Assembly: GCA_000934665.2 (NCBI GenBank)
Contig: JYFJ02002518.1
Location: 1 to 55,542 of the forward strand
Length of the DNA stretch: 55,542 nt
Source of the DNA: Catajapyx aquilonaris
Lineage: Eukaryota
Direction of reading: 5' to 3'
Shown: positions 1-55,542 of the stretch, in pieces
Position numbering within the stretch: position 1 is the first letter of the stretch
Layout: every line of letters starts with the position of its first letter
Notes under the pieces: model-generated
Told to the model about the DNA's origin: nothing
Databases searched by the model: none
What the model saw: only the letters and a program-made list of their open reading frames with translations
Translations under genes and position numbers: made by a program

Positions 1-396
1 ATTCAACAATACCTCGGACATGAGCAATGGCCAAGTGACATCAGGAGAAATAACATTAAAATTTTCTGTTTATTAAACTTAAGGTCGACCTGGAAAAATA
101 AAGTTAGTGGTTTACGTTGAAGAATTTGAGAATGCCAGTAATGAGTACGACGTTGAACTTGGCCGTATTTCAGATCTCACCACTTTTGACGGCCAAGCAG
201 TCAGGAGAACTTGGCCTTTTTTTACAGAAATGTTTTTGGTGGGTAATTATATACTCTTTGGGTCGGAAGGACGGGAGAGGTTGGAGGTGTTGGGGGAGGA
301 CCACAGATGGCAAGAAAATGACGGTTGGCGTTAGAGGCGGACAGACAGACAGACAGACAGACAGATAACAAACGGCTTTATTTTTATAGAAGTAGA
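1..396 (-). mobile_element. Probable 5' part of a non-autonomous Helitron-like element in intron 6 of SEC14 copy 1
   Basis: The minus strand starts TCTACTTCTATAAAAATAAAG followed by (TCTG)n (340-365), the usual layout of arthropod non-autonomous Helitrons. The sequence is absent from the homologous intron of copy 2. Confidence 0.45.
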
Positions 397-1110
397 ATAT
401 AATAATGACAAGCTGATATTGTGTGTATGGTCACAGTGACGAGCAGCAAGTCAGTAACAAATAAAACAAGTGGAAAGTTGGCTAAGTGTTGAGAATTTAG
501 TTGTAACAGAAAACGAACTTGACGCTTGACCATAACCTATGACCCTAAGGATGACCCCAAATGGTGAAAGCAACATCGGAAATGAATTCCTCGCACTAAT
601 TTCTGTATAATTAGAGCCATTACACGTGTGTAAAGCTATAAAATGAGTAAAATGTGGAAATTAGTATTTCTCTCAACACCATTTTGCAAACGTGTCTACA
701 GGCCGGCCAGGTACTAGATTACATGGAACTACTGCAGGTTCTAGGTTTCAAATATTATACGGTGTGGAACATTTGACTATAAACTTATTATTATGAGTCC
801 TCTTGCAAATGTCACAGCGTCACTGATGATGCCCTCATTTTGATGTGGCGTCCATGGATTTATCTGCTTATTATGCCATAGGTCACAGCGTATAAACATT
901 GGTGCATTTTATGATTCTTGCTGTAACACGGACTGTGATAATTTCCAAACCTTTCCCTGTAGATCTTTCAGCATGCGAAATGTAAGTTCTAACAACTGCT
1001 TGATGTGATAAGTTATAATGCATTAATCAACTGCACCACACGATGTATAGGTACGTGTCGGATATGTGATTGGAATCTATGAAAAATTTATTGTAATGAT
1101 AACTACTCAC

Positions 1111-1998
1111 CATTAAATATGATCACTTGCTTCAGCATTTCTGGATAATTCAAATCGTGCAACTTGCTGGCATAAACATAACTGTCAAGTGCTGCAAGAA
1201 AGGGCATACTTCTTCATTGTTATCGCACTGCAACATGCAACAATGGCTGTCTAACCTGGCTTGCAAAAAGCGTTTCTCATGGTCAATCCTTCCAGGTCGA
1301 AAAGACACACATGCTGACCAATGAATTTTCCCAAACGAATGCTCTGCTTCTTCATCTCCCTTTTACTTCGTTCTATGATGTGTATGACATTCCTAATAAT
1401 GTCATCCGCACTTAAAGAAGCAGCCATTCCTATAGTGTCCAAATATCCAAGAGGCACAATCCACACTGCAAATCACAACTATCGATGATGGGAACTGATG
1501 CATAATATGTGTTGGTCCTACTTACCTGGGCAGCCTTCTTTGTCATATCCACTCATTCCTATAGGATAGTATTTCAGCATGACTTCTGGAACAGGCCAAG
1601 TGTCTACTAGATCATCCGCACCCATTTCTTTCCTCCATTTCATCGACTGTGACGTAAAAAACCCGCATATAGACATATTCGCATATACGTAGAACTACCA
1701 TAACTACAAGGACTTACGTCTCTCAGCATTTTTTCGGCCCTATCATGATTGAAATCTCGAGCTGCGATAATTAAAACGGTCAACATATTAATGGCACTAA
1801 ATAATTTTTACATTTTCAATACTGACCTTTGAGCCATTGTAAAAGGTACTCATCAGGATCAGAGGGTTTAATGACGTCTGATACTGCGTTTCGAAACTGT
1901 AATTTTGTAAATAACATTACATAGAAATCTGTAATGACCTTATTAAGAGTAAATACCTTTGATAGTGCGATCTCTTCTTCTGCGCTTCTTTCAACCAT
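1111..1998 (-). CDS. SEC14-like (CRAL-TRIO/GOLD) copy 1, exons 1-6 only; exons 7-10 are not in the window
   Basis: GT-AG exons at 1957-1998, 1827-1896, 1718-1761, 1526-1646, 1256-1465 and 1111-1191 splice in frame: MVERSAEEEIALSK/FRNAVSD..YLLQWLK/ARDFN..AEKML/..WRKEMG..GYDKEGCP/..DLEG../..NYPEMLK. Near-identical to copy 2. Confidence 0.85.
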
Positions 1999-2308
1999 TG
2001 TTGCCTGTGCACCTTCACTTGATCCGAAAAGCACTGATCGAGGGCACTAACACGCGAACTTGTAAACTGGTAGCGGGAAAAATAGTTAAAAAATTCTTCC
2101 GCGCTAAATTAGATTATCTCGATGTGACTGTATACAAGCGTGACCATACCCAGCTTCACGTGATAAGCGAATGATTATCTTATCACTTGAGAATGCATTG
2201 CTTTTAGAGCCTTGCTTGCAATTTCTGCAATACTGTAGTCTGTAGGCCGCAGAGTGGCAAGGGGCAGGTCGAGCGGACAACTTAGCAGATAACAGTTACG
2301 CTTATATA

Positions 2309-2526
2309 CAGGGTGTTTCAACTTTTTTGTCCGAACAGTTATCGGAAATATTGCACTAACCTGCTACTTTGCGAGCAGTGTATGCCACTTCAACCTAAGA
2401 TTCGCAGGGAATATTCCCCATTCCTCCGACAAACAGGTTGCAAGTCACTACTTACAAACTAGCAGCTTATAGTGCAATATTATTTCCGATAACATACTGT
2501 TCGGACAAAAAAGTTGAAACACCCTG
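2309..2526. mobile_element. Tc1/mariner-type MITE
   Basis: Long TIRs CAGGGTGTTTCAACTTTTTTGTCCGAACAGT, flanked by TA on both sides. Confidence 0.85.
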
Positions 2527-2543
2527 TATAGCTCCTCTTAGAT

Positions 2544-2905
2544 GTATTTTTTACATTACCCCGTGATATAGGGCCATAGGCTCTTTTATGGGGGTGGAAT
2601 ACCACCGTCCTTCAATTTTTCTCTATTTTTTTCTTCTGACTTCGGTGCAAGGACGAAAGGATATGGGGTAAGGATGGGGATTTCTGGGGAGGGGACACAG
2701 GTGCAAGTGCAATGTCTGGAAAGGGGTCATGTGCAGTCCCCCAGGAGGCTAGGTTGCCAAGACGCCTCCTATAGGCGCGGGTCAGAGACCCACTGAGGCA
2801 CTGACGCAGGCGGAGGGTAACTCCCGGGAGGGGATCGAACCCGGGACCTTCCGCACAGCAACCCGAGACGTTACCACCTCGGCCACCACACCTCCTCCGT
2901 CCCCC
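2544..2905 (-). mobile_element. tRNA-derived SINE
   Basis: Minus-strand A box (TGGTGGCCGAGGTGG) and B box (GGTTCGATCCC). 12-bp TSD CTCCTCTTAGAT at 2532-2543 and 2906-2917. 3' tail shared with the SINEs at 28633 and 40415. Confidence 0.8.
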
Positions 2906-2921
2906 CTCCTCTTAGATATTA

Positions 2922-2926
<5 letters not shown>

Positions 2927-2964
<38 letters not shown>

Positions 2965-3273
2965 TCCGGGGTATATAGCATGGACCTTTATTGTATTTTA
3001 AGTTGCTAAGTACATGGTGCCTATTAATGAAAGCCCGCGGGCCCACGGGCAGGATGACAGGAGGGGATGTGCAAGGTGCAGTGCAATGTCGTAGCTGTGG
3101 TCATTTTGTGAACTCACCCGGGTGGTTTAGTCTATTGGAAATACCACCCGAGACGAAGCCAGAGATGACCCCGAACTCTGCACGAGATGAAGGGGGTGTC
3201 CCCGGGCTGGGATCGAACCCGGGACCTTAACATCCGTGGGCGCATACGTTACCGCAGCGCCACTCCGCCTCCC
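2927..3273 (-). mobile_element. tRNA-derived SINE with (TTA)n tail
   Basis: Minus-strand A box GTGGCGCTGCGG and B box GGTTCGATCCC. The (TAA)n run at about 2923-2963 is its tail. TSD GATATTAATATA at 2915-2926 and 3274-3285. Confidence 0.75.
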
Positions 3274-3293
3274 GATATTAATATATGTGCATG

Positions 3294-3460
3294 TCAATAA
3301 CAAAGCAACGGGGGAATATCTTTGTGGATTTCCCTTTCTTCATGCATGCATGGAGAGTTCAGGTTGAGTTTACCACTGTGACCGTGAATCGTGTTCTTTT
3401 TAATGATCTCACGGAGGACAGGATCTGTGCCTGCTGCGTCTGGAAATTCCAGTCCATTTG
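3294..3460 (-). mobile_element. Degenerate Helitron Rep/helicase coding fragment
   Basis: Translation EFPDAAGTDPVLREIIKKNTIHGHSGKLNLNSPCM resembles the Helitron RepHel segment EIPD..DP.L..IV...MIHGPCG..N.NSPCM. Confidence 0.65.
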
Positions 3461-3759
3461 AAAGAGTATGTTGCGCCTGGTGGGTAGGCAACCCATCGGA
3501 CTTGAAGGTTGCGTTAATCAGGCGTTAATCAGGTGTTGTACTTGAGACTCGCAATAATTGCACTGATACATACGTTTTGTACTAATAACTGATTTAAAAC
3601 AAAGAGGTCTATGCAGTACAAGTAAGTGGGTATATACAATCAGGAAAGCTACCAACTGACTATTTATGCAGGGAAATACAATCCAAAGCCTGGTTTTTGC
3701 TTCTTACATTGGTACATATCAGATATAACAAATCCATTTTTAGACATATAGTGTCTTGC

Positions 3760-6295
3760 TCATGGGTTAATTACAGACACAGAATAAAACAACAGTTTGC
3801 CTCTTAATTTGCTGTAACTGTTGTCGAATTCAACCATATCTGGAAGAAACGGAAAAGGCAAATCATCGAAAGGTTACTGCGATTGAAATTTGATTCACCT
3901 GACTCCTGGCTTGTCAATTACTTTGTGATTAGTCTTGCGTAATAATTCCCGTTGTTACAATATGTTCGTTATAATCTAAACTGATCTGTTCAAACGTAAC
4001 GTACTAAACTGCCAGGTTTATATAACTTGAAAATATACGAATTTTTATGAGTGACTTTTGAAGCAGATAAACTGAATAATAATGCCAGTACTCCCAACAC
4101 ACTTACATTGACCAGTAGGAAGAAGCTCTGTTTCCCCTTCGACTAGAGGCAAGTCATGCCTGTCCACCCTCGAGTAAGGGACAATGTCCTTCCAACTCTC
4201 CATCTCCATTCGTTGAACTGAAAAGCCTATGTCGTGACTTTCAGTTTGAAAAGCCCACCTGTAAAAAGTCATCATTTAAAATTATCCACAATTTTACCAC
4301 TACCATCACCAACACACCTTATCTTGGAATTATCCTGAATCACATCCAAATGCACCTTAAGTGACTCTCGATTCCGGATTGTCACCGATTTCATGTCGCT
4401 GTTGTCCGAGAAGTATTTCTGATGCTCCATGTAATATCTCTTTGGTATTTCACCACCCATGCATATCTGTTAGTCGAAAGCTAACAATTACAGCACTGAA
4501 TAACATTACAGGAGGTATACCTGTACCTTGGAGGAGCATTTAGGGTCTCCATGCTCGTCAACCATAGTTCCTCCCCAATGCTTTGGCAGCTTATCTTCAT
4601 CTACATATTCCAGGATGGCTGGCAGCCACTTGGATCTGTCCGAGTCTATGATTTGGATCTTTCTTTTTGTAGTTTCGCTCAGAAGTGGTTTGAGTATGTT
4701 GAATACCAAGCAAAAAAACTTGGGAGCTGGGAAGAGTAGACGCACAGGCTCAAACATTTATACTGAATATTACAAACCGATAAGTTGAAGCACGCTTCTA
4801 AAAGGCAACGTACACAACAACTCTATGGGGACAAACTAGGCACTACAATTTTAAACATCCTCATGGTAATTGAACTACCGGTATCTATTCAAAATAATTA
4901 TGCTGGTTCAATACAGTGCGGGTACAAGCGTTGTTGGACGCAATTGCCTCTATTTAAATCAGGTAGATGATGAAAAGTTTGTCAAAATATGCATGTAATA
5001 TTTAATTCGCATTAGAAATTTAGGGACTTTTAGCCATGGAACTACTGTAGGTTCTAGGTTTCAAATATTATATAGTGTGGAACATTTCACTGAACTTATG
5101 AGTCCCCTTGAAAATGTCACAGCTGCGTCACTGATGATGCCCTTATTTTGATGTGGCGTCCAAGGATTTATCTGCTTATGCCATAGGTCACACTGTATGA
5201 AATATTGTTACATTTCATGATTCTTGTAACACATACTGTGATTTCCTAACCTTTCCCTGTAAATCTTTCAGCATGCGAAATGTAAGTTCTACCAACTGCA
5301 TTTGATGTGATAAGTTATAACGCATTAATCAACTGTACTACACGATGTATAGGTACGATGTCGGATACGTGATTGGAATCTATGAAAAATTTATTGTAAT
5401 GATCATAACTACTCACCATTAAATATGATCACTTGCTTCAGCGTTTCAGGATAATTCAAATCGTGCAACTTGCTGCCATAAACAAAACTGTCAAGTGCTG
5501 CAAGAAAGGGCATACTGCTTCATTGTTAACTCACTGCAACATGCAACAATGGCTGTCTAACCTGGCTTGCAAAAAGCGTTTCTCATGGTCAATCCTTCCA
5601 AGTCGAAAAGATACACATGCTGACCAATGAATTTTCCCAAACGAATGCTCTGCTCCTTCATCTCCCTTTTACTTCGTTCTATGATGTGTATGACATTCCT
5701 AATAATGTCATCCGCACTCAAAGAAGCAACCATTCCTCTAGTATCCAAATATCCAAGAGGCATAATCCACACTGCAAATCACAAGTATCGATGATGGGAA
5801 CTGACGCATTGTTGGTCCTACTTACCTGGGCAGCCTTCTTTGTCATATCCACTCATTCCTATAGGATAGTATTTCAGCATGACTTCTGGAACAGGCCAAG
5901 TGTCTACTAGATCATCCGCACCCATTTCTTTCCTCCATTTCATCGACTGTGACGTAAAAAAACCCCGCATATAGACATATTCCAAAAACCATAACTACAA
6001 GGACTTACGTCTCTCAGCATCTTTTCGGCCCTATCATGATTGAAATCTCGGGCTGCCATAATTAAAATCACAACATATTAATAACAGTAATTAATTGTTA
6101 CGTTTTCAATGCTGACCTTTGAGCCATTGTAAAAGGTACTCATCAGGATCAGAGGGTTTAATGACGTCTGATACTGCGTTTCGAAACTGTAATTTGGTAA
6201 TAACATTACATATAGAAATCTGTAATGACCTTATTAAGAGTAAATACTCGTACCTTTGTTAGTGCGATCTCTTCTTCTGCGCTTCTTTCAACCAT
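3760..6295 (-). CDS. SEC14-like protein (CRAL-TRIO + GOLD) copy 2, 10 exons, 382 aa
   Basis: Exons 6254-6295, 6117-6186, 6009-6052, 5826-5946, 5562-5771, 5417-5497, 4527-4726, 4318-4466, 4107-4258 and 3760-3839 total 1149 nt in an open frame. Motifs [27 protein letters not shown] motifs WAFQTESHDIGF and FDNSYS. Confidence 0.92.
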
Positions 6296-6740
6296 TGTTG
6301 CCTGTGCACCTTCACTTGATCCGAAAAGCACTGAACGAGGGCACAACACGCGAACTTGTGAACAAAATATGCTGATGTGACTGTATACAAGCCCGTGACC
6401 TGATTAGCTTATCACTTGAGAATGTATGACTTTTAGCGCCTTGCTTTGCGATTATTGCAACGCTGTAGGCCGGATGGTGGCAACTTGGGGAAGGTCCAGA
6501 CAGGTCAGCAGATAACAGATACGCCCAGACTTATTCTTCATAAAAGTCGCACTTCTTATGTACTGTTATAACTGTTATAACCATTAATACAGCAGTGATA
6601 CTTCTCGCCCTCACTCCTTTATACCCCACTACTGTTTCCCACTGACTTTCTAACAGGAAGAGTTCCTCATTGTACATTGTAAACATCCTCATGGTGCAGT
6701 ATGTTACTGAATTTCTGGCTGAAAATGTAGAGCAAGAGCG

Positions 6741-6775
<35 letters not shown>

Positions 6776-6776
6776 G
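6741..6776. repeat. (TGT)n microsatellite
   Basis: Direct inspection. Confidence 0.9.
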
Positions 6777-6998
6777 GGGTGAGGCGTCTCCAGAGGTGCT
6801 GGAAGGCTGTTGGGCTAATAACTACACCCCCATGCCGCCCCCCAGAACATGATCATTTATTCACGTACTCAGAGTTTCCTGTAATAATTTATTGGCATGT
6901 TGATATCAATGACAATCATGTCCTAATTCAAGCATATGACAAACGTTAGTTGATGATAGTGATGTGGTTAGGTTTAGAGGCCATGAGACCAGTGTTTA

Positions 6999-7241
6999 CA
7001 GGGTACATGGTTCGAAAATTTAACCTACCGTGGCTTTGGGAAATGTTAGAGGGGTTCTAGGCGATCACTTTGAGTATATGCAACATGATTGGGTCTCCGA
7101 CGCATAATGTGAATCAAACACAAGGTATAAAATATCCTGACACGTATGCGTCGGAGACCCATGTTGCATATACTCAAAGTGATCGTCTAGAACCCCTCTA
7201 TCATTTCCCAAAGCCACGGTTGGTTAAATTTCCGAACCCTG
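6999..7241. mobile_element. Palindromic Tc1/mariner-type MITE
   Basis: Roughly 100-bp inverted arms (CAGGGT..AAATTTAACC.ACCGTGGCTTTGGGAAATG..), TA flanks. Confidence 0.8.
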
Positions 7242-7314
7242 TATATCCTACATTATTTTACATATACTGCAGCCATAAAGCATGCAGAAGATCCAGATAT
7301 GAGATGAGACGTAC

Positions 7315-10177
7315 TTAAATTACGGTATCATAATCAGGAGGTATGATGGAAACGGAGTAGTAAAGACTCTTGCTCCTGAACAAGCTGTACCGGTTGTCAA
7401 AGGTGACCATGTCTAGAGAGTAATAAAAAAATATTGTTAATACATATTGTACATTGCCTTTGTAGCTAAGGAGGTTACAGAGACCTATATAAAATAAAAA
7501 TGGCTTACATGTTCCAGCTTCCAGTGGTCCAGTCTCATCATCAATTGCAGCAACATGGCTGTCAACCTTTGAGTAAGACACAATATCTATTAACTTGTCC
7601 TCCAGCTGACGATACACAGCAAAACCAATGTCGTAGTGAGCAGTTCGGAAAAGCCATCTAATAATGATAGTTATGTTATAAATGTCCAACAGAAACATTA
7701 AAAACATTTACGTGCCTGATATGCGACTTCGATTGAGGAATATTAATTTTAATGTTGAAATAGCCACCCTTCTGAATTTTGGCGAATTCCATGCTTTCAT
7801 TGATATTGGACGAATTGTTTGTGGAGTAATACTCCCGAGGAATTTCGCCTCCAATGCTGATCTAAATGTGGGCGTAAGAAGTTAGTTTAGATCATGTTCA
7901 CATTTGCTGACATCAAGGCTGACCTTAGATGGACATTGCGGATCGCCATCTGGATCCATCATAGTTCCTCCCAAAAATTTTGGAAGCTGGTTGGAGTCAA
8001 TTAGATTCAAAAGCTTGGGAATCCATTTGGAACGATCAGAGTCGTAGACCATAATTTTATTTCTTGTGGATTCGCTCATCAGAGGCCTGATTATGTTGAA
8101 CAAGAATGTAAATATCCAAGACGCTGAAAATTTCATCATATTAATATCATTGTTCCATCATCATTAATATTTCATCAACAATAGCATTTGCCTAACCATT
8201 GACGACAATGACTTCTTTCAAGCTTTCTGGATAGTTGTCTTCTTGAAATCTGATTAGGTATTTCAACAAGATATGAACTGAAAGTACATATTAGTATGAA
8301 TATGTATCCTAAACAGCTATGAGCATCCATTAAATCGTACCATCTCTATACATGACATTTCTCAAGGCAGCTCCCTCGAAGTCAACCACAAAAACATGTT
8401 GATGCACATATCTATCCCTGGCCATGCTTTGTCTCTTCATCTCTCGCACACTCCTTTCAAAAGAGTGGACAAAATAGCGCAACTGCTCATCTCGTACAGT
8501 CAAGTTCAAAAATCCTCTAACATCTAAGGCTCCCGCTCGCAAAATCCACACTGAAAGTAGGCTAATTAGTCACTGATGTAACAATAAGCCACAAGCAAGG
8601 TTCATCCTGTTATGTAATTAACTCACCAGGACATCCTTCTTTGTCAACACCACTCAATCCCAAGGGAAAGTACTTTACAAACAATTCTGATGGTCGCCAC
8701 GTGCTGAGGATGAGGTCAGCTCCTATTGACTCCCTCCATGACATAGACTGGAATGTACAAACCACGTAGTTGGTAGTTACATATATTACATATTCTACTT
8801 ACATCACGAAACATATCAGCTGCTGCCTCAGGATCATATTGTCGAGCTGAAATACACATTAATTAGTTTAGGATTTTTTAACAAAATAATATCAGACAAC
8901 CTTTCAGCCATTGCAGAAGGTAACGGTCATGATGAGCTGGCTTGATGATGTCGGCCACAGCATGACGAAACTGAAATTTTAATACCATTAGTCGTATATG
9001 AGTAGTATATTGTATCGAATATGTGTAACATCAACTTCGACCACAACAACGGAAACTGTGTTGCATAATTGAACACTATTATCACATATGGAGATAAGTG
9101 AACATGGCAAGCCAGGGACGAGGTCAATAGCAACACGGAGCCATACGCAAAAAAATGTTCAAAGTCGGATCGTACCAGTATGTTGCAGATTGCACCCCCG
9201 CATTCTCATCTACATAATATACGGTGTCATGTGTCGAACAAAAAAAAGCGCAAATGTCACAGAAGGACACACGTGCCACCATAGGGCTACGCGTCTACCT
9301 ATAAATCCGAACATATATTGGGTGTCAAGAATCGCGTAGATTTATAAACGCATAGATAACGCGATTGTGCAAGTAGCTACGAGATACAAAGTCATCACGT
9401 AGCAAGTTATTGCTCTGATGTTATCGTCATAGGCATCTTCATTATGAATGTGGCATTTGAAATGAAATATCACACCTGACAAAATGTGAACCTCCAGATA
9501 AAAACAACCGTGACAAAATACAAATATACAATTATATTACATGTCAAAAGTTTGTTGTCGATAAATCTGGACCTGCTTCAGAAGCAGGTCCAGATTTTTC
9601 TTTTAATAAAGTATAATTTTTGATAAAGGATACTGCAGGCTACAAAATTGTAGCAATTATTCACTTGCAATGCGCATTAGCAGATAATGTTCACATAACC
9701 TACTCTAAACATTAAAAATATTGTACCAAATACTGCACAGTATATTCAATTCTCCCTGGCGAAAAATTCAGGGCATATTCAAAGATGACAGCCATTTGAA
9801 ATAAAAAATATTTATTTTAGATACGAAATTTTAAATTGATAATGCAAAATTGTGCAAAAACACCAGATAGGAAATGTAGAATGAGACACGTTACATCGGA
9901 AATAATGAAGGTGCAGTCAGAAAATATTTTTGTGCCATTATTAGGTCAACTATATTTACTTCAATGGACTCCACGTAATCCATCATTCCTGAACATATAC
10001 TGCACTTGTACAGTACCGGTATGTGAAGTGTCACAGTTTACATTGTTACATATTTCAATATTGCAAAAAATATCTACAAAAGTTACTTATATAGCTATAT
10101 TCAATCAAGACAATAATCTGAGTGGCTATATTTACCTTCTGAAGTGCTTCTGCATGCTCGGTTATAACATGCGACAT
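7315..10177 (-). CDS. SEC14-like protein copy 3 (divergent; long intron 1; GC-AG intron 8)
   Basis: Exon 1 MSHVITEHAEALQK at 10136-10177 has the same 42-nt size and phase as copies 1 and 2. Exon 2 begins near 8971. Motifs FQEDNYPESLK and QLPKFLGGTMMDPDGDP; GOLD ends FDNRYSLFRSK..DTVI*. Confidence 0.88.
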
Positions 10178-11170
10178 CTTAGCAACACAATGAGAAGTCT
10201 TCTGGTCCAAACTCTTCACCAGAAATGTCAATTTCGGACAGATATGATATCACAGGCTTGTCTGCCTTCAAGGGTCGCTGTGGTAATGCCCGTTGATGAT
10301 GACCTTTCTATAGGTTAAGCGAACCGAGTCTTCCTATTTCCAGTACACACAAGCTACTACTAACTGTATACACAATGCTATCCGTATATTTTGGTCAAGT
10401 TGCCAAATATGACAGTCTCAGCCCAGTACTTAACAAGTACTGTACACACAATGTTTACGCACTAGCTTAAATACAAAATGATAAGCATACTATCTTTTTT
10501 TAATGTCCTTCATTATTTTGATAACAAACTAGTACACTGTAGGCAGGTGAGCAGATTATGGCGATATATTTGGCAGATTATACTTCTTGGAGTAGCAAAA
10601 TATCACCTTGAAACAATAGCTAATATCATGCCATACACTTCACAACAAAATGCCAATAATTACGTCAAGCATTTAAGTCTGTTGACCAAAAAAAAATTGT
10701 GCAACGTTTGAGCATAGTATTTGCTGTTGACATCACTGTTATGTGCTATCAGTTGATGAACTTGCCCAAAATAGGAATCGGGACCGCTTCGTGGTCAGAG
10801 AGCGATTGAACTTGAACTACCTAATGGAGCAACAACGTTAGGCTGTTATTAATAGATGAAACATACTGCAACTGTTTTTCAGTCACCCAGAATGTGGTAC
10901 AAACCACTTTAATAATATCATGTTGACCTGATCTGGCACTCTTCAAGTCTTACATTTGGGCTATTTTTATAGGTTGCAGCTATATAATATTATTATGGAC
11001 GTTTCACAATATTAACTTGATGACACTCTTAACCTAATTGATGCCTGATTGTGTTTTTGCGAAATAAATTATTTTTGCATGTCCTGTTTCATTTATTGTG
11101 TGTTAATAGGTCACGGCGAGAGTTTTGATGCCCCCAGTGTTACAGAGACGTCTAATATGTACTTAGTGTA

Positions 11171-11447
11171 CAGTGCTGGACATTAATTCCGTCATACTGC
11201 TAACGACATTTTTCGAAGCGGCCGACGTGCAAATCGAAGTGATAGAGTGCCAGTCGAGCGAGTAAGAAATGGTAGCCCTTGGGTGACATCACTGGCTGAG
11301 GACAAGCCTTTTCTCCATTGCCCCCCTGCCGGTGACGTCATTCAAGGCCTACCTCTTCTTACTCGCACGGCTCTATCATTTCGATTTGCACATCTGCCGC
11401 ATCAGAAAATGTCGCAAGCATTATGACGCGATTCATGTCCAACACTT
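11171..11447. mobile_element. MITE (CAGTG(C/T)TGG termini), same family as 30255-30379
   Basis: Imperfect inverted arms containing GACATTTT..GAAGCGGC..GTGCAAATCGAAGTGATAGAG; TA flanks. Confidence 0.7.
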
Positions 11448-11540
11448 TACGTAGATTTGTTTGGCTGTTGGCAACTTAACTGGAGTGTTATTGGACCATG
11501 ACCACGACGCTGAGGGATTCTCACGGGGTACAGGAGGAGG

Positions 11541-13665
11541 TCAATTCTTCGCCCTTTCTTGTGGAGGTATCACAAAGACAGAGTAGGAAAGAGACTTGGC
11601 TGTCAACAGGCTGTAGCTGTTGTCAAATACGACAGCATCTATGGAGAATAAGCGATATTATTTAATAATTCAGCTTGATGGGAGATACTCGAATGTGGTC
11701 CAACTTACACTTTCCAACTTGCAGTGGTCCAGTTTGGCTTTCAATTGAGGAGATATGACTTTCAACTCGTGAGTAGGGAACCACTTCCACCAATCTGCCT
11801 CCTTCACTCCGGTACACTGCGAAGCCAATATCGTAGTCGTCTGTCTCAAAGGCCCAACTGAAACAAAGGAATCGTTGTTGCCTCAACACACATTTGAGGC
11901 AATCTCCTACTCACCTAAGCTGGGAACAGACTTCTTTTATGTGATACTCGACCTGTAAAGATCCTCCCTTTTCCACAGTCACCGACCTCTCATACTCCCC
12001 TTGGGACAGGGTGCTTTTGTTCTTCAGATAATATTTCTTGGGTACTTTTCCACCCTTAGGACACTGAAATGCATTAGTGTGCATCATGGGATATGCCGAA
12101 TTTTAAAGTGCACTTTGCACTAACTTTTGATGGGCACATTGGATCTCCATCGGAATCGACCATGGTACCACCCCAGTGCTTCGGTACCTGGTCTGCATCG
12201 ATCAGTTCCAGTATGGCCGGAACCCACTTGGACTTGTCAGTGCCATACACCACTATTTTACTTTTCGTGGCTTCGCTCATGAGAGGCTTCAACAAGTTGT
12301 AAATTGTTGTAAACACCCATGAAGCTGTATTTTTATATAAAAATCAACATGACTACATTAATAGTTTAACAAAATCTGGGAAAATATTGGCCAAAAGCAG
12401 AGATATATCATGTGCTGAAGCCATAGCCGTACAGGCAAGATTTTATAATTTACATGCAGCAATCAAGTAAGATACTGACTGTAAACTCACCATTGACAAC
12501 AAAACCTTTTTTCAACGTTTCCGGGTAGTTGTTTTCATGTACAGCGACATACGCTCTGAATATGCTCTGCGCTGTATGTAAAGAGAAGAAACAAAGTGAG
12601 TTTTAAGGCTAAATAATTAATTGCAATGTCATTAATAAAAATGTAGATAACTCCTTAGTGACTATCAACAGGGACAGTTGTCTATATGGTCCGTCAAAAT
12701 AATAATTATAGAACAACACCCCATGAATAGCAGACAGGTACAGCACAGCGCACAGGGCATCCAACCTTACCATCCCTAGATAGAGCATGTTTCCATGACC
12801 AATCTTCTGCGTCACAGATCACGATGTGGTTATGTATGTATCGTCCTAATTTATCACTCTGCTTGGCCATATCTCTTAGGCTGGATTCTAATATGTGGGC
12901 GCAATTTTTAATCAATTCTTCTCTGGTCGCTGATCGATGCATTCCTGGGATGTCCAGCTTTGCGATATTAAAGATCCACACTGAAAATATTGTGTATCAA
13001 TACATGTAAATACACAGTGACTATAACAGTATCGTATTAAATCACATGCTGTTGCATACCAGGACTGCCTTCTTTGTCGTAACTCACTAGACCTGCCGGA
13101 TAGTACTTTTTAAATACTTCTGGTCGTTCCCATTTGTCTAGTAACGTGTCACATTCCTGTGACTTCCTCCATGCCATTGACTGCATGTGACAATAAAAGG
13201 TGTTCAATATATGATTGTTGTCCCTTCAGTTTCACTTAATGCAACAAAAAATATATTCTTCCTGAAGTCATTCAGTGGATGTGCAGATCTTTGGTGAGTA
13301 AGTAATTGTAATGGTAATGGTAATAGCAAGAAATGGGAATATTCTACTCACATCACGGTACATTTTTGCAGCTTTCTTGGGGTCATAGTCTCTGGCTGAA
13401 ATAAGTGAATATCGACATCACAATGCTCTGTACCTACAATTATTGTTTGCACTCACCTTTCAACCACTGAAGAAGATATAGGTCGTGATGCGTTGGTTGG
13501 ACGACGTCGCCTGCTAGTAATCTAAACTGCAATTAGTGACGTTAATTGTTACTAAAGTGTTATTTGTCAGTGAAACCAATTAAGTAAAACGAGGGCAAAA
13601 CAACAACAACAACAACAACAACATACCTTTTCCAGAGCTTCCTTATGCAGTTCTATTTCCGTCAT
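11541..13665 (-). CDS. SEC14-like protein copy 4
   Basis: Exon 1 MTEIELHKEALEK (13627-13665). 10 GT-AG exons with motifs [34 protein letters not shown] and FDNSYS. Stop TGA at 11541-11543. Confidence 0.9.
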
Positions 13666-14844
13666 TGTTGTGAAATGGAGGGGGGCAGGCTGGGCAGAGT
13701 ATATTTGTGCTTTTTTGGAAGAGGAATGATCTGTCCTTTGTCCCAACCTATTGGACTCTCCTTGGGCATATCCATCTATCGTGTGTTTGATATTAAGTTA
13801 ACAATCGTAAGCAGCCTTGACAACTTATCAGCACCAGATTAAACGTTATGTAAGAACTTGGCTTGCTCATTTTGACTGCAAATTCATGCGAGTGTTGATC
13901 AAATGAAATGCGATTTATTTTTTGTAGCATCATATTATTATGTATATTGTAATAAGCATGTATCAATATTATCGGTCATATTTTACCACATAACCAGTTC
14001 AACACACTTGCACCCCTTTATCGACAACATACTTTATTCTTAATTTACAAATTTTTCGTATAATTTGCATAGTTTTCGGCCATCAAGATGTCCTTTCATT
14101 GGTCCGAAAATGTGACAGTTGGCATCATGTCTGGCGAATATGAAGGATGACGGGCACTCCAGATCCAGATCCCATTGTTGCACGTGCGCAGGACAGGGCA
14201 TCGTTACACAGAAGGACAACTCATTGGTCTAAAGTCAGCGATGTTTCCTTCTGATATCCGGGATCAGACGGTGGCACTATATGTCTGCACATGTGACACT
14301 GCTCACTGCAATCCTTTTGCTGGGCCTATAACTGAATATTTTTGTTGCCCTAGAAAAACAGTCGGCATATCTTTCTCAGAAAACGCTTGGACGCGGAATT
14401 TTTTACTTAGGATGCCTTTTATTTTACATCACTTGTAGATAAGCTGCATATCCCATCTATGCTGTAGTTTATATTTTTAATGACCCTTAAAATGTTCTAG
14501 TGTGTGGTCAATAATAAGCAGCTACGTGCAAAAAAACACTCAATGAATACGACATTGAAACTTATTGCATTATAAAATCGGGATACAGTAAATGTACTCC
14601 AAACTCTATATTATTTAACTGAATTTAAGGAAACTAGCTACTCATTCCTGTTATAACTTAATCAGAAATTATCTCCTCACAGTAGAAAAATTTGTGCAGT
14701 TATTTTCGCTTTAACTAAAAATTGTCGGAAATTACAAGATCTGAAAATATGTTTCATTGCATGGCCTATAGTCCTATACAATCCCATTATCTATTGGACT
14801 ATAAGTAACATCAGCATACAGTTTTCATTCTCAGCTAAATAATG

Positions 14845-17221
14845 CTACCCCTTTTCTTGTGGAGGTATCACAAAGACAGAGTAGGAAAGAGACTTGGCTG
14901 TCAGCAGGCTGTAGCTGTTGTCAAATACGACAGCATCTATATGGAGAATAAGCGATATCATTTAATAATTCAGCTTGTGGGAGAGACTCGAATGTGGTCC
15001 AACTTACACTTTCCAACTTGGAGTGGTCCAGTTTGGCTTTCAACTGAGGAGATGTGACTTTCGACTCGTGAGTAGGGAACCACTTCTACCAAGCTGTCTC
15101 CTTCACACCGGTACACTGCGAATCCAATGTCGTAGTCGTCTGTCTCAAAGGCCCAGCTGAAACAAAGGAATCATTGTTGCCTCAACACACATTTGAGGCA
15201 ATCTCCTACTCACCTAAGCTGGGAATAGACTTCTTTTATGTGATACTCGACCTGTAACGATCCTCCCTTTTCCACAGACACCGACCTCTCATACTCCCCT
15301 TGAGTCATGGTACTTTTGTTCTTCAGGTAATATTTCTTGGGAATTTTTCCGCCCTTAGGACACTGAAATGCATTAGTGTGCATTATCATTACATGGGATC
15401 TGCCGAATTTCAAAGTGCACTTTGCACTGACTTTTGATGGGCACATTGGATCTCCATCGGAATCGACCATGGTACCGCCCCAGTGCTGAGGTACCTGGTC
15501 TGCATCGATCAGTTCCAGTATGGCCGGAACCCACTTGGACTTGTCAGTCCCATACACCACTACTTTACTTTTCGTGGCTTCGCTCATGAGAGGCTTCAAC
15601 AAGTTGTAAATTGTTGTAAACACCCATGAAGCTGTATTTTTGAAAGCAACAGGACTACGATAATAGTTTAACAATGCATGGCGGGAAAATATTGGCAAAA
15701 ATGATCTCATATAATTATGTATACTATATCATTTAGATTGTACCCCTTGAGACATGTGTCAATATACCATGGGTGAGAGACCCTCCCGACGCATGTGAAA
15801 GGGAACGCCCAGGCGGGGATCGAACCTGGGACCCTGGGACCTTTCACTCAGCAAGCCGAGACGTAACCATCTCGGCCACCACACCTCCCCAAAATGATCC
15901 CATATTATAATAATCTGCTTGTTAATATTGTTAATAGAGTAGTGACAGCAGAGATGCATTGTAATGTCTCATGTGCTGAAGCCATAGGTGTACTGTACAT
16001 GTAAGATTGTATAATTTACATGCCGCAATCAAGTAAGATACAGACTGTAAACTCACCATTGACAACAAAAACTTTTTTCATCATTTCCGGGTAGTTGTTT
16101 TCTTGTATAGCGACATATGCTCTGAACATGCTCTGCGCTGTAGTAAAGAGAAGAAACAGAGTGAGTTTTAAGGCTAAATAATTATTTGCAACATCATTAA
16201 TAAAAAATGTAGATAACTGTTCAGTGATTAAGCAACAACAGGGTCAGTTGTCTATGGTCGGTTAAAATAATAATTATAGAACAACACCCCATTAATGGCA
16301 GGCAGGTACAGCACAGCGCATAGGCCACTTAGCCTTACCGTCTCTAGATAGAGCATTTTTCCATGACCACTCTTCTGCGTCACAGATCACGACGTGGTTA
16401 TGTATGTATCGTCCTAATCTATCACTCTGCTTGGCCATCGCTCTTAGGCTGGATTCTAATATATAGATGCAATTTTTAATCAACTCTTCTCTGGTCCCTG
16501 ATCGGTGCAACCCTGGCATGTCCAGCTTTGCGACATTAAAGATCCACACTGAAAATATTGTGCATCAATACATGTTTACACAGTGACTGTAACAGTATCG
16601 TATTAAATCACATGGTGTTACATACCAGGACAGCCTTCTTTGTCGTAACTCACTAGACCTGCCGGATAGTACTTTTTAAATACTTCTGGTCGTACCCATT
16701 TGTCTAGTAACGTGTCACATTCCTGTGACTTCCTCCATGCCATTGACTGCATGTGACAATAAAAGGTGTTCAATATATGATTGTTGTCCCTTCAGTTTCA
16801 CTTAATGCAACAAAAAATATATTATTCCTGAAGCCATTCAGTGGATGTGCAGATCTTTGGTGAGTAAGTAATTGTAATGGTAATGGTAATAGCAAGAAAT
16901 GGGAATATTCTACTCACATCAAGGTACATTTTTGCAGCTTTCTTGGGGTCATAATCTCTGGCTGAAATAAGTGAATATCGACATCATAATGCTCTGTGCC
17001 TAGAATTAACTCACTCACCTTTCAACCACTGCAGAAGAAATAGGTCATGGTGGGTTGGTTGGACGACGTCTCCCGCTAGTAATCTAAACTGCAATATATT
17101 AGTGAAATTATTGTTACTAAAGTGTTAGTCGTCAGTGGAACCAAATTAGTAACACGAGGACAAGATAACAACAACAACATACCTTTTCCAGAGCTTCCTT
17201 ATGCAATTCTATTTCCGTCAT
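14845..17221 (-). CDS. SEC14-like protein copy 5
   Basis: Same 10-exon structure, near-identical to copy 4. Stop TAG at 14845-14847. Confidence 0.9.
15768..15890 (-). mobile_element. Truncated SINE (tRNA head only) in intron 6 of copy 5
   Basis: GGGGAGGTGTGGTGGCCGAGATGG..GGTTCGATCCCC matches the heads of the SINEs at 2544 and 28633; absent from copy 4. Confidence 0.7.
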
Positions 17222-18375
17222 TGTTGTGAAATGGAAGGGGGCGGGATGGGCAGAATGATCGTATATTGTGCTCTCTTGGAAGAGGAAAGCTCTATCGTTT
17301 GTCCCAACCTATAGGGCTCTCCTTGGGCATATCTATCTATCATGTTCAATAGTAAGTTAACAAGCGTAACCAGCCTTGACAACAACTTATCAGCTCCAGA
17401 TTAAACCTTATGTAATAACTTGGCCTGCTCATTTTGGCTCCAAATGCGAGTGTTGATCAAATGAAATACGATAGATTTTTTGTAGCATTATATGTATATT
17501 GTTATAAGCATGTATCAATTATCGGTCATATTTTACCACATAACCAGTTCAACACACTTGCACCACTTTATCGACAATATATACTTATTTATTATTAATT
17601 TACCAATTTTTCGTATAATTACTTTGCATCATTTTCGACCGTCAAGATGTCCTTTCATTGGTCCGAAAATGTGACAGGTGGCATCATGCCTGGCGAATAT
17701 GAAGGATGAGATTGGTACTCCAGATGCAGATGCTATATGCAGTTTCTATTGTTACACGTGCAGGGAAGGGCATCGTTACACAGAAGGACAACTTTGGTCT
17801 AAAGTCAGTGCCGTTTCGTTCTGATATCCGGGATCAGATGGTTGCACTATATGTCTGCATATGTGATAGTGTTCACTACAATCCCTTTCCTGGGCAAGTA
17901 TAACTCAATATTTTTGTTGCCGTAGAAAACAATCGCCGTATCTTTCTCAGAAAACGCTTGGACGTGGAATTTTTTCGTAAGATGCCATTTATTTTACACC
18001 ACTTGTAGATAAGCTGCATATCCCATCTATGCCAGTATAGTTTGTACATTTTAATGACCCTTAAAATGTTGTTCGAGAGTGTGCTCAATAATAAGCAGCT
18101 ACGTGCAAAAAATCACTCAATGAACACGACATTGAAACTCACTGCATTATGAAATCGGGATAGAGTAAATGTACTCCAAAACTCTATATTATTTTAATCA
18201 ACTTAGGGTAACTAGATACTAATTCTTGTTGCAACTAATCAGAAATGATCTCCTCATAGTAGCAAAATTTGTACAGTTTATTTCGCTTTAACTAAAAATG
18301 GTCGAAAATCACATGATCTGAAAATATGTTTCATTGCATATCCTATGACCTTGCAGTTTTCATTCTCAACCAATG

Positions 18376-20518
18376 CTACGCCGTTTCATGTGGAGGGATC
18401 ACAAAGACAGAGTAGGAAAGAGACTTGGCAGTCAGCAGACTGTAGCTGTTGTCAAATACGACAGCATCTATATGGAGAATAAGCGATATCATTTAATAAT
18501 TCAGCTTGATGGGAGAGACTCGAATGAGGTCCAACTTACACTTTCCAACTTGGAGTGGTCCTGTTTGGCTTTCAATTGAGGAGATGTGACTTTCGACTCG
18601 TGAGTAGGGAACCACTTCCACCAAGCTGTCTCCTTCACACCGGTACACTGCGAATCCAATATCGTAGTCGTCTGTCTCAAAGGCCCAACTGAAACAAAGG
18701 AATCATTGTTGCCTCAACACACATTTGAGGCAATCTCCTACTCACCTAAGCTGGGAACAGACTTCTTTTATGTGATACTCGACCTGTAAAGATCCTCCCT
18801 TTTCCACAGTCACTGACCTCTCATACTCCCCTTGAGCCATGGTACTTTTGTTCTTCAGGTAATATTTCTTGGGTACTTTTCCACCCTTAGCACACTGAAA
18901 ATGTAATAGTGTAAGAATTAGCAAGTGATCTGCTGCATTTTAAGTGTGTTTTGCACTAACTTTAGATGGGCACATTGGATCTCCATCGGAGTCGACCATG
19001 GTACCGCCCCAGTGCTTCGGTATCTGGTCTGCATCGATCAGTTCCAGTATGGCTGGAACCCATTTGGACTTGTCAGTCCCATAGACCACTATTTTCCTCT
19101 TTGTGGCTTCGCTCATAAGAGGCTTCAACAAGTTGTAAATTGTTGTAACCACCCATGACGCTGTAGTTATTAAAAATCATCAATCATTGTAATATCTTGA
19201 TGAGACCACAGGCTTCTATACAGACAACATTTCATCATTTACCTGAGGCAATCAAGCAAGATATACGGTAACAAGCTCTTGACGGTAACTGTATGTGATT
19301 CGAGTCAGTTATTTAAAAATCGAGGCTCTAGTTCATTTCGAGTAAAATATTAGGTTTCGTTGAGATTATTACTCCAATGACAAATATAGGCAGTAATAAT
19401 AATTAAAAAGTAAACTTACCATTGACAACAACAATTTTTTTCAGCATTTCTGGGTAGTTACTTTCTTGTACAGTGATATACGTTTTGAACATTCGCTGCG
19501 CTGTATATGCAAATTACATAAGAAATTGCGTGAATTCTTAGGCTTATAACAGTATGCAACATCATAACAACAAATCTTACCATCCCTAGATAGCGCATTT
19601 TTCCAATCCCACTCTTCTGTGTCACAGATCACTGTGTGATTATGTATGTATCGTCCTAATTTATCACTCTGCTTGGCCATGGCTCTTAGGCTTACTTCTG
19701 ATAAGTAGATGCTGTGTTTCATAAGTTCTTCTGTGGTCGCTGAATGGTGCAACCCTGGGATGTCCAACTTTGACATATGTATAATCCACACTAAGAGAAA
19801 ATAATGCATATCATACACAGTGGCTGTAACAGTGTCCTATTGAATCACACGCTGTTGCATACCAGGGCTGCCTTCTTTGTCGTTACCAACCAGACCCATC
19901 GGGTAGTATTTTTGTAGCACTTCTGGCAGTTCCCATTCGTCCACTAAGGTGTCACATTTCTGCGATTTTCTCCACAACATCGACTACACGTGACAAAATT
20001 CATTATCATTTGTTTATCTCCCTTTTGAACGCTTAACGTTATAAAATAATTCTTCATAAATCCATTTAGTGGATGTGGTCTCTGGTCGATGTATAGCATA
20101 GCAAGAAATGTGGAAAATTCTACTCACATCACGAAACATTTTTGCAGCTTTTTTGGGGTCATAGTCTCTGGCTGAAATAAATATTAATATCTATGTATGA
20201 ATGCAGTGTACCTAAAGTTATTACCACATTTACCTTTCAACCACTGTAGAAGAAATAGGTCATGGTGCGTTGGTTGGATGAAGTCTTCCACTAGCAATTT
20301 AAACTGCAATAAATGACGGTAGTAGTTGTTACTAAAATGTAATTCGTCAGAAATAAGTAATACAGGAGTAGTAAATTATTTTGCAGCATTGTTGGCTTGG
20401 TTGCTCTCTTCGTTGAAAAAAAATATGCATGAGTAATAACTAATATATTAGAAAACAAGTAAATAATAGCAATGTTTACCTTTTCCAAAGCCCCCTTATG
20501 CTGTTCTATTTTCGCCAT
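18376..20518 (-). CDS. SEC14-like protein copy 6
   Basis: Exon 1 MAKIEQHKGALEK; motifs QESNYPEMLK and [16 protein letters not shown] exons. Stop TAG at 18376-18378. Confidence 0.9.
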
Positions 20519-20714
20519 TGCTGTGAAATGGAGGGCTTGTTGGGCTGTGAATATCTGCCGAGATATTAACACTTTTTTGGAAGAGAAACTGCAAGCATGC
20601 ATCTTGTACCATGATAACATACGCAATATCTCTTGGCAATATGTCAGGAGATTAAACAAAATTATGTAAGGATTTCCGAATGCTCCATATTTTCTCCAAA
20701 ACATAATTAAACAA

Positions 20715-20737
20715 TCTAATGCATATTTCTCAACGTA

Positions 20738-20770
<33 letters not shown>

Positions 20771-21180
20771 GATCACGATGCAAATCCATATGGAGGCCTC
20801 GACATATGCCCCGGGGAATGATTAAGGGTACGTAGTTTTTTTACTGAGAAGGTCATAAGCACATTGGACTTGACCTCCGAGGTCATCCTTGGCCGCAGGA
20901 GGCGAAAAGGACTTTGGCACATTGGCCCGCTTTCTAATCATGCACAATGGGGGTGTAAACAACTTCTCTGTTCAGTTGCCGGGGAAACTGTCCATTCGTT
21001 CTCTGGCGGCCGAAAGGGTCACATCGCCCTCTCCCCACTGCCACCTCCAGCCCCTCCATTCCATTCCTGCCAGCAAAGCCCCCCCCTCCCCCCTACCCAG
21101 CAACTCCTCCATCCGCCCCCAGCATGATATTCATGATATGTGAACTTTGAGCAAGACTTTGAGTATACGCATTAAACTAC
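20715..21180 (+). mobile_element. Non-autonomous Helitron-like element with (TGTC)n; 3' end approximate
   Basis: A|TCTAATGCATATTTC start, (TGTC)n, then GGAGGCCTCGACATATGCCCC. A second copy starts at 55449. Confidence 0.55.
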
Positions 21181-21229
21181 CGGTATGTATAGTTTATTTT
21201 TCACATTCCGTAATATAGGTAACATGGCT

Positions 21230-21506
21230 GTGACATAGTGTTCGGAACACTTTTACAAGTTTCACAGTTTATCTACACCAAGCCTATTCCTCAGTATGCT
21301 CCATATGAGCCCAAGAGTAGAAAAAACGCGCTCAATTGAAGCTGAGCTGCAGGGACCATCCAAAAGCTTCTGCAGAAAAGTGCAGAAATGAGATTCAAGT
21401 TTCTCATTTGTCGCTGTCTGCATGATAAAACGAAACATAAAATTGCCAGAAAAAAACCAAAAAAACCCAATAAAACCCGTGTGGGTTGGTTTAAAAAAAA
21501 ACCCTG
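21230..21506 (-). mobile_element. hAT-derived remnant with transposase dimerisation-domain fragment
   Basis: 21423-21241 translates PCSSASIERVFSTLGLIWSILRNRLGVDK (hAT C-terminal SERxFS motif, one frameshift). Terminus CAGGGTTTTTTTTTAAACCAACCC at 21506. Confidence 0.7.
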
Positions 21507-21539
21507 TAGTAGCTTACAAAATCACACTGTGTTGCTTAC

Positions 21540-21664
21540 CAGGGCAGGGCCTTCCTTGTCGTAACCCACCAGACCAGAAGTATACTTTTTGAACACTTCT
21601 TGGTCGTCCCCATTTGTCTACTACATTTGTCTACACATTCCTGTAACTTCCTTCACGCCATTGA
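21540..21664 (-). pseudogene. SEC14 copy 7 remnant (degenerate exon 4 of the copy 4/5/6 subfamily)
   Basis: Aligns by eye to exon 4 of copy 4 (about 13060-13160), including both splice flanks. Carries W->TGA and indels; no other exons found. Confidence 0.8.
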
Positions 21665-21683
21665 CTGCAAGTGAGAAAGAATA

Positions 21684-22828
21684 CTACCATACCCCAGTAG
21701 CTCTAGCAAGCACCAATAGTGAAATTATTGAAAAAAATGCTGGAATGCCAATCACAATTCCCTTTATGGCACTGCCAGCCGGTTCTTGGGGAGGTGCAGC
21801 TTCTGAAGATATTTTTATATAATAGGTTCGAAATCCAAACTCATTGGTCACGTCCATTTGGAACTGGCTGTTCAGATCGCTCTCTTCCACTGGATCCAAT
21901 GTCAAATGCATTTCATACACACTGTGCCCCTTGCTATGTGGCCTGCAGGATGAGATCCTTTCGTCCGGTGTCCGTGCACGATTTTTCATCTGCTCTCCAT
22001 TAGGGAGGGTCCAGACAACATTTGAAACTGGGTTGGAGGTCACGTTGACACGTATGGTCCCAATCTGGCCATTTATGAACCCATACTTTGTTGTTGTTTG
22101 CTCATTCCAAGGTTGAGGGGGAAAGTTGACCAGGATCTGAACTTGGGCGACGAAGTTCGCATCAGCAACACATTTCAGGTACAGTACCTCTCATTGTCAT
22201 CTGGGTTGAAGTAGCCAGAGAAGTTCTGAGTAGTCATGTAGCCTTGGTTATTACCAAGGGGCACAGTCACTACTTCGCGCAGCCTGTCACCAATCACTGG
22301 GTAGTCATCAATGTACCAGGAGAGTTTTGCAGGCCTATCTCCATACACTTCACATCCAATGTGTGCCTTGTTTCGCCGGCTGTCCAAGTTGGTCACTTCA
22401 AGGGGACCCTTCTGGGTGAAGGAGATGGCCTGAGGCTTCTCCAGGACGTAGAAACTGATATCAGCCGACAGGGGAAATGTTCCCTGAGGAATACCCTGGC
22501 ATGTCCAGTTGCCATTGTCCCTCTCTGAGACCTTGACGATCTGAACTCCGCAAAAGCCTTGTTTGTTCTTCCCCGCCTGTCTGTACCCCGGTGGAGGGGC
22601 TATGGGTATGTACTGATGGGTCTTGAAGGTCTGGCCATTGGGACCCTGTAGGTAGCAAGTCAGCAGTGGCATGTTGGCTTGGCACACAATCAGTGCCGAT
22701 GAGCCTGTCTGGGCATACACAGGGTTTGTGATGTTTATCCATCTTGCCTGTTGTGCTACTGTGCTGGTAAAAGTGCAGAAGAGGTACAGCAGCCTGGCCG
22801 CCCTCGCTGCACATCCGTTGTTCCCCAT
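21684..22828 (-). pseudogene. Intronless fasciclin-3-like Ig-domain transmembrane ORF with one frameshift
   Basis: Signal-peptide-like start, three Ig-like domains (DNGNWTC; C..RPAKLSWYIDD..C; VTSNP...W..N.FG), and a TM segment ending LVLARATGVW, like the Fas3 juxtamembrane region. The listed ORFs 22175-22846 and 21684-22043 join into about 380 aa if 5 nt of the TACAGTA at 22180-22186 are removed. Confidence 0.8.
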
Positions 22829-23773
22829 GGTCGGGTGTGTTCCCACAAATTTAAAAAAAAAACTCCACTATGAAAAATCCCATGGACACAAGGCACAGTA
22901 CTGTAAACGGCTGAGTAGTGGCCAAATGTAAATTGGCCTTGTCGTCCTTGTTGCTATGTGCCATGCCTTCCATTACACAACACAGAGTAATCACCAATCA
23001 GCCTGGACAACTTATCAGAACCAGATAATTATAAAACATTATGTAAGAATTCGAACCCATCCATAATTTTACTACAAAGTATATACAAAGTATGTGGGAC
23101 TGATAAAATTATGTACTGTACGAGGATCATAAAGCGTATGAGTTGTATAGATGTGAGATGGATAATATTATCTGCATCATATGTCCTAGCAATCAGCTCT
23201 ATATGATTAAATAATTGCATTGCATTGTAGACACATTCTCTGCTGTCATTTATTTGTGAATTATATTGTAACATTTATACTGTACATTTTGATCCCAACA
23301 CCACCTGTTTCTTACCTACAGCACATATTTTATGTCAAGATGATCATTATCATCACTGTGCAATTCCCAATTTTTGTGCGGTGCTGCTTATATTTAAGGA
23401 ACTACTTTCAAAGAATCACTTTGAGGAGTGATGATATTAACTGATAATATTATAGATTAAGTACAATAATAATTCATTCATGTCTTGTTTTGGAGTGACT
23501 TTTCAAGCCTGAGTTATTTTCAGTGATTTACTTAAAATCAGTTAATGGTTAAACCCATTTTATTACAGACTAGACCCTACTATACGTATTATAAATACAC
23601 GCATATTTTGACCAATGTTACCGACTAATATTCTTGGTCACTCCTAAAACAGTTCTATAGCATGCTTAGTAATTGTAAGCAGCTCAGTACAAAAAAAATC
23701 GCTAACTAAGAAGACATTCTGGAATCGGGACACAATTAATACCTTCCAACACTCTATACAGTTGTAATTATAA

Positions 23774-26101
23774 TCAGTTCAGTGGAATTTGACACTTATT
23801 CGTGTGGTCATCAGAAATCACTTCCACTGAGTAGCACAGATTCTTGCTCCTAATTTTGCTGTAGCTATTGTCAAATATCACGATATCTGAAAATAATATA
23901 TTGGTTGAGCAAGTATTGTTATCATTCTGTTGCAATAATGCAGGACTTACATGTTCCTAAAGCCAATGGTTGGGTTTCTCCTTCTATGAGACACATATGG
24001 CTGTCGACCCTGGAGTAAGGCACAATTTCTTCCCATTCCTCTTGACATTTCCGCTGAATTGCAAAAGCAATGTCATGATTCTCAGTCTGGAACTCCCATC
24101 TGAAACGTTTAAAATAATAGGTTACGATAGCATACTGCTTATTGTACACTTGTACACTCACCTTAGTCGTGAGTTAATCTCAGTTATCTGAAATTCTACT
24201 TCATGGCAGTTTCCACTCTTAATTGACACCATGTTGAGCAAATCTCCTTCCTTCGCTTTGTTGTCCAGGTAGTATGATTCTGGCACTTTGCCTCCCAAAT
24301 TGATCTGGAAAAAAAGGATTTTTGAAATATCATAAGTTTTTTTTAACGATGTGGCTGTTTCTAATGCGACATCGACATGTCACACTCACCATTGATGGAC
24401 ACATGGGATTGCCATCTGGATCCACCATATTTCCTCCCCAGTGTTTGGGCAGCTGATCTGGATCTACTAATTCCAGAATGGCTGGCAACCATTTGGATCT
24501 ATCCGAATCATACACTTCAATCTTCTGTCTAGTCGAATCACTCAACAAGTTCTTAAACACATTGTAGATGAATGTGAAGTATCCAGGAGCTGTCATGATG
24601 TAAAATTAATATACAGTATTAACCCAATGTTACTGCATCTGCTATATTTTATTGCTCATCTTATTAACGATTATTATATTTCTTATTAATATTTTATGGA
24701 TGTTATAATGAGCCCTGACAACACTTACCATTCACTGTCAAAACTTTCTTTAACGTCTCTGGATAATTTTCTTCGTAGAGCTTGTATAAGCGAAGCGTCT
24801 CTTTTTGGGCTGTAATGAGAAGTACGAGTATTACTATTTATTTACTATATTATTATTATTTATTAAAGAGTTCATGAACGAGTAGTTACATAGCATCAGA
24901 TAGCATGTACCAAAAGAGATTTGAAGAGCACATACCTTGACGACAGAGTGAATCTTTCAAAGAGAGACCTTCCATGTCAATAATGACAACTTGCTGATGA
25001 ACAAAACTTCCTCGAAGTTGGCTCTGCCTGGCCATTTCCTGCCTGCTTGTCTCCATGTTGAGGACAGCGGTCTTGGTCAGGTCACTTGTAGTGACCGAGT
25101 TCAATAGCCCCATCATATCTGCTCTCCCAAATGGCATTATCCACACTGAGCATAAGAAAGGAGGCATCATTTGAATGAAATATTATACCAAGCTAAGCTC
25201 ATAGTCATATCATAATAATTGAACTCGGTGTGATGTCGGAGATTAAATTTTTGCCATAATTCGGCAAGAAGAATTCGTCAAATGTACTCCATTACACCTT
25301 GCCATCTGCATAGTACCTGGGCAACCTGTTTTGTCCACTCCAGGCATTCCTCTTGGGGAATACTTCGAAACGGCTTCAGGAGGTGTCCACGACTCCACTA
25401 TTTGATCAGCTCCTATTTTGCTTCTCCAAGCCATAGACTGTAATAAAAACAACGTCATGAATACTTTATGAAAGCCTTCAGTAGGATTATAGACGATATG
25501 TGTACTGACCTTACGCAACATATTCTCAGCCTTTTGTGGGTCATAATCTCTGGCTGAAAAAGAAATTATGAATGAGATTATGTATAGCCCTGGAGCAATA
25601 TGAGGTCACACGATTCGAGGTGACAATTAGGCTTATCTTTCTTATTCCACTTCTGAAGTAGCCTAGTACTGAGTTACTTTACAAAGCATGATTCTTCGTT
25701 GACTCTAATACGAGAATCGTAGAAAACAAAGTTATTTCTGAATGCAAGCATTTTAAAAATGCAAAAACGAAAGGTGCAGCACACCATAATATACAAGTTC
25801 CATAACACACAGTTCTAATAATATACATATCTTATCTTAGGATTACTCATGTCTGAGTAATTAATTACTATACTGCGCGCAGCAATTAATACGTCACAAT
25901 CCTCGTGAGTATTGCGTAAATTGCCTCTCACAGCATATGTAATGCTCGTCAGGATTATGCTCACAAGCAGCGTATAAATCATCGTAATATTGGCGTAGAT
26001 CAAAAGTTGCCCGCCAAACCTACCTTTCAGCCACTGCAACAAATAACAGTCGTCATCAATGGGCTTCTCGACATCCGCCACAGCCTCTCGAAACTAGATG
26101 A

Positions 26102-26165
<64 letters not shown>

Positions 26166-26205
26166 CCTTATTGAGAGCCTTCAGTTGTTTTGGCTTCAGT
26201 TCCAT
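23774..26205 (-). CDS. SEC14-like protein copy 8
   Basis: Exon 1 MELKPKQLKALNK (26167-26205; an in-frame upstream ATG at 26223). Motifs [35 protein letters not shown] and FDNSYS. Stop TGA at 23774-23776. Confidence 0.9.
26103..26163. repeat. (TTA)n microsatellite forming almost all of intron 1 of copy 8
   Basis: Direct inspection. Confidence 0.95.
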
Positions 26206-26781
26206 TGCTACGTTTGGCCTCATTTCACTGGTAGTCGTCTGGTAGTAGCACACAGTGATACTGCCGGTACGCTGCCTCACACCAGATAGTGTGAAAATTT
26301 TTCCATCCAATTGCAGAGTATGTATTTCATGACCTTGTATGGTGGAGATAAACGTCACTAGCTAACTGTAATAGTTCGTTCATCCTAGCTGTAACACGTG
26401 ACTGTGATTCCAAGGGCAGAGTGTGCTTTGGTCTAAATGAAGTCAATGAACGTGAAAATCAAATCGATGTATATGACAAGCACATATCGCTTATCATGCG
26501 TCAGTCGGTCATTACCACCGGTGGTCATTACTCACGCATGAGCAGCAATGATATAAATACCGAGTTTTTCAATAATTCAGATGTACGGTATAACTAAATT
26601 ATTATCGTCTTAGAATTTTCTATACAGTATAAAAAATTATGTAACATGTAAGACACTTCCAATTATTAAAATAATGCATTACAGTACTTGGTACTGTATG
26701 TGTTCAGAGTTGCTGAGTGCATAGGAATAGGATAATTTTGTTTAGTCATGCTATTAATTTAAATGAAGGTCAGGAAAGCAC

Positions 26782-27001
26782 CATGACATTTGCCGCCCTC
26801 TATTTGCCGCCCTAGGCATATGTCACTGCCTGCCAAGGGTATATTTTAACAATACAGGGTCTACAGCCTACATGTGCAAGTCATTATCCTAAGATAGCGA
26901 CTTGCACATGTAGGCTGTAGATCCTGTAGTGTTAAATATACCCTTGGCAGGCAGTGACACGTGCCTAGGGCGGCAAATTTTAGAGGGCGGCAAATGTCAT
27001 G
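26782..27001. repeat. 220-bp foldback palindrome, probably MITE-derived
   Basis: CATGACATTTGCCGCCCTCTA..TGCAAGTC is mirrored by GACTTGCA..TAGAGGGCGGCAAATGTCATG. Confidence 0.85.
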
Positions 27002-27074
27002 TAGGCGGAAAATTTTATTCAGGAGAAAATTTGACGCGTGCGAAAATATTTAATACATGGCGTCACCGTTCATG

Positions 27075-27232
27075 TGCCGCACCAAGATGAATCGCCCGAT
27101 GTCCGAGACCAGTAAGGGCGAAAGTCGCGTGCATTCTTCCCCCCTAGGACAGTGGGGATCTGTGCCCGATCTATACGCGACTTTCGATCTTACTGGTCTG
27201 GGCATCGGCCGATTCACCTTGGATCAGCATAA
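27075..27232. repeat. Imperfect GC-rich palindrome (MITE-like)
   Basis: CCAAGATGAATCGCCCGATG..AGACCAGTAAG..CGAAAGTCGCGT mirrored by ACGCGACTTTCG..CTTACTGGTCT..CATCGGCCGATTCACCTTGG. Confidence 0.65.
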
Positions 27233-27416
27233 AAGTGTAAACCCCAATATGAAATTCACTGGATTTTGCTATGTACTTGTAGGAGTATCCATGACCAAAA
27301 TTTCATTATTATTATTTTTTAAATTGCAATTTTTGAGATATTTGGCCTTGAAATCCGCAAATTTCGGAATTTCCCCAATCTCGAACCTAAAAATCAGCCA
27401 GGAGTGAGTGTGTGGG

Positions 27417-27447
27417 GGGCGGGGGGGGGGNNNNNGGGGGGGGGGGG
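27417..27447. other. Poly-G tract with assembly gap (NNNN at 27431-27434)
   Basis: Direct inspection. Confidence 0.95.
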
Positions 27448-27888
27448 AGATAAGGCGATGATGCCTAGGGGCGACAAAAACCTAAATATGTCACTGTTGG
27501 CAGGGTTCTCAAAGTTATGGCTTACGTAGATCATTGGTATCAATTTCAAATAGTCATATCCTTTCTCAAAATACAGTGTCAGCCAGACAGCCAGTCTAGC
27601 CTGACAGAAGTGACACAACAAATACGTAGTCGTTGAGTATGTGCAGGGATGGGCACTAAATACTTGAATGTAATTAAATACTAAATACTAACTACTGCAA
27701 AAAAATGTAATTAAATGCTAAATACTAAATACTGCACAAGAAAGTAATTAGATACTAAATACTAAATACATCAAAAGTATTTAAATACTTTCGTAAATAC
27801 ATTTCAAATACATTTTTTGTTAATGTGAACTATTTCTTGCCATCATTATTTGGATAAAAAATGAAAACATAACATATTTCTATTATTA

Positions 27889-29139
27889 CGAGGCGCATCC
27901 AGAAAGTAAGGTCCATTTTTTAATTAGAAAAACCACAATGCACCCCAGAATTTTTATTTACACATCTGAAATAGGCAACTGTATACTTTTTTCAAAAATA
28001 GTTTCCAGCCAAATCGAGGCATTTTTCATTGAGTTACACACGATTTTGTATGCCTATGTCATAGGAGTCTGCCGCAAGCTATTTCCGCGACCCCTGAACG
28101 CTGGATTGCAATTCTTCTTCATTGTCAACATTATGCTTTGCAAGCCATTTCTTTCTGTCAATGGACAGGTAGTAATCGCTAGGCTCCAAATCACAAGTGA
28201 TCAAACAATTCTCACTTGAATTGTTGCAGCATGGTTCCAGCACGTAAAGACAGTAGGCAGACGGGCATTGTCCGAGGGTCTGTCGGCAATATTATACCGA
28301 TACGTTCCTTATTAATGGCCATCCTTATCTTCTGTACCCCTTTTGGATTGATCAAACGTAGCGTTGAGTTTCGTGGTGTTTTCTTGCGCGACAGTGCCTG
28401 TCTGCCTAGTGCCTTGCGTATACTGGAACCATGCCCCAACAATATATTCAAATGTGAATTGTTAGATCACCCGGGCAAGGCTGCACCCGGGATTTAGAGC
28501 CTAGCAATAATGACCACCTGTAAATGGACAGGAAGAAATGGCTTGCAAAGCAGAATGTTGACGATGACGAGGAATTGCATTCCAGCGTTCAGGGGTCGCG
28601 AAAATGACTTCTATGACATAAACATACAAAATATTGGGGAGGTGCGGTGGCAGAGATGGCTTGCTGTGTGAAAGGTCCCAGGTTCGACCCCCGCCTGGGA
28701 GTTCCCTTTCACCTGCGTCGGGAGGGTCTCTGACCCGTACCTTGGAGGTGTCTGGCAACCTAACCTCCTGGGGGACATGCACATGGCTCAAACTTGAGAC
28801 ATTGCACCTGCACCTATACGTTCCCTCCCCAAAAATCCCTACCCTTACCCAATGTCCTTGATTTCCCTGCACCGGAGTTGAATAAAAACCAAAAATAATT
28901 AAGAAAATATGGTGGTATCCCACCTCCCCTAAAAGAGCCACAGGCTCTATCACAGGGTAGAAGAAGAAGACATACAAAATCGTGTGTAACTCAATGAAAA
29001 ATGCCTCGATTTGGCTGGAAACTATTTTGCAAAAATTTAGACAGTTGTCGATTTCAGATGTGTAAAAATAAAAATTCTGGGGGTGCATTGGAATTTGTCT
29101 AATTTAAAAAAACGGAACTTACTTTCTGGATGCGCCTCG
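27889..29139. mobile_element. Mariner-derived foldback element (two inverted transposase 3' halves)
   Basis: TIR CGAGGCGCATCCAGAAAGTAAG with TA TSD. Both arms translate outward to a degenerate mariner C-terminus, e.g. DLEPSDYYL..KKWL..EEL..LAADSYDIGIQ..EKCLDLAGNYF. Confidence 0.88.
28633..28969 (+). mobile_element. tRNA-derived SINE inside the right arm of the mariner foldback
   Basis: A/B boxes (GGTTCGACCCC), (AAG)n tail and 11-bp TSD ACATACAAAAT. The left arm shows the empty site. Confidence 0.85.
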
Positions 29140-30254
29140 TATCATGCTGCAAGCTGCCTAGGAGAAAAAGCTGCCAATTAGCTGCTTTTATTTCATTATA
29201 GGAATCAGAATTAAGAATTATGCAAATAATATTAAAAGGGAATTAGGGAAAGTATTTACGATATGTATTTAAATACTTCTGTATTTAAATACTCAGAAAT
29301 GTATTGAAATACAGTATTTAAATACAGGAAAATCAATGTAGTTATAAATACATATCTAAATACCAAGAAGTATTTAAATACGTATTTAAATACATTTGTA
29401 TTTAAATACTGCCCATCCCTGAGTATGTGCAAGTCACTTCATGGATAAAAGGTAGTAACACACCCTGTGACTTTTCTTCAGCTTTTCTTCAAAGATACCA
29501 TTTTAAATGTAAGGATTTACTGGTATTGCGAGGCAATACATAATTCTCTACAAGAGACAATTATGAAATTGTCAAAATATCATATTACAGTAATATTTAC
29601 TGGCATCTGTGATTCCCCTCCTCCCAGTATGACTTATAACCACAAAATAATATTTGTAACTGGTCTCAAAACGAAGTAATCGCATATCACCTTCACAACA
29701 CACGCAATAAAATATTATTGTAGGCCTACTTTCATTTTTGATCATACATGAGCAGACTGTACAACAATGCTGCTTGTGTTACATGCATATAGTCAAATAA
29801 GTGACCTCGAGGTTATATCACTACCTCTCATTTTTTTGCCGACTCTTTTTATGACGCAGGAAGAATATTGCGAAAGATGGCACCTGGAAAACACGCGCTT
29901 TTAAATTAATTTCAACACTGTACTTTGCCTTAATTGCCTGCCTTGCGCAACATAAGTATTGCAAGAAGTTTCTCGGGATCTAATTCTAACTCTCAACTGT
30001 CTCAAGCAATAAGTCTGAGAATTATGTTAAAAATTGTTGCCTAATAAGGTTTATTTTCTATAGTATAATAGGCATGTACAGTCTCCTACTACAACCTAGG
30101 AGTGCTTTAAATTATGTTCAAAACCACTGAATATGTGGCCCTCGTTTCGACAATATGATTTAAGTGATCTCTTAGGACAAAAGTCATAGCAAAATAATAC
30201 GAGTATCACGCATGGTAGGACGAGTATGGCAACCGATGGCAACGAATCTTAGTA

Positions 30255-30379
30255 CAGTGTTGGTCATATATCGAGGCAACTGCCAGCGACATTTTCCGAA
30301 GCGGCAGAAGAAGGAAATTCCTTCTTCTGCCGCTTCGGAAAATGTCGCTGGCAGTTGCCTCGATATATGACCAGAACTG
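30255..30379. mobile_element. Near-perfect palindromic MITE
   Basis: About 60-bp arms with no real spacer, TA flanks; related to 11171-11447. Confidence 0.85.
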
Positions 30380-30539
30380 TACCTGACACTACTATTGCAT
30401 GCTGTCATGGCAAAAGGGTAATTATTCATTCTTATTTTATTTTAATTGGCATAATACTACATGGTTAGGTTATGTGACAGTAAAGAAAATGGTTTTCTGT
30501 TGATCGTGTTGAACTTCATATTATTTTGAGTAAGTTCGA

Positions 30540-32330
30540 TATGGTTTTCTGAACTGGGTGGTGTAGTATTTCAATAGTGTAGTGCACATTAGCTTAGTTC
30601 TCAGTTTGCTTTTCACAGTGAAATGAGCTCACATGCCAATGTGGCTTTCTGAACTGGGTGGAAGCATACTTCCTCCTCAGTTTGCTGTAGCTGTTATCGA
30701 ATATTACCACACTGCGAAAAGAAAGGAACTGACATATCTTGTAATGTAAGAAAAATGCGCGTGAAATATTTCATAGCTAGCAAAAAATGCAAGGTCGTGG
30801 TTTTTTTACAATGTGAGGAAAAGATTTGCGAGAAAACATCTGTTGTATTTCATCACATGTGTTGCATCAGTGCAATGGAAGAAATGATGAAATCTTAAAC
30901 ATAATTATCTACTAATCATGAAATTACATGCTTAGAAGCATGGCAACACGTGCCAATTGTTGTCTCAACCTTGGTTATCATTTTCAATGATATATCACCA
31001 ACAGGGATGGAAAAAGAACCGCTTCCTCCCAAAGAAGCGGTTCTTTTTCCATCCATGATCACCAACGTCTGACTTAAAAGATGGATTCTGATAACTTTTG
31101 TAGAGACAAAGGGCACACGAATAGTACCACTTACATTTTCCTTCTTCCAGAGAGTGCGTCTGACCCCGTACCGTGGTATCGCAACAATCCAGAAGAGTGC
31201 AGGGAAGCACTTCTTGCCTATCATTGTTTCCATCTATACTGAATATGCCAAAAGCGATGTCGTATCCTTCTGTTCGAATCTTCCAGCTGACATTCGGAGC
31301 ATGGCAGTTAATTTTGGCATATTATTTGCGTCATCAACATTTACCTTATTTTCGAACCAGATTGAGCAATGTACACATCCACTTCCAATTTATCACCACT
31401 TTTAATTGTAGCTGCCTCCATTAGCTTGTCATTTACACCTGTCTTCTTGCTAGACATGTAGTAGGACTCGGGGATTACCCCTCCCAGGTTAACCTTCAAT
31501 GGAAGAAAAATGTACTTACTGGCAGGATTAAATGTACTCTCATAATAGTGATTATTACCTTGGATGGGCATTTGGGGTCTCCATCTGGATCCACCATCGT
31601 TCCTCCCCAGTGTTTGGGCAGCTGGTCAGCATCTATGAATTCCAATATGGCCGGAACCCACTTGGTTCGGTCCGAATCATACACGGAGATCTAGCTTCTT
31701 GTGTATTCATTCATGAAATTCTTCCAGATATTAAACAAAAATGCAAAGAACCGTGGAGCTAAATAAGATATTTAATGTAGTTTTCATGGGTACTCCGAGC
31801 AGTGAGTGGAATTACCTGGGCATCCTTCCTTGTCAACACCAGGCAGACCTAATGGGATGTACTTGCCAAGCACTTCCGGACACATCCATGATTCAATAAG
31901 ATCATCGGGTCCTATTTTCTCTCTCCACGCCATGGACTGCATAAAATTGTACATAGAAATTAAAAGATAAGCTATACAATATTTCCGAAATATTTTTGAA
32001 AGGCACGCACCTGTCGCAGCATGTCCTCTGACTTCCGGAGGTCGATATTCCTTGATAGAAAATATTTCGGCGCATTTTTAAAAAACAGTAATGGCAATGG
32101 GGAGACACAGAAACTCTAGAGCGTATAGTGAATAATGGGTCATACTAAATTTTAACCACTGCAATAAGTACTCGTCCTGTTCACATGGTTTCTTCAGTTT
32201 CTTGACATCAGACACTGCCTTACGAAACTGAAAACAATAATATCCGGCTTGCTTATTCAAGGTAACTGTACTGCTGGAGTAGAGGATTACCTCTGTCAAA
32301 ATTATCCATTTGTTTGTTGCTCAATTCCAT
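30540..32330 (-). pseudogene. SEC14 copy 9 pseudogene (close relative of copy 10)
   Basis: Exon 1 has +1 nt; the exon 2 donor and exon 3 acceptor are lost; exons 5-6 are deleted; exon 10 has a 1-nt loss, an internal deletion and a partial duplicate at 30540-30610. Exons 7-9 and their introns are nearly identical to copy 10. Confidence 0.85.
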
Positions 32331-33251
32331 CGTGACAATTATTATAATACGAGTATGTCAAGTAGACACACAATCACTGCACTGACTGTATATATATTCT
32401 ACCAACTTCTCCTTTTGTGCTCCAGCTGCATCCACGATGAAGGATGATCGTGAATGAATCACCTTCCATTACTTCGCTTCGAGGCTTGCAAAACCTTCCA
32501 GTTTTTATTGACATTAATAATTTATACGCCATTAATTATTGCAACACCATAGAATATATTGTGACGTTCATTTTGACAAAAGCTTGCTTATAGGGGTGGT
32601 GACATAGTATACCCTGAGGTCCGAAAAAGACCCCACGTTTCAAGTTAAGGGTCAAGCAACTCCATATTATGTCATCGGGAGGACCTGTTGTCTATTTTTA
32701 AATATCAGACTATTCCTTCAAATGTGCACGATATATCCTCCCCCTCTCGTCATCGGGTAGCAACCCCCCCCCCCCTCCTTCGATGATGGCGTAATATGTG
32801 TCCGGCCCCTTGGCACATATCCGACCTTTTAAATAGTTTAAAAAAACGTTCTACCTGACAGAAAGTGCCAACATAGGATCAAATCTTACAGATGACATTG
32901 GGAAGCATTTAGTGATAATCATTAGCTACATGAATTTATGACAATTTTTGAACCAAAGTGTGATAGCTATGCAGACATGATATTTTAATTTATCACAGGT
33001 TTTTATTATAGTTGTCTTAATTGCACCCTCTGTTACATCCGCCTTCTTGTTCTTGTTAGACATGTATTGAGGATGTCCCTTCACAGATTCACACAAATAT
33101 TTCCTGCATTTCTCATGGATTTAACTTATGTCACAGTATTTTTCATGTGTTCCTTTTTTACCATAGTAGCAATATATTGTGGTTTTAGACACTTTGAGGC
33201 ATGAAAATATTCAGCCTTTGATCTCGGTGACCGTCGATGACTCTTCAGCGC

Positions 33252-35473
33252 TCACATGTCAGTATGGTTTTCTGAACTGGGTGGAAGCACTTCAATAGAG
33301 TAGTGCACATACTTCCTCCTCAGTTTGCTGTAGCTGTTATCGAATATTACCACATCTGCGAAAAGAAAGGAACTTACATACCTATCATGTAATGTAAGAA
33401 AAATGCGCGTGAAATATTTCATAGTTAGCAAAAAATGCAAGGTCGTGGTTTTTACAATCTTATGAAAAGATTTGCGAAAAAACCTCTGCCGTATTTTCAT
33501 CACATGTGTTGCATCAGTGCAATGGAAGAAATGATGAAATCTTAAACATAATCATCTACTGATCATGAAATTACATGGTTAGAGGCATGGCAGCACGTGG
33601 CAATTGTCTCAATTTTGGATATAATTTTCAAATAATATATCACCAACGCCTGACTTAAAAAGATGGATTACAATATATTCATCTGGTAACATTGCTGGCG
33701 ACCCGATCAAGTAACACACGAATGGCAAGAGCCCCACTTACATTTTCCTTCGTCCAGAGAGTGCGTCTGACCCCGTACCGTGGTATCGCAACAATCCAGA
33801 AGAGTGCAGGGAAGCACTTCTTGCCTATCATTGTTTCCATCCATACTGAATATGCCAAAAGCGATGTCGTATCCTTCTGTTCGAATCTTCCAGCTGACAT
33901 TCGGAGCAGGGCAGTTAATTTTGGCATATTATTTGGGACATCAACATTTACCTTATTTTCGAACCAGATTGAGCAATGTACACATCCACTTCCAATTTAT
34001 CACCACTTTTTATTGTAGCTGCCTCCATTAGCTTGCCATTTTCATCTGTCTTCTTGCTAGACATGTAGTAGGACTCGGGGATTACCCCTCCCAGGTTAAC
34101 CTTCAATGGAAGAAATGTACTTATACTGACAGGATTTAATGTACTCTCATAATAGTGATTATTACAATGGATGGGCATTTGGGGTCCCCATCTGGATCCA
34201 CCATCGTTCCTCCCCAGTGCTTGGGCAACTGATCTGGATCTACGAATTCCAATATGGCCGGAACCCACTTGGTTCGGTCCGAATCATACACGGAGATCTT
34301 GCTCCTTGTGTATTCATTCATGAAATGCTTCCAGATATTAAACAAAAATGCAAAAAACCGTGGAGCTAAATCAGAAATTTAATGTATTTTTCATGAGCAG
34401 TAAGGGGAATTAATACTGGCACTAAAATCCAACAATAAATAATAATCAGCTACTCACCATTTATTACAATGACTTTTTTCATTATCTCCGGATAATTATC
34501 TTCACATACCCTGATAAGCTTCTTCAGCAGGTACAAAGCTGGCAAAATTAAACATGGATCTATCTTACAAAAACATATCAAAGTTGCTATTTAATATATT
34601 GCAAGGGCACTCATAACAGTAGCCTACCTGGAGGATACGTCGCATTTCGAAATGAAAAGCACTCTAAATCAACGATTGGCACAGTCTGACCAACAAACTT
34701 TCCACGCAGCTTGCTCTGTCTAGCCATTTCCAATCGACCGATCTCCACGTTTTTAGCACTAAAGGTAACAATATCATCTACGGGGCACGATTTCAGTAAT
34801 CCTATCATATCCAGTATCCCGGTAGGAATAATGAACACTGGAAACATCACAGATTAGCTTTCATAATATTATGCAGAAATAACAAGCCATTTTTATATCT
34901 CCATATTGCAGACGCTCTTGTGGATTCTTGAGGTATTTACCTGGGCATCCTTCCTTGTCAATACCAGTGACACCTAATGGGATGTACTTGCTAAGCACTT
35001 CTGGACACACCCATGATTCAATGAGGTCATCGGCTCCTATTTTCTCTCTCCAGGCCATGGACTGCATAAAATTATTGTACATGGAAATTAAAAGATAAGC
35101 TATACAATATTTCCGAAATATTTTTGAAAGTCACGCACCTGTCGCAGCATATCCTCTGACTTCTGGAGGTCGAAATTCCTTGCTAGAAAATATCTAGGTG
35201 CTCATTAAAGAAAAACTAATCCGGGCAATGGGGAGTTACCCTGTACCCTGTACAATGTACATATAGTGAAACTCAAACACTTAGAGTGGGATAGAATCAT
35301 ACTACCTCTTAACCATTGCAATAAGTACTCGTCATGTTCACAAGGTTTCTTGACATCACATACTGCCTTGCGAAACTGAAAACAATAATATCAGCTTCGT
35401 TTATAAGTAACTGAATTGGACTTGTAAGGATTACCTCTGCCAGGATATCCTTTTGTTTGGCTCCCAATTCCAT
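33252..35473 (-). CDS. SEC14-like protein copy 10
   Basis: Exon 1 MELGAKQKDILAE. All 10 exons are in frame ([45 protein letters not shown]). Stop TGA at 33252-33254. Confidence 0.88.
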
Positions 35474-35799
35474 CGTGACAATTACTATGCTCTCAGGGTG
35501 ATGAAAAGCAAGCTAAGTCAAAGGTGTGTATGAACAGTTGGAAACACTCAATCACTGACTGTATATTCTACCAACTTGTGCTCCAGCTGTTCATCCACGA
35601 CTAAGGATGATCGTGAATGAATCACACCACTTTCATTACTTCGGATCGAGAATTGCAAAACCTTCTAGTTTTTATTGAGGTTAATGATTTGTACGCCAAT
35701 AATTGCAACACCGTAAAAATTGTGACGTTGAAACGCAGTGTTATGCAAAAGCAGGAAAGGGGCCCATTTTAATCCTTCATTTGGAGGTGTACTGATTAA

Positions 35800-36561
35800 A
35801 GGGACACTCCACTCAAAAAAAAAGTTGGCCCCCAAAAATCGGGCAAAAAATTCTGATTCCGAATGTGCAAGCGTTTTTTTTTCTACGCCCAACGGTAACA
35901 TGGAAAATCATGTATCTACACACGTCGTCTCGCGTCGTCTCCTAAGAAGGGTGTGACCTGAGCGGCTAGGAGCACACACAAAATATAAGTCAGTGGATTC
36001 AGTGAAAGACAGACAGTTTATTTCCGTTTCAGTATGTCACCAAAAGATGGTAGGATAAGGATAATGAGGTTAGGGAAGGTAGTCAGGAGCGACCAGTCAC
36101 CAGGATATTCTCCTAGAGAATGGCCTCGAGTATTGTGCGAAGCGTGCTTATATAGTGGCGCAACGCAATGCGAGATGGGAAATGATGCCTGGCGAAGTCA
36201 CGTGACCAATTGGGGTGCGAGTACATTGAGGCACAAAATAATGGGACCATATACAGTCATGTCCAAAATAATATGGTCACAAGGGCGATACAACACCATC
36301 CCGCGGCAAACTGGAGAAGTATAGTGTGCTCAGTAAACACCATGCCGCGCCAGGCGAGCCTGGTCTAGTTCCGCCCGGTTCCACTCTGGTGGCGTCGCCA
36401 CCTGCGCCCACCTGCCCCGCGCGCGGTTTTCGAACGACACAATTCCAGCTTTCACACTGGCCTTACCGTTCGTCTCTAAGAAAAACTGCTTATACCCTCG
36501 GAATCAGGATTTTTTTGCCCGATTTTTAGAACCCAACTTGTATTTTGAGTGGAGTGTCCCT
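35800..36561. mobile_element. Kolobok-like non-autonomous DNA transposon
   Basis: TTAA TSD and about 60-bp TIR AGGGACACTCCACTCAAAA (purine termini, unlike piggyBac CCC). An inverted second copy lies at 54089-54579. Confidence 0.8.
35952..36281 (-). mobile_element. Solo LTR (330 bp) nested in the Kolobok-like element
   Basis: TGTGACC..GGTCACA termini, 4-bp TSD AGGG, minus-strand TATATAAG (about 36150) and AATAAA (36017-36022). The copy at 54089 shows the empty site. Confidence 0.75.
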
Positions 36562-36699
36562 TTAAGAGGGCACACAGAAGGACTCCTCGTCAATAATTAT
36601 TATTGTGTACCGTACCTTAACTGAAGAAATATTCGTATGACTGTGCTAGAATAGTTTATTAAAATGCCTAAGTTATATTTTCAAGATTTTACATATTAC

Positions 36700-37094
36700 A
36701 AGAGTCCGGATTTTCAGACACGAAAAAAACCCGAAATAGGCACGAAAACCCCCGCAAATAGGTCCTTTCAGAAACACATAATAATACTCCTCAAAATATC
36801 AAACTCTGAAGGAATAGGCCCGGAATAGACCCAAAAAAGTCCCGAAATTACTGGCAAAAAGTTTTAAAAAAACTATCCCAAAAAAGGCCAAATAGGCATT
36901 AAAAGTCGCCAAAAGACAGAATAGGCAAAATAGTTTGCAAAACCACGAAATAGGCCATTTTAGGCACTATAACATTTTTTCACATCATGCATATTTATGA
37001 AAAGGATAGAATCTATCCTTTTCATAAATGCATGATGTGGAAAAATGTAGGTTTTATAGTTTAAATAGGCATTTGACTAAACATCCGGATTCTA
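36700..37094. mobile_element. Non-autonomous TIR element, probably hAT, with AAATAGGC repeats and an internal palindrome at 36973-37048
   Basis: Imperfect TIRs AGAGTCCGGATTTT / CATCCGGATTCT; flanks CATATTAC / CATATTTT resemble a decayed 8-bp TSD. Confidence 0.55.
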
Positions 37095-37145
37095 CATATT
37101 TTACATATAAGTACACCATGTTTTTGACATTATGATGTGGCCTTT

Positions 37146-39475
37146 TTACATTGCAGCAAGCTCAGTGGGGTCTTCTGAACTGGGTGGAAGCACTTCAATA
37201 GTGTACTGCACACGTATCTCTTTCAGATTGCTGTAGCTATTATCTAGTATCACCACATCTGAAAAAGAAAAATTATCAATATTGTAAAAAAGAATTGCAA
37301 GGTTATGGTCACTTCAGATTATGCAGAGAATGGCATGTATTACATCACATGCTGCAAGTTGACGTAAGAACCTCACTTACACTTTCCTTCATCAAGAGGG
37401 TGAGTCTCACCCTGTAGAATGGTATCGCAAGAATCCAGACGGGTACAGGGAAGCACTTCTTGCCTCTCATTGTTACCATCCACACTAAATATTCCAAAAC
37501 CAATGTCGTGCGACTCTGTCCGAATCTTCCAGCTGACATTGGGAAATCATGCAAATCAATCCAAATCAATTCTCAGTATCAATAAATTTTACCTTATTTC
37601 CGAACCAGATTGAGCAATGTACACATCTTTTTCCAATTTATCGCATTTTTTTATTGTAGCTGTCTCCATGAGCTCTTCACTTTCTTCATCTGTCTTGCTG
37701 CTCTTGTTTTTAGACATGTAATAAGACTTGGGGATATCTACTCCATGATTGACCTTAGAGAAGAAGATCATAATTAATACTCATTGATCAGACAGGATAT
37801 TTGTTCTTATTAATACTTTGGATGGACACATTGGGTTTCCATCTGGATCCACCATTGTTCCTCCCCAGTGTTTGGGCAGCTGGTCGGCATCTATGAGTTC
37901 CAATATGGCCGGAACCCATTTTGTTCGATCCGAATCATACAAGAAGATCTTCTTCCTTGTGTGCTCATTTAGGACAGGTTTTAGCAGGTTGAACACAAAG
38001 GCGCCGAATTTTGGAGCTACACGAGAAGAGTTTATAATGTGCGCAACGTATCATTATTATCAAGTCTCATCTTCATTAGTTTGTCCAATCTTTCCAATTA
38101 TTGCTCGTACACTCTTAACCATTTACCTTCTCTAGAGAGGGTAAAAAAGAGGCCCTTTTTACCCTCTATTTTCTAAGGTAATACATGCAAAATTTACCTT
38201 AGAATAAATTTACCCAAGAATGTAAGGTAAAAAATGGCCACTTTCTTACCCTCTCTAGAGAAGGTAAATGGTTAAGAGTGTATAAATACAAACACATAAT
38301 AGATCCAGCCTAGATAGGCACTAACTGACCATTCACGACGACAACCTTCTTCAGCGTTTCTGGATAATTGGCATCCTGCATTTTGATAAGTTTCTTAATC
38401 ACGTTTAGTCCTGGTAAAATAACAGAAGCACATTTTAATGCACATGACTTATTTTCTGTGTTTTTTTTGCAAGAAACGGATGCAACAAATACCATACCTG
38501 GCGGATACGTCGCATTTCGAAATGTCAGATGTTCTAAATCTATTATTGCGACAATCTGACCAACAAATTTTCCACGCTCTTGGCTCTGTTTGGCCATTTC
38601 TCGTCTGCTGACTTCCAATAATTGAGCACAATACTTCACTATCTCGTCTACTGGGGACGACTTCTGTAATCCAATAACGTCCAAGCGTCCTGTAGCCATC
38701 CACACTAGTAAGAAATATTAAATGATAATATAACAGTTAAAATAAATCAAATATGTGACATCACCACGGTTTTTGTCACGTTTATGCCTCAGAATAAATG
38801 AGAAAGATAATAAAGTTCTTGATTATTTTTATTAGGAATCATCTTTTTCTTGGGTAATTATTTACCTGGACATCCTTCCTTGTCATTACCAATGAGACTT
38901 ATTGGCTTGTACTTGCTAAGCACTTCTGGAGGCTCCCATGAATCTACGAGATTATCAGCCCCAATGCTTTCTCTCCAGGCCATGGACTGTATAATATGTA
39001 TCATATAAATTCACAGCAGAAAATATTTCAAATAAATCGTGTACTTATTAAAGGCTACACACGGTAACACTCACCTTACGCAACATCTTCTCTGCTTTTT
39101 CAAGTTTGAAATTCCTTGCTGTAAAAAAAAATTCAATGAACAAGCCGTTTTCTAAATGAAATATTTTTGAATATGTGAGACGAGCATTTCAATCACTCTG
39201 TACATTTATAGGAAAAGGTATGTTGTAAAATGTATAAGGTATGTAGTAAAATGTATAAGGTATGTTGTAAAATGTATAAGGTATTGCCACACTACCTCTT
39301 AACCATTGCAATAAGTACTCGTCATGTTCACACGCTTTCTTCACATCAGACACTGCCTTGCGAAACTGAAAACGATAATTATTATAGCAGACATTAATGG
39401 AAATAATTGATGGAGATATTGGACTGTTACTATTACCTTTACAAGAACATCATCTTGTTTGGGGCTCAACTCCAT
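37146..39475 (-). CDS. SEC14-like protein copy 11
   Basis: Exon 1 MELSPKQDDVLVK. Motifs [35 protein letters not shown] and LDNSYS. Stop TAA at 37146-37148. Confidence 0.9.
38110..38280. mobile_element. MITE in intron 6 of copy 11
   Basis: TIR CACTCTTAACCATTTACCTTCTCTAGAGAGGGTAA, TA flanks. Confidence 0.85.
39217..39284. repeat. 21-bp minisatellite, about 3 units (AGGTATGTTGTAAAATGTATA)
   Basis: Direct inspection; intron 2 of copy 11. Confidence 0.85.
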
Positions 39476-40414
39476 TGCTTCAGCTAATGTGGTTAGAAAA
39501 CAGACCTTCTCAAAAGCACATCAAATGGGTAACACTACCAACGGATGTTCTTGTGCTCTGATGTGAATAAGCCTCTTTCAACTGATAGAAGTACGAGTTT
39601 CAGGTGAAGTCCAAGGTTGCATAAAGATAAAGATAAGAAAAAAGGGAAGTGGTGCCGTGGTGAGGTGTACAGTGGAAGTGGCTATCATGTCAAATGCTTC
39701 AAGTTCACAAGAAGAAACTGCTGGGGTAATAACTACTAGAAGAAACTGACTATATTTATTCTCAGATATAAGTAATGAGGATTAATTTATTACTTACAAA
39801 ATAAATTACAAAATTGCAATAATTTCTACATGGTGGACTCGACCACCATCCATCAGTCCTCTACATTCTTCATTTTTCTTGGCCCTCCACATTAGGTTCA
39901 TTTTTGGTAGTATGAAAGGGCTTGGCATAAAAATAATATTGATATTAATATAATATTGAAATCGCCTGGTATAGTGATTGGCTGCCACCATTAGAAGTAG
40001 CTACTGTACATTTCTGGGGATTGGCCACGAAAATCTCCGCATATATTGCAATGATTCGAGGAGAGAGGTGAATTGTCACAGACGAGGAGACGCGGACTAG
40101 TCCACAAGTATTGACCCAAACCTTCTTGTAGCAATTACACATTGATCAAATTGCCATTATTATTTTTAAACATTTTAAGCAATCAAACAATCAAATCAAT
40201 CAATAGGATTCTGCCCACACTTCTGGTGTAGGCGTGGCCGAGAGGTCCCCTGCAAAGGTCCCCTGTAGCCTGTACAGTACAGTACACCTTATATGGCAGT
40301 GGACCCTAAACTGTAGGACTACTTCATGTAAGGACAGTAAGGTATATGTACAGTACTTTTAAGACGTGCCTCTGACAGAAAATATAGTTTTGTGGTTAAT
40401 ATCACTGTTTCTTA

Positions 40415-41230
40415 ACCGAAGCAGTAGTGGTGGAGTGGATGTGGTATCCAAAGATATCGGCTGTATATAACTTCTAGATACATAACTGCTAAGAAACAGT
40501 GAAGCCAGTTTGAGGGGTTTGTGCCAGTCGCCCAAAGCAAAGACGGCGGCTTTGGGCGACTTGGATCGATCTGCCGTGGGGGCCTGTACGTAGTTGGGCA
40601 ACTTCAAGGGATGCCCCGCGCCCCTGGAAACGTCCCACTGCGGTCTGGCCCATCAGCCCAGGGGCCGCCCCTATAAGGCCGCTTCTGCTGCCCCGCCCAT
40701 AGTGACGATGACGCCATATTTACTTTGGGCGTGATTGGCATCACTTTGCTTGTATGGAAAGGGATAGCGAGTTATGCATCTAGAAGTAGACTATAATATA
40801 GCAGATATTTTTGATGGTATCCGACTGCTAATAGGGAGGTCCTGGGTTCGAGTCCTCTGTGGTTTTCTGTGGTTTTCAAAGGTCGCCCCAGGAAAAATTT
40901 CTGGATCGTACCGTAAAATAGGCCACAGCCGCTTCCTTCCTTTCCTATCCTTGTCCTGTCCAGCAGGAGGTGCTGTGTCGGTGGGGAATTTCTGACCCAC
41001 ACCTAGGGAGGTGTCTTGTAGCTTGGCCCCCTGGGGGACTGCATACGACCCCCAAATTTCGGACATCGCACTTGCACCCGTATCCCTCACAAATCCCGAT
41101 CCTGACTCCTGCACCGGAGAGAAAAAATGCGAAGAAAATTTCGTAAGAAAAATGGGGGTAACCCACCCCCCTAAAAGGGCTCTGTTCCCTCTAATGGGGT
41201 AAAGCTAAATAAAATAAATAATAAAATAAA
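40415..41230 (+). mobile_element. tRNA-derived SINE interrupted by a DNA transposon
   Basis: TSD TAATATCACTGTTTCTTA at 40397-40414 and 41231-41248; A box TGGTGGAGTGG, B box GGTTCGAGTCC, A-rich tail. Confidence 0.8.
40449..40813. mobile_element. Non-autonomous TIR element with 8-bp TSD (P-like or hAT)
   Basis: TIR CAAAGATATCGGCT..ACTTCTAGATACATAACT vs CAAAAATATCTGCT..ACTTCTAGATGCATAACT; TSD GTGGTATC / ATGGTATC. Confidence 0.75.
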
Positions 41231-41293
41231 TAATATCACTGTTTCTTAGTTTCATATTGCTCCTATGACACCGGTACAATTTTTCTCCGTAAA

Positions 41294-41368
41294 TGATCGG
41301 TTATCCGAACAATCAGTTATCCGAACACCCCCTTGGCAGACTGTTCGGATAATCGATGCTCCACTGTA
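41294..41368. mobile_element. Single end of a pogo/Tigger-like MITE
   Basis: Minus strand TACAGTGGAGCATCGATTATCCGAAC with internal TTATCCGAAC repeats. Confidence 0.5.
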
Positions 41369-42157
41369 GTTCGAATATGGCGAACTCCGTGGTATCCGCA
41401 TGAAAGTTTGTCCCTATTATTTTACATTGTGATCAACCGAATATTGCTGTTTTAGAATTTCAGCAGCATACATTAACTGGATTATACTGGCTTGTGAGTT
41501 TCATATGCAGTAATTTATTTCAAGGCTGACAATTTAATATTAAAAAAATTTCATGTGGTATTTTTTAAATTGGATGTATAGTATCGCAGTATAGGATATT
41601 GCATAAGTCAGGCTCGGAGGACGCTTTTTGGTTTATTACGTCAATCCTTTCAAAATCGGAGTTTCACCTATTTTAGTGAGAGGATGAGGAATGCAACAGG
41701 CCATTCTTGCTGTTCAACGTAATCGCTGGCTATCCATTTTGTAAGGATGTCTGTAAGTAGTGTAGTGTAAAGTGTAAACGAATAAATGACGCAGTATTTG
41801 AAAATAATGATGTTATCCTTGGCTAGGTGACGCAAACACTCTACTCGGGGAAATTAGCTTAAATAATATTAGTTCTGTACGAAATTAAAACATAATTAAT
41901 AGAAGTGTGGAGAAAACAATTACGAGGGACGTACCAAATTATTTTATTACGGGTATAGTTTAAAAAATAATAAACTATTTCCACCACCGTTTCGTCTCCC
42001 TTATTCCACAGGATGTATTTTTCTCTTTAAACTATTTCTCATCACATATTGCAACTTCCGTGCAAAACCTTTGTGATGCGTATCGGTCCATGAGGCAATA
42101 AGGTTTTTATACCTTTCAAGGATGACTGTGATAATAATCCTGTATATCACGAGTAGA

Positions 42158-43954
42158 TCAGTCATTTTTTGGAGGAAGAATTTGAATTGCGTAGTACAGA
42201 TATTTGCTTCGTATTTTGCTGAAACTGTTATCAAACAGCACCACATCTGGTAAAGAGAAAACACAAATTATTACAAATATTCCAAAGAAATGTCACTTCG
42301 TATTTCCCAGCATTGACACTTACACTTCCCATTGTCCAGTGGCTCTGTCTGCCCTTGAACCATATCCTCACCGCTATCTACACGTTCATACGGAAGCATT
42401 TCCTTCCATTCGTCCACATCTACACGACATATTCCAAAGCCAATGTCATGCGACTCGGTCTGAAACTGCCAGCTATATAGAGAATAAAACTGTTTAGTCC
42501 ATTACATCATACACTGTTCATACTGCTCACCTTATACTAGAACCAGATTGGGCGATAGTAAAATCCAGCTGAAGTTTGTCTCCACTTTTGATGGTGACAG
42601 CTTCCATAGATTCGTCTATTTCATCTGCTTTGTTCGATTTGAAGTAAGATGAGGGTACGTCGCCTCCCAAAATAATCTGGTTTAAAAACGAAACATTATT
42701 TGACGAAAGGTGTGCGGTATGTCAGGGTATGTACCTTGGATGGGCATTTCGGATTGCCATCTGGGTCCACCATTGTTCCTCCCCAGTGTTGGGGCAACTG
42801 ATCCTCGTCAACAATTTCCAATATGGCGGGAACCCATTTAGTTCGATCGGAATCGTACACAATAATCTTTCTCTTTGTCACTTCACTCATGAATGGCTTC
42901 AGTAAGTTAAACACAAAGGCAAAGTATCGTGGAGCTGTGTGATATAAATAAATTGTATTAACAGTATTGCCTACAATGTTGTTACATACCATTCACAATG
43001 ATCACATTCCTAAGCATCTCTGGATAATTATCCTCTTGCATCTTGGTGAGTTCAAGTATGAGGGCATGACCTATAAGAAAAATTGCAACCAGGATTGGAA
43101 TAACTCTGCAATAAAATCTCCAATATATTGTTACCTGGACGGTGGAAAGCATTCCGAAATGTCCATCCTTCCAAATCCATTATTATGATATGCTGACCAA
43201 TATATTTCCCACGCAGTTGGCTCTGTTTGGCCATCTCTCGTCTGCTGATCTCCATGATTTGTATAACATTACGAATAACATCATCTGGAGACACAGACTT
43301 AAGGATCCCAATCACATCGAAGTATCCCGTACAAGCAATCCACACTGAAAAACCATATTACCAAAGTGTAGTTCACAATAAGTCATATAAGTATGTACAC
43401 CCACGAGCATAAAGTTGGAGACGGCAGGCCCGGAGCGTCTCCAACTTTATGCTCGCGGGTGTACATGCACATCTTTGATACTTACCTGGGCATCCTTCCT
43501 TGTCCAGCCCACACAGACTTAGAGGGTAATACTTCTGAAGCACTTCAGGAGGTGTATATGAATCAACAATGGTATCAGCACCAACCTTCTCTCTCCAAGC
43601 CACGCTCTAGAATTTTTTTTAAAAATAAATACTTTTGCTGTGTGCAAGGTTGTAAGTCAACACTTACCTGGCGCATCATATCCTCGGCCTTATCAACATT
43701 AAACTCTCGTGCTGCAAGCAATGACACATTAGAACTACTATCAATATTTTAAAACTAATATATTGCGAACCTTGCAGCCATTGCAATAAGAATCCATCTG
43801 AATCAGATGCCTTCTTCACATCATACACCAACTTACGAAACTGAAAACATGCAATATTGTCAAATATAGTTACAGATAGGGCAATAAAAATAACGTTGGT
43901 AAATATTTGAATTACCTGCTCTAGAGCAGTCTTTTGATCCTCGCTCAATTCCAT
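42158..43954 (-). CDS. SEC14-like protein copy 12
   Basis: Exon 1 MELSEDQKTALEQ. Motifs [34 protein letters not shown] and FDNSFSKIRSK. Stop TGA at 42158-42160. Confidence 0.9.
43398..43461. mobile_element. 64-bp mini-MITE in intron 4 of copy 12
   Basis: CACCCACGAGCATAAAGTTGGAGACG arms, TA flanks. Confidence 0.7.
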
Positions 43955-44463
43955 GCCTTTTCAGCTTCGAATCTATGTCTGAGCAGATGAATCAGCTATT
44001 CACTGCATCCGCATAAAATCATGTGGCATAGATACCCGACTTCTGAGTTCTTTTATGTTCGGAATGAGTTTCCTGCCAGTATCATGACGCAAAATAGTTT
44101 TTATGTGAAAGGTGTAGCAATAAACTGGAGGCTGCAGCCACAATCATGGCCACCAGTATAATTTGTATAGTTTAAAAAATTTACTTTACAGATGCGTTTA
44201 GGCAATGGGAAAGTACCGTCATGATTGGCAATTCCCTCTCTGCTTAGGAAACCAGTAGAGACCATGCAAAAATAAATGAAGTAACTCCTTCTACTAATTT
44301 ATTTCAGCTCCAGCTACACTTGACTCTCTTTCCACAACAATCACCCTTCCCAAACCATAGCAACTCCCTTCACAATCAACATGTAAATACTGTCAACATC
44401 TGTACATCACATTATTACGAAACATTACCACATAATTTATCTTGTGTGAAATCAGCAAACGTA

Positions 44464-46350
44464 CTAATCACTTTTTTCTGGCGGCACGACTTGAATGGAG
44501 TAGCAGAGATGTTTGCTCCTGAGTATGCTGTAGCTGTTATCGAATGTCACCACATCTGTCAAAAGAGAAGCCACGCATTTACATGTCATGGGACATGCAG
44601 GCATGCATGACCGCAAAACTTCCAAGGGTTGCCAACAGGGACATATTTTGTTATATTTACGTGCAAACTAGTTCTTTCGATAATTAATAAACTTGTAGGG
44701 CTCCTTACTTGCACAGACTAATTGCTGCACTTACATTTTCCCTCCTCCAGAGATTGTGTTTGTCCTCGTATCATTGAGTTGCTGCAATCTATACTTTGAC
44801 AGGGAACTATTTCCCTCTCGTCATTAACATCTACGAGTGATATCCCAAAAGCAATGTCATGCGATTCGGTTTGGAACATCCAGCTGCCGATTTGGAGAGA
44901 AAAAAAATCGAAAATAATATATAAGCCAAAATAATCCGTTAGTAATGTATATTTCAAATTGTGTGTCACCTAATTCGAGAGCCAGATTGAGTAATGAGAT
45001 AATCCAATTTCAATTTGTCACCCTTTGTGATCGTGGCTTCTTCCATGGGCACATCATAAGCATGCGGTTTGTTACACAAATAGTAAGATTTAGGGACTTC
45101 ACCTCCCTGTACAATCTGAAAGTGGGAGAAACAATGATTGTTGTCAACTGAGGTCGCGAAATCAATTTTCCTACCATGGATGGGCATTTTGGATTTCCGT
45201 CTGGATCAACCATCGTTCCTCCCCAGTGCTTGGGCAACTGATCTGGATCTATGAATTCCAAGAGATCTGGAACCCATTTTGTTCGGTCTGAATCATACAC
45301 AAAGATCTTGCTCCTGGTGTACTCATTCAAAAGAGGCTTCAACAGGTTAAACACATATGCGAAGAAAGACGGGGCTGTGTGATGGAGAGACACATCACAT
45401 TCATTGTTGAAAATTGTTGTGCGGTCTTATTTATAGGGGAGTACAATGTAGGTATCCTTACCATTCACAACGAACATTCTCTTGAGACACTCTGGGTAAT
45501 TGTCCTCACTTCCTTTATTTACTTCCCTTATCAAGGAATGACCTGGAATGTGAACATTAAAAGCTTGATGTCAGACACTCATGCTTTACAATCACTTACC
45601 TGGCGGATAAATTGCATTCCGAAACGTCAACCCTTCCAAATCAACGATTGAAATCGTCTGGCCAACAAACCTGCCACGCTTTAGACTTTGCCTGGCCATT
45701 TCTTTTCTGGCTTTCTCCAACAATTGAAGAAGAGTCGTGCATATGTCTTCTATTGTAGCCGACTTCACTAGTCCCACAATGTCCGTCTTTCCATTAAGAC
45801 TAATTATGACTGAAAGCAGTAGAGAAGTGGATAGAGTGACATTCCCTTGAAAGTAACGAACATCACAGATTACCTGGACATCCTTCCTTGTCAACACCGC
45901 ATATGCTATGAGGGTAATACTTTCTCAGCACTTCCGGAGGTTCCCATGACTCAATGATATCTACGCTATGTTCTTCTCTCCATGCCATCGACTATAATTT
46001 TTGTACCATTTTAGCCGTGTGACACATGATATAAGTTACTGTATAGAGTAAGATTAAAGCTAACCTTTCGCAGCATATCCTCCGCTTTTTTCATGTCAAA
46101 GTTCCTTGCTGAAATAATACAAAGTGATAAGAAAATATTATGCTCTGTATCAATGTGCAGCAGGGTGCTGCATAAACTGACCTCTCAACCACTGCAAAAG
46201 GTACCCGTCATCGTCACATGGTTTTTGAACGTCTGAGACTGCATCTCGAAACTGTAAAAAGTGTTTATAATTACATTTACAATGTGAAGCTTGGTCCATT
46301 GAGTAGTTTACCATTTCTAGGGCACTCAGTTGTTTCGGACTCAATTCCAT
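44464..46350 (-). CDS. SEC14-like protein copy 13
   Basis: Exon 1 [13 protein letters not shown]. Motifs [22 protein letters not shown] and [12 protein letters not shown]. Stop TAG at 44464-44466. Confidence 0.9.
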
Positions 46351-46599
46351 CGTGAGGTGACCTCGGATGTTATACTGAAATTGAAATTGGAACAACATAA
46401 CAACAGCAGTACTGTGAGAGCCAATCCTCGTGAAATCAACAGCTTCTTTGAGATACACAGCTGGTAGCTGCAAGTACAGATACATTTATCTTAAAAATCA
46501 ACCACTCACATTCTAAGCAGCGAGATTCCCACAAACAATCCGCCACGATTCTAATGAACGTAGTGAGATTTCCTAATATATGAATGCAAATTCTCGGCT

Positions 46600-46700
46600 C
46601 GCACTTTGATAAGAAGGACAGCACCCTGGGCTCCTGATAGCAATAACAGGATGCAGTATCAGCTTATTGAGCAATAACAACACTGTCCCAGAAGATAAGC
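46600..46700 (-). promoter_or_regulatory. Conserved GATA-containing upstream block of copies 13-16
   Basis: CGCACTTTGATAAGAAGGACAGCACCC..GATAGC recurs at about 49884, 52379 and 53364, each upstream of a SEC14 ATG. Confidence 0.45.
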
Positions 46701-47554
46701 TTTAATAACTTACATAAATTTCCCGGTTTTGAATGGCTTCCCAAATATCAACCTTCCAAATCCATGGTTCAAAACTTCAAATAAGTGAACAAAAATACAG
46801 GTACGGTACATATACAATTCATCTATATTATTAATACCCTACTGTAATGGCAATTCCTCCCGCTGCGTACGGCCTATAGCGTAGGAAGTGATGTAAAAAT
46901 TTAGCCCGCGTGTCCTATATTTGCAATACACTTTCGTTTTTTGGAAATAGTGTCCAGGGAATTTATAAAACACAAATAAAGCAGACCGCCTTTAAAAAAC
47001 CAACCTCCACGGAGTTCCCATAAACGCCGTTACGGCCGGGGACGCTACCTCCGCACCGCCTTACTTTGGTACTTCGCCGTCGGATGTCGCTGCCTGGTCC
47101 ACGTCTCTCTCCCTCGCTCCCTCTCCGCTTTGCCTAATTTTTTTGCCAAATTTCGACAAGTTGGTGCCTATAGTTGAATATTGTGTTTGGCACATATTGT
47201 CCATTGATCGTATTTCATGATATGTTTTTTTTTTAAGTTGTACCCCGTTATCTGGCCGATAGGTATTTCATGATATGCAATACTAGCAAGTCTCTCCGCT
47301 TGGGAAACCAGTACACAGATCATGTGAAAATATAGGAAGTGAAAAAGGAGACATTCCAGAAACAGAACCAAGCAGAGGGTGATAATTTTTCACTGCAATT
47401 GCCGTTACTTCATAATAGTTTATTGTGTACACATGGGCATTCACAAATGTGGAAAAATAAAATTAAGTATTGGTTCACTAATACCGGTAATAATTTTCTA
47501 CTACAATCAGCAAACACTACCAAGTGTCCTGGGTAGATTCAGCAAAAGAGCTAA

Positions 47555-49572
47555 TCACTTTTCTTCGGGTGGCACGACTTGAACGGAGTAGCAGAGATGT
47601 TTACTCCTGAGTTTGCTGTAGCTGTTGTCGAATGTCACCACATCTGTCAAAAGAGAAACGACCGTGGAGAAGATTGCAAAATAAAGCGTCTTTAAATACA
47701 GTATATGACATGTGACATGCAGACAGAAATAATTTGAGGTCCTTTTACTTGCACATACACATACTGATATTGCACTTACATTTTCCCTCTTCCAGAGACT
47801 GTGTTTGTCCTCGAATCATTGCGTTACTGGAATCCATACGTTGATAGGGAACTACTTCCCTCTCGCCATTAACGTCTAAGAGAGATATCCCAAAAGAAAT
47901 GTCATGCGATTCGGTTTGGAACATCCAGCTGCCGTTTGGGAAAGAAAAAAAATCATCCAATGATAATTAATCCAATATCATATTAGTTAATAGGTATATT
48001 TAACTGTGAGTCACCTGATTCGAGAGCCTGTTTGTATTATGAGATAATCCAACTTCAATTGGTCTCCCTTTCTGATCGTAACCTCTTCCATGGGTTCATC
48101 CAAATCATCCGTTTTGTTACGCATGTAGTAAGATTTGGGCACTTCACCTCCCAGTACAATCTGAAAGCGGAAAATGTAAGACGACTGTTGTCCTCAAATG
48201 TGTGAAATTAATTTTCCTACCTTGGATGGGCATTTTGGATTGCCATCTGGATCCACCATCGTTCCTCCCCAGTGCTTGGGCAACTGATCTGGATCTATGA
48301 ATTCCAAGAGAGCTGGAACCCACTTGGTTCGATCCGAATCATAGACAAATATCTTGCTCCTGGTGTACTCATTCATGAAAGGCTTCACCAGGTTAAACAC
48401 ATATGCGAAGAAAGAAGGAGCTGCATGGAAAGATAGTATATTTCACATTGGCCACCCCTATGCTCTGATAAGAGCAGAGAGGATCTTCATCAAAACCTAG
48501 TAGGCATGCCTTTCAACTTGGAACTTATCATGAAGCCTAATTATTATAGACGCAATATATTATAATGCACTAGAAACCTCACCATTCACAACAAACAGTC
48601 TCTTGAGACACTCGGGGTAATTCTCCTCCATGCTTTTATTTAATCTCATTACCAAGGTATGACCTGGAATGTGAACATTAAAAGCATGACATCAGATACC
48701 TACGTGCAATACAATAACTTACCTGGAGGATAAATTGCATTCCGAAACGTCAACCCTTCCAAATCCATGATTAAAATCTGCTGACCAATAAACTTGCCAC
48801 GCTTTTGGCTTTGCCTGGCCATTTCTCTTCTGCTTTTCTCCGTCATTTGAAGAGAACAACGTGCCATGTCGTCTATTGTAGCAGACTTCGCAAGTCCCAC
48901 AATGTCCGCGTTTCCACTAGGAGCAATTATGACTGAAAGCAGTAGAGTGAGATCATACACCGATTCACTTGAAAGTACAGTGAAACCCTCGGTGAAGCCT
49001 GTATATAATGAATAATTTTTAAAATGCCACACGTAGGGAGGTACAATCACCCAGTACACGTAGGGAGGTTTTACATATATTGGACTTCACATATTACCTG
49101 GACATCCTTCCTTGTCAACACCGCATATGCCATGAGCGTAATACTTTCTCAGCACTTCTGGAAGTTCCCATGACTCAATAGTATCGGCGCCAGATTCTTC
49201 TCTCCATGCCATTGACTAGTAAATAATATTGTACATGATAACCGTGTGACATATGCTTTAACAGCTTCAAATTAAAGCTAACCTTTCGCAGCATATCCTC
49301 CGCTTTCTCGAGGTCAAAGTTCCTTGCTGAAATAAAGTAATATCACATGCAAATTCTAACAAATGCGCTACGTAATTGTAGTGCCAGAGTTCAAAATAAT
49401 AGTGACCTCTCAACCACTGCAGAAGGTACCCGTCATCGTCCCAAGGCCTTTTAACGTCAGACACCGCATCTCGAAACTGTAAAAAGTGTGTATTACATTC
49501 ACAAAGTGAAGGTTTGTGTATTGAGTTGTTTACCTTTTCAAGTGCACTCAGCTGTTTGGGACTCAATTCCAT
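47555..49572 (-). CDS. SEC14-like protein copy 14
   Basis: Exon 1 [13 protein letters not shown]. Motifs MEENYPECLK and [16 protein letters not shown] exons. Stop TGA at 47555-47557. Confidence 0.9.
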
Positions 49573-50268
49573 CGTGAGGTGACCTCGGCTATTATTCTGA
49601 AATCGTAATGAAAACAATAAAACTACATCCGTGTTGTGACGAATAGGAGTCGGTGCTCGCGTGACCAATGATATCTCAAGCCTATCTGATAACTAAATAA
49701 ATGAAACTTCCTTACTTATGCAAAGAGCATCTAACGACTAAAAATAATATTATGTACCGAGCGATAGTAAATTCATTACCTTTAAAACCAAGAGATTCCG
49801 ACAACGAAACCAACACCGTGCCAATGAACGACTGGAAATCCTAATACATAGAACTAATGCTAACTCTTGCCCTCAATGCACTCGCACTTTGATAGGAAAG
49901 ACGTCACCCCGTGCTCCAGATAGCAAAAACAGGACGCAGTATCAGCTTATTGAGCCACTTAAAAACATCGCCTCAGAAGATAGGTGTTAATATTGACTGA
50001 TAACTTACATAACTTAGGCCTACCTGACTTTAAATGGCTTCCCACAAATCCTTCCAAATCCACTGTGTAAAATAAGTTGACAAGCATATATTTCATGGGG
50101 ACACTTTATTTGGTATATTGATTATTATTCATGGTGTGGTATCATTTCCAAGGTTAAGATAGTGGGGACACTTCAAGTTGCTGCGAAGTACCGTGTTGAT
50201 TGGCAATTCAATATCTGCTTGGGAAACCAGTAGGCCTACACATACAGTGAGTGCAGTAAACACGTTCG

Positions 50269-52213
50269 CTAATCACATTTTTCTGGCGGCACGACTTGAA
50301 TGGAGTGGTAGAGATGCTTGCTCCTGAGTATGCTGTAGCTGTTGTCGAATGTCACCACATCTGTCAAAAGAGAAGCCACGCATTTACATGTCATGGGATA
50401 TGCAGACAGCAAGATCGCAATATATTATTACATGGGTTATCATCAGGGTCTGAAAAATTTAGTTAGATTTATATGTGAACTAGTAGACTTTTAAGGTCTT
50501 TAACTTGTAGAAACTCAGCATGCCGCACTTACATTTTCCTTCTTCCAGAGATTGTGTTTGTCCTCTAATCATTGCGTTACTGCAATCTATACGTTGACAG
50601 GGAACAACTTCCCTCTCGACATTAACATCTAAGATAGATATGCCAAAAGCAATGTCATGTGATTCGGTTTGAACCATCCAACTATCGATTAGAAAAGAAA
50701 ACACGCAACTAATTAAGCTAAAATAATTAATTAGTACATCATATTTGAAATTGTTAGTCACCTAATTCGAGAGCCTGATTGTGTTATGAAATAATCCAAC
50801 TTCAATTGGTCGCCCTTTCTGATCATGGCTTCTTCCATGGGCACATCAAAATCACCAGCCTTATTACACAAATAGTATGATTTAGGGACTTCACCTCCCA
50901 GTACAATCTGAAAGAAGGGAGAATAAAATGATTGCTGCCTACAAGGGTCGTTCAATTCATTTTCCTACCTTGGATGGGCATTTTGGATTACCGTCTGGAT
51001 CCACCATCGTTCCTCCCCAGTGCTTGGGCAACTGATCTGGATCTATGAATTCCAAGAGAGCTGGAACCCACTTGGTTCGGTCCGAATCATACATAAAGAT
51101 CTTGCTCCTGGTGTACTCATTCAAAAAAGGCTTCAACAGGTTAAACACATATGCGCAGAAAGAAGGGGCTGTACGGAGAGATTAATACAATACACTTCAC
51201 AAAGGACACCTTTGATACAATCAGCCCAAGAAAGGAACTTAAGACCATATGACTACAGTATTATTGACCCAATATTATTATGTACTAGAAACCTTACCAT
51301 TCACAACGAACATTCTCTTGAGACACTCTGGGTAATTGTCATCCATTTCTTTAATTAATTTTAAAAACAAGGAGTGGCCTGGAATGTGAACATTTAGAAG
51401 AATGATTCAGACATCTATAAGTACTGTATTACAATGACTTACCCGCCGGATAAATTGCATTCCGAAACGTCAACCCTTCCGAATCACAGATTACAATCCC
51501 TTGACTAACAAACGTGCCACGATTTCGGCTTTGCCTCACCGTTTCTCTTCTGCTTTCTTCCATCAATTGAAGAGAACAACGGCACATGTCGTCTATTGTA
51601 GCTGACTTCGCAAGTCCCACAATGTCCGCGTTTCCATTTGGAATAATTATGACTGAAAACAGTATCGCACTTCATATAGTGTCACATTACTTACTGAATT
51701 CACTGGTATTCACTTCGACATATTGGACTTACCTGGACATCCTTCCTTGTCAACACCGCATATGCCTTGAGGGAAATACTTTCTCACCACTTCCGGAGGT
51801 TCCCACGACTCAATGGTATCTATGCCATGTTCTTCCCTCCATGCCATCGACTAGCAAATATATTGTACCGTGTTAGCCATGTAACGCCTGCTGTTAATTG
51901 GTTCAGATTAACACTTACCTTTCGCAACATATTCTCAGCTTTTTCGACGTCAAAGTTCCTTGCTGAAATAATACAGTGCCACATGCAATTATTGCAATTA
52001 CTTGTATCAGAGTGCAGGGCGCGGTAACCCTTCAAAATATACACGGACCTCTCAACCATTGCAGTAGGTACCCGTCATCGTCACTAGCCATTTTAACATC
52101 AGACACTGCATCTCGAAACTGTAAAAAGTGTATATTACATCACAAAGTGAACCTTCGTGTATTGAGTTGTTTACCTTTTCTAATGTACTCAGCTGTTTGG
52201 GACTCAATTCCAT
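50269..52213 (-). CDS. SEC14-like protein copy 15
   Basis: Exon 1 [13 protein letters not shown]. Exon 4 is one codon shorter but in frame; motif [14 protein letters not shown] exons. Stop TAG at 50269-50271. Confidence 0.9.
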
Positions 52214-52610
52214 CTTGAGGTGACCTCGGTTATTATGCTGAAATTGAAATTAAACTATAAAACTACAGGCTTCGCCACACTCTCAGCAACGAAATTCCCA
52301 GACCAAACGATTCCAATGAACTCAGTAAGATTTCCAAATATGTATAGAACGAATGTAAAGTTTTGGCCTGTCGCCATTCGCACTTTGATAAGAAGGACAC
52401 CACCCAGTGATCCACATAGCTAATATTATGACGTAGGATAATGTCATTGACTGTTGAGATATAAAAGCATTTTGACGTTGAGAAAAAGTGACTTAGCAGG
52501 TGCAACTAGTTCTAACTCCATCGGCAAATACAATACCACACACAAATTCTAACAAATGCGCTAATTACTTGTGTCAGAGTGCAGGGCACGGTAACACCTT
52601 CAAAACTGAC

Positions 52611-52779
52611 CTCGCAACCACTGTAGTAGGTACCCGTCATCGTCACAAGGCTTTTTAGTGTTCGACATTGCATTTCGAAACTGTAAAAAAAAGTGTATAT
52701 TACATTCACAAAGTGAACCTTCGTGTATTGAGTTGTTGACCTTTTCTAGAGCACTCAGCTGTTTGGGACTGAATTCCAT
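52611..52779 (-). pseudogene. SEC14 copy 16 fragment (exons 1-2 only)
   Basis: MEFSPKQLSALEK / [23 protein letters not shown]. Homology stops in intron 2 near 52525, just before the exon 3 acceptor. Confidence 0.82.
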
Positions 52780-54088
52780 CGTGAGGCGACCTCGGTTATT
52801 ATGCTGAAATTGAAATGAAAACAATAAAACTCCAAACCCCACATTGTTGTTAGTGGTAAAAATAAATTTTTTTTTTCAAAACTTTTTTTCCTTTGCAGAG
52901 AACATTAAGCAAGGACAAAATGTACATGTACAGAAAATGTTTCTGATAAAGATATTCAACATGGCGACTGTCAATATGTGTCAGTCAATATTTGCCAAAG
53001 AGTCAAATTGAGTAAATACGATATCAAAGAGAGCAATTGAATCGTTCCCAATTTATCAAGGCGGATCATTAGGAACAACTTTGTTCCTAATGATCCGCCT
53101 GTTACATAAGTATTTGAAACTAATTCGTAGATCTTCCCTGTATTTTAACCCTACTATTTTGTGTCGGCACCTTATATAAGTATCACATATTCATGTATAT
53201 GCTCATGGTAGTAAATGGAGTAGAGAAGAGATTCACTTATCTTAAAAATCAACCCACTCACATTCTCAGCAGCAGCAGCAGCGAATCCTCCATGATTCCA
53301 GGGGAATGAAGTATGATTTCCAATATGTATAAAACAAGTGCAAAGATTTGGCCTGTCGCCATTCGCAGTTTGATAAGAAGGACAGCACCCAGTGCTCCAG
53401 ATAGCTCAAGGACGCAGAATCATCTTATTGAGATATAAAAGCATTTTGACGTTCAGATACGTTCCACATACTATACAATATTATGCCACTCTTCGCGAAG
53501 ACGCTCATCTCCCTCAAATGTTCCGGATTGTAATCTTCTTGCATCGTACTCAATGCATGCAGCATAATATTATAATTATCAAAGGATGTGTGAAAAAGTA
53601 ACGTATGAAGAGGAGTAAACATGGTCGCCGGGCACGTTTATTTGCATATTCAGTTGGTAAAATTGATAACGCGCGTTTAGGCAATGGGGAAAGTATAGTC
53701 CTGGTTGGTAATTACCTCTCTGCTTGGGAAACCAGTACATAGGCCACGTGGAAAAAGGAAGTGAAAATGAGGAATTCAAACCCACCTCCCCCGAAACAAA
53801 AAGGGAAACATTTTTCACTCCAGTGACCTTTATGTACCGTAATAATAATTTATTGTGAACATATGGAGGCGGTTATAAAATAAGATCATACATGTTCAAT
53901 ATTTTTATTAGCTAGGCTACTTTTTTCACTGCAATAAAAGATGTAATTCCTGTATGGGGTCTGGTACAGTACGTAATACCGAAAGACATAATACAGACGG
54001 AAAAAATTCCCGACAGCTTTATTACCGAAAATATACATCCCCGACACCTCCTTAATAACTACACACACTAACGTCTCGTACCCCTTAA

Positions 54089-54579
54089 AGGGACACACCA
54101 CTCAAAATACAAGTTGGGTTCTAAAAATCGTGCAAAAAATCCTGATTCCGAGGGTATAAGCAGTTTTTCTTAGAGACGAACGGTAAGGCCAGTGTGAAAG
54201 CTGAAAGTGTGTCGTTCGAAAACCGCGCGCGGGGCAGGTGGGCGCAGGTGGCGACGCCACCACACTCGAACCGGGCGGAACTAGAGAAAGAATCCTGGCG
54301 CGGCCAGGGTCCCCTACATGGTTGCCTCCCCACCCTAACTGTCTAACTGTCTAGGTGGGGGAGGCACTCATGTAGGTGACCCTGGGCGCGGCATGCCCAC
54401 TATACTTCTCTGGTTTGCCGCGAGTTGCTGTTGTATCGCCCTTCTTAGCAGACGACGTGTGTAGATATATTATTTTCCGTGTTACCGTTGGGCGTAGGAA
54501 AAAACCGATTGCACATTCGGAATCAGGATTTTTTGCCCGATTTTTAGAACCCAACTTGTATTTTGAGTGGAGTGTCCCT
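54089..54579. mobile_element. Kolobok-like non-autonomous DNA transposon (second copy, inverted)
   Basis: TTAA TSD and AGGGACAC.. TIRs; internal sequence matches 35800-36561 without the LTR. Confidence 0.82.
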
Positions 54580-55212
54580 TTAAACACATTTCCTTTACAT
54601 CTTCAGTTCCATTGCTTTATTTTCTTTCACTCCCTCTTATTCTTATTCACATCTTCGTGTTATGTATGCCATGGCCGTCAAAAATGTCATTTCATCTCGA
54701 TTATCAATTACATTGTTTATACGCATCTCCCTCTTTGCATCCCTTATCTTTCCCTTTCCGTGGTTCCCCTTTCATTATTTGCTCCATTTCATTGGCCGCA
54801 CTCTTCTGTTCCTTCTTAATTTCCTCCAAAAAGTAGTTTCTTCATACCGCCCCAATACATATTTTCTTCCCGGAATCTGTTTTATCCGGTTGTACTACAG
54901 GGTGTAAATGAATTCTACCGACAAACTTCTCGGGGTGATAGAGGGGACCAAGACAAACATTTTTGACATAGGAAACTGTGTCCGGAAACGCCATCTAGAG
55001 GGGGTTCCTAGACGAGGAACGGGTGCACTCAGACGCGTCACGCGAGAGGCGCAAGTCGAGCGGACCGTTTTGTTGATAGATGGCGCGCAGTTGTTGCCAG
55101 GTTATGGCGTATCGCGTCGTTGTAAGTAAACAACAACACGATACGCCATAAAACCTGGCAACAACAGAACCGCTGTTGGCTATCCCAAAGAGTTCTGCTA
55201 TTATATAATATA

Positions 55213-55447
55213 ATACCTAGAGGAGGTACTCCCTATACTTTTCCATTAGACAGGCTGAGGCAGCCGCCATCTTGTTGAAGGTCATATTGTTGTTCTAACA
55301 GTTGTCTAGCAACTGGGACAACCAATAATGACAACTGGGCGACAATGAGTTCAATAATGTCAGGCGTCCGCCATCTTGTTGGAGGTCATATTGTTGCCTG
55401 CATTGTTGCCTGCCTCACATTTCAGCCCGAGTGCCTCCTCTAGGTGT
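55213..55447. mobile_element. MITE
   Basis: Inverted termini ACCTAGAGGAGGTACTC / GAGTGCCTCCTCTAGGT; internal direct repeat CCGCCATCTTGTTG(A/G)AGGTCATATTGTTG. Confidence 0.6.
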
Positions 55448-55448
55448 A

Positions 55449-55542
55449 TCTAATACATATTTCCAGACCTATATCTGTCTGTCTGTCTCTCTGTCTGTCA
55501 CCTAAACAGATCGATACGGAGGCCTCCACATATGCCCCATGG
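55449..55542 (+). mobile_element. 5' end of a Helitron-like element (family of 20715)
   Basis: A|TCTAATACATATTTC, (TGTC)n, GGAGGCCTCCACATATGCCCC. Confidence 0.55.

Follow-up and report, generated by a model that had tools for sequence, protein, structure and literature searches.

A probable processed and truncated fasciclin-3-family pseudogene within a dead SEC14 paralog of Catajapyx aquilonaris

A reading frame for an immunoglobulin (Ig) domain protein on the minus strand of contig JYFJ02002518.1 of Catajapyx aquilonaris (55,542 nt, the whole stretch being referred to below as the window) is probably a processed, truncated pseudogene of a fasciclin-3-family gene that lies within a dead SEC14 paralog. 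A second version of the sequence, present in the same genome at another locus, is expressed and contains one intron or more. The window copy is predicted to make no working adhesion protein and its position behind a SEC14 upstream element would be a by-product of the landing site. Capture of the SEC14 promoter is considered unlikely, and neither a period of selection nor a role as a decoy was supported.

Organisation of the locus

The window holds a tandem array of SEC14-like (CRAL-TRIO plus GOLD) genes on the minus strand, and repeat families made up of exon pieces recurred 13 times in a repeat search. Frames of the array matched CRAL_TRIO and GOLD_2 in Pfam, with the copies neighbouring the Ig frame matching PF00650 and PF13897. 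A Pfam scan of 57 of the 88 frames of at least 85 aa, the other 31 having been scanned earlier or being mostly antisense-overlapping, returned CRAL_TRIO and GOLD_2 alone and no reverse transcriptase or transposase, and an Rfam search of 20400-24200 returned nothing at E <= 0.1. The features of the region, in the order in which they are read on the minus strand, were as follows.

From about 23790: last exons of SEC14 copy 7, the array neighbour on one side of the Ig-frame stretch
22996..23049, minus strand: SEC14-type upstream element, matched by BLAST to 13809-13856 and alignable with the sequence that precedes copies 4, 5 and 6
22829..22932, minus strand: putative 5' untranslated part of the copied fasciclin-3 mRNA; RNA and second-version contigs fit up to 22932
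22184..22828, minus strand: frame A, with start codon, predicted signal peptide, Ig1 and most of Ig2; ends D-N-E-R-Y
22179..22183, minus strand: frame-breaking extra letters between R-Y and L-K-C-V
22123..22124, minus strand: site of the 558 extra letters of the parent; the window has no intron here
21687..22178, minus strand: frame B, with the end of Ig2, Ig3, a linker and a predicted membrane helix; ends A-R-A-T-G-V-W
About 21696-21773, minus strand: predicted membrane helix within frame B
21684..21686, minus strand: stop codon TAG, at the conserved juxtamembrane Cys of the family; marks the end of the copied cDNA
21665..21683, minus strand: filler at the junction, then the final ~13 nt of SEC14 intron 3, including the acceptor
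21540..21664, minus strand: decayed SEC14 exon 4, 72-78.6% identity to exon 4 of copies 4-6
21508..21539, minus strand: start of SEC14 intron 4; SEC14 likeness stops at 21508
21265..21513, minus strand: remnant of a hAT transposase C-terminal dimerisation domain (PF05699, E 0.0018, 18.5 bits, below the cut-off of 21.4)
20781..21161, no strand assigned: high-copy repeat occupying the expected place of SEC14 exons 5 onward
20150-20530: 5' exons of SEC14 copy 6, the array neighbour on the other side

The original prediction had placed an upstream element, an intron-less Ig frame and a SEC14 exon 4 in that order on the minus strand, and this arrangement was recovered. The upstream element matched the region upstream of copy 4 (22996-23049 against 13809-13856) by BLAST at 79.6% identity over 54 columns (E 1.7e-7), so the proposed likeness to the copy 4/5 upstream region was significant. 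A four-way alignment located the element upstream of copies 5 and 6 as well, with 46 invariant columns. In copy 4 the end of the element lies 143 nt ahead of the ATG (13665-13663), and in the Ig-bearing copy it lies 167 nt ahead of the Ig ATG (22828-22826). From 22996 down to the junction at 22932 the columns resembling SEC14 upstream sequence were weak and unconvincing, and the element would be the sole remnant of the 5' flank of this array member.

On the other side of the Ig frame, 21508-21677 matched the exon 4 region, borders included, of copies 4, 5 and 6 by BLAST at 72-78.6% identity (E 8e-31, 2e-32 and 4e-16, respectively). The exon was damaged by a change of TGG to TGA and by indels of +4, +1, -3 and +2, and its acceptor stands close behind the Ig stop as had been described, the separation being 19 nt. 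SEC14 exons 1-3 and 5 onward were absent from the array member holding the Ig frame; a BLAST comparison of 20800-24300 with the window found no other SEC14 exon of this copy within 20800-23700, which upheld the earlier report that exons 1-3 were missing. Of the full exon set that encodes CRAL_TRIO and GOLD, exon 4 with its borders persists alongside the upstream element, and this array member is a dead SEC14 paralog.

The Ig frame was also more GC-rich than its surroundings, as first noted, with a GC fraction of 0.499 relative to 0.401 for the window and 0.43-0.45 for the SEC14 exons.

Membership of the fasciclin-3 family

When the five letters at 22179-22183 are skipped, frames A and B form a run of 379 codons with no stop. 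The frame is a member of the fasciclin-3 family, its predicted product comprising a signal peptide followed by three Ig domains and a single membrane helix. FasIII is described as a homophilic adhesion protein that spans the membrane and carries its Ig domains on the outside of the cell (PMC3915571).

A search of the N-terminal half against 1.84 billion representative proteins returned 71 proteins at E <= 0.001, none of which exceeded 35% identity, and the parent protein is thus absent from the searched collection. Ten of the 71 were looked up and were colinear, single-stretch matches from their own N-terminus; those named among the ten included the fasciclin-3 proteins of Lygus, Coccinella and Arctopsyche, a 'nephrin-like' protein of Artemia and two hypothetical insect proteins. 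A word-indexed protein search of each half against longer proteins returned nothing at E <= 0.001. For the C-terminal half, the fasciclin-3 group alone matched among 81 stored proteins, colinearly and to the last residue. The best phmmer match of this half, to the relative P0064, was at 2.8e-21 when scaled to a library size of 1.8e9, and frame B matched the same relative by BLASTP at 9e-31 with 34% identity, again reaching the last residue.

The two halves abut on the relatives with which they align. At Y224 of P0064, D-N-E-R-Y of the window faces D-N-G-K-Y224 and Y-L-K-C-V faces Y224-L-R-C-V, and against Coccinella fasciclin-3 residues 35-210 of the N-terminal half correspond to 36-211 and residues 17-167 of the C-terminal half to 233-382. 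In an alignment of ten sequences (nine relatives and the window frame) ten columns were invariant, five of them Cys (G41, C48, C57, P62, C92, G93, G105, C109, C158 and P165); they include the four Cys of Ig1, a C-G pair, the Cys of Ig2 and Pro columns. The fasciclin-3 likeness put forward at the outset was therefore confirmed, in that both halves are colinear with insect fasciclin-3 proteins up to the juxtamembrane motif. A protein atlas placed a 'fasciclin-3-like' arthropod cluster at rank 2, with a score of 0.95 and 196 of 256 features.

Domain and structure comparisons returned Ig domains. Frame A matched Pfam Ig_3 at E 1.7e-5 (25.7 bits, under the cut-off of 30) and a titin Ig domain among PDB sequences at 8.3e-10. 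For the C-terminal half, AlphaFold predicted a beta sandwich at residues 43-126 followed by a helix of 26 residues at 139-164 (pLDDT 82.8), and the best PDB matches of this model in Foldseek were the Ig domains of DIP and titin. When six fasciclin-3-like proteins were compared with the window by tblastn, no further piece of fasciclin-3 turned up, the other matches being two at chance level (E 0.066 and 0.78).

The window copy thus resembles insect fasciclin-3 in its signal peptide, three Ig domains, single membrane helix and colinearity, and it retains the Cys, Gly and Pro residues that are invariant in the family, along with the greater part of the A-R-A-T-G-R-W-C-F motif. It differs in having an identity of only 21-35%, a shifted frame, no H-I-A-L segment, a stop at the conserved Cys and no cytoplasmic tail.

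An expressed, intron-containing parent gene

Contigs from public sequencing runs were compared with the window over 20400-24200. Three were DNA runs (X1, X2 and X4) from one sample, which was probably the source of the assembly, and the fourth (X5) was an RNA-like run from a different sample and study. X5 behaves as RNA because its contig for SEC14 copy 7 skips 23887-23950 and 24100-24161, both GT..AG introns on the minus strand.

Contigs of the three DNA runs were identical to the window over the frame, for example with 0 differences at 21995-22236. The same runs also contained a second, single-copy version that differed in about 7.5% of its letters. In X1, the depth of the window version was 32.6-36.5 and that of the second version 25.1-33.8, relative to 34-37 in single-copy flanks. 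The summed depth of both versions is about twice that of the flanks, which indicates two loci, and an allelic origin of the second version was rejected on this basis.

An 816-letter contig, present in each of the DNA runs, fits 21995-22123 and 22124-22236 of the window with 558 letters in between. This site, in phase 1 at the border of Ig2 and Ig3, splits the Phe codon of V-N-F-P-P-Q-P after its first base. A 1349-letter contig of X5 covers 21693-22860, where it has 88 other letters and 31 gap letters, as well as 22883-22932; it crosses 22123/22124 with the 558 letters removed, so these letters are an intron. This contig carried the letter of the second version at all 33 of the listed in-frame sites. 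The second version is therefore an expressed gene, with one or more introns, located elsewhere in the same genome, and it supplies the intron-containing parent that had been proposed as a check. The reading of the Ig frame as an intron-less retrocopy was likewise borne out, as the window is without the 558-letter intron of this expressed parent. Second-version contigs are short and a single parental intron is visible in them.

Parent-like sequence spans from about 21687/21693 to 22932, and the RNA contig is unlike the window at both ends. In the 5' direction, the parent version has 53 other letters in place of 22861-22882, the joint from 22860 to 22883 being found in all four runs, and 37 letters of the X5 contig beyond 22932 are unlike the window. 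In the 3' direction, the contig runs 16 loose letters past 21693, which we read in frame as R-W-C-F-K, the juxtamembrane motif of the family. No X5 contig carried the window's own letters over the Ig frame, in a comparison of assembled contigs, which drop rare variants, and 22940-23066 was uncovered by X5 contigs.

Decay of the window copy

The Ig frame had been credited with only one lesion. This was too kind, since a frameshift, the loss of about seven codons after C-V-A-D and a stop inside a conserved motif were all identified. The frameshift at 22179-22183 amounts to +5 letters, or +2 if the second Tyr is kept, and the predicted protein P0001 ends at the match of Y224 in P0064 while P0002 restarts at Y224. 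A small intron at this site was rejected as it would delete the conserved Y-x-C segment. An assembly error was also rejected, as the site is covered by 0-difference contigs in the three DNA runs of one sample and these independent contigs agree.

Where relatives carry H-I-A-L with an invariant His after C-V in Ig2, the window has a gap of 5-7 residues after C-V-A-D. Over 22124-22236 the parent contig exceeds the window by 16 letters, a surplus that would fit +5 and -21 letters. The window also has a Ser in place of the Pro of A-N-P-x-P, a Pro that is present in the parent and in 7 of 7 relatives. The family continues from A-R-A-T-G-R-W-C-F into a cytoplasmic tail, and the window reads A-R-A-T-G-V-W and then stops at the conserved Cys codon with the tail missing entirely. 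As the parent RNA continues in frame at this point, the missing tail is a truncation. The suggestion of a tailless adhesion protein or decoy was accordingly not supported.

The parent is known through its differences from the window, of which 33 in-frame ones are listed out of at least 88. These 33 comprised 22 non-synonymous and 7 synonymous codons and fell on codon positions as 13/11/9. The dN/dS comparison with the parent that had been proposed yielded a crude omega of 0.93 from these readable differences, which are 33 of at least 88, the site numbers being 877.7 (non-synonymous) and 259.3 (synonymous). Two V>A changes at conserved hydrophobic positions were on the parent's side, and the sample of differences is hence small and mixed. 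The parent itself does not appear, from these changes, to be obviously under tight constraint.

These data bear on an alternative that we consider unlikely, in which the retrocopy took over a SEC14 promoter, was expressed as a tail-less fasciclin-3 for adhesion or as a decoy, and was selected until it broke. Its sense orientation would suit such a role, as would its place 167 nt behind a SEC14-type element that stands 143 nt ahead of the ATG in copy 4. Low-depth X5 contigs identical to the window lie just downstream (21180-21458 and 21481-21651), and the 379 codons have no stop made by substitution despite a divergence of about 7.5% from the parent. Random changes, however, leave the frame free of stops with a probability of 0.19 at 44 changes and 3% at 88. 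The absence of substitution-made stops therefore needs no selection. The claim that the copy stayed under selection was left unsupported by this expectation (0.19 after about 44 neutral changes) and by the crude omega and the spread over codon positions given above. Further points against promoter capture are that the protein end is a truncation inside a conserved motif and not a designed end, that a conserved Ig2 segment is missing, and that the reading frame is not intact, with the frameshift found in the three DNA runs as well.

Origin of the copy and its flanks

For the processed pseudogene, the following course of events is plausible. A fragment of about 1.24 kb, running from ~105 nt of 5' UTR through the sequences for the signal peptide and the three Ig domains to the membrane helix, would have been reverse-transcribed from the fasciclin-3 mRNA. 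This cDNA would have entered the 5' region of a SEC14 copy in sense orientation, through retroposition or because a cDNA fragment was captured during the repair of a DNA break. A single deletion, at or after the insertion, may have taken the 3' part of the cDNA (tail, 3' UTR and poly(A)) together with SEC14 exons 1-3, stopping about 13 nt short of exon 4. Later transposon insertions and a further deletion would have eliminated exons 5 onward.

No poly(A) tract or target-site duplication was found around the window copy, SEC14 intron sequence being reached 19 nt past the stop, and the fragment is cut at both ends, a form that simple LINE-mediated retroposition does not produce. A GT stands at the start of 21692-21687, directly after the last well-aligned codon, and the window copy might therefore retain the first letters of a parental intron, in which case its template would have been partly spliced.

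The hAT remnant adjoins the end of the SEC14 remnant, 170 nt downstream of the Ig frame, and is repeated in the genome, with a DNA depth of 65-520 relative to about 34 in the flanks. The summed contig depth of the high-copy repeat reached 25,848 in X1 where single-copy flanks were at 34-37. Within this downstream stretch, X5 included low-depth contigs identical to the window at 21180-21458 and 21481-21651.

It is quite unlikely that the window copy arose as a DNA-level duplicate of the fasciclin-3 gene that later lost its intron or introns, or that the window copy is the older one and the other version gained 558 letters. The lack of a poly(A) tract and of a target-site duplication fits such a duplicate, and the GT after the last well-aligned codon could be intron sequence. 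Phase-1 introns at Ig domain borders are seen in other Ig-superfamily genes. The 558 letters are at a phase-1 Ig domain border and are removed in the RNA-like run, which marks them as an intron, and exact intron loss from a DNA duplicate is much rarer than retroposition; all of this goes against the duplicate.

A chimeric gene, in which the SEC14 upstream region, the fasciclin-3 ectodomain with its membrane helix and SEC14 exon 4 onward were joined before decay, is very unlikely. If it had existed it would have been a membrane-anchored CRAL-TRIO/GOLD lipid-binding protein. A GT (21692-21691) comes directly after the last well-aligned Ig codon, which ends in phase 0, and SEC14 exon 4 starts in that phase too, both of which would allow such a product. 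The two sites are, however, 28 nt apart relative to the 62-64 nt introns that are spliced at this locus, and exons 5 onward are gone.

Delivery by a transposon or virus with a host-derived adhesion gene, the other origin raised in the original prediction, is scarcely credible and was not supported: the hAT remnant 170 nt downstream and the GC content above the surroundings could be cited for it, but the SEC14 exon 4 remnant stands between the Ig frame and the hAT piece, none of the 25 inverted-repeat pairs reported in the window brackets the Ig frame, no viral relative was confirmed in viral_contigs (2 pattern matches, both unconfirmed), and a cellular, spliced, single-copy parent accounts for the frame.

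Comparison with known systems

The window copy shares with processed pseudogenes the absence of an intron relative to its parent, a part of the parental 5' UTR, a single-copy state, a frameshift, a deletion and near-neutral change, with an expressed parent located elsewhere in the genome. It differs from them in being without a poly(A) tail or target-site duplication and in being truncated at the 3' as well as the 5' end.

The jingwei gene of Drosophila is reportedly a retrocopy inside a duplicated copy of another gene, behind the 5' region of that gene, and is said to be intact, expressed and under selection. The likeness lies in a sense-oriented retrocopy within a duplicated gene and behind the 5' region of its host. 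Unlike jingwei, the window copy is broken and sits in a dead host copy, and the X5 contigs included no transcript of the window version.

In a study of one aphid genome, 491 retrocopies were reported, of which 170 were classed as pseudogenes and 163 as fused with other genes (PMC13049721). Broken retrocopies, or retrocopies inside other genes, are thus common in insects.

For annotation, the locus should be labelled not as a gene but as a processed pseudogene of fasciclin-3 within a dead SEC14 paralog, and it matters little otherwise. The genome's real fasciclin-3 gene, which is expressed and has one intron or more, lies at another place. The locus illustrates the replacement of the first three exons of a tandem-array member by a cDNA fragment that is truncated at each end, and the insertion could serve as a dated marker when the array is compared across related species.

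Repeats and inverted matches

A very high-copy repeat comes after a microsatellite in the region 20729-21161.

~20729-20777, (GACA)n-type microsatellite

The summed DNA contig depth within the high-copy repeat peaked at 25,848 compared with the single-copy level of approximately 34-37 in the flanks, which implies that hundreds of copies are present in the genome, and the repeat had no match in either Rfam or Pfam. The region 21162-21542 has the appearance of nested repeats and includes a remnant of a hAT dimerisation domain. In copies elsewhere in the genome position 21220 was joined to 21461, or 21217 to 21423, with the intervening piece absent in each case, and DNA depth reached up to approximately 500 at 21416-21542.

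Long inverted pairs separated by 17-18 kb were located at 36364-36515/54134-54285 and 35793-35930/54450-54586. One inverted match covered 152 nt at 97%, with others at 84-95%, and those 17-18 kb apart probably represent a single mobile element present twice, with one copy inverted relative to the other. Additional hairpin-like pairs were at 27951-29072 and 7004-7243.

The SEC14 array

Copy 7 of the tandem SEC14-like genes (23134-24200) was expressed according to a contig of X5, a run behaving as RNA. This contig of 1271 letters was identical to the window and lacked two very short introns, 23887-23950 (64 nt) and 24100-24161 (62 nt), which had been removed. It extended as far as 23134, which leaves just 85 nt to the dead copy's upstream element; this dead copy is the decayed array member that holds the fasciclin-3 processed pseudogene.

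In copy 4 the first coding exon encodes M-T-E-I-E-L-H-K-E-A-L-E-K and is directly followed by a (GTT)n run (13600-13630), with which intron 1 opens.

Two adjacent SEC14 copies shared 97% identity over 300 nt (31120-31419 and 33727-34026, spaced by 2607 nt), and 30665-30711 was exactly identical to 33308-33354. These matches indicate that the array underwent duplication or gene conversion very recently.
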